Assembly (NCBI GenBank): GCA_016840165.1 | Contig: JAEOSU010000072.1 | Coordinates: 256,001 to 320,000, forward strand | DNA: 64,000 nucleotides | Reading direction: 5' to 3' | From: Promethearchaeota archaeon | GTDB taxonomy: Archaea; Asgardarchaeota; Lokiarchaeia; Sigyniarchaeales; SOKP01 | In this document: piece by piece, positions 1-64,000 of the stretch | How the letters are laid out: every line of letters starts with the position of its first letter | Position numbering within the stretch: position 1 is the stretch's first letter | Program-made: the position numbers and the translations under genes | Notes under the pieces: generated by a model | Told to the model about the DNA's origin: nothing | The model's database searches: none | The model's input: the letters and a program-made list of their open reading frames with translations, nothing else

Positions 1-202
1 CCTGAAATTTAATTTTTATTTCTTCAAATGTTCTCGCGTTATTTCCAATGAATTTTAGCAAATCTCTCCTCGTCTGATTCATCATTGTTCTATAAGCAAG
101 ATAATGATCTTTTTTAGGATTAGTATGTTTTGTTAGTTCTAAATATTTCTTCATTTCCTCGTCATCTAATTGACAAATTTCTAATATTTCTTTCATATCC
201 AT
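1..202 (-). CDS. Winged-helix (ArsR-like) regulator, truncated by the window edge
   Basis: Not in the ORF track. Manual translation from ATG at 202 gives MDMKEILEICQLDDEEMKKY...NQTRRDLLKFIGNNARTFEEIKIKFQ, open to the edge. NxTRRxLL..I...TFEEI resembles an ArsR-type wHTH. GTGA RBS lies upstream. Confidence 0.6.
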   Translation of the reverse strand, partial: MDMKEILEICQLDDEEMKKYLELTKHTNPKKDHYLAYRTMMNQTRRDLLKFIGNNARTFEEIKIKFQ

Positions 203-344
203 CGTAGATTCACTTTTTATTCATATTATTTTCATTTATTTACTCTACCACTTGATTTTTAAAATTAAATATCCAATAAATAATCATTTTTTTGAGAAAT
301 TGACATTGAAATACATTTTTAAAAACTTTTAAAAAAATATCGAT

Positions 345-400
345 ATCTTTATATAGGATTTTTAATATATTCCTACATGGGATTATTCCTATATGAGACT
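345..400. promoter_or_regulatory. Three near-palindromic 16-bp boxes, candidate PadR operators
   Basis: ATCTTTATATAGGATT (345-360), ATTCCTACATGGGATT (369-384) and ATTCCTATATGAGACT (385-400), directly upstream of the padR start. Confidence 0.5.
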
Positions 401-418
401 ATTATAATGGATTAAAAA

Positions 419-1042
419 ATGACAGCTAATACTCAAAAAGGAATGGAAATTGAGTTAAATCATAATCAATTTACTTTATTAGGGTTAGTTTCTGAAGGAG
501 AGCCAGAATATCAGTATCAAGCAACATATCCATACATGATAAATAAAAAAATAAAGGAGAGAGGTATGGAGGCATGGACAAATATAGGAGAAATGGGCAG
601 ATCGTCTATTTACCGAATTTTAAAAGAATTAGAATCATTGAAACTTATTACTCACTATACTGAAGAAGTAGATAATAGAAGGCGTAAAGTGTATTCTATT
701 ACAGAAAAGGGAATTACTCTTTTAAAGAAAAGAATATACGAGGTTATAAGTAACTTTATAGGAAAAAACGATGAAGATTTTTATGTTGCATTTTCCATGC
801 TTCCACTCTTGAGTCAAGAACAACAAATTGAAGCATTCACTAAATCAATTGAAAAGATAACAAATCATATAGAGGAATTAGAAGAAATGCTAAAACAAAA
901 TGCTCAATTCCCTCTTAATGTTACTGGATTATTTATGCATCCTATTGAAATCCTTAAAACGGATGCTAAATTTCTCAGATGGGTATTAGAAGAATTAAAA
1001 AAAGGAAAAGGAAAAGTAAGGTTTAGTGATTATAATAAATAA
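419..1042 (+). CDS. PadR-family transcriptional regulator
   Basis: LLGLV...YPYMI...SSIYRILKELE..KLI...RRRKVYSITEKG wHTH pattern plus a helical C-terminal domain. Confidence 0.85.
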   Translation: MTANTQKGMEIELNHNQFTLLGLVSEGEPEYQYQATYPYMINKKIKERGMEAWTNIGEMGRSSIYRILKELESLKLITHYTEEVDNRRRKVYSITEKGITLLKKRIYEVISNFIGKNDEDFYVAFSMLPLLSQEQQIEAFTKSIEKITNHIEELEEMLKQNAQFPLNVTGLFMHPIEILKTDAKFLRWVLEELKKGKGKVRFSDYNK

Positions 1043-1086
1043 CAGAGCAAATTGATATATAATAATATAGATTAGGTGATTTTAAG

Positions 1087-2223
1087 ATGAAATATATTAT
1101 AAAGGATTTTGTTCATAGAATAGGACAGCACTGTGAGTCATCTTCGATGCGTGATTTATTCGAATACTACGGATTTCCTATGTCCGAGGCAATGGCATTT
1201 GGTCTTGACGGAACTATGGGATTTGGATTTTTCGATAGCACAGGTCAAAGTTCATTTATTCCAAATACTGAAGTTCCCTTTTTTATTGGGGGAAAACAAG
1301 GAACGATAGAGCCTAATAGCCTAGCGTGTCGATTATTAGGAATTAGTTTAAGGAAACAATCGTTTACAAGTACTAATAAAGCGTGGGAGGAATCCATAAA
1401 ATTAATAGATCAAGATACGCCTCTCCTTATAAGAGTCGATATTGCTTATATGCCATATGAAGATTTTGATACAGAACTTGAGGTAGCTCATTTTGGTGGG
1501 CATGCTGTCACGTTGGGGGGATATAATGACCAGAAGGAAATAGCATATATTGGTGATACCGAATTTGAGGGATTTCAAGAAGTTCCAGTGAAAGTTCTCA
1601 AGGAAGCAAGAAGTTCAACTCATGGACCTAAATTTTTACATCCCAAAAATACACAATTTTCTATGACTCCTCGACCTGATGGAAAACATCCCCCATTAGC
1701 AGCAGGTATAAAATTAGCGATCCAACAAGTTGTTAATAATATGCTACGACCATCAATGAACTTTAATGGAATCCAAGGATTAAAAGGATTTGCCAAATCA
1801 ATTCTTACATGGGGGGAAAAACTTAAAAAAAGTATCATAGATTCTAAAAGTGAACATATTTCTTTAGCTCATCTGATGTTTGAGCTTATATATGGATATA
1901 TTGAAACCTGGGGTACAGGAGGAGGTTCATTCCGTAGACTCTATAAAGACTTCTTAGTTGAACTAAATCAGCATTCTGAGCTTAGAGAAGGTTCTAGAGC
2001 GTGGAGTTCTGATGAATTTAGCATTCTTGAAGAAGTTATCCCATTAATTGGTGATTCTGCCGATAAGTGGACTTATATCGCAGAAATTCTGAAGAAATCG
2101 GTGGATGAATATAAAGATGACTGTTTAAATCATGTTGATTTCGGTCAATTACACAATATAGCAATTGATATCTTAACTAAAGAAGAGGAAGCATTCAAAA
2201 AATTATCAAAACTTAAAATTTAG
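1087..2223 (+). CDS. BtrH N-terminal / DUF4872 protein (papain-like C39 fold)
   Basis: GQHCESS (Cys), SEAMAFGL, HFGGHAVTLGGY (His), and C-terminal GTGGGSFRRLY. Confidence 0.75.
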   Translation: MKYIIKDFVHRIGQHCESSSMRDLFEYYGFPMSEAMAFGLDGTMGFGFFDSTGQSSFIPNTEVPFFIGGKQGTIEPNSLACRLLGISLRKQSFTSTNKAWEESIKLIDQDTPLLIRVDIAYMPYEDFDTELEVAHFGGHAVTLGGYNDQKEIAYIGDTEFEGFQEVPVKVLKEARSSTHGPKFLHPKNTQFSMTPRPDGKHPPLAAGIKLAIQQVVNNMLRPSMNFNGIQGLKGFAKSILTWGEKLKKSIIDSKSEHISLAHLMFELIYGYIETWGTGGGSFRRLYKDFLVELNQHSELREGSRAWSSDEFSILEEVIPLIGDSADKWTYIAEILKKSVDEYKDDCLNHVDFGQLHNIAIDILTKEEEAFKKLSKLKI

Positions 2224-2234
2224 GTGTGCAATAA

Positions 2235-2663
2235 ATGGAAAATAATAACTTAGCAGCACCATGTGGAATGTATTGTGGGATGTGCCGACAATACTTAGCT
2301 TTAAAAAAAGGACTATTAGAAGAGAAAGGTTTGAAATTAGGTTGTCAAGGATGTCGAATACGAAATAAAAATTGTGTATTTATAAGGAGAGACTGTTCCA
2401 AATTAAGAAAGAAGGAAATTGAGTATTGCTATGAATGCGAGGAAATGCCTTGCAATAACCTCAAGAAAATTGATAAAATATACATAGATAGGTATTCTCT
2501 AAGTTTCATAAAAAACTTAAGAAGAATTGAAGAGATTGGAGTAAAGTCATGGCTTCAAGAGCAAAAAGAACTCTACACTTGCCCAGAATGTGGAGGGGAA
2601 ATTTGTATTCATGATGGGGAGTGCTATGATTGTGGTTTAAAAATAAATCCAAATATAGGGTAA
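2235..2663 (+). CDS. DUF3795 Cys-rich protein
   Basis: APCGMYCGMC, CQGCR, YCYECEEMPC and a C-terminal CPECGG...CYDCG. Confidence 0.8.
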   Translation: MENNNLAAPCGMYCGMCRQYLALKKGLLEEKGLKLGCQGCRIRNKNCVFIRRDCSKLRKKEIEYCYECEEMPCNNLKKIDKIYIDRYSLSFIKNLRRIEEIGVKSWLQEQKELYTCPECGGEICIHDGECYDCGLKINPNIG

Positions 2664-2672
2664 GAGTAAGAA

Positions 2673-3089
2673 ATGATAGAGGAAAAAGTAAGTTATTGTG
2701 GTTTATATTGTGGAGCATGCCCTTCTTTTCATAAAGGAACGTGTTTAGGATGTAGATCAGAGGATAAAAATCAGAGTAGAAAATCCAAGTGGAGTTGTAA
2801 AATTCGAAAATGTTGTATTGAGGTAAAAAAGATTGAACATTGTGGTCAATGTGAAGATTTCCCGTGCAAAGAAATGAATCGAAAGCTCATTAATTCGCAT
2901 CAAAATGATCCTAGATTTGAATATCGCCATAAAATACCTCAAAATATGAAAGCTCTTAATAAGTTGGGTCTCAGAGAATGGGCTCAAGCTCAAGCAAAAT
3001 TATGGTGTTGTATAGATTGTGGAAAACCCATAATTTTTTATTATAATAAATGTAGTGTATGTGGAAAAGAAAAGAATAAAAATGTCTGA
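2673..3089 (+). CDS. DUF3795 Cys-rich protein (second copy)
   Basis: YCGLYCGACP, CLGCRS, CKIRKCC, HCGQCEDFPC. Confidence 0.8.
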   Translation: MIEEKVSYCGLYCGACPSFHKGTCLGCRSEDKNQSRKSKWSCKIRKCCIEVKKIEHCGQCEDFPCKEMNRKLINSHQNDPRFEYRHKIPQNMKALNKLGLREWAQAQAKLWCCIDCGKPIIFYYNKCSVCGKEKNKNV

Positions 3090-3753
3090 AAAAATATTAA
3101 AAGAATTGGATGCTGAGGGGCTTCGAAATGTTTTTCTTAAATACACGAGAAAGGCATTTAAAAGTCTCCCAAAGATCGATAATCCTCGCATTCTTGATGT
3201 TGGATGTGGTACAGGTCAACCGAGTCTAGAGTTGCTCAAATTAAGTGATGGTGAGATCTATGGAATTGACATTGATCAGGGCGCATTAGATAAATTAAAA
3301 TTTAAAATTAAACAAAAAGGACTATCGGATAGGCTGAGAATTTATAATTATTCTATATATAATACCCAATTTGATGATGACATGTTTGACATAATATGGG
3401 AAGAAGGAGTATTGCATTTGCTTAAAATTGAAAAAGCTTTAGCTGAATGTAAGAGAGTGTTAAAATTCAATGGATTCATGGTTACAGGGGAAACAACTAG
3501 CTGGGCAGGGAAAAGTCTTAAAATATTCCCTAAATTTGGTTTTAAATTAATAAAAGAAATAAAATGGGAAAGAGAATGTTGGTGGACAGAATATTACGCT
3601 CCTTTAGAAAAAAAAATAAAAATCTTGAAAAATAAATATGGAAATATTGAAAGGATTGAGCAAATTAGACGACATCTTAGGGAAATAGAAATGGTTAAAA
3701 AAAATCCCTCAAAATTTGATTGTACAACTTATATAATGCAAAAAATTAAATAG
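3082..3753 (+). CDS. Class I SAM-dependent methyltransferase
   Basis: ILDVGCGTG motif I, GIDID and FDIIWEEG. The ATG at 3082 overlaps the end of the previous gene (ORF track starts at 3055). Confidence 0.85.
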   Translation: MSEKILKELDAEGLRNVFLKYTRKAFKSLPKIDNPRILDVGCGTGQPSLELLKLSDGEIYGIDIDQGALDKLKFKIKQKGLSDRLRIYNYSIYNTQFDDDMFDIIWEEGVLHLLKIEKALAECKRVLKFNGFMVTGETTSWAGKSLKIFPKFGFKLIKEIKWERECWWTEYYAPLEKKIKILKNKYGNIERIEQIRRHLREIEMVKKNPSKFDCTTYIMQKIK

Positions 3754-3768
3754 AGGATGAGTGAATAA

Positions 3769-6270
3769 ATGGATTTTATAAAAGTAAGAGGCGCAAGAAT
3801 TCATAATTTAAAAAATGTAGATGTAGATATTCCCAAAGGAAAATTGATTCTTATAACCGGCGTATCTGGCTCAGGGAAGTCTAGTTTAGCATTTGATATC
3901 ATATTTGATGAGGGGATGAATCGTTATCTGCAATCAATCGGCTTCCCACCTAAATTTGAGGATGAAAAACCGTTTGATATGATTGATGGGTTAAGTCCTA
4001 CGGTTGCTGTAGAACAAAGAACAACAAGAGTATTTAATCCTCGTTCGACAGTTGGAACTAAAACAGGTCTTTATGCCCTCCTACGTATGTTATATGCCAC
4101 AGAGGGAATCTTAATTTGCCCAATTTGTAAAGAACCAGTCAATCAAGCTACTTTGGAATGCGAATTATGTGGAATGGTAGTTGATCGAAAACAAATAAAA
4201 CATTTTTCCTTCAATGAACCATCAGGAATGTGTTTAGAATGCAAAGGGAGAGGCTATAAAATGTTTTTAACAGAAGATATGATTGTTCAAGATTATAATC
4301 GGAATCTAATAGAAATCACTAAAGCTGGATCTGCTGTATTTGCAGATCAAATTAGATTTGTAGAACAATTACCAAGATTTTATAATTTTGACATTAATAC
4401 TCCCTATAAAGACTTGCCAGATGAAATAAAACAAATTTTCTTATATGGAAGTGGAAAAAAACTGAAGTTTCAATGGGAGTCGAAAACATTCTCTGGAGAA
4501 TTGGAACGAGAATTTGAAGGCGTTATCCCTCATATTAAGCGAGCTTTAAGTGAGAGTAAGAGTGCATATCGACGACACAAGATTCATAGTAATTACATGG
4601 CAAAAAGGAAATGTGATGAATGTGATGGATATAGAATAAATAAAGAAGCACAAGAGATAAAGATTGAGGGCAAACATATTGGTGAATTAGCAGAAATGCC
4701 TATTGATGATTTGATTGGCTATTTGGATAAATTACCAAGAAGTAATTTTAATAGCCCACAAGGCTCATCAGTTCTAGATTTAATCCTAGTAAGTCTTAAT
4801 CGCATGGTGAGGGTTGGATTAAAATATCTACATTTAAATCGAACATTACCAACTCTAAGCGGGGGAGAATTACAAAGATTATCACTAATGACTCATTTAG
4901 ATGGAGGGCTAGATTCATTAATATACATATTAGATGAACCAAGTATGAGTTTGCATGAGCGTGAAAAGGATTCTTTAGTAGTTATATTGGAGGAACTAAA
5001 AGATTTGGGGAATTCTGTAATAATTGTTGAACATGATAGACGATTTATTAATATTGCTGATGAAATTATTGACATTGGTCCTGGAGCAGGTGTGAATGGT
5101 GGTCGAGTTGTATTCCAAGGAAATATAAAAAAGATTAAGGAAATTGAAGAGTCTTATACTGGTCAGTTTCTCGCAGATAAAATCCACTTGCCAATTAAAT
5201 TAGAAGATGACCGAAAATCAATTGATAGCGAGACCAGATATCTCACAATTAAAAATGCAACAACTAATAATCTTCAAAACATAACTGTTAATATCCCATT
5301 AGGAATGATGGTAGGTATTGCAGGAGTTTCTGGATCTGGTAAGAGTTCACTTATATTAGATACCCTTGTCCCACTACTAAAACCCCTCTTCAAACGAGGA
5401 AGTAATAGCAATAAAAAAGAAAAAAATGATAATGGAACCAACGAAGAGGATGAGGAAGATCTATTAGAATATTCTGGAACTTTAGAAGGTTGGGATAACT
5501 TAGATAATGTAGTGGTTATTAATCAAAAACCGATATCCCGAGTAAAAACCTCTACTCCTTGTTCTTATATAGGAATTTGGGGTAAAATAAGAAGCATTTT
5601 TGCTAAAACTACAGAAGCAAAGAAAAGGAAATATACACCTGGTCACTTCTCTTATAACTCCGAAAGTGGAAGGTGTCCGATATGCAAAGGAAGCGGGGAA
5701 CAAGATTTACAAATATCATTTATTAGCAGTTTCTCGATTCCTTGTAAGGAATGTAAAGGATCACGGTATAAACCAGAAATTTTAGATATAACTTTCAAGG
5801 GCAAAAATGTTGCTGAAGTACTTGATATAACCGTAAGTGAAGCGCTAGATTTATTCAAGTCTCAAAAAAGTATCTACAATGTTCTCAAGATCTTAGATGA
5901 TATTGGTATGGGTTATATGGCTTTAGGACAACCTGCACCAACTCTTAGTGGCGGTGAAGCTCAGCGAGTTAAACTTGCGAAGGAACTTGGAAAACTTCGG
6001 AAAGGAAACTCACTGTATATTCTTGATGAGCCTACGGTAGGTTTAGCATTTTATGATGCTATTAAACTTGTAGAGCTATTAGAGAAACTTGTTCAAGAAG
6101 GGAATAGTGTGATTATTATTGAACATGATCCAGAGATTCTCTCCTATACGGATTATATTATTGAATTGGGACCAGAAGGGGGACCAAAAGGAGGAGAGAT
6201 AATTGCAGAGGGCCCACCAATTAAAATTAAGTCAAATGAGTATTCAAATACTGGTCCATATTTAAACTAA
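3769..6270 (+). CDS. uvrA: UvrA-like ABC ATPase, short class II (UvrA2/DrrC-like)
   Basis: GARIHNLKN, two GVSGSGKSS Walker A motifs, two LSGGE signatures, ILDEP and Zn fingers. At 833 aa the segment after the first Zn knuckle is too short to hold the UvrB-binding domain. Confidence 0.85.
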   Translation: MDFIKVRGARIHNLKNVDVDIPKGKLILITGVSGSGKSSLAFDIIFDEGMNRYLQSIGFPPKFEDEKPFDMIDGLSPTVAVEQRTTRVFNPRSTVGTKTGLYALLRMLYATEGILICPICKEPVNQATLECELCGMVVDRKQIKHFSFNEPSGMCLECKGRGYKMFLTEDMIVQDYNRNLIEITKAGSAVFADQIRFVEQLPRFYNFDINTPYKDLPDEIKQIFLYGSGKKLKFQWESKTFSGELEREFEGVIPHIKRALSESKSAYRRHKIHSNYMAKRKCDECDGYRINKEAQEIKIEGKHIGELAEMPIDDLIGYLDKLPRSNFNSPQGSSVLDLILVSLNRMVRVGLKYLHLNRTLPTLSGGELQRLSLMTHLDGGLDSLIYILDEPSMSLHEREKDSLVVILEELKDLGNSVIIVEHDRRFINIADEIIDIGPGAGVNGGRVVFQGNIKKIKEIEESYTGQFLADKIHLPIKLEDDRKSIDSETRYLTIKNATTNNLQNITVNIPLGMMVGIAGVSGSGKSSLILDTLVPLLKPLFKRGSNSNKKEKNDNGTNEEDEEDLLEYSGTLEGWDNLDNVVVINQKPISRVKTSTPCSYIGIWGKIRSIFAKTTEAKKRKYTPGHFSYNSESGRCPICKGSGEQDLQISFISSFSIPCKECKGSRYKPEILDITFKGKNVAEVLDITVSEALDLFKSQKSIYNVLKILDDIGMGYMALGQPAPTLSGGEAQRVKLAKELGKLRKGNSLYILDEPTVGLAFYDAIKLVELLEKLVQEGNSVIIIEHDPEILSYTDYIIELGPEGGPKGGEIIAEGPPIKIKSNEYSNTGPYLN

Positions 6271-6401
6271 GTTTAAGTATAGTAGGATTATAGAGAATAT
6301 GATTATTCAAATTATAGGTGTCAAAGAGAATAATCTCAAAAATATTTATGTATCCATTAAAGATTAGGAAAGCTCAAATATATAGAAAAACTGAAAATAT
6401 C

Positions 6402-7016
6402 ATGGAAAACCTCAAAAAAAAGGATTTTGTACCTGAGAGTCTTGTTAATGAATCAATATCAAATCCAGAAATTCTAAAAGAATTAGTAAATAATCTACTC
6501 AAAAAGGAGGATACAATCAGGTATAATAGCCATAAAGTATTACTGTTAGTGAGCGAAGCTAATCCTGAGATCCTATATCCTGAATGGGTTTTCTTCGTTA
6601 ATCTATTAAAGAGTAAAAATAATTTTCATAAAGTAATTGGTATTCAAATTTTAGCAAATCTTTCTAAAGTTGATACTCTAAACAAATTTGAAAATATTTA
6701 TGATGACTACTGTGATTTACTTGATGCGAAAAGCGTGATGACGACAGCACATTTAGCAGCGAATATAGGTAAGATAGCTAAGAATAAACCAAACTTAAGA
6801 GAGAAGTTAACTCAAGTATTATTAGATATAGATAAAACTCATCATGAAATTGGTCGAAAAGATTTAATTAAAGCGTCAGTTATTGACTCTTTTACGGAAT
6901 ATTTCAATGAGATAAAAAATAAAGAAGAAATAATAAGATTTGTAGATGCGCAATTGAAGAGTAAAAGTCCTAAAACGAAAAAAAAAGCTGAAGAATTTCT
7001 TAAAAAATTTAAGTAA
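6402..7016 (+). CDS. HEAT/ARM-repeat protein (alpha-solenoid)
   Basis: Repeats such as DTIRYNSHKVL, HKVIGIQILANL and SPKTKKKAEEFL. ATG at 6402 is the likelier start than GTG at 6318. Confidence 0.55.
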   Translation: MENLKKKDFVPESLVNESISNPEILKELVNNLLKKEDTIRYNSHKVLLLVSEANPEILYPEWVFFVNLLKSKNNFHKVIGIQILANLSKVDTLNKFENIYDDYCDLLDAKSVMTTAHLAANIGKIAKNKPNLREKLTQVLLDIDKTHHEIGRKDLIKASVIDSFTEYFNEIKNKEEIIRFVDAQLKSKSPKTKKKAEEFLKKFK

Positions 7017-7081
7017 ATAGAGCGATATATACTAATAATAAATAATTATAGTCAAATAAAAAAAAAGGAGATAGGGAATTT

Positions 7082-7489
7082 ATGAGAAATTCGCTACACC
7101 ATGCCCATCTATTTGCGACCAATGTTGATGAAAGCATTAAATTTTACAAAGAAATGTTTGGAGCTAAGTTATTATTCGATTTGGAAATGGCAGGAGCTCG
7201 AAATATAATGATTCAGATTGGAACATCAAAAATCAATTTCTATGATCAACCCCCTAAAGATCTAGGGCGAGGTACGATCCATCATTTAGGAATTGAAACT
7301 GATAATTTAGAAGCTCTCGTAGAACATATGAAGAGTAAGGGTTTTCAATTTAGGAAAGATATAAGAAGTTTTGGTCCTATGAAATATGTTATGGCAGGAG
7401 CTCCTGATAATGTACTTTTAGAGCTTTTTGAGGTAGTTAAAGATAAATTACCACAAGATCAATATGAATTAATATCATCATTGGACTAA
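7082..7489 (+). CDS. VOC family (glyoxalase/bleomycin resistance) protein
   Basis: LHHAHL...ESIKFYKEMFG, IHHLGIETDNL and APDNVLLELFE. Confidence 0.85.
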   Translation: MRNSLHHAHLFATNVDESIKFYKEMFGAKLLFDLEMAGARNIMIQIGTSKINFYDQPPKDLGRGTIHHLGIETDNLEALVEHMKSKGFQFRKDIRSFGPMKYVMAGAPDNVLLELFEVVKDKLPQDQYELISSLD

Positions 7490-7620
7490 TTATAAGTGAG
7501 ACTATTCTAATAAGAAATATTCAAATCAATACTATTTATAACTAATTTTCTAATTTAAAAATATCACAAAAACAATTATTACACCTCTAAAATGTTATAT
7601 TGTAAAAATTAGGATTTTTG

Positions 7621-7676
7621 TGAATAATTATTCATGTGTCACATCATTGTGACAGGATTGTGACAACATTTAAATA
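7621..7676 (+). promoter_or_regulatory. Operator array and TATA box upstream of actin
   Basis: Perfect palindrome TGAATAATTATTCA (7621-7634). TGTCACA (7637), TGTGACA (7648) and TGTGACA (7659) at 11-bp period. TTTAAATA at 7669-7676. Confidence 0.6.
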
Positions 7677-7795
7677 TTATAATTAGTTTTATCTTATTAA
7701 AATCAAATGCTGGAATAAATCTTTAGTTATTAATGTATTAAACAAGATCAGAGAAATTACAGGATATGTTGATTTAATTAAAACTTAATAGCCTA

Positions 7796-8986
7796 ATGAG
7801 AAATTGTAGCATTATACCAACAATAAGTAAAGTCATGGAGAATTATGATATGAAAGATATTAATTTTAAGAAAGCAATTATAATAGATAATGGAACAGGA
7901 ATCTCTAAGAATGGTTTTGGTGGTGAAGATCAACCGAGATCAGTTTTTCCAACTATGATGGGAACTCCAAAATACGGAACAGTAATGCCTGATGTAAAAC
8001 ATTTCTCAAGAGAGCATTATATTGGAGAGGAAGCAATGGAACTGAAAGGTCTATTGAATCTTAAATTTCCAATTGAACACGGGATTGTGGAAGATTGGCC
8101 TGCAATGGAAAGACTTTGGCATTATACTTTTTATACAGATTTAAGGGTTGATCCTTCAGAGTATCCAGTTCTTCTTACTGAAGCACCATTAAATCCTCGC
8201 CAAAATAGAGAAAAAATGGCTGAAATTATGTTCGAAACATTCAATGTTCCTGCGTTATATATTGCTATGCAAGCAGTCTTATCATTATATGCTTCAGGAA
8301 GAACTACAGGGACAGTAATAGATATAGGAGATGGAGTTTCTCACATCGTTCCAATTTATGAAGGATTTGCTTTAAGTCATGCGATAGAAAGGATTGATTT
8401 AGCTGGACGGGATGTAACAAAATATATGAAAAGATTATTGCGTCAGAATGGTTATTCATTTACCACTAGTGCAGAAACAGAAATTGTAAGAGATATTAAA
8501 GAGAAGTTGTGTTATGTTGCAATTGATCCTGAAAAAGAACTTTTACTTTCAAAGAAAGTTAGCGGTATGAATAAACATTACATGTTACCAGATGGAGAGA
8601 CCGTGAGTCTAGGCATTGAAAGATTTTTAGCACCTGAGTGTTTCTTTAATCCCTCAGTTATTGGAAAAGAATTAGAACCTATTGATGAACTTATTGTCAG
8701 TGCAATAACTGAGTGTGATGTTGATCTTCGAAGAGATCTTTATAGCAATATTGTTCTGTCTGGTGGATCTACAATGTTTCCTGGTATTAAAGAAAGAATA
8801 ATTAAAGAAATAAAAGAAATGATCTCTGAATCTGTGGATGTTAGGATCATCAGCCCACCCGAACGAATGTATTCCGTTTGGATTGGAGGTTCGATTTTGG
8901 GCTCATTAAAGACCTTTCATAGAATGTGGATCACAAGGCGAGAATACAAGGAATTTGGACCAACGATAATTCATCGTTGTTTCTAA
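7796..8986 (+). CDS. Actin (Asgard, close to eukaryotic actin)
   Basis: [93 protein letters not shown] and C-terminal IIHRCF. True start may be 7835 or 7850. Confidence 0.97.
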
Positions 8987-9032
8987 TAAAAGTATTATTT
9001 TTTTAATTTCCCTTAACGAGGAAAATAAAAAT

Positions 9033-10235
9033 ATGGAAAATGTAAGGAATAAAATTGAAAAATATCTTGATTCAGAATCGAGAATAATCTCTACCACAAT
9101 TATTGAAGAGAGAAATAAAATAGTATACACTTCAGATAATTGGGACATATCTGATGATTTAGACTCAATCAATTCCTTATGGGAGTTAGAGAAGCATGGA
9201 GAATTGATAGTTAATAAAATTAAATATAAAATTATACAAATGTCCTCTGAAAAATTAGTGGCTATGAATTTGGAAGGTAAAGGGAGTCTTATTGGTTTTA
9301 AAGATGATGAACGTAGAATTATCTCTAGAGTGGAACCAGGTGATGCTGCTTTTATAGGGTTAATGGAATCTTCGAGGACATTGGGAAGGCTTCGTAAAAA
9401 GGATCCTTATCTCGATCCTAATACTAAGTTAGGTAAAATAAACGATGTTATATGGGCAACACCAAAAGTGTTACTTAATGACACCTATAATTTACAGAGA
9501 TTAGGATTATTAAAAGTTGGATTAACCCTGGATGAGGCAAAAGTCTATTTAGCTTTACTACAAAGTGGTGAAGATGGAGAAAAAGTTGGAAATCTAAATA
9601 AACAATTGGAAATAAAGAGAACAACAATATACCGAATAATAGATCGATTAATAAACAAGGGATGGGTATATAAGTTAATGGAAAGACCAACAGGTACAAC
9701 ATTATATATAGCTAAGCCACTAAATGAATTTATCGATGACATTATCGAGGAAAAAGAAGAAGAACTAAGAATACTAAAGAGCTTCCGATTTGTGATGGGA
9801 GAAAGTTCAGAAAATGGTTGGATTGACTTTTCCAGAGAGAATGATACATTGGGATTGATTGGACTAGAGAAAGATTGTGGTCTGATTGTATTCGAATATG
9901 ATGAGATTGTTAAGGAAAAAGTGATTATTCAGGCTGCTTTACAATTATCCTATGAAAGATTAAAGAAACATTTACAACTGGATTCAAATGAAAAAAAAAA
10001 TATTAATCAGGACATTGAGGATATCAAAATTACGAATATTAATATAAATGAGTATTTTGGAGCTAATATGTATATTAGATTTAAAGAAGGGACAAAAAGC
10101 GCGAATAATGTGGGCAATGACTGGATTTTATTGACAAAACATGTCGCGATTCCTATTGAAGATAAAATTTATGTAATTTGGGGTTCTGAGGAAAAATTTC
10201 CAATATTATTAAGCATAATTTTAAAGATAAGATAA
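9033..10235 (+). CDS. Profilin-like domain fused to TrmB-type wHTH and an unknown C-terminal domain
   Basis: aa 1-120 match the Loki profilin pattern (IVYTSDNWDISDDL, IKYKII..SSEKLVAMNLEGKGSLI). aa 160-250 match TrmB (GLTLDEAKVYLALL, IKRTTIYRIIDRLINKGWV, YIAKP) followed by a coiled coil. Confidence 0.8.
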   Translation: MENVRNKIEKYLDSESRIISTTIIEERNKIVYTSDNWDISDDLDSINSLWELEKHGELIVNKIKYKIIQMSSEKLVAMNLEGKGSLIGFKDDERRIISRVEPGDAAFIGLMESSRTLGRLRKKDPYLDPNTKLGKINDVIWATPKVLLNDTYNLQRLGLLKVGLTLDEAKVYLALLQSGEDGEKVGNLNKQLEIKRTTIYRIIDRLINKGWVYKLMERPTGTTLYIAKPLNEFIDDIIEEKEEELRILKSFRFVMGESSENGWIDFSRENDTLGLIGLEKDCGLIVFEYDEIVKEKVIIQAALQLSYERLKKHLQLDSNEKKNINQDIEDIKITNININEYFGANMYIRFKEGTKSANNVGNDWILLTKHVAIPIEDKIYVIWGSEEKFPILLSIILKIR

Positions 10236-10700
10236 CTAAAAAATAAGGATTTCAGGATGCTTTTTCGCTTCCTCATAGATAGGTCCCGAAGTAATAAACC
10301 CAAGAGCTAAACCACTACCTCTTGCAACTAAAAGTTTTTTATTTATCTTAATATTGAAAGCATCTAGCAAATTTTCTGTTAGCTTAATAGATTTCTCCTT
10401 CTTTATATTTACCCAAGAGAATATCCTGTTATTAATTTTTTTTATCGCTCCCTCATTTATCTTATAATTTAATAAATCAGGGTATTTGGTTAATAAATTT
10501 CCTATTGGTGTGTCTGCTAAAAGACGTTTAGAACTCAATCCAAAGCCACCTGATTTTTTACTCCCAGACATTAGAATGGCTTTTTCATCATTAATGAAAC
10601 CATATTCCAAGTAAGCTTCATCAGGTATGAATATATCTCTATTAATTCTAACTATTGTCCATCCAAATACGTATTTTCCACCTTTAACAAGTTGAGGCAT
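10236..10700 (-). CDS. Conserved hypothetical protein, tandem AbrB/SpoVT-like
   Basis: MPQLVKGGKYVFGW...IFIPDEAY.EYGF and a second half IKLTENLLDAFNI...LLVARGSGLALGF. Confidence 0.55.
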   Translation of the reverse strand: MPQLVKGGKYVFGWTIVRINRDIFIPDEAYLEYGFINDEKAILMSGSKKSGGFGLSSKRLLADTPIGNLLTKYPDLLNYKINEGAIKKINNRIFSWVNIKKEKSIKLTENLLDAFNIKINKKLLVARGSGLALGFITSGPIYEEAKKHPEILIF

Positions 10701-10755
10701 AAAATTATATCTCTTATATATTTAGTTTTCAATTTATTATATTAATTTACCAGAG

Positions 10756-13700
10756 TTAGTATTTCAATTCTACCCAATTTTCCAACTCAAGATAAAGCTT
10801 TTTTAGATTGTTAATTTGATCATCATTCGCTTCCCAATAACCCCTATTATTCGCTTGAAGCATATTTTTTATGATGTCCATCATCGCAAAACGGTTATTT
10901 TCTTCTAATAAATCTCTCAACTCTGCATTTTCTATGTATTGATCATAAGCTTTATCCCAAATCCAGTTATCTACTTTATGTGTCGTGGCAGATAGCCCTA
11001 GAAAATTCTCCACACGCTCTGCAACTTTTTGCCCACCATGGTATTTATGCTTTAGGAGAGTTTTAATCCACTTAGGGTTTAATGAACGAGTTATTGCTCC
11101 TTCCTTGATGCTCTCTTCAAGGCGTTGTACTTTTATTTTTTTAGAAGAAGAATCTGCGATATAAATATTTGCTTCCTTCCCACTTAGTTCCTTATAAGTA
11201 CGTGCTAAACCACCAGTGAATTCATAGTAATGATCTAAGTCTGTAATAGAATATTCGCTCGAATCGCGAATTTGACTCATGATTTCAACTTCATTAATAG
11301 TTTGAGAAAAATTTTCAACCAACTGCTTTACTTTTTGGTTTTTCATATAAGCAAAACTCATGTTTCTTATATAATCCTCCGCTAATTCTTTTTCATCTCC
11401 CCATTTTCCAGCAGAGATAATCTCAGTTAAATTGGTATTGTATTTGCCTGGAGGTGGACCAAACACTCGAGCTTTCGCATTCTCTAATCCTTTTTGTTGC
11501 ATTGTTAAGACTGATTTCTTTACGAAGTTCTGATTAACATCCTCATCTAATTCTGCTACTAATTCTATTGCTTTATTGATTAACTCTAAATGATAGGGAA
11601 AAGTATCACGAAAAATTCCGCATATTGTGATAAGAACATTTATTCGTGGATGCAGCATCTCCTCTAAAGGTATAACTTCTAATTCAGTAGTCCAGATGGA
11701 TTTATTCTTGACGGGTCTTACACCTAAATAATTAAAGATCTGACCTATAGTCTCTCCTCCAGTTTTCATGGTTTCAAAAGCCCAAAGCACAACACTCACG
11801 GACTTGGGCCATTCTTTATTATTATTTTGATAATCTTGGAGGAGTTTTTCTGCTATCTCATTACCACGAGTTAATGCTGTCGAATTAGGAATGAGCCGGG
11901 GGTCAAATCCATAAGAATTTTTCCCAGTTGGAAAAATATGTGGTGAACGAATAGGATCACCCCCTAACCCTGGTTCAATATATCCACCTTCCAAAGCATG
12001 GATAATATTATCCAATTCTAACGTATCATCGATTTTAAATATTAACTCTCGCATCCAATCAATCGTATACTCTATTAAGTCATCCTTGGTGTCAATGTAA
12101 GAAGTCAATTCATTTTTAATATCATTAAAGGACTTGTCTAAAGATAAAAATTCATAAGATTCATCTATAAATCTATCAAGCAATTCAGTGTCAAGAATAT
12201 GATTATCAATTTTGAAATAGAATAAAAAATCTTCTATATATGAGGGTTTCTCCGTAGAATGAAGGATAATGTTTTTTAGAAGATCTTTTTTCTGATCATC
12301 TGTATAGTGAATTCCTAAAGAATGCAATCCCATAGGAATTATTTCTTGTTTGTAATTATAGAGTTTATCCTCTAATTCAGAAATAGTACTATATTCAATA
12401 TTCATTTGCTTAGCCAATTCTCTGATCTCCTGACTTAAGTCACCAATCCTAACATCATTTTGTTCGAATTTAGGATTATTTTCTGAATTAAAGGAGATTC
12501 TTTGATATTCAGAGATTAATTCTTCTAATTTCTCAAATTCATCATAAAGACCCGATTCTTGAAATGTGGGTCCCGCATGGTTAATAATAAGTGCATTCCC
12601 TCTTCTCTTGGCAATCGCAGACTCACTAGTATTAGTTATGTGATAATAATATATATTGGGAAGAGTTCCTATTAATTTCAAATTAAAGTCATGAATCCAG
12701 CCAGCACATTCTTTCCCCGGGAGAAATTCTTCAGTTCCATGAGTTCCTACATGGATTAGGACATCGACGTCTAAATTCTTTTCAAGATAATGATAGAAAG
12801 CTAAATATTGATGGTGAGGGGGCAAATTTTTATCATGGTATTCATTACTATCTCCCGAAACTCTACTTCTTGATGGTTGGATACAGAGATATATATTACC
12901 AAAAGAAATTATTGGCAATCTAATATGAGAATTAGCAAGCATTATATCTCCCGGTGGTTCACCCCAAAATTGAATAACTTCTTGTTGTTGCTCTAAAGGA
13001 AGAGTATGAAAGTAATGAATATAATCTTGAAGATTTAGCTCTGCACCTTTGTAATCCTTAACATTAGTATATTTTGGTAAATTTACTACCCCATAATTCA
13101 CTAATAATTCCATAAGATTATGTTCAATAGAAAAATCTTCGATGTAATATCCTTCCTGAATCATTTTTGTTATTAATTGCTTAATTGATTCTGAAACGTC
13201 TAGATATGCAGCATTTCCAATTTTATCTTCTCCTGGAGGGTAATTATATACAATAATCGCGATTTTTTTGTCTTGATTTTTTTTTATTCTTAGTTGCAGC
13301 CATTTTTTAATTCTTTCGCAATATAATGCAATACTTTCTTCTAATGGTTTGACTTCAAGAATATTAGAATTTATTTTCTCCGAAAAACCTAAATCCTCAA
13401 GTAACCCAACAGTAGTCATTTCTATTCGACCATCTAATTCAGGCATGACTATGGCTATAACTTGATTGATAGGAATAATGCCCTCCTTTGATTTAAAGTA
13501 CTCTTCAAATGTAATATCATATTGAATAATTGGATTAAATTGGGGAATATCCATTTTCTTAAATAAATCGAGAGTAGTTATACCATTACCACCAAAGGGT
13601 CCACCATTCAATTGAAAATATTGAAGATTAATAACTGCACTGACTAAACATCTTCCATTGGTAAAGAATAAGGTTTCATAAGCATCAATATTTGTTAATA

Positions 13701-14565
13701 CATCAGAAAAAATGGGAAGTAAATTGAATTCGGATAAGTTCCTCATAAATTCTTTCACGATAGGAAGAGATTGTTCAAAATACAAACCTCCATAATAAAA
13801 TATACCAACAGTTTGTTTTTTGGGGTCATAATTAATTTTTTGAAAATATTCTTCAGAAGTTTGAAAATATTCGCTTAGGAGGGGATCGTAAATACCATAT
13901 GGTGGAATTTTTTTTGGTTTCTCAACTTGAAGGTTCTTATATCCAAGATAGTGTTTTAAAAGGAAGAGTATCATATTTTTATGGTTTACCGCAATACCAC
14001 CTAAACCATGTACCCAGTAATCCATCATCATAACCCAATATCGAGCATGTCTTAAAGTCTTTACAGGAAAAACTTTACCTAAAAAACCTAAGAATTTCGT
14101 CATTCTTTGACCAAATCGTACTGCTTTGGTCAAATCAGGAATTTCATCGATATTGTATCCATCACTACTTGGGGAGGGAATTTTTCGTGCTTGAAATGAT
14201 CCCATTTTAGTTAGACCTCTTATTTCACTATTCCCCCCGACTAACGCAACAATTTCTTTAGTTTCAAATAAATTAGGATTTTCTTCCTCCATCTTTCTAT
14301 AAGTTTTAACCAAGATTTCAACTGTAGGAGAATTTCCACGAATATCTAATAACATTATATCAGATTTATAGATGGAGGTAATTAATTCCTCTTCTGGAAT
14401 CTTTCCAGAGTCCAAATCATTTAAGAAATAAATTTTAAATTCGAAAAGTTTACCTAATTCTTTATATAGTTCATCAATTGCTTCAGTTAACCACTTTAAA
14501 AAAACAGACGTTGTAATTAAGGATATTTGAGGCAATTGTTTAGTATTTGGATTCGTTGAATTCAT
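10756..14565 (-). CDS. Cobaltochelatase CobN / Mg-chelatase H family subunit
   Basis: PELDGRIE, YNYPPG, PPHHQYLAFY, HVGTHGTEEFLPGK, PTGKN..GFDP and DLDHYYEF. Confidence 0.9.
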   Translation of the reverse strand: MNSTNPNTKQLPQISLITTSVFLKWLTEAIDELYKELGKLFEFKIYFLNDLDSGKIPEEELITSIYKSDIMLLDIRGNSPTVEILVKTYRKMEEENPNLFETKEIVALVGGNSEIRGLTKMGSFQARKIPSPSSDGYNIDEIPDLTKAVRFGQRMTKFLGFLGKVFPVKTLRHARYWVMMMDYWVHGLGGIAVNHKNMILFLLKHYLGYKNLQVEKPKKIPPYGIYDPLLSEYFQTSEEYFQKINYDPKKQTVGIFYYGGLYFEQSLPIVKEFMRNLSEFNLLPIFSDVLTNIDAYETLFFTNGRCLVSAVINLQYFQLNGGPFGGNGITTLDLFKKMDIPQFNPIIQYDITFEEYFKSKEGIIPINQVIAIVMPELDGRIEMTTVGLLEDLGFSEKINSNILEVKPLEESIALYCERIKKWLQLRIKKNQDKKIAIIVYNYPPGEDKIGNAAYLDVSESIKQLITKMIQEGYYIEDFSIEHNLMELLVNYGVVNLPKYTNVKDYKGAELNLQDYIHYFHTLPLEQQQEVIQFWGEPPGDIMLANSHIRLPIISFGNIYLCIQPSRSRVSGDSNEYHDKNLPPHHQYLAFYHYLEKNLDVDVLIHVGTHGTEEFLPGKECAGWIHDFNLKLIGTLPNIYYYHITNTSESAIAKRRGNALIINHAGPTFQESGLYDEFEKLEELISEYQRISFNSENNPKFEQNDVRIGDLSQEIRELAKQMNIEYSTISELEDKLYNYKQEIIPMGLHSLGIHYTDDQKKDLLKNIILHSTEKPSYIEDFLFYFKIDNHILDTELLDRFIDESYEFLSLDKSFNDIKNELTSYIDTKDDLIEYTIDWMRELIFKIDDTLELDNIIHALEGGYIEPGLGGDPIRSPHIFPTGKNSYGFDPRLIPNSTALTRGNEIAEKLLQDYQNNNKEWPKSVSVVLWAFETMKTGGETIGQIFNYLGVRPVKNKSIWTTELEVIPLEEMLHPRINVLITICGIFRDTFPYHLELINKAIELVAELDEDVNQNFVKKSVLTMQQKGLENAKARVFGPPPGKYNTNLTEIISAGKWGDEKELAEDYIRNMSFAYMKNQKVKQLVENFSQTINEVEIMSQIRDSSEYSITDLDHYYEFTGGLARTYKELSGKEANIYIADSSSKKIKVQRLEESIKEGAITRSLNPKWIKTLLKHKYHGGQKVAERVENFLGLSATTHKVDNWIWDKAYDQYIENAELRDLLEENNRFAMMDIIKNMLQANNRGYWEANDDQINNLKKLYLELENWVELKY

Positions 14566-14567
14566 TA

Positions 14568-16547
14568 TTATTCACGCTTATTATGAACTAATCCTTCACT
14601 TTCCAACACACTACTCACGTTTTCTTGATTCATGTTGCTTATGTGATAGTACAATGCATTGGACGCTTCTGCAAATTTTTTATTGATTCCAAGTTTCACA
14701 TCTGTCGCTTCCGTATCAATTATTATCATATCGATGCCATTTTTTGTTATTTCCTTGCCAATATTCATTATATCTTTAATTGGATCTTTAAAAAATACAT
14801 TTCCTCGGGCATCAGAAATAAGAATAATCAATGGGATATATCCTGTACTCTTTCTCTTTTCTTCAAGAGCAATATTTAAGGCTTTACTTAAACCTGTGAC
14901 CAATGGGGTTGTACCCCCCGTTGGGACCTCTTTTAATAACTTATATGCTAAATCAGTACTTCTTGTTGGAGGTAGAATTACTTCAGCATCATCTCCTCGG
15001 AAAACCACCAAAGATACTTTATCACGGTATACATAATTAGATTGGAGTAGAGAAAAAATTACCCCTTTTACAGCTTGCATTCTATCGTTTGCACCCATTG
15101 AACCGGAAGCGTCGACACAAAAAATAATTAAGTAGCTAGATTTCCCAATCCTTCTTTTAACGTGTATATGCTCTTCTCTAACTTTTAATTTGTCACCATT
15201 TTTAACTGCTTCTTTATTCTCAGATTCTAATGCTGCTGTGTTAAGAGTTTGTAATACTGCGATGTCTGCAGAACTTGTAAAATTGAAATTTTTAGGCTTT
15301 TGACCACTAATATATTTTCCTTTCTTATCTTGGGTAGGATGGAGTAATCTTTGTCCGGAAGTATTCATTTGCTTTTTCATTCTTTTCTTTTCCAAAACTC
15401 TATCTGCATTAATGGATGTATCGATGTCAAAAGTTCGTTCTTTTATATTATTAATCATTTTTTCATTAATTTCCTTTGAATCAGGGGGAAGAGTAGCTTG
15501 TTCTTCTAGTTGCTGCTCCTCATTAAACATCTTATCGATTTCCTCTTCATCGATAACATTTTCTTCAAAGGGAAGTTTTCTTAAACGGTGAGCTAAAGCT
15601 AACTTAGCTGCAATTTTAATGTCATCATCAACTACTTCTTTCCTTCCATTAAAGGCCGCAATTGTTTTAGCAGTTATGTTAATGGTAATATCTGCGCGAT
15701 GACTATCAATCTCTAATTGTACAGAAAGTTGAGCGATTTTCTTTAGTTGCTCTTCTGAAATTTGAACATTATCAATAATTTTGCGAGCATTCACAATTTT
15801 TTCTCTCAAAATTTTTTGCTCATGCTCGAATCTATCGTGGAACTCATGAGGATCAATGTGATATTGCTCAGAATATTTAATTATTAGAACGCGCTTATCA
15901 ATATCTAATATTGGTTTTGCTTCTACACTTAGACCAAATCGATCTAAAAGCTGGGGTCGTAAATTTCCTTCTTCGGGATTCATTGTTCCAACTAAAATAA
16001 AGTTGGAGGGATGATGAATACTTATTCCTTCACGTTCAATTATGTTTATCCCCATGGCGGCACTGTCTAATAACACATCTGCAACATTATCCGCAAGCAA
16101 GTTAACTTCGTCAATATAGAGAATATTCCTATTCGCTTCAGCTAAAATTCCTGGTTCAAGAGCTTTTAATCCCTCTTCTAAAGCTTTTTTTATATCTATA
16201 GTTCCAACCACTCTATCTTCGGTTGCATTAATAGGGAGATTGATTACTCTCATCTTTCGTGATTCTATGTCACTTTCATCTAATTTATTTTCGATAATTT
16301 TATGTTGACACGCATGACATGATTCTTTTAAATTATCAGGATTACAATTGAAAGGACAATCTTTAATAATTTTGATTTCGGGGAGTAAATCTGCCAATGC
16401 TCTGACTGCAGTTGATTTTGCTGTTCCTTTCGTTCCTTTAATTAGTACACCTCCAATTTTAGGATTGATCGCATTTAAAATCAGCGCAAGTTTCATTAAA
16501 TCTTGTCCTACTATTGCAGTAAAAGGATATGTTTTAAAGTGAGTCAT
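14568..16547 (-). CDS. Chelatase ChlI/ChlD-type AAA+ subunit with C-terminal VWA
   Basis: [43 protein letters not shown], an acidic linker and MIDAS motif DASGSM. Confidence 0.92.
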
Positions 16548-16669
16548 TTTTAATCGTTTTGACTTATAGATTCAAACTTAATATTTTTTTATTATTTTTT
16601 CATACTCTATAAAAATTAGCAAATAATCGTTAAAAAAATTACTTTTTTTAAAATATAATTTTACATAAT

Positions 16670-17275
16670 CTATGTTCTTTCCATCTTCAGCTCATTTTTG
16701 AGCTCTTGATAAAATCGATCTATAATCTCATGTCGTTTTTGAGCAAACTCTTTTGATATATCTAAAAAAAGTTGTTCTATTAGTATCAGAATCTTATTCT
16801 CAAGATGCTTAAGGACATCTTGAATCGTTCCATCCATTCTTGTTGTATAACCTATGGTTCTATATAAACCAATCGCTCCGAGGGCATCTAATTTATCCAC
16901 ATCTGACAAAATTTTAGCTTCGAGGGTTTTTGGGAGTTTCTGACTTGAAAAGGAGTGAGCATGAATACAATGAATTATATTCTCAAAGTCAGTTTTGATA
17001 AATATAAAATCTATAGTTTGAAGGTATTTTGATGCTAAATTTGCCGAAATCTCAGCATGATTTTTATTTCTATGTTTAAAATCCTCAGAAAATCTGCCAA
17101 TATCATGTAAAAGGGCAGCAATTTCTAAGACAAACAAGTTTGCACCCAACTTTTTGCCAATTTCGATGCACATATGATGCACACGTTCAGTATGACCATA
17201 ACCGTGAATATCATCATAAGGAATGTGTTTAAGAGTATAGTTCTTAATCTCTTCTAAGAGTTCTTGTTGATTCAT
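16670..17275 (-). CDS. HD-domain phosphohydrolase
   Basis: HGYGHTERV, ALLHDIGR and DVDKLDALGAIG. Confidence 0.88.
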   Translation of the reverse strand: MNQQELLEEIKNYTLKHIPYDDIHGYGHTERVHHMCIEIGKKLGANLFVLEIAALLHDIGRFSEDFKHRNKNHAEISANLASKYLQTIDFIFIKTDFENIIHCIHAHSFSSQKLPKTLEAKILSDVDKLDALGAIGLYRTIGYTTRMDGTIQDVLKHLENKILILIEQLFLDISKEFAQKRHEIIDRFYQELKNELKMERT

Positions 17276-17383
17276 TGATCTTAATTAGTAAATTGTTAAT
17301 CAATTTGAATAGTTAATATAAAAAATAAAAGTAAAATAGATTAAATAAAGCTAGAATTTATTTTTAATCTTAAAAGAAATGGT

Positions 17384-19069
17384 TTAAACTTCTTCTCCTC
17401 TTCTTCTCGCTTCTATCTCCTTAAGATCTTTCCTTAAAACTTTACCTACTAATGTTTCAGGAAGTTCTTTTCTAAATTCTATGAATTTAGGAATTTTATA
17501 AGGTGCTAAGACTTGACGGCAAAATTCCTTTATCTCTGCCTTCATTTCATCAGATTCTTTATACCCATCCTTAAGTACAATATAGGCTTTCACTTTTTCG
17601 CTCCCAGGAAGGTTGGGATCGGGAAGTCCAATAACTGCTGCGTTCTCTATAGCTTCATTTTCAAATAGGACATCTTCAAGTTCTCTTGGATATACCTTGA
17701 ATCCACTAACATTTATCATGTCTTTCTTTCTGTCAACAATGTAGAAATATCCGTCCTCGTCCATTTTAGCAATGTCTCCAGTCAATAACCAACGATTTTT
17801 AATCTGGTTATCAGTTTCATCTGGTTTATTCCAATATCCTTTCATTACTTGAGGTCCCTTTATAATAATTTCTCCAGCTTCTCCAAGAGGAACAGATTGA
17901 GTATAATCATCAATTTTAACAATTTTAACCTCAGTGTCGGGAATTGGCATACCCACAGAACCTACTTTTCGTTCTCCCTTAAATGGATTAGTATGGGTAA
18001 CCGGTGAGGATTCAGTCATTCCATATCCCTCAAGAATTATTGCCCCAGTTCTTTCTTCAAATTCTTTCAATACTTCAGGAGGCATAGGTGCCGCACCAGT
18101 ATTACAAACCCGAATAGATCTTAAATCTTTCGCATAATCTTCAAGATCATCCCTTTCTAATAATCGCATATACATTGTAGGAACTCCAGGAAACATCGTT
18201 GCATTTGTAGTTTTAATTATTTCGAAGAGAGACTTTTGATCCCGAGGATCTGGGTTAAGTGCGATAGTAGAGCCTATTAATACATGCAGATTCATACACA
18301 CGGTTTGTCCATATATATGAAAAAGTGGAAGATTTGTTAGAATGGTTTCCTTTCCCTCTCGTAATTCACCTACTCCCCATACATTGACAGCAACTGCATT
18401 TGATACAAGATTGTAATGAGTGAGCATCGCGCCTTTAGGTAAACCAGTAGTTCCACCTGTATATTGTAAGCATGCTATATCTTCTTTAGCGTTAGTTGTA
18501 AAAGCTGGGGGATTTGGTTTAGTTTCGTCAATTAGGTTTAATAACTGTTTTGTACCGGATATTTCAGGCGGATTTCTTTTTGACATAGGAGAGTAATCTA
18601 GTACATTGGTAATTATTACGTGCCTTAATCGAGTTCTGTCTCTAATTTTACTGATTTTTTCAATTTGATTATCCCATGCAATTATAACTTCTGCTCCGGA
18701 ATCATTCAATTGGTAGGCCAACTCATGTTCTGTATGTAGAACACTACAAGCTGTGACTATCGCACCTGCTTTTAATATTCCATAATAACTTATAATAAAT
18801 TGAGGAAAATTTGGGATCATTATTGCCACGACATCCCCGTGTTTTACCCCGAGGTCTATTAAAGCAGTCGCCAATCTATCAGTAATATCATCTAATTTTT
18901 TATATGTAATTTTATTCTTCATAAACCAAATAGCAGTTCGGCCACCAAATTTATTTGCGGAATTCTTTAAGAATTCATATATATTAATCTCAGGATATTC
19001 AATGTGCGCTGGAACACCCTCATCATAGTTTTTTAACCATGGTTTTTGAGAATAAATATCTTCACTCAT
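17384..19069 (-). CDS. Long-chain fatty acid-CoA ligase (FadD-like)
   Basis: YTGGTTGLPKG, EGYGMTE, TGDIA, DRKKDMI and GKVLRK. Confidence 0.92.
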   Translation of the reverse strand: MSEDIYSQKPWLKNYDEGVPAHIEYPEINIYEFLKNSANKFGGRTAIWFMKNKITYKKLDDITDRLATALIDLGVKHGDVVAIMIPNFPQFIISYYGILKAGAIVTACSVLHTEHELAYQLNDSGAEVIIAWDNQIEKISKIRDRTRLRHVIITNVLDYSPMSKRNPPEISGTKQLLNLIDETKPNPPAFTTNAKEDIACLQYTGGTTGLPKGAMLTHYNLVSNAVAVNVWGVGELREGKETILTNLPLFHIYGQTVCMNLHVLIGSTIALNPDPRDQKSLFEIIKTTNATMFPGVPTMYMRLLERDDLEDYAKDLRSIRVCNTGAAPMPPEVLKEFEERTGAIILEGYGMTESSPVTHTNPFKGERKVGSVGMPIPDTEVKIVKIDDYTQSVPLGEAGEIIIKGPQVMKGYWNKPDETDNQIKNRWLLTGDIAKMDEDGYFYIVDRKKDMINVSGFKVYPRELEDVLFENEAIENAAVIGLPDPNLPGSEKVKAYIVLKDGYKESDEMKAEIKEFCRQVLAPYKIPKFIEFRKELPETLVGKVLRKDLKEIEARRRGEEV

Positions 19070-19172
19070 ATTTTATTCACTTTATATGTCTTTATTTTTA
19101 ATATAAAACGTATATTATCTTATTAATTTTATTTTAAATCAAAAAAAGATAAAAAGAAATTTTATTACTAAC

Positions 19173-20765
19173 TTAAGTTTCTTTTATATTATCAATGGCT
19201 AATTCTGCAGCTTCACAAACATAATCACATTCATCATGAATCATTCCTTGTAATGCAGAAAGAACCTCAGTAGAGTCTACTCCAAGCATTCCCAATGCTT
19301 CGGTGGCTCGCCATCGTACATCTTTATTTTTGTCGGATAAAGCTCTAATTAAGGACGGAATTGCCTTAGTAGCAAATAATCCTAATTTACCAATAGCAAG
19401 CGCTGCTTCTCTACGTACATTAGCTTTCTTATCAAGTAAAGCACCTTCTAAAGCATTAAGAGCAGCATTGGATTCCACTCCAATCTTTCCTAAAGTCCTC
19501 GCAACTTCTAGTCGTATATAATTTTTTTTACTATTCAATTGCGTGATAATGAAATTTATAGGTTCATCTTTGTTTATACCAATTCCACCAATAGATGCAA
19601 TTAATAGTACTTTTTGCTTGTTATTTAAATCGAATAACTTATGGAACCATAAATAATACCCCAAACTAAGATATATGATATCTATTATTATAAATATTGC
19701 ATATATTATTGAATAAAAAAACGATATAAAAGCAAAAATAGTCCCTAGACCCCCTAAATTCATTAAAACAAAAAGTAGGGGTAATCCTGGTGTAAATAGA
19801 TAAATCATACTTAAAACTAATAAAACCCAAAAAATTGGAAATCGAATAGTTTGTTTACTAAAAAGAGGAATGTGAAACTCATCATAAGCTTTTATTATGG
19901 ATGGGATAGCAGTTTCCCCGATGCTTCGCAGCGCATCAGTGGCTATACCTCGAACAGATTCTACTTTATCGTCTAATAAACCAGAGATTTTTTCTAAAAC
20001 CTCGGGACTGGATATTTTTAATTCACCTAAAGTTTCAACCGCACATCTTCTAACGATAGCATTCTTATGCTTTAAGGAATCTAATAAATAAGGTAGGGTA
20101 GGTTCGCCAATTTGAGCAAGTGTAGATATTACCCTATTTCTTACCCTCCAATCATCATCACTAAGAGCATGAATGAGAGTAGGAATAGATTTTATAGTAT
20201 TTTTTCCAATTCCACTTATTGCTTCTGCTGATGCGGTTCTTACAGTCCAATTCGGATCTCTCATGCTTTTTGTTAAATCAGGAATAACCTCAAAAGCATC
20301 AGGACCTAATAAACCTAATGATTTCGCAGATTCAGTGCGAACACTCTCATCTTTATCCTTTAATCCATTTTTTAATATATCTATACATTCTTCAGTAGCA
20401 ACACAGATTCTTCCTAATGAATTAACCACTGAACTACGAATAGAAACTTCTTTCTCATTTATAAGATCAGCTAATCTTGGAATGGATGGAGACGCTATAT
20501 GCCCGATTTTACCCAGAGACCGAGCTGCCTCACGTCTTACGCTCCAATCTTCATCATTAAGATATTTGGTTATTTTTGAAACTGCTTTTGGCCCAGCTTT
20601 TTCACCAAGCTCTCCGAGAACGAATATAGAATTAAAACGAATAGATCTTATTTCATTATCAACTTGCGTAACCACATCATCAATAACGGAAGGATCTTTT
20701 TCTATTCTTCCGAGAACTAGATCAATCCTTGCATCTCTTAATAATTGTTCTAAAGAAGCAGACAT
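19173..20765 (-). CDS. PBS-lyase-type HEAT-repeat protein with an internal transmembrane insert
   Basis: About 12 L.D.D..VR..AA..LG repeats, interrupted at about aa 310-375 by 2-3 hydrophobic helices. Confidence 0.8.
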   Translation of the reverse strand: MSASLEQLLRDARIDLVLGRIEKDPSVIDDVVTQVDNEIRSIRFNSIFVLGELGEKAGPKAVSKITKYLNDEDWSVRREAARSLGKIGHIASPSIPRLADLINEKEVSIRSSVVNSLGRICVATEECIDILKNGLKDKDESVRTESAKSLGLLGPDAFEVIPDLTKSMRDPNWTVRTASAEAISGIGKNTIKSIPTLIHALSDDDWRVRNRVISTLAQIGEPTLPYLLDSLKHKNAIVRRCAVETLGELKISSPEVLEKISGLLDDKVESVRGIATDALRSIGETAIPSIIKAYDEFHIPLFSKQTIRFPIFWVLLVLSMIYLFTPGLPLLFVLMNLGGLGTIFAFISFFYSIIYAIFIIIDIIYLSLGYYLWFHKLFDLNNKQKVLLIASIGGIGINKDEPINFIITQLNSKKNYIRLEVARTLGKIGVESNAALNALEGALLDKKANVRREAALAIGKLGLFATKAIPSLIRALSDKNKDVRWRATEALGMLGVDSTEVLSALQGMIHDECDYVCEAAELAIDNIKET

Positions 20766-20776
20766 TTTGATTCACC

Positions 20777-21490
20777 TTATATTCCTAAATAAACTTTTTT
20801 AATTCTTGGCTCTTTTACTAATTGCTCTTTTGTACCTCTCATCTCAATTTTGCCCTCTTCGAGCACATGGATATTTTCACCTACCTCCATAGCGAGAGCT
20901 GCGTCTTGTTCAATCAATAGAGTTGTTGTACCTTCTTCTTTAATCTTATTTATCGCCTGAAAAATAGTGTCTTTAATTTTTGGAGCTAATCCCAATGAGG
21001 GTTCATCTAATAATAAGAGTTTAGGATTAGCCATTAACGATCTTGCAATTGCGAGCATCTGTTGTTCACCGCCACTCAGAGTACCTGCTCTTTGTTTTTT
21101 TCTTTCTTTTAGTCGAGGGAATATTTCAAATATAAATTCCAGTAATTCATTATACTTTTGTTTGTCTTTAAGAGTATTAGCCCCTAAGTCAATATTTTCC
21201 ATAACTGTCATATCATAGAATAATCTCCGTCGTTCAGGACAGTGAGCTATCCCTCTCTTTGCTATTTTATGAGGTTTCATACCATCAATTCGCTCTCCTA
21301 AAAATTCAATTTTACCACGATCAGGTTCTTCTAGTCCAGAAATTACTTTTAGAAGAGTAGATTTTCCGGCACCATTCGGACCTATTACGGCATCAAGAGC
21401 TTTTTCTTCAACTTTTAAGTTTATTTCTTCCAGTGCTCGTGCTTTTTCATAATAATGATATATTTTTTTCAATTCAAGCAAATCCTTCAC
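20777..21490 (-). CDS. livF: Branched-chain-type ABC transporter ATPase (LivF-like)
   Basis: GPNGAGKST, LSGGEQQMLAIAR and LLLDEPSLGLAP. Confidence 0.9.
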   Translation of the reverse strand: MKDLLELKKIYHYYEKARALEEINLKVEEKALDAVIGPNGAGKSTLLKVISGLEEPDRGKIEFLGERIDGMKPHKIAKRGIAHCPERRRLFYDMTVMENIDLGANTLKDKQKYNELLEFIFEIFPRLKERKKQRAGTLSGGEQQMLAIARSLMANPKLLLLDEPSLGLAPKIKDTIFQAINKIKEEGTTTLLIEQDAALAMEVGENIHVLEEGKIEMRGTKEQLVKEPRIKKVYLGI

Positions 21491-22214
21491 CTCTTCCTAA
21501 ATATGCTTCTAACACAATTTTGTTATTTGCAACTTCTTGGGGTGGGCCTTCGGCTATATATTTTCCTTGATGCATTGCTATCACCCTTGGAACTAAGTGC
21601 ATCAATTCCCGTAATACATGTCCCGTCATAAAAACAGTTACTCCATCATCGTGCAATTTATTGATCAAATCAGTAATTCCTTCTTGTTCTTCATGGGAAA
21701 GTCCGCTAAATGGTTCATCAAGCAAAAGAAATTGGGGATTAGTCCCAAGAGCTTTAGATATTTGTAGTTTTCGTAGATCTCCATGGGGAAGTATAATTGG
21801 AGGAATTCTAGCCTTATCAACTAAACCAGTTGATGCAAGTATTGTACTGGCATATTCCTCCACTCCATATTGTTTTGAGGCTTTTCGACTTCTCTTCGAC
21901 AAGCAAGGAACGACTACATTATCGAGTAAAGTCATATAACGAAAATATCGCACTATTTGAAAGGTTCTAGCAATACCTAAATTTACAATCTTAAATGGCT
22001 TCATACCAGTTATGTCTTGACCATTAAATCTAATAGATCCTGAAGATGGCTTTTCTAAGCCAGAGATCATGTTAAAGATTGTTGTCTTTCCTGCTCCATT
22101 TGGTCCAATAAGCCCAACAAACTCTCCACGATGTATTTCAAAGCTCATATCATTAACCGCTGTGAGTCCTGAGAATTTCTTAGTTAAATTCTTAACTTCT
22201 AATATAATTCCTAT
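21474..22214 (-). CDS. livG: Branched-chain-type ABC transporter ATPase (LivG-like)
   Basis: GPNGAGKTT, GIARTFQ and LLLDEP. The conserved N-terminus ILEVKNLTKKFSGLTAVND lies upstream of the track ATG (22148), so the start is probably ATA at 22214. Confidence 0.88.
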   Translation of the reverse strand: MGIILEVKNLTKKFSGLTAVNDMSFEIHRGEFVGLIGPNGAGKTTIFNMISGLEKPSSGSIRFNGQDITGMKPFKIVNLGIARTFQIVRYFRYMTLLDNVVVPCLSKRSRKASKQYGVEEYASTILASTGLVDKARIPPIILPHGDLRKLQISKALGTNPQFLLLDEPFSGLSHEEQEGITDLINKLHDDGVTVFMTGHVLRELMHLVPRVIAMHQGKYIAEGPPQEVANNKIVLEAYLGRGEGFA

Positions 22215-22225
22215 TTTTTTTCACC

Positions 22226-23278
22226 TCATCTTCCTAATAAAACTAACCAAAAATCTCTAAGGTGTTCTAATGCTGGTTTTAAAACTCCTTCAGATGCAAA
22301 TCGAATGATTAAAATAAGTAGAATTGAAAAAATAAAGAGAGGTTCAGCAAAATCTACTAAAAATGCAAAAAATGGTATATTCGACAAAAACTCAGATATA
22401 AATACCAAAGCTTCACTTAAAAAAACAAATATAAAAGCTCCAAGAGCACCACCGGATATTGTGGCTAGACCACCTAAAGCTACCATAATTAATGCATAAA
22501 ATGAATATAATGGTTGATATATTAAAGGATTTATCGCATTATTATACATAGCCCAAAGCGCTCCTGCTAAACCTGCAAATAAAGCACTTATCATAAATGC
22601 TATCACTTTATATTTAGTTGTATTAATACCTGAAGATTCTGATCCTCTCTCGTCATCTCGGATTGATTTTAAAATAGTCCCTAAATTTGATTTTGTTAAA
22701 CGGATCATGATAATTATTGATACGATCATAAAAATGAATACTACATAATATGAGACCGTAGCAATCGGCGATATACTTGGCACACCAGGTATTCCCTCAT
22801 CACCATGTAAAATGGGTTTTAAATCCCATAATCCGAACACCTGCCGGAATATAATGCCAATAACTAGTGTTGCTAAGGCTAAATAAGGTCCTTTCATTCT
22901 TAATGTCATATAACCAATAGCTAATCCTAATAATACAGCAACCAGAAGACTAATCCATATTGCAATTGCCCAATGAAGATGATATGTCACTAAAAGTTCA
23001 GCAATAACATATCCAGAAATACCAAGAAAGATAGCATGCCCAAAACTTACTTTCCCTGTGAAACCAGCTAATAAATCCCAACTTGCGGCATAAATAGAAT
23101 AAATCATGGCAAGCATGAATACTTTTAGGACATATGTATTAGTACTTACTAAGGGAAACAATGATAGTCCTATCACGCAAAAAATTGTTAGACCCCCTTT
23201 AAATTCTCGCGCCCAACTTGCAAAATATTTTGGAAATCCAGATATTTTTTCCCGAACCTTATTAGTTTTATTCGACAT
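22226..23278 (-). CDS. livM: ABC permease LivM-like
   Basis: GFTGKVSFGHA, RMKGPYLALAT, SIRDDE and hydrophobic helices. Confidence 0.88.
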   Translation of the reverse strand: MSNKTNKVREKISGFPKYFASWAREFKGGLTIFCVIGLSLFPLVSTNTYVLKVFMLAMIYSIYAASWDLLAGFTGKVSFGHAIFLGISGYVIAELLVTYHLHWAIAIWISLLVAVLLGLAIGYMTLRMKGPYLALATLVIGIIFRQVFGLWDLKPILHGDEGIPGVPSISPIATVSYYVVFIFMIVSIIIMIRLTKSNLGTILKSIRDDERGSESSGINTTKYKVIAFMISALFAGLAGALWAMYNNAINPLIYQPLYSFYALIMVALGGLATISGGALGAFIFVFLSEALVFISEFLSNIPFFAFLVDFAEPLFIFSILLILIIRFASEGVLKPALEHLRDFWLVLLGR

Positions 23279-23308
23279 AAATTTTTCTACACTTTAATAT
23301 TGATTTTT

Positions 23309-24184
23309 CTAATCAATTTCTTTTTTACCAAAAAGACCCCTTGGACGTATTATTAAAATTATAATTAGAACTATTATTGGCATTAGAGTGGATATAACAG
23401 GATTAAGAAAGTAAGCTGTAAAAATTCTCACATACCCCAGAATAAAGGCACCAATTAAACTACCTTTAAGACTGCCCATGCCACCCAAAATAACTATAGC
23501 AATCGAATCTGTTAATACAACCCACCCAAGATAAGGAGCCACTCTATCTAATGGTGTATAAAGTATTGCTGCTAACCCGGCTAAAAAAGCAGAGATCATA
23601 ACCGTATACATTACAATTCTATCGACATTTATGCCCATCAAGCTTGCAGCTTCACGATCCTGGGAGACTGCTCTGACAGCCTTTCCTAATTTGCTTTTGC
23701 TAATAAAGAGCATTACAAGAGATATTATCACTATTGAAGAAACAATTAATATGATTTGGTGGAGTTGAATTGTAACATCAAAAAAATTAAAACTCATATC
23801 CCAGATGGTTGAAATATGTTTAGTTTCAGGTTCAAAAAGAACACCTACTAATTGTTCTGCAAAAAATGCAAGAGCAAATGTACCAATCATAACACTTACT
23901 TCGTTTTCATGCAAGGGTTTTATCAATAGCAAATAGGTCAACATCCCAATTATAATAATGAAAACTATTGCTATACCCATTCCTAATAAAAATGCAGTAT
24001 CACCAAGATTGGGAGTAAGGGTTGACCATATCCAATAAAAAATATAACTAGCTAGAAGATAAAAGGCTCCTTGGGCCAAGTTCAAAATACGTCCAACTCC
24101 GTAAACCAATGAATAACCCAAAGAATATAAAGCATATATTAAGCTTTGAATTAAACCGAAGAATAAAAAATCTACAATGATCAC
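23309..24184 (-). CDS. livH: ABC permease LivH-like
   Basis: GYSLVYGVGRILNLAQG, GKAVRAVSQDREAASLMGIN and ILGGMGS. Confidence 0.9.
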   Translation of the reverse strand: MIIVDFLFFGLIQSLIYALYSLGYSLVYGVGRILNLAQGAFYLLASYIFYWIWSTLTPNLGDTAFLLGMGIAIVFIIIIGMLTYLLLIKPLHENEVSVMIGTFALAFFAEQLVGVLFEPETKHISTIWDMSFNFFDVTIQLHQIILIVSSIVIISLVMLFISKSKLGKAVRAVSQDREAASLMGINVDRIVMYTVMISAFLAGLAAILYTPLDRVAPYLGWVVLTDSIAIVILGGMGSLKGSLIGAFILGYVRIFTAYFLNPVISTLMPIIVLIIILIIRPRGLFGKKEID

Positions 24185-24409
24185 GTTAATTTATCAACTC
24201 GATAATTGATGTAATCAAAAGATTTAAACAAAATGTCCCATCTAATGACCATTTAATATTAAAAATATTTGTTTTTATCCTATAAAAAGATTACTTTATT
24301 CTAGTTTGCTTCTAAACAATTTTTACAAATTGTGCCAATATTTAAATACATCCTTATCAAAACTAGTTAATATCCAAAATTTATTTACAAAAATTTGTGA
24401 GAATTTAAT

Positions 24410-25927
24410 ATGGAACAATTAACAAAAAGAATATTAGCAATCGTACTGATTGCGGTAATAGGAGTTGCTATAGGATTTACAGTTTGGATCTTTGTTGCCC
24501 CTTATGTTTGGAGCAATGTAGATGTGCCTGGGATGGAAAATGAAGCTGCTATCCCTGAAGATCGAATAATCAAAATTGGAGTTGCGGGTGATACTAAAAG
24601 AATTCATGGTCGAGGCCAATATCAAGGAGCGTATTTAGCAGCATATGAAATCAATACTGGAACTGGAGCAATCGGATCGAAATATTTCCCTGGGGGAGGT
24701 ATTACCATTGGCGGTCAAAAATATTATATTGGTATAACCTCGGAGGATACTGATGAAGCTAATCCACAACTAGATACTGCTAAAGGTACCGTTGCGGCAG
24801 ATAGGTTAGTATATTATAAAAACGTGCAATTTGCTTTGGGAGGATTTAGGACAGAATCTCTTTTAGCATACCGAGAAGTTTTTATGGAGAATGCTATTCC
24901 TTTTATCAATACAGGTTCTGCAACAGATAGTTTCTGCGAAGATGTAAAAGACAATTATGCAAGATATAAATATTTCTTCCAAGACAATCCAATTAAGGGC
25001 TCGGATTTAGCATCAGAACTTATTAGACTGCTTATGACATCTTCAGTAATATTTTCAGCCTTTCCACCCTCTTTAGGAGGTGCTGGTCAACCTGTAATAC
25101 GGTTTTCGATTGTACGAGAACAGCTAGAATGGACGGAAGGTTTCAAAGATGCAATCGTTGCTGTGTTAACAAATCTAACAGGTACTAACCCCTTAATAGA
25201 AATGGTATTTACAGGGTTAGACATTACGATTCCTCAAAACATTGGAGAAACTGAGATGCGAGCTCATTGGTTAAACCTTGATGGTAACAATACTCAAATT
25301 GTAGTACCTATTATATCTGGTGAGGCAGGTAGTACATTTACTACTACTTATGGCGATATAAATCCAGGTATTATTCCCATAGGAATAAATGTTATGTCGC
25401 AAGCTGGGGACTATTGGACCACCACAGGTGGTAGATGTGAATACGGTGTAACCTTAGAATCAGTATTAAGAACAAACAAAACTACGCTAACACAACCAGT
25501 ATGGGATGCATATCTTGCGAGATGGTTAGAAAGTCCAATCTATACAGCAGTTGGAGCGATTGATGCTGTGCTCCATTATGCATGGGCGATTAATGCTTCA
25601 CAATCCCTTAATCCGGACACAATCGTAGCACAGCTTGAAACATTAGACAAGGCTAATGCCATTGAATGTACTGCTGGATGGATAGCGTATGATGATGGTT
25701 CTACTGGAGCTACTAGACATTGTACAACAGAAGGTTGGCCTTATGGTGCTGCTCTTGCAGTACAATGGTATAATGGTTTTAAGAGATTAGTACCTGGTGC
25801 TTTGATTTATCCAAGTGATCCTTGGTCAAGTGCCATTCATCCCTTATATACCCCTCCCTATGGCTACCTTGAAGGCATGAACTATACAGTACTTCCACCG
25901 GGATTAAATCCACCTACTCCTCCTTAA
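24410..25927 (+). CDS. Membrane-anchored ABC substrate-binding protein (Liv/type I periplasmic fold)
   Basis: N-terminal TM helix, IKIGV, GAYLAAYEIN and GGFRTE; divergent from the permeases. Confidence 0.8.
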   Translation: MEQLTKRILAIVLIAVIGVAIGFTVWIFVAPYVWSNVDVPGMENEAAIPEDRIIKIGVAGDTKRIHGRGQYQGAYLAAYEINTGTGAIGSKYFPGGGITIGGQKYYIGITSEDTDEANPQLDTAKGTVAADRLVYYKNVQFALGGFRTESLLAYREVFMENAIPFINTGSATDSFCEDVKDNYARYKYFFQDNPIKGSDLASELIRLLMTSSVIFSAFPPSLGGAGQPVIRFSIVREQLEWTEGFKDAIVAVLTNLTGTNPLIEMVFTGLDITIPQNIGETEMRAHWLNLDGNNTQIVVPIISGEAGSTFTTTYGDINPGIIPIGINVMSQAGDYWTTTGGRCEYGVTLESVLRTNKTTLTQPVWDAYLARWLESPIYTAVGAIDAVLHYAWAINASQSLNPDTIVAQLETLDKANAIECTAGWIAYDDGSTGATRHCTTEGWPYGAALAVQWYNGFKRLVPGALIYPSDPWSSAIHPLYTPPYGYLEGMNYTVLPPGLNPPTPP

Positions 25928-25991
25928 GAAATTAAATAAATTTTTTTTTTTCTATTTCTATTTATTTTTAAAATTAGAGTATAAGATACAT

Positions 25992-26936
25992 TCAGTTTTT
26001 TGTTGAAAATCCATTTTTTAAGCTGAGAATTCGATTTGAGCTTTTATCAAATTGGATGTTTATTGAATAAAAAGAACCAGAAAAATAACTTTCAGAAAGA
26101 AGTAAATAAAGTGTAAATTCTTTCTCGCTTTCTTTAAATTGAGGAAGTATGTATTCCCATTTAAGGAAAAAAGTATATTTTTTACAAATACCTAAGGCTT
26201 GCTTGTAGATTATTTCTTTTTGTGAATTTTTTTCTATCGTTGTCTCATATAAAGTAGTGCTTTTCTCTTTGAATTGTATTTTTTTAGTTAATTTAAATGT
26301 TATTTTATCCTCATTAGATTGGTTTTGATAAACTAAATAGGTAAAAGGAAATATACCTGGTATATAATGGGCATAATTGGGCAATCTTAATTGAACCCAG
26401 ACTTTTGTAATAATTCTATAGGAGAAATAAAAGAGATAAAACCCAAGGATGAAATAAATTATAGGTGAGAAATATAAAGAAGGCCATAAGAAAAATACCA
26501 CAAAATAGAAAAGAATTATTGAACCTGAAACCGTTGCTAAAGCGATATTGATGGCTCTATCGATAAAAAATCTCACTCTTTTTTTATAAAATGGATAAAA
26601 AAGGGGAATTTTAGAGGCAGATAAGAAATCTAATGTTAAATGCAAGCTATAAAATAGAAATCCAACTACCCATACTAAGAGAAAGGGTTCTTGTAAAAGA
26701 AATGATGAAAATATTCCGATTAACCCTGAAAATAAGAAGGCAAAGAAGTAGGAATGAGAAACTCCTTTATGAGAGAGGAGAGGGGTGTCTTTTATTCTTT
26801 TTAATGGCTCTAAGATTATGTCAAAGTCAGCTATCACAGCCATAATAATGCCATACAATACAATACTGAAATTAAATGAATTCAGTGTGAATAAGCTCAA
26901 CAGAATCCCCATTAAAAAATGAGTAAAAAAGTCCAT
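25992..26936 (-). CDS. Membrane-bound metal-dependent hydrolase (YdjM-like)
   Basis: MDFFTH, ADFD, HKGVSHS and HLTLD. Start at 26936 rather than 27017. Confidence 0.8.
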   Translation of the reverse strand: MDFFTHFLMGILLSLFTLNSFNFSIVLYGIIMAVIADFDIILEPLKRIKDTPLLSHKGVSHSYFFAFLFSGLIGIFSSFLLQEPFLLVWVVGFLFYSLHLTLDFLSASKIPLFYPFYKKRVRFFIDRAINIALATVSGSIILFYFVVFFLWPSLYFSPIIYFILGFYLFYFSYRIITKVWVQLRLPNYAHYIPGIFPFTYLVYQNQSNEDKITFKLTKKIQFKEKSTTLYETTIEKNSQKEIIYKQALGICKKYTFFLKWEYILPQFKESEKEFTLYLLLSESYFSGSFYSINIQFDKSSNRILSLKNGFSTKN

Positions 26937-27064
26937 ATTCCTTAAATAAGAAATTTTAATGTATATTTTAAGTTTAATATTTTTATTTATAATTTCTATA
27001 ATAATGAGTTTAATCATAAATAAAAATTCTTAATTTACTAAACTTAAAGGAGGCATTCCTTTTG

Positions 27065-27099
27065 TTCCTCTTTCACAAACATTTCTTGAAAGAGTTCAT
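27065..27099 (-). other. Hairpin with SECIS-like core (may instead be a terminator)
   Basis: ATGAA-CTCTTTCA-AGAAATGTTTG-TGAAAGAG-GAA on the minus strand, with a perfect 8-bp stem. Confidence 0.3.
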
Positions 27100-27220
27100 T
27101 CCAAGCTTAGTTCTATTTCGTTTGAAAATAATGGGCAAAATATTCATTATCTTTACCGAATTTCTTTCTAATCACTATTTTAAAAGAACTTATTTCAAAC
27201 CGATTTTTCACTTTTTCTCA

Positions 27221-27577
27221 TCAACATCCAACATCTGGTTGTAATTGAATATAACTGTCAGGATAGACATTAAATTCAATTTTATCCCGAATGGGATTGA
27301 ATTTTTGCATCAATCCGTTCTCATCTGGAGCATAAGCATAGATTCCAACATCATCATAAATGCTATTTGTTTTAAAATCGACAAGCAATTGCATGTAATT
27401 GTGAATATAGCCCTCATTTATAGGAAAAATTGTTTTTTGTGTATCCTTTGCTTCTATTTTATCAACCATCGCAAGACATTCCAAGAACGTAGCATCTTCT
27501 TTTATTGTAAGATTGTATTTCTTTCCGTGTTGAAGCCCCTTAATCGGTAAACTAATCTCAAAAGTTATTTTTTTAAT
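27221..27577 (-). CDS. Putative beta-grasp (MoaD/ubiquitin-like) protein ending in Gly-Cys
   Basis: The frame is open upstream of the track start (27484) to ATT at 27577/27580, behind GGAGG: KKITFEISLP...YNLTIKEDATFLECLAMVD...IQLQPDVGC. Confidence 0.55.
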   Translation of the reverse strand: MKKITFEISLPIKGLQHGKKYNLTIKEDATFLECLAMVDKIEAKDTQKTIFPINEGYIHNYMQLLVDFKTNSIYDDVGIYAYAPDENGLMQKFNPIRDKIEFNVYPDSYIQLQPDVGC

Positions 27578-27613
27578 AATATTCCCTCCATTGTTTAAAT
27601 TAAATATTTATGC

Positions 27614-27889
27614 TTAAATTAACCCTTTTTGTTTCAATATATTTGGTAATTCTTTTTTTAATAAATATGAAGCTGTAAAGATCCTATTATTATCCACTAC
27701 CGCACATTTACTATGAAGATTTAGATTACGTGCCTCTTCAGAATTCAAGTTTTTAGTATCGTAATCTATATATTTTATATAAGGAGTAAGTGCTTCAAAA
27801 ATTCTATTTACAAATTTGTCCCATTCGCAAGCACACGCATCTAATGGAACATATATATTTACTGTTAATTTTTCATTCGATTTTTCCAT
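27614..27889 (-). CDS. Small CxC protein, possible thioredoxin-fold / ArsD-like metallochaperone
   Basis: LTVNIYVPLDACACEW (strand, CxC, helix), a later Cys in KCAVVD, and ars-locus context. Confidence 0.45.
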   Translation of the reverse strand: MEKSNEKLTVNIYVPLDACACEWDKFVNRIFEALTPYIKYIDYDTKNLNSEEARNLNLHSKCAVVDNNRIFTASYLLKKELPNILKQKGLI

Positions 27890-27922
27890 TACTTATTATA
27901 GCACCTTTTTATTATTAACATT

Positions 27923-28246
27923 TTATGGGCAGTTACAGCTTTTTTGTACGCTTTTAGCAACACTTCTAGCATTCCACAAACATCCACAACCTTTCTGCTC
28001 ATTTAAAATAATGGCGTTGACAGGGCAGTTTCGCTGACAAGCACTACATTCTGTGCATAATTCTGGATGGGTTATCTCGAACTTCCCATTCTCCTTTTCG
28101 TGGGGTAATCCAAATGGACAGAGTTCGGCACAAAGCCCACAACCAGTACATTCTGGCTCTTTTATCATTATTTTTATACCTAAAACACGTAAAATGTTAT
28201 CTAAAGAATTTGTATTACAACAAGCGTTCTGATTTATATCTACCAT
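27923..28246 (-). CDS. 2[4Fe-4S] ferredoxin, HgcB-like
   Basis: CTGCGLCAELCP and CTECSACQRNCP, plus a Cys-rich tail (GCGC...SCNCP) and N-terminal CC; directly after the hgcA-like gene. Confidence 0.8.
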   Translation of the reverse strand: MVDINQNACCNTNSLDNILRVLGIKIMIKEPECTGCGLCAELCPFGLPHEKENGKFEITHPELCTECSACQRNCPVNAIILNEQKGCGCLWNARSVAKSVQKSCNCP

Positions 28247-28266
28247 ATTATCTATTCCTCCTTTTA

Positions 28267-29925
28267 TTATATTATGTTAAAAAAATTAATTATATTTAAT
28301 CCTAAGAACAAAAAAACAATGATTATTAATATTATATTGATTCTTCTGAAAATTGGATACTCTAACTGTATTTCTCTTGGACTAGTCGCCATCGTGTATC
28401 CACTGAAAGACATCGTTGAGAAGAAACTTAGCCAAAAAATAATTACACTCTGTAAAAAAACATAGAGCACTGAGTAATGAATAAACCATGTAAATAGGCT
28501 TAGAATAAAGAGAGTAATACCTCCAAAAAATATTGCTTTTAGAACAAATTTTCTTGTAAATTTTGAAAGTGGGAAGAAAATGGATATTATAGCGTTTGAT
28601 AAAATTACCCAGATTGCCAACTCCCCAACCCAAAATAGATATTTTGCTTTACTTAAAGCTAGAAGTAGGATTAATAGTCCTAAAAGAGGTAACCAAAATA
28701 TTTTGCGAAATAAAAAAGTAATATGTGTTATTCCCGCACGGATTCTTTGAGTAAAGGTAAATTTCGCAAGTTTCATAGAATCTGGTTTTTTAGTAGGTTT
28801 ATTCTTGACATATTCCTTTATTTTATTCGACCATACTGGTCCATATTTTATTTTAAAAGGAAAATTTTTAGGAAGCTGTGGGATTGATATTCCACCTGCA
28901 GATAATTGAGGGAGAATCAGAGTTTTTGTGTTTGTAATCTGTTTAATTCCAGTAGCATTGATTGCATTTAAGAGTTGTATATTTCCAAAGTCTCCGCCTC
29001 TCGCAGCACACCATACATTTATGCCGTTAGAATCTATACATAAAACCCAAGCGTCAATATCTTTTAAATCTCGCATTACTTTTATATATGTATAGTCATA
29101 ATTAGCAGTCACAATAATAGGAGAGTGCTCATCTGGATTTCCTGACCTATAAATACCCGGTTCGATTGCAACTCTATCCACTTGCCCAGTAAATAAACAT
29201 CGGTATATTCTAAACTGAGATTTTATTCCTTTAAAGTTTCGTAATTTCGGTCTATAGTATCCTGGTTCGTTTTCGGTGTTGACTGTAATTTTTTGTAATT
29301 CTATAGCTCTAATAGCCCCATGAGCCCATTCCTTTTTTGTAAGAATTTTGAATCCTATAGAACTTAAAAAACCTAAAAAGTAATTATTAGTATGAGTACC
29401 TCCCAATCTTAATTTCCGTAATTTTTTTTTATACCACCATCTTTTTAACCTAAATTGTATCTTCCAGAAACCTGAAGGGATAAACTCTGCCGCTATTATT
29501 AGCCTTCCATCAGGTTTCAAAGCTCTCCAAACATTTCTCAAAAAAATTTGTTGTTCTAAAGGTTTAAGCTCAGAAAGCATAAATGTACTCAATATAAGAT
29601 CTTGTGAGCTATTGTCAACTTCTAAGTCCTTATAAGAACCGACTTGGTATAAAAGCTCTACTTCTTTTTCAGTTGGATAATTATCCATAGCATATTTAAT
29701 CATATTCAAGTTATTATCTATTGCTTTAACAATATTCTCTTTTAAAGCAGCATTTTTTGCTAAAGTACCAGTGCCACATCCAATATCTAAGATAGTACTG
29801 TTTTTTTTAATCTTTTCCAATATCCACTCTTGAACTTTATTATTTACGCCCTTAGTTAAAGATGTGAATTCTGAATCATATGATTTCGGAACTTCCTCTA
29901 ATTTTTTCATATATACTACTGCCAT
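28267..29925 (-). CDS. SAM-methyltransferase fused to HgcA-like corrinoid-binding membrane protein
   Basis: N-terminal ILDIGCGTG...RALKPDGRL. Then EPGIYRSGNPDEHSPIIVTANY, cap helix GINVWCAARGG, LILPQLSAGG, YGPV, about 5 TM helices and MSFSGYT..TS. Confidence 0.82.
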   Translation of the reverse strand: MAVVYMKKLEEVPKSYDSEFTSLTKGVNNKVQEWILEKIKKNSTILDIGCGTGTLAKNAALKENIVKAIDNNLNMIKYAMDNYPTEKEVELLYQVGSYKDLEVDNSSQDLILSTFMLSELKPLEQQIFLRNVWRALKPDGRLIIAAEFIPSGFWKIQFRLKRWWYKKKLRKLRLGGTHTNNYFLGFLSSIGFKILTKKEWAHGAIRAIELQKITVNTENEPGYYRPKLRNFKGIKSQFRIYRCLFTGQVDRVAIEPGIYRSGNPDEHSPIIVTANYDYTYIKVMRDLKDIDAWVLCIDSNGINVWCAARGGDFGNIQLLNAINATGIKQITNTKTLILPQLSAGGISIPQLPKNFPFKIKYGPVWSNKIKEYVKNKPTKKPDSMKLAKFTFTQRIRAGITHITFLFRKIFWLPLLGLLILLLALSKAKYLFWVGELAIWVILSNAIISIFFPLSKFTRKFVLKAIFFGGITLFILSLFTWFIHYSVLYVFLQSVIIFWLSFFSTMSFSGYTMATSPREIQLEYPIFRRINIILIIIVFLFLGLNIINFFNII

Positions 29926-29936
29926 TCAACACCAAC

Positions 29937-31022
29937 TTATTTGGATTTCCAAAACCCAATTTTTCCCAAATATCTCCCTAAATAGACAATTGAGAGCATA
30001 ATAGGCACTTCCCAGAACAACCCCATGGTAGTACCTAATGCGGCATAAGAACCAATCCCATACATCGCTATTGCTGTTGCGATCGCGATCTCAAAATGAC
30101 TAGACGAACCAATGATGACTGTAATTACTGCCTCTTTATATTTCAATTTAAGCAATTTTGTGACTATAACATTATAACTAACAACAATTACAAATCCCAC
30201 CAATAGGGGAATAGATACTATTAATAAAAGATCAGGATTAGTAATTAGTACATTACCATTTAGCGAAAATAGTACAACAAGAGTTATCAATAAAGCTATA
30301 ATCGATACTTTTCCGACGAATGGACGATATTTTTCATCGAACCAAACTTTACCTTTAGAAGATATTATTAATTTCTTGCTTAAGATCCCCAGAAGCAAAG
30401 GTAAACCAATAAAAAATATTAAAGAAACAAGTAATAGTAAAATATCTATAGGAATATTTTTAATTCCTGATAATAATGAGACCATTCCAACATAGCCAAA
30501 AATTATTGTAATTGTATTAAGACTTGTATTAAGGACATTTTGTTCCTGATTTCCTTTAGCCATCCAACCCCAAACCAAAACCATAGCAGTACAGGGTGAA
30601 CTAGATAATAAAATAATTGCAAATCCCAATTGTCTCACTATTTCTGAATCTCCCGGTAAAAATATGTTTACCATCAACAAACCAACGAAGGGTGCCACTA
30701 ACCAGTTAGAGATTAAAGTTAAAATTATAGGTTTGGGATTCTTTCCAAGTTTTTTTAATTCCGATGCTTGAAGATTTAACATCGCAGGATACATCATTAA
30801 AAATAAACAAATACCAATTGGTATAGAAATGTTTCCAATAGTGAAAGAATTGATTAAAATACTAATTTCTGGAAGAAATTGGGAAATTAAAATCCCTAAG
30901 ATTATGCAAATTCCTACCCAGATTGGTAATAATCTTTCAAAATAGTTGATTTTTCTCGATTTTTGTTTATCTGGTTCATCAAAACTCTCTAATAATTCCT
31001 GTTCAAACTCTTCTTCAGCCAT
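29937..31022 (-). CDS. acr3: Acr3-family arsenite efflux permease
   Basis: FERLLPIWV, LMMYP, SPCTAMVLVW, SSHFEIAIATAI and EVPIML. Confidence 0.92.
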   Translation of the reverse strand: MAEEEFEQELLESFDEPDKQKSRKINYFERLLPIWVGICIILGILISQFLPEISILINSFTIGNISIPIGICLFLMMYPAMLNLQASELKKLGKNPKPIILTLISNWLVAPFVGLLMVNIFLPGDSEIVRQLGFAIILLSSSPCTAMVLVWGWMAKGNQEQNVLNTSLNTITIIFGYVGMVSLLSGIKNIPIDILLLLVSLIFFIGLPLLLGILSKKLIISSKGKVWFDEKYRPFVGKVSIIALLITLVVLFSLNGNVLITNPDLLLIVSIPLLVGFVIVVSYNVIVTKLLKLKYKEAVITVIIGSSSHFEIAIATAIAMYGIGSYAALGTTMGLFWEVPIMLSIVYLGRYLGKIGFWKSK

Positions 31023-31128
31023 AATTCTCAAATTATATTTAATGTGTTTTTATTCATATTATTAAATGAAATTGTAATTTCATCTAATTAGAGTCTGAGA
31101 TATAGTTATTTTGGCTCAAATAAAAACA

Positions 31129-31146
31129 TTTCGATTTGAATCGAAA
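31129..31146. promoter_or_regulatory. Palindrome between divergent acr3 and arsR, candidate ArsR operator
   Basis: TTTCGATT-TG-AATCGAAA, a perfect 8-2-8 inverted repeat. Confidence 0.5.
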
Positions 31147-31266
31147 CAAATTTATCTGAATAAATTTTTTATACTTTAATAGCTTCTAGATACATAAGAA
31201 TTTACCAATCCTTAAATAAAATGGTGGTTTATTATTAAAACCAATAGAAAAGCGGAAGTTAAAGAA

Positions 31267-31626
31267 ATGTTATGCTCATGTGATGTATGTGGAGATAGTG
31301 AGACTCTTTTCATTAATTTGCAACAATTAGGAAAAAATCTTAGGTATGATGAGCAAATTAATAAAGCTATTAATTTTTTAAATGTTTTAGGAAATATTGA
31401 AAGACTAATAATTATTAATGTTTTGAAGGAAAAGGATAGATGTGTCTGTGAATTAGAAGCTATTTTAGATAAATCTCAACCATCAATCTCTCACCATTTA
31501 AGGGAATTGGAAAAGCTTAATTTAATCCAAGGATTAAAAAAAGGAAAATTTACCTATTATTCCCTCAATAAGGATGCTTTAATATCTAGTTTAACCTATA
31601 TTATAAACCAATTAAATGTTAAATAA
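31267..31626 (+). CDS. arsR: ArsR/SmtB metalloregulator
   Basis: RCVCELEAILDKSQPSISHHLRELE (CVC As-binding box) and an extra N-terminal CSCDVC. The frame extends to ATT at 31231/31234. Confidence 0.9.
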   Translation: MLCSCDVCGDSETLFINLQQLGKNLRYDEQINKAINFLNVLGNIERLIIINVLKEKDRCVCELEAILDKSQPSISHHLRELEKLNLIQGLKKGKFTYYSLNKDALISSLTYIINQLNVK

Positions 31627-31728
31627 TTCTATGCATCTTGTCCAAATTTTAAACCTAATAAACTCAAAGAATATGTTGATTTCTATTTTTATGGAATTAA
31701 TGGTAAAAGGTAAAAAAGAATGTATTTA

Positions 31729-33984
31729 TTATTTTGGTTTTAATGTTTGTTTAGACTCGAGATTTTCTGAAATAGCTTCTTTTGTAAAGAGATAGGGAAT
31801 ATACTTTCCTTTCACCCAAAGTTTAATTAAATCTTTATAATGTTTATGAAAGGGAAGACCAGATTGACCACCAGGAAGGGCTCCTATAGAATTATCCCAG
31901 TTTGAGAGATCATGAATCTGACGATAAGATGGCCCAGAGAGCACATCGAATCCTTCAGAAGGATCATAAGAGCCCGGATTTAAAGTATTTCCATCTCCTC
32001 CAATTTTAAAAGGACCAGCGTTTAGGATTTTTGCTTGTTCGTTAGCTTGTGAAAAGGGATGCGTCAATGTGAGTGTATGAAGTCTCCCCCACATCCATTT
32101 ATCGGATCTAGAACCAAAAAGGTTAGATAGGTAATCTAAAGCTCTTTCTAAAGCCTTAAGTAGTAATTTTGAGATCTCTGCTTCCTTGTTTCTATACAAG
32201 GATTCAAAAATTTGTTTCAAATTGAAAGGTCGACTTCCAAGAGCCATATGAGCCACCTTTGTACCTAGTATAGATTCTAATACAGATTTTTGAGTCTCAC
32301 TATACCAGACTTTAAATATAGTTCCGGCAATAGTTGTTTTTGTCAAAAAATAGTTCCATTTTTCTAAGTAAGAAATAGAATCTTGAACATTCGATAAATC
32401 TTTGTTCTCTTTTAAATATTGAAGCATAATGGGTAATAGTTCTGCGGCCTCTTCTGTAAATCTATCGAGCTGGAAAGCCTTAAAATCCTCAATCGATAAT
32501 TTTTCTTTGGATTGAAGTAGCTTCTTTAATCTTAATTGTCTATATGGAGCGATTCTATCTTCTGCGATTAATAATCCATTTGGTGCTTTTTCTACGTTGT
32601 AATTTGCAGTATAAACAAAACCTCGTTCTGGGTTATAGAGGGAATATAATTTATCAAATTCAGAGATCCCTTCCCAGTCATATTTTTCATCATCCCCAGG
32701 ACTTATACTTGCTCCGTTTCCATATTTTCTTACAGGTATTTTTCCTCCATGTTGATGTCCAATATTACCAGCGATATCTCCATAAATGAAGTTTTGTGGA
32801 TTTATTGTTATAAGAGATAAGGCCTCTCTGAATTCTTGCCAACTTGAAGCTTTATTGATTCCTTTAAATCCTTTTAGATTATTAATAAGATCCGCATTAT
32901 AACTAGACCATTTTAATGCGTATTTACCTTCTATAAAAAAGGGATATATCTGATTATAATTCTCAAAGTAATTAATTACAGGTCCGAATCTACTGCGATA
33001 GACAGGATATTTTAGTGGTTTTGATTCACCTTTGATATGGATTACTTCTTCATCAATTTCAAAATCTACCCATTTACCATTATAGCGATATTGCTTTTCA
33101 TCATTTGGATTTATAGTTAATTTAAATAAATCTGTTGTATCAGCCATAACATTAGTTAAGCCCCAAGCAATTGATTCATTATGACCTATTACAACTGCAG
33201 GTACTCCAGGAAGAGAAGTACCTAGGACATTAAGATCGGGACAATTTAAATGAATTAAGAACCATAATGCTGGGTTGGTTAGTGGTAGATGGGGATCATT
33301 AGCTAATAATACAGATCCACTTTGAGATTTTTTCGGGCTTACCGCCCACGAGTTGCTCCCAACAGATTCATCAACCAACATTTCAGAGTTAAAAGGTATA
33401 ATTAAGTTAGCTGTTTTCTTTCCATTTTTAATTGTTATATACTCTCTTAGGATTTCATATGGATAATTCCAACTACTTAATGACCATTCGATCATACTAA
33501 TGATTTTAAAACAATCCTCTAATTTCCATGCATCAGGTTTAAAATTTAATACATGATATTCAATAGGTAAACTATTTTCTATTATTTGGATTCTTGTATT
33601 TACACCTTTTATATAAGAGTCCATAAATTTAAAATCTTCAGAATTTTTCTTTCTTTCGAGATCTCGAGCACATCTTTGAGCAATATGGTATAAACCGATT
33701 TCTCTATAATGCTTATCACTGGCTATTGAACCCTTTCCAGTGATTTCAGAAAGAGTCCCGGAAATTAATCTTCTAAAGGTTTCCATTTGCCATAATCTAT
33801 GACCTGCATGGATATATCCTTGCGTAAAATATAGATCATATATATCGTTAGCAAAAACATGTGGTATACCCCATTTATCCCACAGTATTTCTACACTAGC
33901 ATTTAAACCTTTAACAGTTTCTTCTCCTTGCATCAATGGAAATGATTTTTTGGCAATTTCTAACATTTCTTCCATAATTATCAC
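31729..33984 (-). CDS. Penicillin acylase family (Ntn hydrolase, S45)
   Basis: DKWGIPHV, GSNSWAVS (N-terminal nucleophile Ser), LANDPHL and GQSGLPFHKHY.D. Confidence 0.92.
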   Translation of the reverse strand: MIIMEEMLEIAKKSFPLMQGEETVKGLNASVEILWDKWGIPHVFANDIYDLYFTQGYIHAGHRLWQMETFRRLISGTLSEITGKGSIASDKHYREIGLYHIAQRCARDLERKKNSEDFKFMDSYIKGVNTRIQIIENSLPIEYHVLNFKPDAWKLEDCFKIISMIEWSLSSWNYPYEILREYITIKNGKKTANLIIPFNSEMLVDESVGSNSWAVSPKKSQSGSVLLANDPHLPLTNPALWFLIHLNCPDLNVLGTSLPGVPAVVIGHNESIAWGLTNVMADTTDLFKLTINPNDEKQYRYNGKWVDFEIDEEVIHIKGESKPLKYPVYRSRFGPVINYFENYNQIYPFFIEGKYALKWSSYNADLINNLKGFKGINKASSWQEFREALSLITINPQNFIYGDIAGNIGHQHGGKIPVRKYGNGASISPGDDEKYDWEGISEFDKLYSLYNPERGFVYTANYNVEKAPNGLLIAEDRIAPYRQLRLKKLLQSKEKLSIEDFKAFQLDRFTEEAAELLPIMLQYLKENKDLSNVQDSISYLEKWNYFLTKTTIAGTIFKVWYSETQKSVLESILGTKVAHMALGSRPFNLKQIFESLYRNKEAEISKLLLKALERALDYLSNLFGSRSDKWMWGRLHTLTLTHPFSQANEQAKILNAGPFKIGGDGNTLNPGSYDPSEGFDVLSGPSYRQIHDLSNWDNSIGALPGGQSGLPFHKHYKDLIKLWVKGKYIPYLFTKEAISENLESKQTLKPK

Positions 33985-34197
33985 GGTTAATTAGTAAATT
34001 ACGATGGTATAATGTTATATATTATGTCCTTTTAAAATTTAAAGATATAGAAGAATAACGTATATCTCAATAAGATTTTTTAGAATAAGGATTAAACAAA
34101 AATTTATGATTTCCATCAATCGCTAAATATATATGCCTCAATTACCATGTAGATAATATTCATAATTTTTCCAGAGGAAGTTGTTAAAGATCGCATA

Positions 34198-35454
34198 ATG
34201 GATGATTTAGAATCAAATTTGAAGATAGATAAATTCTATGGTATTTTACGTTCGGTTGATATAGAAATTGAACAAGAGGATATCTTTTATAGAAGTAAAT
34301 ATAATGATATAATGAATTATTTTAAGATGATTTTAACCCATAATGAGAATTCTTTACTTTACGATTACTCCAAAATTGTTTCTCCACATGGATTACTTTT
34401 AGTAAAAATTAATCAGAATAGCGATATTAATGATTTTTTAAAACTAATAAGCAAAAACTATTTTTTAGACGTTATAGAGTTGAATTATGAGGAGATATTT
34501 TTCAGAGCCACTGATTTTTTTGAACATTTTCAAGAAATTGTTCAGGATATGATAAGCGCGGAAAATGATATTAATAGCACTGAGATAAATGATAAGAATC
34601 CTGGAGAGAAAATTTTGAATACTTCTATAAAGAAAATCCTTATAATCGATGAAGGCCAACTAAATTTTAATTTAAGTATACCAACGAATCTTTTAGAGGT
34701 TTTTATTAATTCTAAACTGAATAAGACAAATTTTATTGAAAAGAGTAGCTTATTGATTTGGATAACGAATAAATTTAACAATATATCTATGAATTCACAG
34801 AAAATTTTTGATATATTCGATCTTTTTATTAATATCCCTTCTTTTGATGGCAGTGAAAGAGAAGCAGTTCTTAAGCACTTTTCAGAGTTATTTCCAAAAA
34901 TTGTATTTGATGTAGAAACTATTGCAAATTATACAAAATTATGGGAGGTTAATGATTTTAAACATTTATTAAAATTCGGAATTTTTAATCATTATCTTAA
35001 ATCGGAATTAAACCAAAAATCGAATGAAATTACAGATGTCTTAATTGAGTTAATCGAGACAAGGGAATTTATACCTTCCATTAATTCAGAGATCCAAGAT
35101 GATCAAGAAGATATAAGTGAGAATAATATTACTCAAATCAAAGGAGTGGATTTGAGAGCTTATGAAAATTTAAAAGCATATCGAAAAGAAATTCAAGAGG
35201 AAAATATTTCAGATTTTATGCGTAATCAGTTATATGAACATGCAGCTTCAAAACATTATAAAGAGCTACAGATCATTATCGAGAAAATAATCAAACATGA
35301 AGCACTTGAAGTCAATGATAGAGAAATATTGGCAAAATATCCCTTTATATTGAGTGAAAGTCCTCAGAAGGCGCTAATAGCACTGGAAAAAGCGAAGAAA
35401 AATATTAATCGAATTAACCAGATGTATAAAGATACGTGGAGAGCTCAAAATTAA
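34198..35454 (+). CDS. Degenerate (Walker A-less) AAA+ domain protein
   Basis: PHGLLLVKINQNSDINDFLKLIS aligns with [22 protein letters not shown]. Also ILIIDE and a lid-like FDLFINIPSFDGSEREAVLK...DVETIANYT. Confidence 0.55.
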   Translation: MDDLESNLKIDKFYGILRSVDIEIEQEDIFYRSKYNDIMNYFKMILTHNENSLLYDYSKIVSPHGLLLVKINQNSDINDFLKLISKNYFLDVIELNYEEIFFRATDFFEHFQEIVQDMISAENDINSTEINDKNPGEKILNTSIKKILIIDEGQLNFNLSIPTNLLEVFINSKLNKTNFIEKSSLLIWITNKFNNISMNSQKIFDIFDLFINIPSFDGSEREAVLKHFSELFPKIVFDVETIANYTKLWEVNDFKHLLKFGIFNHYLKSELNQKSNEITDVLIELIETREFIPSINSEIQDDQEDISENNITQIKGVDLRAYENLKAYRKEIQEENISDFMRNQLYEHAASKHYKELQIIIEKIIKHEALEVNDREILAKYPFILSESPQKALIALEKAKKNINRINQMYKDTWRAQN

Positions 35455-35472
35455 AAATTATGTTGATAGGGG

Positions 35473-38400
35473 ATTAAAGTTTCAAACGCTAACAATTCAA
35501 TATTCATAAGAAAATTGATCTTAGAAAATTTTTTATCATTCCAGAAAGATGAGGTTGATTTTTTAGATAATTCCCAATCACAATTTCCCAAATTAATCTT
35601 AATAGTTGGTCCTAATTGGTCAGGAAAGACATCAATATTTCAAGCAATCAAATTTGTATTAGGGAGCAACGAACGTGACGAAAGATATAAGAAATGGTCT
35701 GATTTTATTCGGAATGGCCAAGATCATACTATGGTGCATATTGAAATTCAAAATCGCGATGATGTAATTAAACTTAGAAGATACGTAATCCGAGGGCAAT
35801 CTCCCTACTTTGAATTGCAAAAATCAAATGAATCAAAATTTAAAAGAGTACAAGCTAAAACTGTTCAAAGAATCGTTAAAGAATTAAAAGTTAATCCAGA
35901 TAATCATTTTGCTTTTGTTAGTCAAGGAAAAATCGATAGTATCAAAAATCTAAAGCCATATGAATTAAGTAGTTTTTTAGAAGAGGGAATTGGACTGAAA
36001 GGATTAAGAGAAGAAATTTTAGGGGAAAAAAACTCAATCTCTAATTTAAACCAGGACTTTCAGTCGCTTACTGTAAAAGAAAATTCATTAAAACTCAATT
36101 TAGAACTTCTTACTCCAAAACTAAAAAGACTTGAAGAGAAAAAAAAGATATTAGATATTAGAAAAAAGGTAAACGACGAGTTATTATGGGCAAATAAGGA
36201 AAAAATACAAAAAGATATTGACAATCTTATTGCTAAGAGTTATGAAATTGAGGACTCAATTAGCTCACTTAAATCGGAATTAGCTAATTTTAACGTCTTA
36301 TTGGCAGAAAAGGAGGAAAAAATCGCTGATATTGAGAAGGAGATAAATCAATTATCAAAGAAATTTGGCGAATTAGATTACCAAAAAAAAGAGCTAGTTG
36401 CACAGATTCAAGAGTGGCAACAAGAGAAAATAAAAGCAAAGCAAGAACTAGATAATATGGCAAAAGTTATATATCAAGAAAAAACAGAGTTTGAAAATCT
36501 ACAAAATAAAAAGAAAAGCATTGAAAAAGAAAATCAGTTGCTTGCTAATGAACTCGCTAAATTTAATGACCAATTAAACAATTTAATTAAGGAACAAAAA
36601 GATATATCCGTTAAGATTACTCAAAATAAAGAATTTTTAGTACAATATAATAAGTTAGTGCAGACAAAAGAAGATTTCATGCAAAAGATTAAAGAGAATG
36701 CGACTAAAAAAGATGAAATCAACCTTGATATTGAAGAGATTTTTCAAAGTTTACAAGATATTGATCATAAATTAAATACAAATAATTGGTTTTTAGAAAA
36801 TCCTTCTCAAGATTTAGTAAAGCAGCTTGATCTGCAAATAAAGGAGATTTCACGAAAAATTTTCGAACTTGAATCAGAAAATGAGCGGATTCGTTATGAT
36901 CAAGCTAAGAGTATAGACGAATTTAAAAAGCTTCAAAAATCTATTCAAGAAAGACGGATATTACTCCCTTCTAGTATTATTTTACTAAAGGAAGAGATTA
37001 AGAAACGAGGTTTAGAATATAAAGTTAAAGGTCCTATTATTGAATATTTAAAATATAATGATACTTTAAGCTATGCTATCGAATCGGTGTTAGGTGAACG
37101 TTTACTTTATAGTTTTGTAGTAAATGACTGGGATTCTCTAAGTTTGTTGAATCGATTAAAAAATAAAATCAATGCCTACTGTAATATATATATCACAAAA
37201 AATCTCACAGTCTCATCATATCCTCCATTCTCCGCTGATGGTTTAATTGGGTACTTAGTTGATTTAATTACTATACTAAATGATGATATTGATATTAAAA
37301 AAGTAATCTATTCGAAAGTAAGAAATTGTGTTGTTGTAGAAAATTACCATGCAGGTCAAGAGCTTTATATAAAACAAAATTTTAAGGGAAAATGTGTGAC
37401 TTTAAAAGGAGAGCAGATTGTTTCATATAAATACGCATACGAGACACCCTATCTTAAGAAACTCAAAGGATTTTTTAGTATTGGAACACAGAAAGAACGG
37501 GCTCGAAATTTGGAGTCTCTAATTGAATCGTTAAACGAAAAAACTAGGGAAAAAAGGATAAAATTGTCCCAATTAGACGTCCAACAAAAAGAATTATATC
37601 ACAAAAAAGATGCCTTTAATGATCTATTGTATAATTTCAATCAAAAGCAGCGGTTAACAGGAAAGAAAAATAATCTATACAAGCTAAGTTATTCATTGGA
37701 ACAAGAAAACGAGGATTTTCGAAAAGAGTTAGACATTTTAGAAGAGAAGATTGAGAACTTTAAAACTCAACGGGATCCCGAATTTTTTCACTGGAATGAA
37801 CGGCTAAAAACGATTCCAATCGAAATTGATGAGTTAAATGATAAAATAAATATCTTGAATTCTGAATATAATGAAAATAATGTAATTTTAGATACACTCA
37901 AAGAAAAAATAGATGAATTTCAGAATGCGATACTGCTTAAATCATCTGAATATGAACAAAAGCAAGAAATATTTCGCAAGGCTGATAAAAAAGCGTTTAG
38001 AATTTATCAGGATTTAGATAAAGTTGAAGATGAGATAAAAAGTATAGAAACATCTATTTTAAAGTCTCAAGAAGATAAGAAAATGTTCCAACAACAAAAA
38101 CTCGAAATAGAAAAAGAAACACTCAATTATAAAATAGAATTTGAACAACAAAATATCAAGTTAAAAACGCTTAAGCAGGAGTTAAATATTAAAAACCAGA
38201 ATCTTGAGCGTATAAAATCAGAAATCGATCCCTTATTCTCTTCACAAGAGATGCAAATAAGGCCAATTGAAGAGATAAAGAAAGATATGGAAAAAATAGA
38301 AAGAGATTTGCTCAATTATGTCGACATCGATGACAGGATTTTAATTGAAAAAGAAGAGATCATAAACAACTTATCACAGATTAAAAAAAATCAAAAGCTT

Positions 38401-38928
38401 CTCGAACAAGACATTAATGCAGCGATAGCGACTGAGAAAAAAATAGAACAAACATATTATAATAAATTTAGTGAAGTGCTAACAACTCTACAAGAAAAAA
38501 TCAATCATAAATTTGAGTTAGCAAAAATTAAAGCATATTGTTCACTCGAATTAATGGGTGATTTTGAAGAGCTAGGTATTAATATTAAGGCTGCAACCTC
38601 AAAAGATCAATTAAAATCATGTACTGCTTTAAGTGGTGGACAGATTTCTATGATTTCTATTTGTTTAATTCTTTCTCTACAGGAAATTAAACCATCTCCT
38701 TTATGCATGTTTGATGAAGCAGGTATGTTTCTTGACGACAAGAATTCTGAGGCGTCTTATCAAATGATTAAAGCAACTTTAGAGCATAATCCAATTCAAT
38801 TACTAATGTTTTTACCCAAATCATCCAATATTTTATTTTTATTAGCAGATAAATTAATAGGAGTTGCCAGGGTAGGGAAACGTGAAGCTTCTACAATATT
38901 TCATCCAAAAATTATTAGAGGAGAGTAA
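35473..38928 (+). CDS. SMC-family ATPase, SMC5/6-like
   Basis: IFIRKLILENF, Walker A GPNWSGKT, Q-loop NPDNHFAFVSQG, coiled coils, hinge (VKGPIIEYL...AIESVLG...CVTLKGE), LSGGQ and PLCMFDEAGMFLD. The real start lies upstream of the track TTG at 35515. Confidence 0.88.
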   Translation: MKVSNANNSIFIRKLILENFLSFQKDEVDFLDNSQSQFPKLILIVGPNWSGKTSIFQAIKFVLGSNERDERYKKWSDFIRNGQDHTMVHIEIQNRDDVIKLRRYVIRGQSPYFELQKSNESKFKRVQAKTVQRIVKELKVNPDNHFAFVSQGKIDSIKNLKPYELSSFLEEGIGLKGLREEILGEKNSISNLNQDFQSLTVKENSLKLNLELLTPKLKRLEEKKKILDIRKKVNDELLWANKEKIQKDIDNLIAKSYEIEDSISSLKSELANFNVLLAEKEEKIADIEKEINQLSKKFGELDYQKKELVAQIQEWQQEKIKAKQELDNMAKVIYQEKTEFENLQNKKKSIEKENQLLANELAKFNDQLNNLIKEQKDISVKITQNKEFLVQYNKLVQTKEDFMQKIKENATKKDEINLDIEEIFQSLQDIDHKLNTNNWFLENPSQDLVKQLDLQIKEISRKIFELESENERIRYDQAKSIDEFKKLQKSIQERRILLPSSIILLKEEIKKRGLEYKVKGPIIEYLKYNDTLSYAIESVLGERLLYSFVVNDWDSLSLLNRLKNKINAYCNIYITKNLTVSSYPPFSADGLIGYLVDLITILNDDIDIKKVIYSKVRNCVVVENYHAGQELYIKQNFKGKCVTLKGEQIVSYKYAYETPYLKKLKGFFSIGTQKERARNLESLIESLNEKTREKRIKLSQLDVQQKELYHKKDAFNDLLYNFNQKQRLTGKKNNLYKLSYSLEQENEDFRKELDILEEKIENFKTQRDPEFFHWNERLKTIPIEIDELNDKINILNSEYNENNVILDTLKEKIDEFQNAILLKSSEYEQKQEIFRKADKKAFRIYQDLDKVEDEIKSIETSILKSQEDKKMFQQQKLEIEKETLNYKIEFEQQNIKLKTLKQELNIKNQNLERIKSEIDPLFSSQEMQIRPIEEIKKDMEKIERDLLNYVDIDDRILIEKEEIINNLSQIKKNQKLLEQDINAAIATEKKIEQTYYNKFSEVLTTLQEKINHKFELAKIKAYCSLELMGDFEELGINIKAATSKDQLKSCTALSGGQISMISICLILSLQEIKPSPLCMFDEAGMFLDDKNSEASYQMIKATLEHNPIQLLMFLPKSSNILFLLADKLIGVARVGKREASTIFHPKIIRGE

Positions 38929-39579
38929 ATGTCGAATTCCACTATCATACCCCTAAAAGTACGAGATAAATTAATTAAAATTAGGCAAGATATCTTATCA
39001 GGTAAAATTTCATTATTAAAACTAGAATTAAATCCTATATTTCAAGAAATTATTGATTCAGTCAATATAACTAATATATTTCATTATTCTCCTCTTTACA
39101 AAGAAACAAATGAAATTTTATATCAAAAGTTTGAGGAATTAAAAAAACTCCTCATACGCATGGATGATGAGCATAGGTATATACAGTTTTTAAAAAAATC
39201 TCCTACTGATTCTGCGATTGCTGCATTATTTAACGGATGTTGGAGGAAATCCTTTCAGATTGAGAGTATATCATTTGAATTTTTGCAGGACAGTCAACAA
39301 AAATTATTAGCTGCACATAGGGAGCCGATAAATATTAAGGAATTATCACGAATTCCTAGTAAAGAACAATTTATTTTAGAGATACCCAAAAAAAAGTTTA
39401 CTGAAAAGATGAATCACTATTTTATATCGATAGTTGATAAGCTACCATGTAATTTAGACGAAATATTTGACATGGAGACCGATCAATTGGTAATTTATGA
39501 ACATTTTATTTATCTTTTACATCTGCTCCAATTAGGGCGGGTTAAATATCAAAAAGAAACAAATACATTATACTTATGA
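38929..39579 (+). CDS. Kleisin (ScpA/Nse4-like)
   Basis: N-terminal GKISLLKLELNPIFQE...ILYQK and C-terminal wHTH FIYLLHLLQLGRVKYQ; abuts the SMC stop codon. Confidence 0.65.
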   Translation: MSNSTIIPLKVRDKLIKIRQDILSGKISLLKLELNPIFQEIIDSVNITNIFHYSPLYKETNEILYQKFEELKKLLIRMDDEHRYIQFLKKSPTDSAIAALFNGCWRKSFQIESISFEFLQDSQQKLLAAHREPINIKELSRIPSKEQFILEIPKKKFTEKMNHYFISIVDKLPCNLDEIFDMETDQLVIYEHFIYLLHLLQLGRVKYQKETNTLYL

Positions 39580-39591
39580 GGGAATATAATA

Positions 39592-40116
39592 ATGAATGAG
39601 TTATCAGTTTTAATGCATCTATTAAGTCGACGAGTTAATAAGGTCCAGCTTGGTGCGACTGAGGAAGAAATATGTGATATATTAAATATTTCAGGAAAGC
39701 AACAGAAAAGCTCGTTTAGCCAATTAATTATAAATTTATCTCGTTATATCGAAATTTTAGGACTAAATATCAGTTATAATCCAGTTGATACACATTGGTA
39801 TATCACTTATGAGCCTGAGATTTCAGATATCGTGAAAGCCAATCCTTTTGAAGATAAGCCTCGATTAGCAGCTAGCCTATTTACTGTTCTTGTTAGTTGT
39901 ATGGCGAATCTTGGATCATCAACCGTTTCTGAAATTGCTAAATTAAGGAAAAAGAAAGGAATTTTATCCGATTTGAGAGAATTGGAAAATCAAGGATATA
40001 TTAAATTAAATAAGGACTCGGGAGAGATATCCCTCACACCTTTGATAGGTTATGAATTGGATTTCAATCGTCTTTTAACTAATTTAGCTTTGCAAATGAA
40101 AGAAGATGAAACCTAA
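39592..40116 (+). CDS. Kite subunit (ScpB/Nse1-3-like tandem winged helix)
   Basis: ATEEEICDIL...LIINLSRYIEILGLNI and a second wHTH TVSEIAKLR...LRELENQGYI...ISLTP. Confidence 0.62.
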   Translation: MNELSVLMHLLSRRVNKVQLGATEEEICDILNISGKQQKSSFSQLIINLSRYIEILGLNISYNPVDTHWYITYEPEISDIVKANPFEDKPRLAASLFTVLVSCMANLGSSTVSEIAKLRKKKGILSDLRELENQGYIKLNKDSGEISLTPLIGYELDFNRLLTNLALQMKEDET

Positions 40117-40260
40117 AAGATATCTTGTTTTTTGGTTGGTATATAATATAGCTCAGACTGCAATGATACTGTTTATGGATGAGACTTACAAGTATTATAA
40201 TTTAAGAATAAAAAATTAGAATTTCCTGAACCTTGTATTAAATTTGAATGTTTCCTTAAC

Positions 40261-40896
40261 TTAATGGGTTGTAGTGATTTGTAAAATCATTTCTGCAACG
40301 CGATCATTATATTTTTCAATATCGATAAAATTGTCAATTTTCTCTCCACAAGTCAGGTAAGTATCAACAATATTAATCTTTCTTGTTGTAAAAAAGTCAT
40401 TAATCTTTTTTTTCATATCTTCAAGTTTTTTCTCTCGATCTCCTTCTAATAGATCAATTTTATTAATACATACAAAGATTTTATCGGGGAAGAATCGTAC
40501 ATCGTTAAAGAAGTCAAATTGAACATCTAATTCACGATCACAACTAAATATTGCTATGATTTGGGTTGCTATTCTACTAATAGTTATTATGCCCATTTTC
40601 ACTACAGCACGCTTCCTATCGCCTCCAGGTGCAAATATCGTATGAGCTCTTCCAGAATCAATCTCTCGAAAAACTACTCGATTAGGATGGATGGTTTTCG
40701 TTTCTTTTTCATTAAGAGTGTCTTCTTTATTCCCTGTGGGTACAGTTGCCTCACCAGAAAAATCAGTTTTTAAAACACTACATTTCTTTCCGCCTTCTAC
40801 TTTTTCAATATCTCCCTTGTTTAAATATTTCACAAACAGGCGAAGAATAGAAGTCTTCCCTGCACTCACATCTCCAAGAAGTCCAATATTAACCAT
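40261..40896 (-). CDS. Small Ras-superfamily-like GTPase with atypical G3
   Basis: G1 GDVSAGKTS, G2 TKTI, FAPGG at the G3 position, G4 NKID and G5 TCG. Confidence 0.8.
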   Translation of the reverse strand: MVNIGLLGDVSAGKTSILRLFVKYLNKGDIEKVEGGKKCSVLKTDFSGEATVPTGNKEDTLNEKETKTIHPNRVVFREIDSGRAHTIFAPGGDRKRAVVKMGIITISRIATQIIAIFSCDRELDVQFDFFNDVRFFPDKIFVCINKIDLLEGDREKKLEDMKKKINDFFTTRKINIVDTYLTCGEKIDNFIDIEKYNDRVAEMILQITTTH

Positions 40897-41708
40897 TATG
40901 ACTCACCTTCCAATAATTTGTTTAGGAGTAATTCATAATCAGGAATCAAAAACTGTTCTAAATATGCATTATTGTGAGATTCAATAAGCGCAATTAAAAT
41001 TTCTTTTAAATTTTTTGCTTTCTCCGCATAATTGATTAAGTTTTCAGGAGATGGCTCAGCATCAAAACTTTTTGCCTTCTCTTCAAAACCTAATTTAGAA
41101 CGATCAGGTAAACTATCAAAAAATCCAAAAGCGGAATAACCTTCATGTTGAAAAAATACAAAAAATCGCGTTTTAATTGAATTTATAATTTTTGTAAGAT
41201 AGGCGGAGGGATAAATCTCTCCCAGAGTAAGCTCTTCATCTTGTTCGATAACAAAATAAGGAGATATAGGAGAGACTTGATTTCCATACATCTCTTTTGG
41301 AGGTAATGAGATAAATGGAAGCTTTTCTGCTACGATTGTCCATAAATCTTCTCGCTTTTTATCCAATAATATATCTTTTATCTCATCATATGCAAAATAG
41401 AAATCAGATTGTAAGGCTAAAAGTGAACTTAGATATACTGATAAGGACGCAAAAGTGGCTTCTAAGAGAGGTCTTCGTCCTTCATCGCTAGCTGAAGGTT
41501 TAACAGCTCCTTTCCATGCTCTAAGCCCCGTATACACAAAACCCTTAATATCAAAGAAGCTTCCTGAAAGAAATATAAAAGAAGGAATGAACCCTTTTTC
41601 TTTTATGAGAAAATCTCGCGATTTATTAATCAAAACTTCCTCGAGAGTTTTATCATTGTACTTAGAATGAACAACTGGCATTATCAGCCATTTTTTTCCT
41701 TTTGGCAA
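40896..41708 (-). CDS. Hypothetical protein translationally coupled to the GTPase
   Basis: 270-aa ORF with TTG start whose TAA overlaps the GTPase ATG. Confidence 0.6.
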   Translation of the reverse strand: MPKGKKWLIMPVVHSKYNDKTLEEVLINKSRDFLIKEKGFIPSFIFLSGSFFDIKGFVYTGLRAWKGAVKPSASDEGRRPLLEATFASLSVYLSSLLALQSDFYFAYDEIKDILLDKKREDLWTIVAEKLPFISLPPKEMYGNQVSPISPYFVIEQDEELTLGEIYPSAYLTKIINSIKTRFFVFFQHEGYSAFGFFDSLPDRSKLGFEEKAKSFDAEPSPENLINYAEKAKNLKEILIALIESHNNAYLEQFLIPDYELLLNKLLEGES

Positions 41709-41853
41709 AGTTATGTCACATTAAATGTTATTTAAGAATATTATAAAAATACTGAATAATTAATTTTTTCCATTTTTATTAAACAATATGATATACTAAT
41801 ATAATTTATGCGAATAGATCTGTGATTATTTATTCCAAATTAATTACAGTGCA

Positions 41854-42492
41854 TTAATTAGTAGATTTTTCGCAAGCTAATAATTCACGTATCTTTTCAG
41901 TAATTAAATCATAATCTTTTATTGAGTGTAAATTGGAAATGTGGATATATTCGATTTTATCAGTATTTTTGTAAAAGCTATAGCTCACACTCAAATTAGG
42001 ATTATTTTCTTTGATTTTAATCAAAGCTCCTCGTAAAAAAAGATTAATGAAACTTTCAGAAGTTTCTTTTATAGCCCTTGATTCGGGATCTATGAACTTG
42101 ATTTCAACTTTTTTAAAATCATACAAGTTTAGGATACATAGAAGATTCTCTTCCTTCTGCTTTTTATCGGAAAAAATTTTCCTCTTGACATTTGTACCTT
42201 TAAATTTATCTTCTGAAACATCCTCCTTAAAATAATCCTCAACCAAGATATTATTTTTTTTTAATACGTCTGGAAACATCTCATCTGCAGTAGAAAAGGA
42301 TTTAGTGGTAATAATTGAATTGAGATAATTCAAAATTGAATGAATTTCAGAAATCTCATTCTGTAGTTCTTCTAGTTGATCTTTTTTCTTATAATAAAGA
42401 TTTTGAAGCATAGAGAGCATTTGCGTTAATTTTTCTGTTTCCGTTTCCTTACCAGTCTTGTCCGAGGGCGTCATATATATTTTTAAAGACAT
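41854..42492 (-). CDS. Hypothetical protein with N-terminal coiled coil
   Basis: 212-aa ORF with a heptad pattern around aa 20-60. Confidence 0.6.
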   Translation of the reverse strand: MSLKIYMTPSDKTGKETETEKLTQMLSMLQNLYYKKKDQLEELQNEISEIHSILNYLNSIITTKSFSTADEMFPDVLKKNNILVEDYFKEDVSEDKFKGTNVKRKIFSDKKQKEENLLCILNLYDFKKVEIKFIDPESRAIKETSESFINLFLRGALIKIKENNPNLSVSYSFYKNTDKIEYIHISNLHSIKDYDLITEKIRELLACEKSTN

Positions 42493-42553
42493 TTATTTTA
42501 TTTATTTATTTAGTATTACTTGTGTTATTCAATATTTGTTAAGAGGAAAAATC

Positions 42554-43423
42554 ATGCATACTATGATCATAACTCCAAAACCTAAAGACCATGAGGTAAC
42601 TATTCTCACGAAAGAATTTAATAAAAGGGGGTATAGTGTTGAATTTTTTATCCCTGAAAAAGTAAAGGTTAAGATAGGTTCGAATTATTTTGGGAATCTT
42701 TTTGATTCATTAGAACCTAGGGCGGCATTAGTGAGAGGTTTTGGGGCTGCGGAGACTCAGAAAATCTTTTTTAGGCTCGATTTATTGAGTGCAATGGAAG
42801 AATATGGAATAAAACTTATAAATTCCAGAAATTCTTTGGAAATTTCAAGTGATAAATTTTTAACCTCCTTATATTTAGAACACCATAACATTTCTACACC
42901 AAAGACTGTCGTATGTGAAGATCCAGATGAAGCACTTGCTTCTTTTGAAGAGCTTGGAGGTGATGTTGTGATAAAACCCCTATATGGATCAAAAGGGATA
43001 GGAATTACGCGATTGACGGATATAGGCTTCGCAGAAAACGTGATTTATTCCTTAGCCGAACTGAATCAAATTTTCTATCTTCAAGAATTTGTCGAGCATC
43101 AAAATCGGGATATTCGCATCTTAGTAATAGGGGATAAGGCTATAGCAGGAATGTATAGAGTTAGCGATAATTGGAAGACAAATATTCATGCAGGAGCACA
43201 TATGGAGCCAATAGAGCTAACGAAGGAGTTGAGAACGATTGCATTAAAATCGGCAAAAGTTACAAAAACAGAAATTGCGGGAGTTGATATTATAGAGACT
43301 GAGAAAGGGCTACAGGTGCTTGAAGTAAATTCAATTCCTGGTTTTACAGCGTTACAAAAAGTTACGGATATCGACCTTGCTGCTGAGATTATATCATATT
43401 TTCTTGATAAAACAAAATCATAA
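42554..43423 (+). CDS. RimK-family ATP-grasp alpha-L-glutamate ligase (MptN-like)
   Basis: VIKPLYGSKGIG, YLQEFV, DIRILVIG, WKTNIHAG and LEVNSIPG. ATG at 42554 follows GAGG. Confidence 0.88.
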   Translation: MHTMIITPKPKDHEVTILTKEFNKRGYSVEFFIPEKVKVKIGSNYFGNLFDSLEPRAALVRGFGAAETQKIFFRLDLLSAMEEYGIKLINSRNSLEISSDKFLTSLYLEHHNISTPKTVVCEDPDEALASFEELGGDVVIKPLYGSKGIGITRLTDIGFAENVIYSLAELNQIFYLQEFVEHQNRDIRILVIGDKAIAGMYRVSDNWKTNIHAGAHMEPIELTKELRTIALKSAKVTKTEIAGVDIIETEKGLQVLEVNSIPGFTALQKVTDIDLAAEIISYFLDKTKS

Positions 43424-43459
43424 AAAAAAGAATTATTTGATTAATTTGTTAAAATTTTT

Positions 43460-43807
43460 TTACAAATCTTCAATAAGTCCAATTAACGCAGCGATAACTA
43501 GTAGAACACAAGCCCAAATACCTGCTTGAAATATTACTAATAAAATACCTAAGATGAGTAATACCAACCAATGAAATGGAAGTGGTTTATCTGGTTTTAT
43601 TCCAACTAATAATGTAAGAATAACTATTACAAGTCCAATTATTAATGTTAGAAATCTTTCCAGGGGCAAGAAATCAGGCACGATTATTGGAACAAATCCA
43701 GATCCCGCTAAACTAGCAAATCCAGAAATTATCCAGACAAGACCGACTATACCACCAAGTATGGTTAAAAACTTCATTATTCCTTCATTTTTATAATGTT
43801 TTGCCAT
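43460..43807 (-). CDS. Small integral membrane protein
   Basis: About 4 hydrophobic helices in 115 aa. Confidence 0.65.
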   Translation of the reverse strand: MAKHYKNEGIMKFLTILGGIVGLVWIISGFASLAGSGFVPIIVPDFLPLERFLTLIIGLVIVILTLLVGIKPDKPLPFHWLVLLILGILLVIFQAGIWACVLLVIAALIGLIEDL

Positions 43808-43990
43808 TTTTAATCGACCATTAAGTATTAATTATTAATTATAAGATAATGAGAGATAAAAATGTATTATATTTTATTATAAAGAATCTATTTTATACAG
43901 CAAGGTCGAAAACCCTAACATTTTCAATAAGATCACAATAATATCTGGATATTTCCAATTTTTAAATAAGTTTTATTCTGCAAGAACTAT

Positions 43991-44161
43991 GTGATTGAAG
44001 ATAAACTATCTAAATTTAGATACGAATTAGCAATTGCGAATAAATTAATGAAGAATCAATATGCAGATCTCGATTATTATGAGGAAATCATATCTCACCT
44101 TAAAAAGATGATCCTCTTTTATGAGAGATTAAAAGTTTGGAAGGACATTAGTAAAGTTTAG
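43991..44161 (+). CDS. Possible small helical protein (56 aa), below the track cutoff
   Basis: GTG start, VIEDKLSKFRYELAIANKLMKNQYADLDYYEEIISHLKKMILFYERLKVWKDISKV; fills an otherwise empty gap. Confidence 0.45.
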   Translation: MIEDKLSKFRYELAIANKLMKNQYADLDYYEEIISHLKKMILFYERLKVWKDISKV

Positions 44162-44178
44162 ATAGTGAAAAAAAAAAT

Positions 44179-44787
44179 TTAAAGCGCTAATAAATTCAAA
44201 TTAAATTCATTTTTTAATGCTTGATATATTTTATGCATCGGTAAGCCTACAACATTAGAGGGAGAGCCTTTAATTTCCCTAATAAGCATACTCGCTTTAT
44301 CATTGACGGAATAGGCTCCAGCTCTTCCCTCCCATTCTCCAAGATCAATATAATCTCGAATTTCTTTATCAGATAATTCCATAAACATTACTTTAGTTTG
44401 ATCGAAATCTCTAATTATTTTTGCATTATTGATCTGAGTTATTGCGATACCAGTTATTAAATTATGGGTTTTATTATTCAAAGTTTTTAATATATCAAAT
44501 GCTTCATCTTTATTTTTAGCCTTACCAATTATTTTACCTTCAAATTCCACAATTGTATCGGCAGCAATAATAATAGCACCAGCATAATCATTTTTAGTTC
44601 TAAGTAAATTGTTAGCTTTAATTACTTTAATTTCAGCTAAATTTATAGCCAATTCAATAGGATCTTTAAATTTATTTTTATATTCGTCTTCATTGACGTT
44701 CGTAATAAGAATTTCAAATGGAATAGCTAATCGTTCAAATAATTCTCTTCGATCAGCAGATCTTGAAGCAAGAATTATCTTTTTCAT
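44179..44787 (-). CDS. maf: Maf-family nucleotide pyrophosphatase
   Basis: IILASRS..RRELF, IIAADTIV, GRAGAY and NVVGLP. Confidence 0.92.
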   Translation of the reverse strand: MKKIILASRSADRRELFERLAIPFEILITNVNEDEYKNKFKDPIELAINLAEIKVIKANNLLRTKNDYAGAIIIAADTIVEFEGKIIGKAKNKDEAFDILKTLNNKTHNLITGIAITQINNAKIIRDFDQTKVMFMELSDKEIRDYIDLGEWEGRAGAYSVNDKASMLIREIKGSPSNVVGLPMHKIYQALKNEFNLNLLAL

Positions 44788-44943
44788 GTCATATATACGG
44801 TTTATAGTCGAATAATAATAAATAATAGGATGAAATGAATTGTAAATGTTTCGAGATAAATAAAAAGTAGATAAACTATTTTAATTAAGATCCTTAATTA
44901 AAATTAAGAGAATAGAAATAATTGGATAATGGGATAATGTAAT

Positions 44944-46056
44944 ATGGTCTACTTTACACTAATTTTTATTTTGATATTAGTTTCCTATTTTAGTGTTATC
45001 TATGCTTATTCACATTATTCAAATAAACATGACGTTATGAATAATCTGATTGGATTTATAGCTCTTCTTACGGTCTTTTTTCACATCTTATTATTAGAAA
45101 TCTTAATGTATCAAGATTTTACACTTCATCTTGATTTAGTGCCAGGATTCTTATTTGGATTTAGTTTTCCAATTGCAATAAATCTTTTATTAATTTTGAG
45201 CACATCATTTCTAGTAATTCTATTTAAGAAATGCTTTAAATCTAAAGATCTCAAGAAGTTCCAATCAAGGATGGAGTTAAAATTAGCAGAAAGGAGTAAG
45301 GCGAGAAGTGATACATACCGTAAGATACCACATATTCTAATTTTTATTGGATTATTGGTATTATGGCTAATTGGGGCTGTCTTTGTGAATAATATGAGTG
45401 GATCGACCGAAGGAATGATTCCCGTTGAAAATAACATGTTTAAACTCTACATTCAATTAATAACTACATCAGCAAATACGAAAGATGTACTCTTCTCTTT
45501 AGGTTGGTTTTATTATTTGTTATTCTTTTTTTTTTACATCTTCTGTATTTTTATGCTATTTAATGAATTAACCCGAAAATCGAAAAGAGTATCTTATCCT
45601 TTTAACTTCTTTTGTTCAATGTTTTTATGTGAAGATGAAAGAAATAGCTATGGGACATATCTTCATTTTTCGATTGGTTTAATGTTCACTTCATTAATTA
45701 CTCCCCCAATGGTATTACTTTCAATTTTAGGGATATGCTCAATTTCAGATTTAATGACTAGTCAAATCGGAATTCGGTTTGGTAAAAACCATATCAAATG
45801 GAACCAAGATAAAACCTGGGAAGGTGCTGTTGCGGGAATATTATCTGCATTCATAATTTGCTTTATATTCGTCGGACCGGTATGGGCATTAATTTTTACA
45901 GCAGTTTTTTTTGTATTTGATATTTTTACTATGAAGCCACTAAAAGTTTCAGACAATCTAATTGTACCGATTGCGTGTGGCATTTTTTATTTATTTATTA
46001 GATTCTTTTTTAATTTAGACTATGTAATTACATTTATGGAATTATTTGGAATTTAA
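44944..46056 (+). CDS. Phytol/dolichol kinase-like (CTP-dependent) membrane protein
   Basis: RKIPHI, SDLMTSQIGIRFGK, KTWEGAVAG and DNLIVP. Confidence 0.75.
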   Translation: MVYFTLIFILILVSYFSVIYAYSHYSNKHDVMNNLIGFIALLTVFFHILLLEILMYQDFTLHLDLVPGFLFGFSFPIAINLLLILSTSFLVILFKKCFKSKDLKKFQSRMELKLAERSKARSDTYRKIPHILIFIGLLVLWLIGAVFVNNMSGSTEGMIPVENNMFKLYIQLITTSANTKDVLFSLGWFYYLLFFFFYIFCIFMLFNELTRKSKRVSYPFNFFCSMFLCEDERNSYGTYLHFSIGLMFTSLITPPMVLLSILGICSISDLMTSQIGIRFGKNHIKWNQDKTWEGAVAGILSAFIICFIFVGPVWALIFTAVFFVFDIFTMKPLKVSDNLIVPIACGIFYLFIRFFFNLDYVITFMELFGI

Positions 46057-46117
46057 AATGATTAAAATTAACAAAAATAGATATTGCGACTAAAAATTTT
46101 TATTTCATTCAACTTTA

Positions 46118-47161
46118 ATGATTAAAAACATGTTATTTCTGCCAACTACCATCATTTATTGTACATTTTCAATCGCTACATTAGTCTATACCCTTAAAAA
46201 CCGAAAGTTAAAGATTCAAAACCATAATTTCTTTAATGAACTACTTATCATCATACTACTACTAAATGCTGGAATTTTTTTCCCTTTTATGTATCAATAT
46301 CATACGCCAGATATTCCATCAAATGTATTAGAAATGCTATGGTTATACTCATCCTTATTATTTATTATAGAAATGACTGTATGGTTTCTAATGTTAACAT
46401 ATAACACAGTAAAGTCAATTAGAAATCCATCTCTTATTGTAAATCGTGATTATGAGAGATATAAAGAAGAAATACTGAATAGTTGGAGTGATAATATAAA
46501 AGATGAATTTGGGAGAAAAATCCTACACATATTTACTTGTTCGGTAGTTTTTATCTTTTGGATAATTGGAATGGTTCTTGAACAAATAGGATTTTTGGAA
46601 ACAATCAAATTAGACATATATAATTTTTCTTACTGGTGGATAATCACCATTGGTTATGCATTTGTTTTTATGTTTCAAATTGCTGATCTTGCCCGCCTTA
46701 ACTATTTCTATAGTCTACCAAAATGGGCGAAAAAATGGTATTTATCAATGAGACCTCGTGAATTAGATACATTTATTGCCTCTACTCCATTAGTTTTATC
46801 ATTTGTACCGTTTGTTTTTGCCCCTTTTCCTATTTTTGGCTCTGTTGCATTAATTGCTACGGTTGCGGATGCTGCAGCCTGCTTAGTTGGTAAGAAATTT
46901 GGGAAACATGCTCTTAAAAAAGGATCGGATAAAACAATTGAGGGTTTTATTGCGGGAGGAGGGTCAACATTTATAATTGTATTGATAATGATGATCTTAT
47001 TTAATCAATATATTAATGTTGATATGGTTAAAATCTTTTTTATGGCCATAGTTGCGACTATTCTATTCCTTATAGTAGATTATTTTATAGTTCATATATC
47101 GGATAATATATTAAATCCCTTATTAACGGGTTTTGGGATGTGGATAATATATTTGCTCTAA
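46118..47161 (+). CDS. Phytol/dolichol kinase-like membrane protein (paralog)
   Basis: RKILHI, DAAACLVGKKFGK, KTIEGFIAG and DNILNP. Confidence 0.78.
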   Translation: MIKNMLFLPTTIIYCTFSIATLVYTLKNRKLKIQNHNFFNELLIIILLLNAGIFFPFMYQYHTPDIPSNVLEMLWLYSSLLFIIEMTVWFLMLTYNTVKSIRNPSLIVNRDYERYKEEILNSWSDNIKDEFGRKILHIFTCSVVFIFWIIGMVLEQIGFLETIKLDIYNFSYWWIITIGYAFVFMFQIADLARLNYFYSLPKWAKKWYLSMRPRELDTFIASTPLVLSFVPFVFAPFPIFGSVALIATVADAAACLVGKKFGKHALKKGSDKTIEGFIAGGGSTFIIVLIMMILFNQYINVDMVKIFFMAIVATILFLIVDYFIVHISDNILNPLLTGFGMWIIYLL

Positions 47162-47166
47162 ATGTC

Positions 47167-47460
47167 TTATCCTCCAAAATAAAGATAGAGAAGAGTAACA
47201 TCATCTTCATTTTTTAATATCATATCTAAAAAATTGTCGCCTCGAAAACTCCTTCCATTGATAATAATTGAGAGAAATGAACTAAACTCACCTTTTTTTT
47301 TCTTATCCCAAATAAGAGCATAAAACTGTTCTCCATACTCATTTTTAAGAGATTCTAATAATTCTCGTACCGTAATTTCCTTTTCAAAATTATACTTTTT
47401 ATGAAGAGTTTTTGTTAATTCATTAAATGGAGGTTCAAATGAAAGAGAAATTGAAATCAA
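47167..47460 (-). CDS. MoaD/ThiS/SAMP ubiquitin-like protein
   Basis: TVRELLESL, IIINGR, LKNEDDVTL and C-terminal GG. Confidence 0.85.
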   Translation of the reverse strand: MISISLSFEPPFNELTKTLHKKYNFEKEITVRELLESLKNEYGEQFYALIWDKKKKGEFSSFLSIIINGRSFRGDNFLDMILKNEDDVTLLYLYFGG

Positions 47461-47707
47461 TGTATTAAATTCTCATTTTAGTATTTAATCTTAAGTCTAT
47501 TGAATTAGGGGGGGTTTAAATTTTTGATGATTATTTTATATACGCCATTAAATAATATAGTAAAGTAAAAACTCTATAATGAGCATAATCTAGTTATGAC
47601 ATTCAAGGCAATAAGAGTGATATAAATTGGTTTTTGTTAAAGTTTTAACAATTATATTATAAAGAGAGTAAAGATGTATTGTTTAATGAAAAGTTTAGGG
47701 AAATATT

Positions 47708-48721
47708 ATGGCTCAAGTAATTTTTATCTCAAGTAATAGTGTGCGGGATGCATGGCTTTCTGCTTTAGTTCAAGTTTTGTATAATGGGGATGATATTAAA
47801 ACTGAATATGATAAAGATAGTGATCCTCCTTCTAAAGATGCTTCAGTTCTTATAGAAATTAAGAACCCTTTACATGATCCGATAATGCGAAGGGATAAAA
47901 TTATGAAAATTAAATCAAAATATGGAAATTTATATGAAGTATATGGGTGCATAGCTGATACTTATTTAATCGGTTCAATTCAAAGTGGTTATATCGAAGA
48001 AATCTTAGAAGGAGTCAATGATCATTATATATGGGATTCTGGTGTGAGCTTCCCATACTCATACCACGACCGAATATTCAATTATGCTCCATTCTCGTTG
48101 GAAGACACCATTCATGTAAATTATGATTTAGAAATTGTTGATAAAGATTTTGTCAAGAATCACCAGAAATTAATCCATTCCCAAAAAATTATTAATACAG
48201 ATGAAGGATTAACATGGAAGCTAAAAAACCTTGTTGATTATAATCTTGATAAAGAAATCTCACAGCAATTACAAATTGATAAAATCCCGATTGGTGTAGT
48301 AAATTTTCCAAAAATCAACCAAATAGAATATATTATACAAAAACTAAAAGAAAAACCTTATTCTCGCAGAGCACAAGCGATTACTTGGAGACCACTTGTA
48401 GATCCATTTCATTCCGATCCACCTTGTCTTCAACGAATTTACATGCGAGTTAAAGATGAGCAACTTATTATGCAAACAACGTGGCGGAGCCGAGATTTAT
48501 TTCGAGCATGGGAAGCCAATGTAAATGGAATGATCAGAATACAAAAGTATGTAGCCGATCAACTAAATGTAGAAGTAGGACATTATTTAGATTTCAGCAA
48601 CTCTTTACATATATATGGAAATACAATTGATGAGCTCAAGGATATGTTAAAACGTATGAAGAATAAGGGGGAATATTTTCCAGAAGAGATTAAAGATTTG
48701 ATTGAAACGGAAATCAAATAA
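47708..48721 (+). CDS. thyA: Thymidylate synthase (archaeal ThyA type)
   Basis: YSYHDRI, NQIEYII.KL...SRRA, PPCL, RSRD...AN and SLHIY. Confidence 0.85.
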   Translation: MAQVIFISSNSVRDAWLSALVQVLYNGDDIKTEYDKDSDPPSKDASVLIEIKNPLHDPIMRRDKIMKIKSKYGNLYEVYGCIADTYLIGSIQSGYIEEILEGVNDHYIWDSGVSFPYSYHDRIFNYAPFSLEDTIHVNYDLEIVDKDFVKNHQKLIHSQKIINTDEGLTWKLKNLVDYNLDKEISQQLQIDKIPIGVVNFPKINQIEYIIQKLKEKPYSRRAQAITWRPLVDPFHSDPPCLQRIYMRVKDEQLIMQTTWRSRDLFRAWEANVNGMIRIQKYVADQLNVEVGHYLDFSNSLHIYGNTIDELKDMLKRMKNKGEYFPEEIKDLIETEIK

Positions 48722-48726
48722 TACTC

Positions 48727-49491
48727 CTATCCCGAAGAGAAAATACGAGGAAAGACATTTTTCGTATTCTCTAAGATTCTTTCCTCTACGTCTTCATTAT
48801 TAATTTTTTTTATTGAAGAGATGTGGTTTACAACATCTTTAATCATAGACGGAGTTCCAATTTCCCCAGAGAATTTGACAGGGCCATCACTTTCTAATAA
48901 TAAATGATCTATATCTACTAATGAGACCGTTTTTTTCACAGCGGGAGAATATATGATTGCGGGTGTTATTGAAAAATAATATCCTCTATCTATCCCAACT
49001 TTGAGATATTTTTCCGGACCAGAATACCAGTGAATGTTAACTTTAGGGATCTCATAAGAAGAAAGAGTATCAAAGATTAATTTTTCAGCGCCTTTACTAT
49101 GAAGATTAACCGGTAATTGTAATTTTTGGGCGAGTAAAAGCATAGAAATAAAAATTTCTGTTTGAAGTGGATATAATTCTTTATCTTTAATAAAATGATG
49201 ATCTAAACCAATCTCACCGATGGCGCATATTTTAGACTGATTTGAATTTATTAAATCAACAACAGATTCAAGTTCTGTTTCTAGATTTTCATTCATTCTG
49301 ACTTCTTCAGGATGAATCCCTAGAGCAGGATATATAGAAGCATATTGTTCTGAAATCTCTAATATTCTCTTCTGACTTAATGCACTCATCGCAACTGCTA
49401 TTATTTTTTTAACTCCAGCCTGGTTTGCTTCATGAATGACCTCATCAATATTCAAATATAAGTTCATATGGCAATGAACATCAATTAACAA
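48727..49491 (-). CDS. tatD: TatD-family hydrolase
   Basis: DVHCH, GIHP, IGEIGLD, HWYSG and LLESDGP. Confidence 0.92.
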   Translation of the reverse strand: MLIDVHCHMNLYLNIDEVIHEANQAGVKKIIAVAMSALSQKRILEISEQYASIYPALGIHPEEVRMNENLETELESVVDLINSNQSKICAIGEIGLDHHFIKDKELYPLQTEIFISMLLLAQKLQLPVNLHSKGAEKLIFDTLSSYEIPKVNIHWYSGPEKYLKVGIDRGYYFSITPAIIYSPAVKKTVSLVDIDHLLLESDGPVKFSGEIGTPSMIKDVVNHISSIKKINNEDVEERILENTKNVFPRIFSSG

Positions 49492-49539
49492 ATCGAAAAC
49501 CCTTTTTAAACAGTTTATAGAATATATTAAGATATTTAT

Positions 49540-49884
49540 TTAAAGCTGACTTATCTCCTCTCTTAATTTAACAATTTTCATTACAAGTTTAAATTTACCA
49601 TGGGGATACTCTTGGTTCTCTAAATAATCCTTTAACGTTTCTAATTCTTTCAATAAATAATTTTTGATATCTTCTTTAGTAACAAAACCCAAAATTTTAG
49701 GAAGAGGTTTAAATTTTTCTACCCTTTTTACTCGAAGGTCTGATATGGTTTTTGCAAGCTGCGCTTGAAAGCCCTTTGCTTCAGAAATATCGGTTCCGTC
49801 TAGCATATCTAAAGAAGTTTGTAAACCGTCGATAAATGCTTCTAAGTCTTTAATATCGACTTTTTTATCATTCATAATCATCAC
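49540..49884 (-). CDS. Hypothetical helical protein
   Basis: 114-aa ORF with a GGTGA RBS. Confidence 0.6.
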   Translation of the reverse strand: MMIMNDKKVDIKDLEAFIDGLQTSLDMLDGTDISEAKGFQAQLAKTISDLRVKRVEKFKPLPKILGFVTKEDIKNYLLKELETLKDYLENQEYPHGKFKLVMKIVKLREEISQL

Positions 49885-49974
49885 CAGTGAAATTTTAATA
49901 AATCAGCTTGAGTTATAATGAGTTTTTTGTATTCATATTTTTTAATTAATTATTGATAATATAGATTACTATTG

Positions 49975-50748
49975 TCAATCATGTAATAAATTAATTGAAT
50001 TAAACTCTTTAAAAATTGTTTCAGCTAACGATTTCAATACCAATGTTTTCAAATTCTCATTATGAATACGAATCCTATCAGAAAATTCAATTTGCATAGC
50101 TTGGCTATTTTTAATATTACTCGCACCATATTTTTTTGTTATATATCCTCCAGAAAGGACATATTCGCGTCTTCTCTGATGACCTGGAGCAATTGGTATT
50201 TCTAGTTCTAAAAACTTCTTAACAATCTCCCCTCGAATATTTTTACTCCAATCTTTTTTTTTAAGTGCCTTTGCATATAGAGATTTAAGGTTATTAGTAC
50301 CAATTATAATATCTACGTCACGAAATCCTTTGGGACGGCTTTTAGTTTCAAATCCGTGAATATCTAATATTAATGATCTATTAAAGGTTTCAATATTATA
50401 ATTAATATATTTTCTTAGAGTACCATGATAAAATTGATAAACATTTTTAGCTAATACCGAACTTTGGTCAAATGCTTTCTCTATAGGTCGGTTTAAATCT
50501 ATTTTATTTCGTGCAATATTGCAGTATATGATAGATGGTTTTTCTATTTGATAATTTCTATCGCGATAGGTATTTTGAATGTGTTCTATTAACTTTTGAG
50601 CCAGTGATATTGTATTTTTATCAATCCCAAGTATACCACTGGAACGTGTAGGGATCTCCTTACAAAATACCTCCCCACCATGAGGTACCGATAAAATGAG
50701 AGGTATAGATCCTTTTTTATGGATTATATATTTACTTAAATCCTCCAT
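49975..50748 (-). CDS. N-formylglutamate amidohydrolase family
   Basis: LSVPHGG, IDLNR, LDIHG, GGYIT and MQIE. Confidence 0.8.
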   Translation of the reverse strand: MEDLSKYIIHKKGSIPLILSVPHGGEVFCKEIPTRSSGILGIDKNTISLAQKLIEHIQNTYRDRNYQIEKPSIIYCNIARNKIDLNRPIEKAFDQSSVLAKNVYQFYHGTLRKYINYNIETFNRSLILDIHGFETKSRPKGFRDVDIIIGTNNLKSLYAKALKKKDWSKNIRGEIVKKFLELEIPIAPGHQRRREYVLSGGYITKKYGASNIKNSQAMQIEFSDRIRIHNENLKTLVLKSLAETIFKEFNSINLLHD

Positions 50749-50814
50749 CTTTAGATCATAATTAGTTCTTAGTTCATTGAATTACATATTTTAAAAAAAA
50801 TTAAAAAAAAGATA

Positions 50815-51267
50815 TTAGGAACCAAAATATACAGCACGAAGGATAATAAAAACACCTAACCATAATCCAAAACCTATAATTCCGAAGATATAATAGGCCC
50901 AAATGTGCTTTCCTTTCGTAAAGATTAAATGACAAAAAAGCCAAGAACTTAATGCCCCAATTACCCCAATTATAATGTCAGTTGTAATGTTTTGCCAACT
51001 ATCCAGTCTTCCTTCAAATTTCCACCCAATTTGAATAAATAATAGATTTTCCAATAATTCCCAAGCAATTAATATGATAAAGGTTAGGATAAAAACAAAA
51101 AGTAGGGAAAAAATTGGTGTGTGGCCCTTGTTTTTCGGAATTGTATAAAATAGGCTAAAAAAGAGAAAGACCCCGATTCCAAAACAGAGGTGACCGATTG
51201 AATAAAAATCTAGCCAGCTAACACCTACTTCCTCAATTGTTTCAGCAATAAACTCATTTAATAACAT
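50815..51267 (-). CDS. Membrane protein (DxxSxxH...WE..EN...D motif)
   Basis: DFYSIGH, AWELLEN, DSWQNITTD and about 4 TM helices. Confidence 0.65.
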   Translation of the reverse strand: MLLNEFIAETIEEVGVSWLDFYSIGHLCFGIGVFLFFSLFYTIPKNKGHTPIFSLLFVFILTFIILIAWELLENLLFIQIGWKFEGRLDSWQNITTDIIIGVIGALSSWLFCHLIFTKGKHIWAYYIFGIIGFGLWLGVFIILRAVYFGS

Positions 51268-51382
51268 AATTTTTCACGTTTTCCTTAAAATATCTTTTTA
51301 GATAACTTATAAATTTAATTTTGAGAGTATATTAAATATAAAATATTAGTCTTTTAAATTTAACATTATTTAGTGTCTATCG

Positions 51383-52666
51383 TTGACCGAAGAAATTGCT
51401 TTTGTTGCTTTTTATCAGAAGGAAAATATCTATAGTTTTAATGCATTAATAGGAGCAATTGAAATCGATGAGGATCTAAAAGATATTGTTATATATTATG
51501 TACGTGGTAAGCAAGATTTATTTAAAGAGTTAAGAGAGATTAAGAAAAAGCATCAATTAGTGGTTTTGGGTATTTCATTTTTTACTACCCAATTGTGGGA
51601 GATAAATACTCTGGTTAAAGCCCTGAGGAAAGAGTTCTCACAAAAAATTATAATTATAGCAGGAGGACCTCATCCCACAGGGGATCCATTAGGCACCCTC
51701 TTAATGGGTTTTGATTTGGTTGTGGTAGGTGAGGGGGAGGAGACTATATGCGATTTACTTAAAACTATGAAAAATGATAAAGATTTTGACCAAGTTAAAG
51801 GAATTGGTTATTTAAGTTCAGAGGGAGAATATAACTATACAGGTAAGAGAGCAATAATCGATTTGGATATGTTTCCCCCATTTCCCCTTATAAATACTCA
51901 GTTTGGTGCTATTGAAATCACACGAGGATGTCCATATATTTGCTATTACTGTCAAACACCATACATTATGGGTACTCAGCCAAGACATCGAAGTGTTGCA
52001 GCTATATGTAAATATGTTAAAATAATGAAACGAGAAAATTTAACTGATATCCGTTTTATTTCTCCAAATGCATTTTCTTATGGATCGAAGGATGGAAAGA
52101 CTATTGATATCAAAAAAGTCGAAGAATTATTACTTAATGTAAGAAAAATCATAAATAAATCGGGGAGGTTATTTTTTGGATCATTTCCATCAGAAGTGAG
52201 ACCGGAGCATGTCACAAAAGATACTATAGAATTAATATTAAAATTTGCCGACAATGATAATATCATTATAGGAGCTCAATCTGGGAGCCAGAGAATGCTA
52301 GATCTATGTCATCGAGAGCATTCTATAGAGGATGTGATTAATGCTGTGGAAATATCAGTCGATGCAGGTCTTAAGATAAACGTTGATTTTATTTTTGGAT
52401 TACCTAATGAAAATGAAGATGATATAAAGAAAACGATTGAAATGATGGAAATTATAACCAAAAAAGGAGCTAAAATCCATACTCACGCTTTTATACCCTT
52501 ACCTCAAACTCCATTTGCCCGGAAAAAAGCAACACCTATAAATGAAAAATTTAAAAAAGTAATTAGTGATCTAAATTCAAGAGGTTTAGCATTTGGTGAG
52601 TGGAAAAAACAAGAAAAATTAGCTATCAAGATTTCTCAATATCTCAGACAAATAAGACGGTTATGA
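51383..52666 (+). CDS. B12-binding radical SAM protein (TIGR04013-like)
   Basis: AGGPHPTG, GEGE, RGCPYICYYCQT and GSFPSEVRPE. Confidence 0.88.
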   Translation: MTEEIAFVAFYQKENIYSFNALIGAIEIDEDLKDIVIYYVRGKQDLFKELREIKKKHQLVVLGISFFTTQLWEINTLVKALRKEFSQKIIIIAGGPHPTGDPLGTLLMGFDLVVVGEGEETICDLLKTMKNDKDFDQVKGIGYLSSEGEYNYTGKRAIIDLDMFPPFPLINTQFGAIEITRGCPYICYYCQTPYIMGTQPRHRSVAAICKYVKIMKRENLTDIRFISPNAFSYGSKDGKTIDIKKVEELLLNVRKIINKSGRLFFGSFPSEVRPEHVTKDTIELILKFADNDNIIIGAQSGSQRMLDLCHREHSIEDVINAVEISVDAGLKINVDFIFGLPNENEDDIKKTIEMMEIITKKGAKIHTHAFIPLPQTPFARKKATPINEKFKKVISDLNSRGLAFGEWKKQEKLAIKISQYLRQIRRL

Positions 52667-52674
52667 GATTTCGT

Positions 52675-53529
52675 TTATGAGATAAAGACTTTCCCTTCTT
52701 CAATCTTTAAAAACCCTTCTTTTTCTAACTGAGTTAAGATTTTATGAATTGACTGCGAATTTATTTTTAATTTTTCTGAGAGATTTGAAATAAGGCTTTC
52801 GGAATTTTTAAGGAGATATCTAAGAATCTTACCCCGCAGCTCTCGAGTAGAACCTTTAAATTTTGATTGTTTTCGATAATGGACACTTCTTTTATTTAAT
52901 TCAGGGTGAGTCTTTTTTAACATTACTCCATAATCCATGAGTGCATAATACCATTCACGTGGTTTTTCAAAATCCAAAGTTTTCTTAATAATAGGTAATA
53001 TGTACTCATCAGAAACAGAATTGGAACCAGGGAAGAAGAAATAGATATAGACACGCCGTATATTGGTTTCGATAAAATAAGTTGGGAGATTATATGCAAA
53101 GGTTTTTATAGAACAGGCGGTATTATAGCCAATTTGGGGAAAAGATTTTAAAATCTCTATATCCGCGGGGAGTTTGCCTTCATATTCTTCAACTACCTTT
53201 TTTGCGATATTTTTTAACGCAATCGCTCGTTTATTGTATCCTAAACCTTGCCACTTATTTAAAACTTTCTCTAAAGGTGCATTCATAAGTGTTTTAAAAT
53301 CAGGAAATGCCGAAATAAATTCGGTAAATTTTTCTGAAACTCGGTTTGTTTGAGTTTGTTGAAGCATAATTTCTGATACTAATACATTATAGGGGCTAAT
53401 ATTTCTTCTAAATGGAAAATCTCGTTTATTATTTTTATAATAAGAGTAAATTAGTTCTTGAAATGTCCCAATAACTTCCTTATTTAGGTTTTTAGCCCGA
53501 TATAGCTTATGAAAATCAGTAATGAACAT
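52675..53529 (-). CDS. mutY: A/G-specific adenine glycosylase, MutY-like (no Fe-S motif)
   Basis: VSEIMLQQTQ, WQGLGYNKRA, HhH PQIGYNTA, ETNIRR and ALMDYG. Confidence 0.85.
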   Translation of the reverse strand: MFITDFHKLYRAKNLNKEVIGTFQELIYSYYKNNKRDFPFRRNISPYNVLVSEIMLQQTQTNRVSEKFTEFISAFPDFKTLMNAPLEKVLNKWQGLGYNKRAIALKNIAKKVVEEYEGKLPADIEILKSFPQIGYNTACSIKTFAYNLPTYFIETNIRRVYIYFFFPGSNSVSDEYILPIIKKTLDFEKPREWYYALMDYGVMLKKTHPELNKRSVHYRKQSKFKGSTRELRGKILRYLLKNSESLISNLSEKLKINSQSIHKILTQLEKEGFLKIEEGKVFIS

Positions 53530-53627
53530 TTTGAAACCACCAGATATATTACTTCTAAAGATAATTAAGAAATGATAAAGAATTTAATTGATATAAAAAA
53601 TAAACGGAGATATTCAAAAAAAGAGAA

Positions 53628-55544
53628 TTATTTTGCGATGTTAAAAGCGAATTCTGTAACTCCACCCTCAATTTTCTTTAAGTTCAATTTATAACCTGAA
53701 GTGTCAATAATATGTAACATTGGACGATTTTCAAGAAGAATTGAGCCTCCAAACGTCTTATAATTTAGTTCTCTTCCTATTTTAACTAAATAATTGAGTA
53801 AAAACCGAGTAATACCTAACCCACGCCAATCCTTATGGACTACAAAGGCTAACTCTGCAAGAGAAGGCTTTATTGTTTTAAAAAATGCTCCGATGGCTAC
53901 TATCTTATCTTCTCCTCCTTCACTATAAATCACTACTAATATCATATCAGTAGAATAATCGATATTTACCATTGGTTGGATCTTTTTATGACGAAAATCT
54001 TGTACCGGTGAGAAGAATCTAAGGTACCTATCCTTTTCATCTAAGGAATAGTGGAGTTCTTGCATCATTCTTTCATCAGTAGGTTTAACAGGTCGAATTT
54101 TGACCTTTTTTCCATTTTTCAAGGTAAGAGATGTTTCATATTTTTCTGGATAAATGCTTATACGCCCATCTATCGAAATAGGTAACTTTTGATCTGAATA
54201 TATGTAATTCCATTTCTTTGCATGCTCTAAAAGCTCTTCTCGAAAGTCTGGATGAGCAATATTTATCATTTCTAGTACTCTTTCTCTTATACTTTTTCCA
54301 TAGAGATATGCTAAGCCCCATTCCGTTGCAACATAATGTATATCCCCTCTAGTAATCACTACACCTGATCCAGGTTGGAGATATGGTACGATTCTTGAAA
54401 CAATAGTTCCATCTTTCAATGTTGCTGTTGATGGTAAAACCATTATGGGTTTTCCCTCTTTTGCTCTTCCCGCTCCTCTTACGAAGTCTACTTGTCCACC
54501 TATTCCACTGTAGAATTGGTGACCTAATGAGTCCGAATTAACTTGTCCTGTTAAATCTACAGAAAGAGCAGCATTGATTGCTACTTGCTTTTTATTCTGG
54601 CTGATGATATATGGATCATTTGTATAATCACAGGGATGAAATTCAACCATAGGATTATCATCTACGAAATTGTATAATTTTCTTGATCCCATAACAAACG
54701 AGCAAATGATTTTATCTTTATGAATAGTCTTCTTTTTGCATGTCACTACACCTTCTTCGACTAAGTCCACTATCCCATCTGAAAAAACCTCACTATGAAC
54801 TCCCAGATCTTTCTTTTTCATTAATTCTTGAGTAACTGCATTTGGTATTTCCCCAATTCCCATTTGAATAGTAGATTCATCCTCAATTAATGAGGAGACA
54901 AATCTAGCAATCTTTCTTGAGTTCTCATTTGGCTCGCCATAGGAAAAGTCTATAACATTATGCGTTGTGGAAACATAAGCATCTATGTCGTCCATGTGTA
55001 TAAAAGAATCACCTAAAGTCCGAGGCATATTTGGATTAATTTCAGCGATTACATAATCAGCTGCTTCAGCAATTGGCTTAACAATGTCTACATTAATCCC
55101 ATAACTACAAAAGCCATACCTGTCAGGAGGGCTTACTTGGATGAGAGCAGTGTCTAAATGCATTTTTCCTAATTTAAATAACCACGGGATTTCTGATAAC
55201 AACATCGGGGTGTAATCTGCTTGTCCGTCCCTTATATATTTTCGGAGTGATTTGCCAATAAAGAATGCATTATGTCTAAATAGATCCTCTATCCCTCCTG
55301 CTGTTTCATAATAGTCTAGATCACTTAGACTGAGAAAATGCAATATCTCAATATCAGGTAGCTCGGGTCCGAGTTCAATTAACTTTCTTGTTAAATCAAT
55401 TGGTTCTGCACAACCAGAATCAATAAAAATTCTGTCTCCGGGCTTGATATATTTTTTTATTGCGTTTGTTAAAGACACTTCCTTCTTTTTATAGTTTTGT
55501 AAGGGTTTTAAGATGTCATCATTTTTATAGGAGCACATAATCAT
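53628..55544 (-). CDS. Acetyl-CoA hydrolase/transferase fused to a GNAT domain
   Basis: QMGIGEIP, LGVHSE, SGIGGQVDFVRGA and C-terminal AELAFVVHKDWRGLGI. Confidence 0.9.
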   Translation of the reverse strand: MIMCSYKNDDILKPLQNYKKKEVSLTNAIKKYIKPGDRIFIDSGCAEPIDLTRKLIELGPELPDIEILHFLSLSDLDYYETAGGIEDLFRHNAFFIGKSLRKYIRDGQADYTPMLLSEIPWLFKLGKMHLDTALIQVSPPDRYGFCSYGINVDIVKPIAEAADYVIAEINPNMPRTLGDSFIHMDDIDAYVSTTHNVIDFSYGEPNENSRKIARFVSSLIEDESTIQMGIGEIPNAVTQELMKKKDLGVHSEVFSDGIVDLVEEGVVTCKKKTIHKDKIICSFVMGSRKLYNFVDDNPMVEFHPCDYTNDPYIISQNKKQVAINAALSVDLTGQVNSDSLGHQFYSGIGGQVDFVRGAGRAKEGKPIMVLPSTATLKDGTIVSRIVPYLQPGSGVVITRGDIHYVATEWGLAYLYGKSIRERVLEMINIAHPDFREELLEHAKKWNYIYSDQKLPISIDGRISIYPEKYETSLTLKNGKKVKIRPVKPTDERMMQELHYSLDEKDRYLRFFSPVQDFRHKKIQPMVNIDYSTDMILVVIYSEGGEDKIVAIGAFFKTIKPSLAELAFVVHKDWRGLGITRFLLNYLVKIGRELNYKTFGGSILLENRPMLHIIDTSGYKLNLKKIEGGVTEFAFNIAK

Positions 55545-55639
55545 TTCTCATAAATAATTATCAATCAACTAGGGATAGGTTTTTACCAATTTTAAATGAA
55601 ACGATTACAAATTCTAGGATATTAGAGATTATTACCTTC

Positions 55640-56284
55640 CTAAGAAGAGATGGTAGCGAATTCGTGTTTTTCTAGCGCTTTTAGAATTAATTTTACTGTT
55701 TTATTGATATATTTGCCTTTTTGAATCTTACATGTTTGAGCCACTTTTCTAAAGTTAAAGGATTCTGCCAATCCATCTAAATATGAAAGATTATATAAAA
55801 TAGAGATATTTTTATTATTTCGCATGGATAATTTATCTAATTCTCTTTTAATTTCGTTGTTGGATATTCCATTGTTTTTGCTTTTTACTCTTTTGACTAC
55901 TTCGTCAATACTGTCTTTAAATTGGATATCTCGCATCTTAGATATTAATGAGCTCAATACAATTGTATACAATATTAACACATCAAACTTCGTTCCTTGC
56001 ATTGTAGCAAGTTTTATTTGGATATCTTGTAAAATTTCTTGAATATAATTTTCATCCATACCTTTTATTTTCTTAAAAGGTGCGAAAAATTTGGAATATT
56101 TCTCCTCTAAAAATAGATGAAGGTTCTTATAAAATAAAGTTTTAAAACGTTTTATCACTAAACCGGAATTTTTGATACGTACTGAAATCTCAGGAGTTCT
56201 ACCTAATATTGTATCAGCCCCTGCTTTATAGAATTGCTGTTCTATAAGATTATCGGTCGCAATAACTAATCGCTTCATAACCAT
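55640..56284 (-). CDS. Hypothetical protein
   Basis: 214-aa basic ORF with no recognised motif. Confidence 0.55.
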   Translation of the reverse strand: MVMKRLVIATDNLIEQQFYKAGADTILGRTPEISVRIKNSGLVIKRFKTLFYKNLHLFLEEKYSKFFAPFKKIKGMDENYIQEILQDIQIKLATMQGTKFDVLILYTIVLSSLISKMRDIQFKDSIDEVVKRVKSKNNGISNNEIKRELDKLSMRNNKNISILYNLSYLDGLAESFNFRKVAQTCKIQKGKYINKTVKLILKALEKHEFATISS

Positions 56285-56559
56285 TGATATTAGAAAACCC
56301 CTAAAAGATCCTATTTATCATTCTAAATTGACTCTAACCAATAATAAAATTACTTGGATTTAATATTTTGCAAATAGAAAAATCATGAATAAGTTATTTA
56401 GGTGAGAGAGATTTTACTTGATTTATAGGAAATTAATTATCAAATGAAACAAATAGTTCTACAAAATAAAATTTATTACTAAGATTATCATGTATATCAT
56501 AACCAATATATTAAAAAAGTTATAGACTTTAAATAAATTTTTAATAAATATAAACGAGG

Positions 56560-58287
56560 TTGTCATTAGTGGGATTAAAATTAGCAACAACGTTTGCTAT
56601 TATGTTTCTTTTTGCTCTAGTGTATGCCGTGGTTTTTGCGATCGGTATTTGGTTCCTTCCCGCGGATCTATTTGGATTATTAATAATGGTGGGATTCACT
56701 CTTTTAATTGTTCTTTTCCAATATGGTATTTCCCCTTATATAATTCAGTGGATATATCGAATCGATTGGATTCCTTATGAAAATTTTGAACGACAATATC
56801 CCCATCTTTCTGAAGCTGTCGATAAGGTAGTGGCATTACAAGGAATCAAACATCCAAGAATGGGTATTATTCATGATGGGAATCCTAATGCTTTTACTTT
56901 CGGACACACTAAAAATAACGCAAGAATCGTAATAACTGATGGAATTTTACAATTTTTAGATGAGGAAGAACAGACGGCAGTTGTAGCTCATGAATTAGGG
57001 CATGTGGTGCATAATGATTTTATAATTATGACGGTAGTTTTTGCTATACCATTAATTTTATTAACCATTGCTCGATGGTCGTATTATGCAGCACGGTTTT
57101 CTGGGAGGAGATCTGGTGATCGTGACGAAGGAGGAAATATTGCGTTATTATTGCTTGCAATTGCGGTTCTGTCATTCATCTCTTATTATATTGGGTATTT
57201 AATATCATTAGTTGTCAGTAGAATTAGAGAATATTATGCGGACGAACATTCAGCAGAATTGACGGAAGATCCTAATACTTTATCTACTGCCTTGGTAAAA
57301 ATAGCATACGGATTACTTGTTGGAGGCTCCGAAGTAGAAATTAAAGAAAGAAATAAATCTAAAGTAAGAGCCCTTCGGGGGTTAGGTATATTTGATCCTA
57401 AAAAGGCAAGTCACTTTGCTGTGGAAGGAGTAGGAAAAGCAGGTACAATTTCAAATGACGCAATTCAGAAAGCAGCTGGCTGGGATCTATTTAATCCTTG
57501 GGCTAAGTACTTTCAAATATTCAGTACTCACCCTTTACCTGCTAAACGTATACAAAGATTAAATGAGCAATGTGAAACTTACGGAAAATCTGCAGAGATT
57601 GATTTTTCCGGGGCGAGAGAATTGAAAAAACTTCAAGTGGGAAAATCTATGGCCGGAGAATTCTTAACGGATGTAATCGTGAAGATATTACCTTCTATAA
57701 TATTTGTCTTATTACTCATTTTCACAGGTCTTTGGGTTTTTGGATTTTTCTTTTCGACCCCGTTCAGTACATTAACCACTCTTCAAAATTTATTGCTTCT
57801 TTGGGCGGTTGGCTTTGTCATCATAGGTTTAGGATACATCATACGAACCTCCTACATGTATCGAGGCGGTTTTGAGCCAAAATCAGTATTAGATTTAGTA
57901 ACAGTGATAAACGTATCACCCGTTCGTCCTGTGCCCGCGATAATTGAGGGAAAAATAATTGGAAAAGGCATACCCGGATATTATTTTAGCGATGATCTCT
58001 TTTTCCAAGACGAAACAGGCTTGTTATATATTGATTATCGATTCGGATTGAGTATTATGGACTTTTTTTGGGCAATCGCAAGAGTTAATCGGTTAATAGG
58101 GCAAAAAGTAAGAATTCGAGGGTGGTACCGAAGAGGTCCAAGCCCCTACTTACAAATAGACAGGTTAGAAACAGAAAGCGGAAAAACGTATCGCAATTAT
58201 TCTAAACACCTAACTTATATAGGAGCCGTGATATTCTTTTTAATCGGAGCTGCGCTTTTCTATTTCTGGTTCACATTACCATTTTAA
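56560..58287 (+). CDS. htpX: HtpX-like M48 zinc metalloprotease with C-terminal extension
   Basis: PNAFTFG, HELGH, SRIREYYAD and STHP...RI; extra TM helices and a beta-rich domain after about aa 350. Confidence 0.88.
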   Translation: MSLVGLKLATTFAIMFLFALVYAVVFAIGIWFLPADLFGLLIMVGFTLLIVLFQYGISPYIIQWIYRIDWIPYENFERQYPHLSEAVDKVVALQGIKHPRMGIIHDGNPNAFTFGHTKNNARIVITDGILQFLDEEEQTAVVAHELGHVVHNDFIIMTVVFAIPLILLTIARWSYYAARFSGRRSGDRDEGGNIALLLLAIAVLSFISYYIGYLISLVVSRIREYYADEHSAELTEDPNTLSTALVKIAYGLLVGGSEVEIKERNKSKVRALRGLGIFDPKKASHFAVEGVGKAGTISNDAIQKAAGWDLFNPWAKYFQIFSTHPLPAKRIQRLNEQCETYGKSAEIDFSGARELKKLQVGKSMAGEFLTDVIVKILPSIIFVLLLIFTGLWVFGFFFSTPFSTLTTLQNLLLLWAVGFVIIGLGYIIRTSYMYRGGFEPKSVLDLVTVINVSPVRPVPAIIEGKIIGKGIPGYYFSDDLFFQDETGLLYIDYRFGLSIMDFFWAIARVNRLIGQKVRIRGWYRRGPSPYLQIDRLETESGKTYRNYSKHLTYIGAVIFFLIGAALFYFWFTLPF

Positions 58288-58344
58288 TTAATATTTTTTT
58301 ATTTCATTTATTTAATTAATACTAACATATAATTTATTAAAATC

Positions 58345-59619
58345 ATGAACAATAATAATAAAGTTGAATTAATGGCTCCTTTGAAGAATCTGAAGTCTTT
58401 AAAAGCAGTAATTCCTTATGCCGATGCCGTTTATTTTGGAGTAGAGTCTTTTAATATGAGAATGTTCAGCGATAATATTCAATTACACAATTTAAGTGAG
58501 GTTACTAAGATTTGCCACAAAAATAACATAAAAGCTTATCTTACAACAAATATCATAATATATGAAAATGAGTTTGAAGTCCTTGATAATGTCCTAGAAG
58601 AAGCGAAAAGCGCGGAAATTGACGCAGTTATTATACATGATATAGGAGCAATTGAACTAACGAAGGAGAAGGGATTACCATTTCATATCTCAACCCAAGC
58701 AAATGTTTCAAATTCGCGATCTGCACGGTTTTATGAAAATCTAGGTGCTTCTCGACTGATCCTTGCTCGAGAGTTAAGTTTAAAACAAATAACAGAGATT
58801 GGAAACTCACTGAATTCTGTTGAAATTGAAACTTTTGTTCATGGTGCTCAATGCACCTCTATTTCTGGGCGCTGCTATTTCTCTGCGGAAATTTGCAAAA
58901 CTCAAGAATATTCCGCGAATCGAGGGAAATGCATTCAACCCTGCCGTCGAAGATGGAGAGTTTATGATGATCAATCTAATGAGTTCCTCTATGATGGGGT
59001 CTTCTTCATCAATGCAAAAGATCTATGTATGATAGAGTATATTCCAGAGCTAATCGAAGCAAAAATTGATGCATTTAAGATTGAAGGACGAATGAGAGAT
59101 CCTATCTATATAGAAGAGACCACTTCTTGTTATAAAGAGGCAATAGAGGCATATAATAATAATGATTTTACAAAAGAAAGGGTCCAAAACTGGCTTAAAC
59201 GATTAAGTAAAGTATACAATAGAGGTTTTTCTACGGGCTTTTATTTCGGGACTCCTCTGGGAAGCGAAATTCAGCAAGATTATGATGGTAATGTCTCTGA
59301 ATATAAAAAGGTGGAAATTGGAAAGGTTCTATCTTATTTTCCCGAGAAGAAAGCAGCTAAAATTCTATTAACTAAAGGACAGTTAAAGATTGATGATGAG
59401 ATTTTTATTATCGGTACAAATACCGACACCTATCTTAAACAGAAAATTTCTTCGCTCCAAATTAAACAAAAACAGAACTTAACCGAAACACCATTCGTGA
59501 GTTCTAAAGATAAACGATTAACTGTTGGAATCTTAGTAGATAAAACAGTAAAAAAAAATGATAAAATTTTCAGATTTCAAAAGGAACTTAATATAAATTC
59601 AAAAGAGACTAATAAGTGA
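58345..59619 (+). CDS. U32 peptidase family (TrhP/RlhA-like RNA hydroxylation protein)
   Basis: ADAVYFG, HISTQAN, LAREL, ETFVHGAQC..ISGRC, NRGKCIQPCR and KIEGR. Confidence 0.9.
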   Translation: MNNNNKVELMAPLKNLKSLKAVIPYADAVYFGVESFNMRMFSDNIQLHNLSEVTKICHKNNIKAYLTTNIIIYENEFEVLDNVLEEAKSAEIDAVIIHDIGAIELTKEKGLPFHISTQANVSNSRSARFYENLGASRLILARELSLKQITEIGNSLNSVEIETFVHGAQCTSISGRCYFSAEICKTQEYSANRGKCIQPCRRRWRVYDDQSNEFLYDGVFFINAKDLCMIEYIPELIEAKIDAFKIEGRMRDPIYIEETTSCYKEAIEAYNNNDFTKERVQNWLKRLSKVYNRGFSTGFYFGTPLGSEIQQDYDGNVSEYKKVEIGKVLSYFPEKKAAKILLTKGQLKIDDEIFIIGTNTDTYLKQKISSLQIKQKQNLTETPFVSSKDKRLTVGILVDKTVKKNDKIFRFQKELNINSKETNK

Positions 59620-59694
59620 ATTTAAATAGAAAATAAAAAAAAATTAGGAAAGATTTTGCGAAAGATTTGGAGTTAATTAAAGATATAGATTATC

Positions 59695-60129
59695 TTATAA
59701 ATCTTCTGCTAAATCTTCATATGCTTCCAAGGCTAATTCAATAATTTCTTGGAAAGCCATGGCATCTTGAAGATTTCCTTCGACTGTGATGTCACCGGCC
59801 ATATAAGCACTCGTTGCATCAACCTCGCCGAAGAGCATTCCTGCTCCGACTTCTTTCGTTGCTGAAAATGTAAAGGATGGACTATCAATTTCGCCTTCAC
59901 CAAATTCTAATGTTCCATCATGGGCTTTTAGCCAAAACTTCGCATCAGCGTCTGTGGTAATCATCTGAATGGCGATATCCATATCTTCTAATTCTTCTTT
60001 TAAATCTTCATTTTCTTCAGCAATTTGCTTGAAAAGCTCAAACATTTTTAAAGTATCCTTGACATCGGCTGCGGCAGCACCCGCGTCAATTTTGACTTTT
60101 ACTTCTTTTATTAAGCCTTCATCAACCAT
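59695..60129 (-). CDS. SCP2 sterol/lipid-binding domain protein
   Basis: GEVDATSAYMAGDITVEGNLQDAM. Confidence 0.85.
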   Translation of the reverse strand: MVDEGLIKEVKVKIDAGAAAADVKDTLKMFELFKQIAEENEDLKEELEDMDIAIQMITTDADAKFWLKAHDGTLEFGEGEIDSPSFTFSATKEVGAGMLFGEVDATSAYMAGDITVEGNLQDAMAFQEIIELALEAYEDLAEDL

Positions 60130-60413
60130 TTTGATTTTTCAACCTATTTTTTATATTTTTGTTCTTAATTAATTTCATAGATAAATAAATACTATTAATT
60201 ATAACTTTTTAATATATAAAAAGATTTTATTTCTTCCTATATATTCATATGCAATATTTGAAGCATAGCTTTTTTAATTAACTGTTTTTTACGACATTAA
60301 TAGTAATTTTATATTGGGAGAGGCATAATTTTTGTCGAGTCCGTGCTATTGGAGCATGGGAGTAAAATTAAGAAAATTAAATCATATAGTTATGAAAATT
60401 AGAGATATAGAAA

Positions 60414-60491
60414 TGGCGCCCACACCGGGATTTGAACCCGGGTCGCAGGAGTGACAGTCCCGAATGCTGGACCGGACTACACTATGTGGGC
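60414..60491 (-). tRNA. tRNA-Asp(GTC), CCA encoded
   Basis: GCCCACA acceptor stem, anticodon arm CGGGA-CT-GTC-AC-TCCTG, T arm CCGGG-TTCAAAT-CCCGG and 3' TGTGGGC-G-CCA. Confidence 0.96.
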
Positions 60492-60698
60492 TTAGGTGCC
60501 TTATGAGGGTCTAATAAATCTTGATAGTATAACAAAAGAAAGAAAGAACCCTATAAAAATTTTATTCTCAATTGAAAAGAGAATTTATGCGATTAGATAT
60601 TTTATAAATTGAAAAAAAATTTAAGTTAGTTTTTAGATTATTAAATTAAAGGTATAAGATTTAGAGAGAATTGGTTTTTTTATAAGTAAATTTTAGCG

Positions 60699-61139
60699 AT
60701 GATAGACAGAAGCTCATTAAATTCAATATTCAATGGACTTTTAGATGATAATGAGAAATTTGTTTCAGTGATTGATAGGATAATCAATGCAGGGGTAAAA
60801 CTTATCAATAAAACCGAAGAATTAAGGGAGGGATTGGTGGGATTCAATGGAATATATCAAACATACATTGAAGATGCTGATTTTAATTATTGGTTCAAAG
60901 TTTCTGATAATAAGTTAGAATATGAAAAAGGAGAGCACCCTGATGCGCCATTCAGCTGTTACTTTACTAAAGAGTTATTCATTAAAATATTAAAGAGGGA
61001 AAGGAGTGGTACTGAGGAGTTTTTAAAAGGAAGACTCAGAGTTGGCGGAGATCTTTCTCAAGGATTAAAATATGTGAAATTTCATCGTATGTTTTTTAAG
61101 TATTTACAATTGAAGAATGGAAACAATAAAAATAATTAA
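60699..61139 (+). CDS. SCP2 domain protein
   Basis: SGTEEFLKGRLRVGGDLSQGL. Confidence 0.8.
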   Translation: MIDRSSLNSIFNGLLDDNEKFVSVIDRIINAGVKLINKTEELREGLVGFNGIYQTYIEDADFNYWFKVSDNKLEYEKGEHPDAPFSCYFTKELFIKILKRERSGTEEFLKGRLRVGGDLSQGLKYVKFHRMFFKYLQLKNGNNKNN

Positions 61140-61258
61140 GGCAATTATTATCGCTATATTATATGGAATTTTAAACTATCTCTCTTTAATATGATTATAA
61201 TTTATTTTCTTTAATAGAAATCATTTAACTATGAAAGAACAGGAGTTTTCCCTTCTCG

Positions 61259-61708
61259 ATGATGATAGACTCTAATAGAATCTCAATAATGCTGCAGTCG
61301 CTAGAATCGACAGATGAGCAATTTAAAGCTAATATTGACAAAATAATTAAGATTGGATTAGAAATAGCGAATAATACTATAGAATTCAAGGATGAGATGA
61401 TTTGTTATGGAGATTTCATATGTCACGTCTATATAAAAGATTTGGACTTTAACATCTGGGTTAATAGTTATCAAGGCAAATTATCCTATAATACTAATTA
61501 TTACGAGAGTCACAGTAATGATAAAACGATTATTCATTTTATTCTAAAAAAAGACATTTTAAAGAAAATAATTAATCAGAAAATGTATCCCTCAGAAGCT
61601 TACATGAAAGGATTAGTCGAAATAGAAGGGAGTCTCGCGGATGCAATGAAAATCAAGAATTTAGTCCGCTATTTTTTCAAACTTCTACGCTATCTTGTTG
61701 ATAAATAA
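61259..61708 (+). CDS. SCP2 domain protein
   Basis: PSEAYMKGLVEIEGSLADAM. Confidence 0.8.
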   Translation: MMIDSNRISIMLQSLESTDEQFKANIDKIIKIGLEIANNTIEFKDEMICYGDFICHVYIKDLDFNIWVNSYQGKLSYNTNYYESHSNDKTIIHFILKKDILKKIINQKMYPSEAYMKGLVEIEGSLADAMKIKNLVRYFFKLLRYLVDK

Positions 61709-61788
61709 AATCCCTAAAATTTTTATTGTCATTATCCTTTATTATTAAAAGAACCTATCATATTTACTAATTAGGTACCAGTTTCCTA

Positions 61789-61923
61789 GGGCCTATAATC
61801 TAGTCTGGATTATGAGACTCGTGTTTACGGTCTGATCCGGAGAGGGTGCCCGGCTTCGGACTGGGATTTTAATTCCGATTAGGTATTAACCCAAAGTCGC
61901 AGGTTCGAATCCTGCTAGGCCCA
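61789..61923 (+). tRNA. tRNA-Arg(TCG) with two non-canonical introns
   Basis: Acceptor GGGCCTA/TAGGCCC, anticodon arm CCCGG-CT-TCG-GA-CTGGG and T arm GCAGG-TTCGAAT-CCTGC. Introns at 61811-61842 and 61868-61895 are bounded by BHB-like motifs. Confidence 0.88.
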
Positions 61924-62069
61924 TTATTTATATTTTGCTGGATGTTATTTCAATAAAGAAAAATTTAGTTCCACCTAATTAATAACTTATAAAGATTAGA
62001 CTTATATGTGAAATTGGGATAATTCTATAAATAGAAGATGTTGAGATTCTTCATATAAGGTGCTCGAAT

Positions 62070-62267
62070 ATGCATGTCCTTTTGGTCTATAAATCACGTA
62101 GTTCTTTTTTATGGTTAGTATTTAGAAAAAACGGAGTAATGATAAAAAATTATCGCCTTGATACCGGTAAAGAATCAATTTTTCTATCTTATCCCGATTT
62201 CGAAGAATATAGAGCTATTTTTTTGAAAGAAAATAAGAAAAAAAGAACTTCAAGAATTACCCCCTAA
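62070..62267 (+). CDS. Possible small hypothetical protein
   Basis: 65-aa ORF with AGGTG upstream and no recognised motif. Confidence 0.3.
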   Translation: MHVLLVYKSRSSFLWLVFRKNGVMIKNYRLDTGKESIFLSYPDFEEYRAIFLKENKKKRTSRITP

Positions 62268-62524
62268 TTAAAATTTTAATCTCAACATCTTCCTTCGCCT
62301 AATATTTTCAATAAAGCTTTTTTTGTGGTAAAAATTAATTTTTGAGTACATCTTAATATATAACAAAAGAATGACATAAAAGTGAATAAATTATTAAGAA
62401 TAAATTTTCAAGGAAATCGCGTGAAAAAGAAAACATTTAAATATATGCAAAAACATTTTAGTTATTAGCACAAATTATTTAGTTTATACACAAACACAAA
62501 CTTTTTATAATTTTTTACCACAAA

Positions 62525-63328
62525 ATGATTGTTTTAGAAAATGATCTTATTCAAGAGGAAATAAATGGTTCAAATTCAGTGAACCTCCTTGGAATAGGTT
62601 TAGTCTCAATTTCAGGTAATAGAGCTAATACAATCTATAAAAAGGGAATTGGGAACGGATTATTAAAAACTTTAGTAAAATTCTATAAAGACCAAATTAT
62701 TAAAAAACGTGAAGGAAAGATAATTGATTTGTTAGGATCGTATACAATATATATCCACTTTTTTGATATTAAGTCAGATATCTTCACGATTTTTTATGTG
62801 AATGAAAAAGATAAGCTAATCCGTTATGATAATTTATGTTTAATTTCTAATTTGCTCTTGAAAAGCTTTTGTAAGAATAGTTCAGAAGCAAAGATTAATA
62901 TTGTATGCGAACGTGTCATCCCGAAAGTTTCTGGAGTAACAGCATTATTTATCATAAGTCAAGCAGGACATGCTCTATTTACAAGGATCAATAAAGAAAA
63001 GAAATTTCTTATAGAGAATTATATTCAAATTGGGGGATTTCTTTCTGCAATCACAGCATTTTCGCAAGAGGTCATCGGAAAAGAATCAGGAGAAAATTTA
63101 GAAGCAATCAACTTTCAGAATCAACAATTTATCCTTAAAGTCAAAGAACAATTAATTTTTGCTTATCTATTGGAAAATAATATGAATCTGGATCACGTTA
63201 ATAGATTTATGGAATTAGTAGCAGAAGAATTTTTTGATTTATATCACAATCAGATAAATAATTTTAATGGCGATATTGAACCTTTTACTTCTTTTAAAAG
63301 TATAGTAGACAAATATTTTATAATTTAA
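62525..63328 (+). CDS. Longin-like domain protein (possibly tandem)
   Basis: C-terminal half ALFIISQAGHALF...GGFLSAITAFSQEV...LEAINFQ...LIFAYL...VAEEFFDLY, typical of Asgard longin-like domains. Confidence 0.7.
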   Translation: MIVLENDLIQEEINGSNSVNLLGIGLVSISGNRANTIYKKGIGNGLLKTLVKFYKDQIIKKREGKIIDLLGSYTIYIHFFDIKSDIFTIFYVNEKDKLIRYDNLCLISNLLLKSFCKNSSEAKINIVCERVIPKVSGVTALFIISQAGHALFTRINKEKKFLIENYIQIGGFLSAITAFSQEVIGKESGENLEAINFQNQQFILKVKEQLIFAYLLENNMNLDHVNRFMELVAEEFFDLYHNQINNFNGDIEPFTSFKSIVDKYFII

Positions 63329-63421
63329 ATCTTCAATTCTTATACTAGACCTAAAGAATATATACGAGATACGAGAAGAGACATTATATAATTACAAAAT
63401 TATTTATAAATAAATTTCATA

Positions 63422-63796
63422 ATGTATTTGGGAATGACTGTTTTATTAGATTTAGATTTAATTATGAATAATTTAATTGAATCCTTAGGTACATCAGTTT
63501 ATTTCATTTTGATTACAAGTCAAAATGGGGCGGTGATTAAATCATATATTAATGAGGAAGAGTTTAACAAAGCTTCAATTTCATTGAACATTTCTCAACT
63601 TTATGAATTAGCAGAAGAGACAGCGGAGGCCATAGGTCTTCATAGTCCAGATTTTAATATTATTCATTCTGAAAATTATTATATTTTATCCATTAAAATT
63701 TTGGATAATATCGTCATTTTATTAACAGTGGACCAGATTGAAGTGAAAGATGTATTCCAAACTATAAATAAGTCTGTAAATATGAATGAAATATGA
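63422..63796 (+). CDS. Roadblock/LC7-like protein
   Basis: Helix, ILITSQNGAVIKS, long helix, three strands and a terminal helix. Confidence 0.65.
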   Translation: MYLGMTVLLDLDLIMNNLIESLGTSVYFILITSQNGAVIKSYINEEEFNKASISLNISQLYELAEETAEAIGLHSPDFNIIHSENYYILSIKILDNIVILLTVDQIEVKDVFQTINKSVNMNEI

Positions 63797-64000
63797 AAAA
63801 ATAGGCTAATTTTTTCTCAAATGATTTATTAACATGCTTTTTTTAATGTTATACATTTTCAAATAAAATATTGGACTCACTAAATCCTTTATTTATTCAT
63901 TACATTTAATAACATAATACTAAAAAAATAATAAAATACAAAGAAATACAGAGCTGATTATAAATGCATTATGAAAGGAATCAATATTCAGAAGGATTCT

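Follow-up and report, generated by a model that had tools for sequence, protein, structure and literature searches.

A candidate TrmB-type operator at the promoter of an archaeal actin and profilin–TrmB cassette

An extra actin gene and a profilin–TrmB fusion gene

The window analyzed here, a stretch of 64,000 nt from a genome of the Lokiarchaeia, carries near its beginning an extra actin gene, followed on the same strand by a gene for a predicted profilin–TrmB fusion protein. A cluster of three heptamers lies in front of the actin gene, next to a TATA-like octamer. The features of this cassette, in window coordinates, are as follows:

7621–7634, no strand: perfect 14-bp palindrome TGAATAATTATTCA, 2 nt upstream of heptamer 1
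7637–7654, no strand: candidate distal operator, TGTCACA-TCAT-TGTGACA (heptamers 1 and 2), unique in the genome
7647–7666, forward: candidate proximal operator, TTGTGACA-GGA-TTGTGACAA (heptamers 2 and 3), at the canonical place of the family-wide operator
7669–7676, forward: putative TATA box of the cassette promoter, TTTAAATA, assigned from conservation
7677–7849, forward: region presumed to contain the initiation site and the long actin mRNA leader
7850–8986, forward: spare (cassette) actin gene, open frame from 7796 (Pfam Actin, E 8e-129)
8998–9004, forward: run of seven T in the 46-nt spacer between actin and fusion genes, a possible partial terminator or attenuator
9033–10235, forward: profilin–TrmB fusion gene, encoding the presumed binder of the operators

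The genome encodes its main actin on contig C77, and the spare actin shares 83% identity with it. The main actins of the genus are near-identical to one another, and the cassette actins evolve faster; a quick tree of the latter is compatible with a single origin, which it supports weakly. Alignment of orthologues indicates that translation most likely starts at ATG 7850 rather than at 7796, with GGAG some 10 nt upstream. The array had initially been annotated as lying upstream of actin, which is correct, the TATA box being 181 nt before this ATG. For most of the cassettes L075–L088, a GAGGTG Shine–Dalgarno sequence precedes an actin N-terminus at ATT TCA GTC AAC, without an in-frame NTG, which suggests that ATT serves as the actin start codon there. 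Public sequencing runs with matches were mostly DNA, with one metatranscriptome (5% share). One contig of 229 nt, from the metatranscriptome of a wetland, agrees with the cassette actin over 8366–8591 except for one mismatch, the promoter and leader falling outside its span; this is a weak hint that the cassette actin, or a near-identical one, is present in an RNA library.

The leader is 179 to 181 nt long in seven of the eight cassettes of the window's subclade (77 nt in L007), and leaders of about 170 to 215 nt occur in about half of all cassettes. A long AT-rich stretch seems to lie upstream of the main actin of the window genome (G000) as well, and this actin has a TGGAATA...AATC element in common with the window leader. 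A scan of 7480–7900 against Rfam gave no match, and a consensus fold of 18 long leaders gave no pairs. For some subgroups (leaders of L087, L093, and L094), a possible long-range stem, GGAATCAA...TTGATTCC, was spotted by eye. The short-leader cassettes have the TATA box just 63 to 77 nt before the actin start, which leaves no space for another promoter.

The spacer behind the actin gene extends from the stop codon (8984–8986) to the fusion start at 9033. T-runs of 7 to 13 follow the actin stop in most cassettes, and, judged from the sequence, the T7 run of the window may reduce the output of the fusion gene compared with that of actin and so set the ratio of actin to regulator. Elsewhere, the space between the two genes can hold a small ORF of about 65 amino acids (MVRIRIMDG...), found in L077 at 1490–1687 on the minus strand and in the gaps of approximately 230 to 400 nt of some 20 other cassettes from four genera (e.g., L075, L078–L088, L093–L095, and L102). 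Its conserved start is visible in about 16 cassette gaps, and the ORF is missing from the window with its 46-nt spacer.

In each of the 43 loci retrieved, the gene immediately preceding the fusion gene encodes an actin. Among 151 genomes of the order, the fusion was found in 46, and these belong to four genera of a single family. A phylum-wide sample of 301 genomes again confined the full-length fusion to this family, as it was found in none of the 232 genomes of 29 other families in that sample. The cassette was likewise found in none of 18 genomes sampled from two sister families, which hold three single-contig closed assemblies.

The genes upstream of the cassette vary between clades, which implies that the promoter module travels with the actin gene. 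The window has a gene of the glyoxalase/VOC family (7082–7489) between a HEAT-like ORF (6318–7016) and the cassette, and the HEAT-like ORF adjoins the cassette directly in the close relatives L004–L006 and L067–L069. From this comparison, the difference appears to be a local insertion or deletion.

A conserved inverted repeat beside the TATA box

Heptamer 1 (TGTCACA, 7637–7643) is separated by TCAT from heptamer 2 (TGTGACA, 7648–7654), and the two form a perfect 7-4-7 inverted repeat. Heptamer 2 is followed by GGAT, heptamer 3 (TGTGACA, 7659–7665), ACA, and then the octamer TTTAAATA. Successive heptamers thus start 11 bp apart, at 7637, 7648, and 7659. The positions that the initial annotation gave for the heptamers, the inverted repeat, the 14-bp palindrome, and the TATA box agree with ours to the base.

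The 18-mer inverted repeat, searched with up to two mismatches, gives two overlapping matches in the window against 0.10 expected, and with up to one mismatch, it occurs a single time in the whole genome (3.6 Mb, 31.6% G+C). The heptamer itself is rarer than expected genome-wide, with 114 copies against approximately 388 predicted from base composition, and nowhere else in the 3.6-Mb genome do two heptamers lie within 40 bp of each other. The cluster is thus nonrandom and unique within the genome.

The same arrangement recurs throughout the family. We compared 41 cassettes, that is, orthologous or paralogous loci with readable upstream sequence, and in all of them, across four genera, an inverted repeat is followed by a TATA-like octamer. 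A scan of the genome and of orthologous actin promoters for the motif, which the initial annotation had proposed, therefore returned both a single genomic cluster and the repeat at every readable cassette. Alignment of 39 sites yielded the consensus TTGTCAC-N6-GTGACAA, a 20-bp palindrome with a free spacer. The right half reads GTGACAA in 37 of the 39 sites and GTCACAA in the other two, and the left half, TTGTCAC, 11 bp upstream, is kept in 35 to 37 of 39 at its core positions. The octamer (TTTAAATA, TTTATATA, or CTTAAATA) begins 2 to 4 nt after the operator in 40 of 41 cassettes and 6 nt after it in L088, and in 38 of 41, the center of the proximal core precedes the TATA start by 7 or 8 bp. 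A genome-wide test of the position of TTTAWATA before ORF starts yielded just 148 confident starts, too small a number for a meaningful result. Taken together, this conservation indicates that the heptamer array is a real, deeply conserved control site beside the TATA box of the extra actin gene.

The window belongs to the three-heptamer variants, three cores being present in 11 of the 41 cassettes; most cassettes have a single plain inverted repeat. Its core centers are at −18 and −7 relative to the TATA start, and the proximal operator, formed by heptamers 2 and 3, has its left half flipped at the central base. Neighboring cores are 11 bp apart in 32 of 43 pairs and 21 to 22 bp apart in five. 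The units 7647–7657 and 7658–7668 agree in 9 of their 11 bases, so that heptamers 2 and 3 have the look of a tandem duplication of 11 bp, and an exact 11-bp tandem repeat is found in the operator region of a relative, L099. TGTSACA is palindromic except at its center, so that the middle heptamer would be able to serve both operators. These features point to an 11-bp duplication in the window lineage that produced two overlapping operators with a common middle heptamer, and operators in this family would seem to grow by duplications of one helical turn (11 bp). In the closest relatives, the distal repeat is TGTCGCA-N4-TGCGACA, which differs in both halves but is still symmetric; their proximal heptamer remains TGTGACA.

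The overlap bears on the proposal, made in the initial annotation, that the array allows cooperative binding over the BRE position. Because the two operators of the window share one heptamer, simple cooperative binding of two dimers side by side is doubtful on steric and geometric grounds, and cooperativity appears plausible only through arrangements of another kind.

A weight matrix built without the window's clade was used to scan the genome. Its three best scores genome-wide, 23.7, 19.9, and 19.6 bits, all lie inside 7636–7666, the proximal operator having the top score of the genome (23.7 bits) and the distal operator scoring 19.6 to 19.9 bits. The next score, 18.6 bits, falls inside a coding region. 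Neither the matrix nor the relaxed pattern TGTC-N10-GACA revealed a further promoter site in the window's own genome that would indicate a wider regulon. A TATA-like box adjoins none of the other relaxed sites. Four sites were inspected, namely the matrix hit next in rank and three relaxed sites; all four fall within what looks like coding sequence, and three of the four read as Cys-x-x-Cys motifs.

Across the order, the exact pattern TGTCAC-N6-GTGACA was found in 31 of 151 genomes, with one copy in each, and a reversed-pattern control gave no match in the 151 genomes. The site is the actin promoter of a genome where the fusion was found in 27 of the 31 cases and that of a cassette cut by a contig end in one, which brings the total on cassette promoters to 28. 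One more site has the same GTGACAAAG-TTTAAATA promoter form and lies 183 nt from a contig end. The genomes surveyed are related, so the co-occurrence of site and fusion is not independent evidence. The last two sites, L105 (G015:C4:5624–5641) and L107 (G101:C428:856–873), are orphans, in genomes where no fusion was found and with neither a TATA box nor cassette genes nearby; such sites could be remnants or be recognized by a profilin-less paralogue of the fusion.

The candidate regulator and alternative readings of the site

Sequence and model comparisons agree that the product of the neighboring gene is a fusion of a profilin with a TrmB-type winged helix–turn–helix (wHTH) domain. The profilin part covers approximately residues 3 to 120, the wHTH domain residues 160 to 229, a long helix residues 230 to 255, and an α/β domain residues 282 to 399. 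The first 120 or so residues match structures of Asgard profilins in a phmmer search (best 5zza, E 1.3e-8; also 7pbh, 5yed, and 5zzb). The best Foldseek match of the predicted model is the complex of Odin profilin with actin (E 3e-8, target TM score 0.78), Loki complexes also being at the top; in order, the 5zza and 5zzb complexes come first, followed by Loki profilin-1 alone (5yed). The fusion N-terminus thus resembles the stand-alone Asgard profilins (5zza, 5zzb, 5yed/5yee, and 7pbh) in both sequence and predicted fold, with the differences that a covalent link connects it to a DNA-binding domain and that its actin binding is putative.

Pfam assigns TrmB (PF01978) to residues 160 to 229 with an E-value of 1.6e-12 (47.5 bits, cut-off 25.6), and the model places the wHTH fold at residues 166 to 227, so that the TrmB domain is internal, not N-terminal. 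Helix 230–255 follows the wHTH domain in the model, where confidence drops below 50 from residue 247. Pfam found no domain in residues 250 to 400, and the C-terminal domain modeled alone (pLDDT 76.7) gave weak fold matches only (Foldseek best E 8e-3; VIA best Z 6.2). The recognition helix, KRT[T/H]IYRI, is invariant across cassettes, alongside the near-invariant half-site; its T/H variant showed no clean correlation with operator variants.

Profilin-less paralogues of about 300 amino acids with the same HTH and C-terminal domains (37 to 46% identity) occur in the same family, also in genomes without the cassette. The pattern TTGTC-N10-GACAA, with a background rate of approximately 12 per 3.6 Mb, was found within about 100 nt of the paralogue's own start in all 14 upstream regions fetched, which came from 14 genomes, cassette-free ones among them; this ties this HTH subfamily to this family of palindromes at two kinds of genes. 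The geometry differs from that of the actin cassette in that the paralogue promoters have a conserved TATA-like box upstream of the palindrome. This would be the classical geometry of autorepression, and the family appears to use both geometries. With the query used, no close paralogue of the HTH and C-terminal part of the fusion was found in G000, which makes the fusion the sole candidate of that subfamily there.

We consider it quite probable, from these comparisons, that the heptamer array is the operator of an optional, self-contained cassette of actin and profilin–TrmB genes in one Lokiarchaeia-type family, and most likely the heptamers are where the regulator from the gene immediately downstream docks. 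The initial annotation had read the array as the cis half of an actin/profilin–TrmB circuit. The presence of the motif upstream of all readable cassettes favors this reading of the heptamers, but the 14-bp palindrome next to them lies outside the conserved core.

The site could also be a real operator that is bound by a different factor encoded elsewhere, such as another TrmB- or MarR-type wHTH protein, with the fusion regulating something else or binding no specific DNA. At least eight other frames in G000 exceed the Pfam cut-off for TrmB, and the two orphan palindromes, in genomes without a detected fusion, are in keeping with such a factor. The idea is unparsimonious, however, as the single target per genome would have to travel with an optional cassette. 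Moreover, the closest paralogues of the fusion have the same palindrome family at their own promoters, and the query used found none of them in G000 that could act as the binder. We therefore regard a foreign binder as improbable. The best classical TrmB-HTH gene of G000 (C37:2809–3015, minus strand, in a frame of 286 amino acids) has a palindrome of its own upstream, TCCATA-N5-TATGGA, and is probably, to judge from that sequence, a separate autoregulated TrmB.

A second alternative dispenses with a dedicated regulator and takes the GTGACAA nearest the TATA box as an unusual BRE or an element for a TFB paralogue, the upstream repeats being mere duplications. GTGACAA does lie directly upstream of the TATA box, where a BRE would sit, and 11-bp duplications are frequent at cassette promoters. 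Yet the partner TTGTCAC, 11 bp upstream, is kept as a true inverted repeat, the element is present in a single copy per genome, unlike a basal promoter element, and the palindromes of the paralogues are at a different position relative to the TATA box. The main actin promoter, furthermore, lacks the motif and has an A-run instead of GTGACAA before its TATA box. Against this evidence, a basal element is very unlikely.

Least probable of all, and hardly worth retaining, is that the inverted repeat works as nucleic acid structure, either as a hairpin in RNA (or a terminator for the gene upstream) or as a cruciform in DNA. In its favor, the sequence could form a stem of 7 bp closed by a loop of 4 nt, both arms have changed together in close relatives (TGTCGCA/TGCGACA), and the module of those relatives begins about 15 nt after the stop of the upstream gene. 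The RNA fold of 7611–7680 is ordinary, however (z = −0.56; 59 of 200 shuffled sequences do equally well). Heptamer 3 has nothing to pair with, and the stem lacks a T-run behind it. The distance is fixed to the TATA box and not to the upstream gene (130 nt away in the window, and differing by clade). Comparison of the four genera, finally, shows a variable "loop" between arms that keep their sequence instead of covarying, and conserved arms around a variable spacer are the signature of a protein-binding palindrome and not of a hairpin.

Possible control of the actin promoter

If the heptamers are the operator of the fusion protein, a dimer of its TrmB-type winged helices, joined by the helix that follows them, would read two successive major grooves of the palindrome. 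The right half of the operator would cover the position at which the BRE is normally recognized by TFB; in the window, the right half of the proximal operator overlaps the BRE position. The bound dimer would thus control recruitment of TBP and TFB at the actin promoter, and the fusion would thereby also control its own gene, through read-through of the T-run, although this run may uncouple the expression of actin from that of the fusion.

The position of the right half-site over the BRE favors occlusion of TFB and hence repression. Activation through recruitment of TFB from just upstream of the TATA box would, however, be nearly as likely, since the whole site is upstream of the TATA box and the geometry of the paralogue promoters differs. 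TrmB proteins bind palindromes as dimers via two adjacent major grooves, and sites that overlap the BRE and TATA box or lie downstream of them repress, whereas upstream sites activate (PMC4158304, PMC4706686). On the basis of half-site spacing, promoter placement, and the presence of a cognate regulator gene, the element of the cassette would class as a TrmB-type palindromic operator.

The closest known motif for comparison is the TGM, TATCAC-N5-GTGATA, of TrmBL1 from Pyrococcus furiosus and Tgr from Thermococcus kodakarensis (PMC4158304, PMC4706686). The two have in common a TCAC...GTGA core, approximately one helical turn between half-sites, and a location near the BRE and TATA box. The cassette operator departs from the TGM consensus in one base per half-site (TGTCAC instead of TATCAC) and in a spacer of 6 rather than 5, and it is found at one actin promoter per genome, rather than at the dozens of sites of a sugar-metabolism regulon. 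Its presumed binder also differs from TrmBL1 and Tgr in having no recognizable sugar-binding domain and in carrying a profilin domain before the HTH.

TrmB of Pyrococcus and Thermococcus binds TACT-N3-AGTA over the BRE and TATA box at malE (the TM operon) and represses by hindering TBP and TFB (PMC4158304). The cassette resembles this system in that a local regulator is encoded in its own cluster and the operator, here a putative one, is over the BRE/TATA region. The sequence and spacing of the half-sites differ, and the target here is a cytoskeletal gene. The effector of TrmB at malE is a sugar bound at the C-terminal domain, whereas the candidate sensor of the fusion protein is its N-terminal profilin domain.

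That sensor leads to a speculative extension of the model, in which the profilin head makes DNA binding depend on how much monomeric actin is available, so that actin expression would be subject to feedback. Binding of monomeric actin (spare, main, or both) by the profilin head would alter occupancy of the operator and, through it, actin transcription. This inference stems from the identity of the profilin domain and of the target gene only, and we put it forward tentatively, as an idea with somewhat less than an even chance.

No known organisms are more closely related to eukaryotes than the Asgard archaea, and next to nothing is known of how they control their eukaryote-like cytoskeleton. 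A literature search found no paper on the profilin–TrmB fusion or the heptamer operator. Eukaryotes have in MRTF–SRF a G-actin-binding regulator that controls actin genes and works through nuclear import. The likeness to the cassette is a functional analogy only, the archaeal circuit being entirely inferred, and the components are not related to each other: RPEL motifs with a MADS-box partner in one case, and a profilin and a TrmB wHTH domain in the other, with no counterpart of nuclear import. Should actin sensing nonetheless prove true, the cassette would be an archaeal functional counterpart of the feedback between G-actin and MRTF–SRF, built from a bacterial-type regulator, and a case of actin feedback on an actin gene in a prokaryote. 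The fusion would, in any event, be a one-target regulator of the TrmB type that was repurposed by joining it to a cytoskeletal domain. With a short DNA site, a candidate regulator, and a target gene now defined, control of archaeal gene expression by actin can be tested in vitro.

The cassette promoters may hold further control sites upstream of the heptamers. The 14-bp palindrome of the window belongs to a pattern, TGAATA-WW/AG-TATTCA, that is present in all eight cassettes of the window's subclade (L003–L007 and L067–L069), always 2 nt before the first heptamer; TGAATA-N2-TATTCA is missing from the cassettes outside this subclade. It is not enriched in the genome, where it has four copies, 60 composition-matched palindromes ranging from 0 to 7. 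Because this frequency is within the control range, the case for the palindrome comes from its conservation in the subclade only, and a second regulator may bind there. The other three genomic copies (G000 C8:50891, C63:37800, and C81:2523) all read TGAATAAATATTCA. At the equivalent upstream place, L090, L096, and L097 have other perfect palindromes, GTGGGAT-N4-ATCCCAC, TGTCCATA-AA-TATGGACA, and GTGAT-N6-ATCAC, which suggests a second control site that varies by lineage.

Follow-up and report, generated by a model that had tools for sequence, protein, structure and literature searches.

We identified, in a 64,000-nucleotide stretch of a Promethearchaeota genome (hereafter the window; contig JAEOSU010000072.1, assembly GCA_016840165.1), a gene whose product joins a profilin domain to a TrmB-type winged helix and a further C-terminal domain, and which follows a second, divergent Lokiactin gene with an operator-like palindrome at its promoter (Table 1). 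The architecture is real and conserved and, it seems, has not been described before. The reading that we favour, and put at a little under an even chance, is that of an actin-sensing autoregulator, in which free actin bound to the profilin head would switch the transcription of a specialised actin isoform and, where present, of a small cassette protein.

Table 1. Features of the second-actin cassette, in window coordinates
Feature	Position	Strand	Remarks
Perfect palindrome TGTCAC-N6-GTGACA	7637..7654	.	operator-like; conserved at second-actin promoters
Second overlapping site	7648..7665	.	1 mismatch; shifted 11 bp; overlies the BRE position and stops 3 nt short of TATA
Archaeal TATA box of the cassette	7669..7676	+	92-100% conserved per position in 39 promoters aligned at the box; putative use as promoter
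Actin-2, second Lokiactin copy	7850..8986	+	378 aa from the probable start; Pfam Actin E 8e-129
Profilin–winged helix–C-domain fusion regulator	9033..10235	+	400 aa; profile, structure and homologue searches
Profilin domain, aa 1-124	9033..9404	+	Odin-profilin-like, without the Loki loop
Conserved linker, aa 125-158	9405..9506	+	P125, Y126, W141 and P144 invariant or nearly so
TrmB-type winged helix-turn-helix and dimer helix, aa 159-255	9507..9797	+	PF01978; fold match
C-terminal alpha/beta domain, aa 282-399	9876..10229	+	common to profilin-less relatives; weak Mog1/PsbP-like fold

The fusion gene lies where the earlier note had placed it, on the same strand as the actin and 46 nt after the actin stop at 8986. 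That note, made from the letters alone, had read the product as a profilin followed by a TrmB winged helix and a coiled coil, and both parts are borne out: PF01978 matches aa 160-229 (E 1.6e-12; 47.5 bits against a cutoff of 25.6), a helix follows at 230-255, and structure alignment of the winged helix with TrmBL2 (5bpd) gives a Z of 11.9. What it had overlooked is the third folded domain, aa 282-399. The AlphaFold model of the whole protein has a mean pLDDT of 73.8, with linker residues 133-147 at low confidence. The homologues number 164, are full length in most of those listed and, where labelled with an organism, all come from Asgard archaea, for the most part Promethearchaeota. Within this family the profilin domain is the least conserved part (41% identity, against 55-65% for the others).

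For the head, phmmer matched aa 18-118 to the Odin profilin 5zza_P (E 6.6e-8) and also to the Thor (7pbh) and Loki (5yed/5zzb) profilins (E 7e-7 to 2e-5), which upholds the profilin identity that had been proposed from sequence patterns; the Pfam Profilin profile PF00235 does not match the head, as with many other Asgard profilins. Over aa 1-124 the model aligns with Loki profilin-1 at Z 17.9 (rmsd 2.1, 123 aa), with Odin profilin at Z 17.0 and with eukaryotic profilins at Z 13-15, whereas roadblock domains reach at most Z 10.6; a Foldseek check agrees with the profilin assignment. These scores rule out a generic roadblock/GAF fold, and the head, as modelled, is a true profilin fold. Stand-alone Asgard profilins (5ZZA, 5YED/5YEE, 5ZZB, 7PBH) have the fold, the sequence likeness and the modelled actin-facing surface in common with the fusion, but the fusion head is part of a DNA-binding protein, is without the Loki loop and has a conserved C-terminal tail. 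The stand-alone proteins inhibit actin polymerisation (PMC8410842).

Modelling of the complex between the profilin domain and actin-2, which the earlier note had suggested, yields the canonical profilin–actin face (actin residues 170-177, 290-293 and 355-378, with linker residues 125-127 also in contact) at a score of 0.74, against 0.00 for the best of three controls; similar complexes have already been solved, so that this pass may simply reproduce them and speaks for likeness rather than for binding. The runs share at least 85% of their contacts and the partner pLDDT is at least 80; in calibration, 58 of 80 solved complexes and 2 of 110 mismatched pairs came up to this mark, figures that are a rough guide for the present model, which was made with custom alignments. 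Several of the predicted actin-contact positions vary in the fusion profilin domain. We consider it probable that the profilin head binds free actin.

The fusion profilin belongs to a side branch nearest a 201-aa Lokiarchaeial protein and not to the canonical profilin of the genome. An LCM methyltransferase and two other tails likewise carry profilins of this branch, none of them near an actin; of the fusion types seen, the DNA-binding one stands alone in its link to an actin gene. When shorter homologues were sought with aa 1-128, one fragment was returned. The LCM fusions (PF04072, E 1.5e-33) occur in three Lokiarchaeia families (L127:3877-5184, L199:2947-4212, L200:3752-5008, L201 and L203), two near-universal proteins of 201 aa (L006:1477-2082) and 212 aa (L007:1495-2133) consist of a profilin and a small helical tail, and further profilin fusions take 256-aa and 728-aa forms (L130-L134; L204:91-2277).

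The C-terminal domain folds well when predicted alone, and its top fold matches (Apa, DcrB, Mog1, PsbP) are weak, with Z of 5.3-6.7 and rmsd of 4-6.5; in the Atlas its matches have a TM of about 0.5-0.57, and an Atlas feature search returned nothing usable. The TrmB sugar effector-binding domain PF11495 has no Pfam match in aa 250-400 and the best fold matches are other folds, on which grounds we rejected an assignment as a TrmB sugar-binding domain. Homologues of the C-domain are confined to the fusion family and to profilin-less relatives, solo regulators of ~290 aa that have the same winged helix, including a common recognition helix, and the C-domain as their sole accessory domain. The fusions form one clade beside or within the solo regulators (support 0.994, FastTree, midpoint root), so that the profilin head was, by this tree, probably gained after a profilin-less ancestor. 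The promoters of the solo regulators carry the same TGTC-N10-GACA core, and in 7/7 solo loci a divergent methyltransferase gene has its TATA box 11 nt from the site, which is nearer still to a TATA-like element on the regulator's own side. In these loci (L024, L026, L038, L048, L049, L054 and L055), the solo regulator and a class I methyltransferase diverge around the common palindrome, and the pair is often found a few kb away from the cassette. A solo regulator is missing from the window's genome, where the fusion is accordingly the only candidate binder from this family.

The adjoining gene encodes an actin, as had been claimed; it is, however, a divergent second copy and not the main Lokiactin, which lies on another contig (C77) and is 83% identical to it. 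The start is probably at 7850, judging by a GGAG at 7837-7840 and the aligned starts of homologues, although the ORF finder gives 7796. Cassette actins form a single clade inside the Lokiactins of the family (support 0.999; this tree and that of the regulators were built with FastTree only, with no AU test, and L031, L052 and partial actins were left out), and their mean identity is 83.5%, compared with 98.7% among main copies. The D-loop region (aa 36-56) of actin-2 is 54% identical to that of the main actin, against 90% for Asgard actins phylum-wide, and the D-loop methionine M46 is kept. Predicted profilin-contact residues are 94% identical to the main actin, against 83% elsewhere, but the barbed-end cleft is also needed for polymerisation, so that its conservation does not single out profilin. 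A conserved Lokiactin copy and Asgard ARPs have been described (PMC9834061); actin-2 arises inside the Lokiactin clade and retains the ATPase motifs, but it is a family-restricted, much faster-evolving duplicate with a remodelled D-loop and not a near-invariant housekeeping copy. A search of complete genomes from the same order did not recover it.

Apparent start codons of actin-2 are ATT in 19 of 40 genes and TTG in 4 of 40, which suggests low actin-2 output. The ATT starts (L015, L016, L018-L030, L032, L035, L036 and L041) follow a strong Shine-Dalgarno sequence, several with an in-frame stop just upstream. Six loci (L025, L027, L028, L032, L038 and L045) have ~130 extra leader bases before actin-2 that can form a long interrupted hairpin, with two-sided changes in 6 of 26 pairs giving weak support. 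A run of T residues at 8998-9004, between the actin-2 and fusion genes, weighs against assuming co-transcription. Another divergent actin duplicate, without a fusion, lies 1.6 kb downstream of a main Lokiactin (L080:5333-6493, genome G226).

The palindrome falls within 7615-7680, the stretch that the earlier note had proposed for EMSA, and in its exact form it occurs nowhere else in the 3.6-Mb genome. Some form of the motif is present at 38 of 39 actin-2 promoters but at none of 39 main-actin promoters and none of 28 other Asgard actin promoters; because the pattern was derived from the actin-2 promoters themselves, the weight rests on these negatives and on a spacing control, which gave 29 matches at N6 against 0-2 at N4, 5, 7 and 8. 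A strict site-plus-TATA pattern matched 23 of 135 genomes, once each, and never the reversed control of the same 135 genomes; 22 of the 23 are fusion carriers, and the single match outside them lies 144 nt upstream of an ORF start cut by a contig end. The proposal that the fusion controls transcription of the adjoining actin has acquired an operator-like site, whereas the lack of the motif at the 39 main-actin promoters led us to reject the main Lokiactin as its target; a global regulon finds no support either, given the single site per genome. In one fusion without an actin, the promoter of the fusion gene itself has the site, 3 nt ahead of its TATA box, and together with the profilin-less relatives this indicates that the motif, as far as its sequence distribution goes, follows the DNA-binding domain rather than actin. 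The fusion can accordingly be predicted, with considerable confidence, to bind this DNA and to autoregulate the cassette. A second, AT-rich palindrome at 7621-7634, just upstream, is kept only in the closest loci (L009-L014, L039). A sigma-70 promoter scan, with a model unsuited to archaea, stayed at chance level.

A near-full-length fusion is encoded in 45 of 135 genomes of the window's Lokiarchaeia family (about a third); the same query recovered none in the remaining 265 of 400 Asgard genomes. The synteny survey that had been recommended placed an actin directly upstream, on the same strand, in 43 of the 44 loci that include upstream DNA. Fusion genomes have at least two close actins in 36 of 44 cases and fusion-free genomes in 2 of 78; all of these genomes are kin and not independent of one another. 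In a separate check of five deep-branching fusions, two lie behind an actin and three do not; at least four fusions (L044, P0192, P0194, P0200) have no upstream actin. The earliest-branching fusion (L211:2240-4763, GCA_048938425.1) follows an actin 98% identical to the main Lokiactin, which may be either the pre-divergence condition or a recent duplicate; near the TATA box of this locus, half-sites are seen whose arrangement is not the standard one. The cassette is an optional second actin with a putative dedicated regulator. The simplest history compatible with these sequences is that an actin gene landed inside the regulator's autoregulated transcription unit, which would in effect have placed it under the regulator's control. 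Decaying cassettes, with broken or truncated actin-2, an actin-less fusion or C-terminal fusion remnants, were also encountered (L017/L136, L044/L135, L054, L056, L138, L097).

We propose the following tentative mechanism. With the order promoter, actin-2, (small gene), regulator, the fusion would be the dedicated regulator of its own cassette and would bind as a dimer to the palindrome next to the TATA box. Because the proximal site overlies the BRE position recognised by TFB, binding there would most likely repress the cassette. The profilin head would dock in the barbed-end cleft of monomeric Lokiactin and/or actin-2, and this would alter operator occupancy via the conserved linker; given both binding activities, we consider such coupling likely. 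As to its sign, negative feedback seems somewhat the better guess, with plentiful free actin keeping the extra actin gene off and falling free actin turning it on.

Two archaeal regulators offer the closest precedents for the DNA-binding side. TrmBL1/Tgr of Thermococcales recognises the TGM site TATCAC-N5-GTGATA, and in the TrmB family dual action is set by site position and autoregulation is known (PMC4158304). The fusion resembles TrmBL1/Tgr in its PF01978 winged helix and dimer helix and in a TGM-like palindrome, but it has no sugar-binding domain, its DNA-binding domain is internal, between the profilin and an unrelated C-domain, the spacer of its site is 6 rather than 5, and it has a single candidate target promoter instead of a global regulon. 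TFB-RF1 (PF1088) of Pyrococcus furiosus is encoded downstream in its own operon and recognises a palindromic site immediately before BRE/TATA (PMC5937170). The 11-nt spacing at the seven methyltransferase loci of the profilin-less relatives reproduces this geometry and, by the rules established for TrmBL1 and TFB-RF1 (PMC4158304, PMC5937170), would fit activation, whereas overlap with the BRE would fit repression. The proximal site of actin-2, only 3-4 nt from the TATA box and over the BRE, differs from the TFB-RF1 arrangement in this way, and the Pyrococcus system includes neither profilin nor actin.

Several other readings have to be weighed against an actin-sensing autoregulator. The fusion might autoregulate the cassette with the C-domain as the real sensor, the profilin binding actin only as a chaperone or monomer buffer for actin-2, or as a tether, and leaving DNA binding unchanged. 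The C-domain, inherited from the profilin-less regulator, is present in every fusion (55% identity), relatives that use the same motif have no other accessory domain, and the low-confidence stretch in the linker fits the same reading. On the other hand, the linker is well conserved (59% identity across fusions) and includes invariant residues, the C-domain of fusions lacks part of the beginning that it has in solo proteins, and free-standing profilin-like genes are present in every sampled genome of the class Lokiarchaeia, so that a fused chaperone would add little; on balance we regard a C-domain sensor as unlikely but deserving of weight. The profilin might instead be a repurposed module for oligomerisation, lipid or partner binding that does not bind actin, with another cue controlling the spare actin. 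The attachment of this side branch to several unrelated tails across Lokiarchaeia, the persistence of actin-free fusions, one of them with its own operator-like site, and the binding of PIP2 by Asgard profilins (PMC8410842) all agree with such reuse. However, the DNA-binding fusion type alone is tied to actin, in 43/44 loci and from the earliest branch onwards, the solved structures nearest to it are of profilins bound to actin, and the modelled contact face is canonical, even if it may reproduce solved complexes; this second alternative appears rather improbable.

It is also conceivable that actin-2 is a poorly polymerising, nucleotide-binding co-regulator in permanent association with the fusion (and the small protein), comparable to nuclear actin or Arp subunits in eukaryotes. 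The altered D-loop beside a retained profilin face and the frequent ATT and TTG starts would suit such a role, but M46 and the ATPase motifs are kept, and with the operator present once per genome, on the cassette only, the complex would be without an outside target; we judge this quite improbable. Finally, the patchy occurrence of the cassette, in variable neighbourhoods, might suggest chance neighbours or a chimeric gene call, an explanation that we consider exceedingly improbable and that is already refuted by the 164 homologues from independent assemblies and the conserved gene order, with both partners monophyletic.

The eukaryotic MRTF–SRF circuit relies on RPEL motifs, on a MADS-box factor that is a protein of its own and on shuttling to and from the nucleus, whereas here one polypeptide contains both profilin and winged helix and the target is an optional second actin; neither RPEL motifs nor a MADS-box appeared in the Pfam scan. 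If the coupling holds, the likeness to MRTF–SRF would be one of logic only, without homology, feedback of free actin on actin transcription having been described as the core role of MAL (MRTF) (PMC4035534). The confinement of the cassette to one Lokiarchaeia family likewise implies a parallel invention and not an ancestor of the eukaryotic system. In the literature searched, with most subscription papers outside its scope, we found no description of a profilin–DNA-binding-domain fusion or of a second Lokiactin, and nothing on how Asgard archaea control the amount of actin. Should actin change the DNA binding of the fusion, a cytoskeleton-to-transcription feedback would have evolved in an archaeon by a route unlike that of eukaryotes: a prokaryotic actin sensor in one polypeptide, an independent counterpart of actin–MRTF–SRF feedback, and an instance of actin isoforms being regulated in a non-eukaryote. 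Even without actin sensing, a duplicated and apparently separately regulated Lokiactin isoform is currently unexpected by specialists. The cassette offers candidates for both sensor and ligand, as well as a precise candidate operator, and each of them is small enough for work in vitro without culture.

About half of the cassettes include a third small gene, an ORF of 60-83 aa between actin-2 and the fusion, detected in 21 genomes and only in this position (one of them, of 65 aa, is L023:3129-3326), and doubled in L053 (5466-5669 and 5676-5870); it is absent from the window's genome. The predicted proteins have an N-terminal DGIPC motif and a C-terminal amphipathic helix, and searches with them gave nothing consistent in Pfam and nothing usable in the Atlas. 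Speculatively, the amphipathic helix recalls actin-binding helices. Downstream of the fusion gene in the window, positions 10756-16547 encode a CobN-like protein of 1269 aa and a ChlI/D-like protein of 659 aa, cobalt/magnesium chelatase-like by sequence appearance, which seem unrelated to the cassette.

Follow-up and report, generated by a model that had tools for sequence, protein, structure and literature searches.

An HgcA-like corrinoid protein fused to a SAM methyltransferase in an Asgard arsenite-efflux operon, a putative B12-based methylase of arsenic-like elements

Results

Gene organization of the locus

We analysed a window of 64,000 nucleotides from a Promethearchaeota archaeon (contig JAEOSU010000072.1, positions 256,001–320,000), in which one open reading frame of 552 residues (P0001; 28267–29925, minus strand) joins a class I SAM methyltransferase, an HgcA-like corrinoid domain and five transmembrane helices. 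It is preceded on the same strand by acr3 for an arsenite efflux permease (29937–31031; 364 residues from a TTG start, with an ATG three codons in) and followed by the genes of an HgcB-like 2×[4Fe-4S] ferredoxin of 107 residues (P0002; 27923–28246) and of a thioredoxin-fold protein of 91 residues, P4 (27614–27889). The gaps from acr3 to the fusion, from the fusion to the ferredoxin and from the ferredoxin to P4 are 11, 20 and 33 nt, respectively. The arsR gene, which encodes an ArsR/SmtB metalloregulator of 119 residues (31267–31626, plus strand), diverges from this operon, and a perfect palindrome, TTTCGATT-TG-AATCGAAA (31129–31146), lies in the arsR/acr3 intergenic region. The initial annotation had described a single frame with the two enzyme modules and a membrane anchor, a cap helix NVWCAARG with its Cys retained, a ferredoxin with a Cys-rich tail as the next gene, gaps of 11 and 20 nt behind acr3, and an arsR/acr3 context. 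Gene coordinates, translation, Pfam domains and AF2 helices agree with this description, which is confirmed in full.

The regulator matched Pfam HTH_5 (2.1e-14) and NCBIfam HTH_metalloreg (70 bits, cut-off 55), and carries CVCE in the DNA-binding helix region as well as an N-terminal LCSCDVC. C59-V-C61-E62 was invariant in 14 fusion-adjacent regulators from two Asgard families. Given its CVC site and N-terminal cysteines, such an ArsR might just as well be a sensor of Cd, Pb or Hg. The palindrome recurs identically at a similar distance 5′ of arsR in the related locus L033 and as a near-copy in L117, and the pattern TCGA-N6-TCGA occurs at just 3 sites in 290 kb of loci, each upstream of arsR; on sequence grounds, it is a candidate ArsR operator. 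Acr3 scored 257 bits against TIGR00832 (cut-off 282.8; aligned over 2–325 of 327 positions) and matched Pfam SBF at 5e-36, and it was the sole Acr3 match in a search of the whole genome. The conserved Cys (SSSPCTAMV) and Glu (HFEIAIA) of Acr3 are both present.

The P4 family comprises 175 clusters, all from Asgard archaea, all annotated as hypothetical and lacking a Pfam domain. Two cysteines of a CxC motif (C19 and C21) are invariant and C62 is nearly so, and some homologues bear Cys-rich N-terminal extensions. The AF2 model (pLDDT 89) has the order beta-alpha-beta...beta-beta-alpha, and its resemblance to thioredoxins in Foldseek was weak (E about 2e-3, TM 0.6–0.67). The top 50 matches included no ArsD, and a relationship of P4 to ArsD was rejected. 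The P4 gene sits behind the hgcB-like gene in 14 related loci, most of which bear acr3.

Occurrence of the fusion in Asgard archaea

Full-length homologues of the fusion formed more than 120 protein clusters of 541–578 residues with 59–93% identity, drawn from JGI, ENA, NCBI and Logan assemblies. About 30 of the 40 sampled genomes of the family to which the window belongs contained full-length matches, and the carriers in a contig scan were all metagenome-assembled genomes. The initial annotation had stated that absence from related genomes or an assembly artefact would refute it; the fusion is a real gene rather than a product of chance or assembly, because clusters of like length recur in such numbers among Asgard assemblies made independently of one another.

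Domain composition of the fusion protein

AF2 predicted the whole fusion as a single confident three-domain model (pLDDT 92.5, pTM 0.88). Pfam methyltransferase domains matched residues 35–166, and the CdhD/corrinoid match covered residues 241–343 (CdhD, 3.1e-15).

The methyltransferase domain (residues 1–215; 29281–29925, minus strand) is a divergent CpaM homologue, which scored 135.8 bits against NF043040 CpaM (cut-off 180) and aligned to positions 2–213 of 216; the runner-up NCBIfam methyltransferase family reached 50 bits, 85 below CpaM. Its Foldseek matches were methyltransferases of the Coq5/UbiG/PmtA type. Across all architectures described below, there was no variation in the SAM motif residues G49xG51xG53 and D70, nor in M6, E10 and Y16, N-terminal residues specific to the family, and neither the SAM motifs nor the cap-helix Cys varied among 63 fusions. 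These features bear on whether this domain could itself be an arsenite methylase like ArsM, the corrinoid and membrane parts being a mere anchor or redox accessory. The position in an ars operon would suit such an enzyme, as would weak scores against ArsM-type models (35–42 bits against cut-offs of 263–575; 35 against 263 for NF008823). However, residues 1–240 hold a single Cys, C50, within SAM motif I, and lack the cysteine triad of ArsM; CpaM is by far the best family, the cap-helix Cys is invariant, and relatives have a true ArsM in the same operon. We therefore consider an ArsM-style role highly improbable.

The HgcA-like corrinoid-binding domain (residues about 236–395; 28741–29220, minus strand) contains the cap helix NVWCAARG (28996–29019, minus strand) with Cys306 as the putative Co ligand; N303, V304 and C306 were invariant in the 63 fusions. 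Sequence matches of this domain in the PDB were large subunits of the corrinoid iron-sulfur protein, and its best Foldseek match was the HgcAB model 9a0b_A (TM 0.61), to which the membrane part aligned too. The transmembrane domain (residues 391–552 plus stop; 28267–28755, minus strand) is modelled as five helices at residues 391–423, 427–449, 460–483, 486–510 and 516–550, with pLDDT mostly above 90. Against NF040863 HgcA the fusion scored 176.3 bits (cut-off 275), and against NF043039 HgcAB_like it scored 177.9 bits (cut-off 285), aligned only to positions 15–264 of 350. The domain reading put forward in the initial annotation holds. By profile scoring, however, the fusion falls short of every NCBIfam cut-off and thus belongs neither with canonical HgcA nor with the canonical HgcAB-like proteins.

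The HgcB-like ferredoxin and its predicted docking

The ferredoxin contains two CX2CX2CX3C motifs, with GCGC (27980–27991) straight behind the core and a CNC tail at the C-terminus. Its best NCBIfam match was NF040864 HgcB (51 bits, cut-off 99), the extra cysteines being present in variant form (GCGC and CNC). In 36 ferredoxin homologues the eight cluster cysteines, G86, C87 and C89 were invariant, and C106 was nearly so. The proposal that this protein is an HgcB-like partner of the fusion was supported by prediction of the complex, which gave an ipSAE of 0.77 compared with 0.00 for the best control; 58 of 80 solved complexes reach the ipSAE mark, as do 2 of 110 mismatched pairs. Contacts agreed to at least 91% in three runs, with a ferredoxin pLDDT of at least 73. 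In the predicted complex, the ferredoxin sits against the cap helix and the transmembrane loops, with Cys306 and the residues around GCGC in the interface. A sequence search of the PDB found no experimentally solved HgcAB complex.

Architectures and cap helix across the phylum

The modules occur in four architectures: a methyltransferase–corrinoid fusion with a separate ferredoxin, a fusion of all three, a methyltransferase with a corrinoid–ferredoxin fusion, and a fully split form. At loci of the third kind, a true CpaM (237–265 bits) accompanies a true HgcAB_like protein (367–441 bits). In all 55 loci, spanning the four architectures, a CpaM-type methyltransferase adjoins or is fused to the corrinoid protein in the same order. 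This constancy of adjacency and order with varied fusion supports, as a Rosetta-stone argument, the SAM-to-cobalamin part of the relay that the initial annotation had envisaged.

NVWCAARG was found in 55 of 71 methyltransferase–corrinoid fusions, compared with NVWCxxGK in canonical unfused HgcA. The final Lys is absent from all forms with a linked methyltransferase or a fused ferredoxin. The cap helix could be read in 107 unfused relatives, and almost all of these retain the Lys, most as GK. The change from GK to RG had been read as a pointer to As or Sb; it is instead a signature of the whole methyltransferase-linked branch, including members without nearby ars genes, and is neither peculiar to this locus nor tied to arsenic.

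Phylogeny

In the full tree of 85 rows, CdhE was a clear outgroup (100/100), and the window clade was supported at 100/100. Both the canonical HgcA clade (98/93) and the HgcAB-like clade (96/82) leave out the window clade. Uniting all non-canonical forms received 86/69, a grouping that was not rejected (AU p 0.675). On the reduced set of 46 rows used for the AU test, the order among the window clade, canonical HgcA and the HgcAB-like proteins was not distinguished.

These placements bear on whether the system is a functional mercury methylase, equivalent to HgcAB with a SAM module in cis, its place among ars genes being due to ArsR-type regulation that they have in common, as in Pseudodesulfovibrio. 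The HgcA-like fold, the cap-helix Cys, the five-helix membrane domain and the extra cysteines of the partner agree with such an enzyme; true HgcAB takes its methyl group from SAM (PMC11588087), and some trees put the window clade beside canonical HgcA with weak support (64–81). Nevertheless, the HgcA score lies about 100 bits under its cut-off, the cap helix fails the Hg-MATE high-stringency motif N[V/I]WC[A/S][A/G/S]GK (PMC10087281), and the protein stands outside the strongly supported canonical clade. Outside that clade, the sole relatives tested were fused HgcAB proteins, including that of P. furiosus, and they produced no MeHg (PMC10087281, PMC10083202), and no mercury-specific genes were seen among the genes of the operon. 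We regard mercury methylation as the native function as improbable.

Arsenic context among relatives

In regard to gene neighbourhood, all 12 of the other genomes sampled from the genus have acr3 next to the fusion. A bona fide arsM (347 bits) lies in the operon of the fusion in L143/G209 and in G129, and can occupy the slot directly behind acr3; a search of the window's own genome found no ArsM. Operon linkage to acr3, arsM and a CVC-type ArsR recurs in several genera, and for ArsR in two families. Among genomes sampled in both searches, 5 carried both the fusion and ArsM, 11 the fusion only, 4 ArsM only and 2 neither, numbers that are too small, and genomes too closely related, to claim complementarity. 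Simple redundancy of the two is unlikely, because they share one operon in some relatives.

In the g2 sub-lineage of this family, MarR and an FMN reductase take the upstream position instead, and no ars gene lies within 7 kb of the fusion; this reductase was considered as ArsH and rejected, there being no ArsH among its NCBIfam matches. Acr3 was absent within 8 kb at 51 of 51 loci of the other architectures, and no ars operon context was seen at the true CpaM/HgcAB-like loci. No neighbours shared across architectures were found beyond the system itself, apart from a loose recurrence of a radical SAM protein and an ABC ATPase; neighbours in most architectures and in the one sub-lineage include HdrA/MvhD-like proteins, CCG proteins, radical SAM proteins, an FMN reductase and MarR. 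The arsenic linkage proposed in the initial annotation thus stands for one genus and scattered relatives, but not for the family as a whole.

This distribution agrees with a corrinoid enzyme with an acceptor other than a metal(loid), such as a thiol or an organic compound, or one of reductive chemistry such as the dehalogenation of halomethanes, for which the arsenic neighbourhood would be a secondary recruitment or co-regulation in one genus. One distant bacterial fusion adjoins a URO-D/MtaA-family gene, and a preprint reports that heterologously expressed HgcAB dechlorinates CCl4 (bioRxiv 10.64898/2026.04.26.720869). The conserved SAM methyltransferase, however, points to methyl transfer rather than to dehalogenation alone. 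The ferredoxin has additional pairs of cysteines that never vary, a typical feature of proteins that handle soft metals, and the linkage to acr3, arsM and a CVC ArsR recurs in several genera. We judge a non-metal(loid) acceptor unlikely.

Discussion

Proposed function

We propose that these genes specify a corrinoid methyltransferase system that loads itself, belongs to the CpaM/HgcA superfamily and is expressed from an ArsR-controlled arsenite-resistance operon, a proposal to which we give an even chance. The best reading of its chemistry is a relay from SAM through cobalamin to a thiophilic metal(loid), in which As(III) or Sb(III) would be favoured over Hg(II) because of the operon context; the system may be a B12-based methylase of arsenic-like elements. 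A thiophilic metal(loid) would bind the CVC thiolate site of ArsR and release the palindromic operator, which would switch on acr3, the fusion, the hgcB-like gene and P4. The ferredoxin would then dock on the corrinoid/membrane face and reduce cobalamin to Co(I). The fused CpaM-type methyltransferase would bind SAM and methylate Co(I), giving CH3-Co(III) in a "Cys-on" state with the cap-helix residue Cys306 as ligand. The methyl group would pass at the membrane face to a soft metal(loid) held on the cysteine pairs of the ferredoxin (GCGC and the C-terminal CxC). The substrate would more probably be As(III), Sb(III) or a methylarsenical than Hg(II), and Acr3 would export the unmethylated remainder. 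Being a nucleophile, As(III) would accept CH3+, so that a dedicated two-electron ferredoxin per turnover is left unexplained, which counts against this relay. In support of the cobalamin step, purified HgcAB with SAM forms methylcob(III)alamin with a Co-thiolate ligand, which also confirms SAM as the HgcAB methyl donor cited in the initial annotation (PMC11588087).

The fusion provides independent genomic support for a recent and unexpected finding of biochemistry, SAM feeding the HgcA corrinoid, since a SAM-binding enzyme is joined to the corrinoid protein itself. It also shows a relative of HgcA among the closely spaced genes of an arsenite-efflux operon (gaps of 11–33 nt), with a true arsM alongside in some relatives. 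Mercury methylation is not known to benefit the cell, and the reported arsenic links of canonical hgcAB are indirect. Tentatively, and with more doubt than confidence, we suggest that Asgard archaea possess a second route of As/Sb methylation that is cobalamin-dependent and ArsM-independent, that such metalloid handling, rather than mercury methylation, is the native and perhaps ancestral task of the HgcA superfamily, and that canonical HgcAB is a derivative that has shed the methyltransferase. The compact cassette of three or four genes makes the native substrate of the enzyme family directly testable. Surveys of hgcA by motif or cut-off will either discard such genes or, where the stringency is low, record them as mercury methylators. 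The occurrence of hgcA-like genes in Asgard archaea, of which the initial annotation had mentioned those in Lokiarchaeia, is confirmed by PMC10083202, in which the first 327 alignment columns were trimmed as poorly aligned; in the literature that we found on Asgard HgcA relatives, the N-terminal methyltransferase goes unmentioned.

Comparison with known systems

The closest counterpart is the pair of CpaM and an HgcAB-like protein, which has the same three modules in the same order and a cap helix that likewise lacks the canonical final Lys. CpaM aligns end to end with the methyltransferase domain of the window and shares its N-terminal M..E..P..YD signature; our literature search for CpaM found unrelated acronyms and no paper describing it. 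The phylum also contains bona fide pairs, some of them alongside a window-type fusion in one genome, e.g. G008. The joint differs, however: the window protein joins methyltransferase to corrinoid domain and leaves the ferredoxin as a separate gene, whereas the HgcAB-like protein joins corrinoid domain to ferredoxin, and both halves of the window fusion score below the respective cut-offs (135.8 against 180 and 177.9 against 285 bits). Such fused HgcAB showed no Hg methylation (PMC10087281).

Canonical HgcA and HgcB (NF040863 and NF040864; Pseudodesulfovibrio mercurii ND132) share with the window the cap-helix Cys (Cys93 of ND132), the five-helix membrane domain and a ferredoxin that is encoded immediately downstream by a gene of its own and has one Cys site behind the core and another at the C-terminus. 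As the initial annotation had noted, canonical hgcAB is also tied to arsR; it is regulated by ArsR, responds to arsenic and at times has acr3, arsC or arsM at its flanks (bioRxiv 10.1101/2022.10.17.512643; PMC7438021). Canonical HgcAB draws its methyl group from SAM, as proposed for the window fusion, but only the latter has a methyltransferase domain in cis; its cap helix reads NVWCAARG where the canonical one ends in GK, and its ferredoxin motif is CTECSAC in place of C(M/I)ECGAC.

ArsM (NF008823) is SAM-dependent, as the fusion would be, and is likewise found in ars operons next to acr3; unlike the fusion, it is soluble and cobalamin-independent and binds As(III) by its own cysteines, which the fusion lacks. 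CdhE/AcsC has a homologous corrinoid-binding domain (PF03599; PDB 2h9a, 4c1n and 9fzy), and the window genome encodes its own CdhE on another contig. In comparison with CdhE/AcsC, the fusion lacks the N-terminal [4Fe-4S] and TIM-barrel parts and adds a Cys-bearing cap helix, a transmembrane domain and a SAM methyltransferase.

Gene organization and distribution of the fusion

The fusion protein P0001 (552 aa), encoded at 28267–29925 on the minus strand, contains a Pfam class I methyltransferase domain (residues approximately 35–166) and a CdhD/corrinoid domain (residues 241–343), and its translation gives the cap helix NVWCAARG at 28996–29019. The upstream gene acr3 (29937–31031, minus strand) ends 11 nt before the fusion, and the gene for the ferredoxin P0002 (27923–28246; 107 aa, with two CX2CX2CX3C motifs, GCGC directly after the core, and CNC at the C-terminus) starts 20 nt after it. 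The domains, cap helix, and gaps behind acr3 described in the initial annotation were thus all recovered. P0002 is followed after 33 nt by the 91-aa ORF P4 (27614–27889, minus strand). The gene arsR (31267–31626) is divergent from acr3 and the fusion genes, and a perfect palindrome, TTTCGATT-TG-AATCGAAA, is present at 31129–31146. The longest acr3 ORF has a TTG start, with an ATG three codons downstream. A 751-aa ORF (31729–33984, minus strand) separates arsR from the conserved 418-aa/SMC genes, at a position where the related loci L033 and L034 contain no gene.

A word-indexed search gave more than 120 clusters of 541–578 aa with 59–93% identity to P0001 over the full length, originating from JGI, ENA, NCBI, and Logan assemblies. 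The named homologues are all from Asgard MAGs and are annotated just as "methyltransferase domain-containing protein". In the 201 genomes of the phylum searched, the window's family had full-length fusion matches in approximately 30 of its 40 genomes, and two other families had more distant ones (32–37% identity); approximately 25–30 representatives at the 50%-cluster level are fusions. With this many clusters, independent assemblies, and family genomes, the fusion is neither an assembly artefact nor absent from relatives, the two doubts raised initially. The window's genome has no second HgcA relative besides CdhE. A remote MT::HgcA-like fusion that appears to be bacterial (28% identity; L145:8869–9963, minus strand) is convergent with a gene of the URO-D/MtaA family, which includes methylcobalamin-dependent methyltransferases, and a thioredoxin gene is nearby.

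Family assignment, architectures, and phylogeny

In the HMM scoring proposed by the initial annotation, the best NCBIfam families were HgcA/HgcAB_like and HgcB, each below its cut-off. The C-terminal part of P0001 scored equally against HgcAB_like (177.9 bits; cut-off 285) and HgcA (176.3; cut-off 275), and HgcB was the top match of P0002 (51 bits; cut-off 99). The N-terminus of P0001 aligned end to end with CpaM, the "corrinoid protein-associated methyltransferase" (135.8 bits; cut-off 180); the next methyltransferase family scored 50 bits.

The methyltransferase (MT), corrinoid (COR), and ferredoxin (FER) modules occur in four architectures across 55 scanned loci (::, fused; +, separate genes): MT::COR + FER, the window type; MT::COR::FER, a triple fusion of 590–655 aa; MT + COR::FER, in which bona fide CpaM (237–265 bits) accompanies bona fide HgcAB_like (367–441 bits); and the fully split MT + COR + FER. 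Whatever the architecture, the MT domains can be aligned along their full length, with common SAM motifs and the signature M..E..P..YD at the N-terminus. Both the window-type fusion and the true CpaM/HgcAB-like pair are present in some genomes of the window's family. The fully split form of another Asgard family (L080, L084, L086, and L087) encodes a 74-aa ferredoxin and directly adjoins a 1152-aa HdrA-like/MvhD fusion, with a CCG-domain (HdrB-like) protein nearby, which suggests a dedicated low-potential electron supply.

The final Lys of the cap helix is kept in nearly all unfused relatives, mostly as NVWCxxGK, and is missing from all forms with a linked methyltransferase or a fused ferredoxin. 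This clean split indicates that the change from GK to RG is a branch signature and not peculiar to this locus; NVWCAARG is found in 55 of 71 MT::COR fusions.

The main tree (LG+C20, 85 rows, CdhE outgroup) recovered a strong window clade (100/100), whose sister belongs to another Asgard family (94/91), outside the strong canonical HgcA clade (98/93). HgcAB-like proper also formed a clade (96/82). The non-canonical forms all grouped together with moderate support (86/69), and this grouping was not rejected (AU p 0.675); in quick trees and a reduced LG+G4 set, the window clade stood beside canonical HgcA with weak support (64–81). The branching order thus varies between trees, and the separate clades place the window type as a third lineage outside both named families. 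This placement agrees with the tree of PMC10083202, in which 327 poorly aligned N-terminal columns were trimmed and the Asgard sequences lie in the "fused-HgcAB" half.

Arsenic gene neighbourhood

The acr3 gene is the only one in the window's genome, and no ArsM was detected there at the cut-off (best 82 versus 263 bits). Of 29 family loci, 15 have acr3 directly upstream of the fusion, among them those of all 12 further genomes sampled from the window's genus; arsR adjoins the fusion without acr3 in 5 further loci. The conserved order on longer contigs is arsR <-> DUF166-acr3-MT::hgcA-hgcB-P4. The nearest relatives retain the palindrome upstream of their arsR genes, and no other copy occurs in the 290 kb of loci; regulators adjoining fusions in two Asgard families have an invariant CVCE in common. 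ArsM is present in 13 of 41 family genomes. The operon types include acr3-arsM only, DUF166-acr3-arsM-MT::hgcA-hgcB (ArsM, 347 bits), and arsM-DUF166-MT::hgcA-hgcB. The coexistence of the fusion with ArsM suggests that their functions are not redundant.

Two observations speak against a general arsenic link: one sub-lineage of the window's family has the order MarR-FMN reductase-MT::hgcA-hgcB and carries no ars gene within 7 kb, and Acr3 was found within 8 kb in 0 of 51 loci of other architectures.

In one genus (L146:8896–10333, minus strand; L147:6170–6646, plus strand), a MarR regulator precedes the fusion in place of arsR/acr3. L146 also has an NADPH-dependent FMN reductase between the two, which gave no ArsH match by NCBIfam. 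In most relatives (L034:6143–6898, plus strand; L033; L143), arsR and acr3 are separated by the DUF166 gene, which weakly matches the "DfsP" DUF166 selenoprotein family; the window lacks it, and its arsR-acr3 distance is just 235 nt.

Structure prediction

The AF2 model of P0001 (63-row alignment; pLDDT 92.5, pTM 0.88) comprises a methyltransferase of Rossmann fold, the corrinoid domain, and a set of five TM helices. Its best Foldseek match was the HgcAB model 9a0b_A (TM 0.61), followed by Coq5/UbiG/PmtA-type methyltransferases; a sequence search of the PDB gave no experimentally solved HgcA. The predicted complex with the ferredoxin gave an ipSAE of 0.77, versus 0.00 for the best of three controls. 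Of 80 solved complexes, 58 attained the mark, as did 2 of 110 mismatched pairs. Agreement between runs was at least 91% of contacts, with a partner pLDDT of at least 73. The predicted interface involves Cys306 and residues 308–311 of the cap helix, the conserved 340–350 loop, and the TM loops of the fusion, and both cluster regions and residues 84–94 around GCGC of the ferredoxin. This prediction supports binding, and together with synteny and conservation it points to the ferredoxin as the probable partner.

The P4 family (175 clusters) is confined to Asgard archaea, has no Pfam domain, and shows an invariant CxC; Cys-rich extensions are present at the N-terminus of some homologues, and P4 follows hgcB in most acr3-linked loci. 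The fold of the P4 AF2 model (pLDDT 89) is thioredoxin-like, and helix 1 begins with the CxC; Foldseek matches to thioredoxins are weak. P4 could act in thiol redox reactions or as a chaperone for metal(loid)s.

Proposed mechanism and comparison with known systems

The best-supported mechanism is a relay that would run from SAM to Co(I) and, through CH3-Co(III), to a soft metal(loid). Coupling of the methyltransferase and corrinoid modules is argued for by the four independent gene architectures and by the published HgcAB biochemistry (PMC11588087). As for the putative substrate, the context favours As(III)/Sb(III) or a methylarsenical over Hg(II), because the fusion protein fails all canonical HgcA criteria, the tested non-canonical relatives make no MeHg (PMC10087281), and the genes belong to an arsenite-efflux operon.

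The arsenic gene links of canonical hgcAB, cited as background in the initial annotation, are indeed published (bioRxiv 10.1101/2022.10.17.512643; PMC7438021). Our literature search found no paper on the MT::HgcA fusion or the clade that it forms, nor any on its occurrence within acr3/arsM operons; the CpaM/HgcAB-like combination is already named as a pair by NCBIfam.
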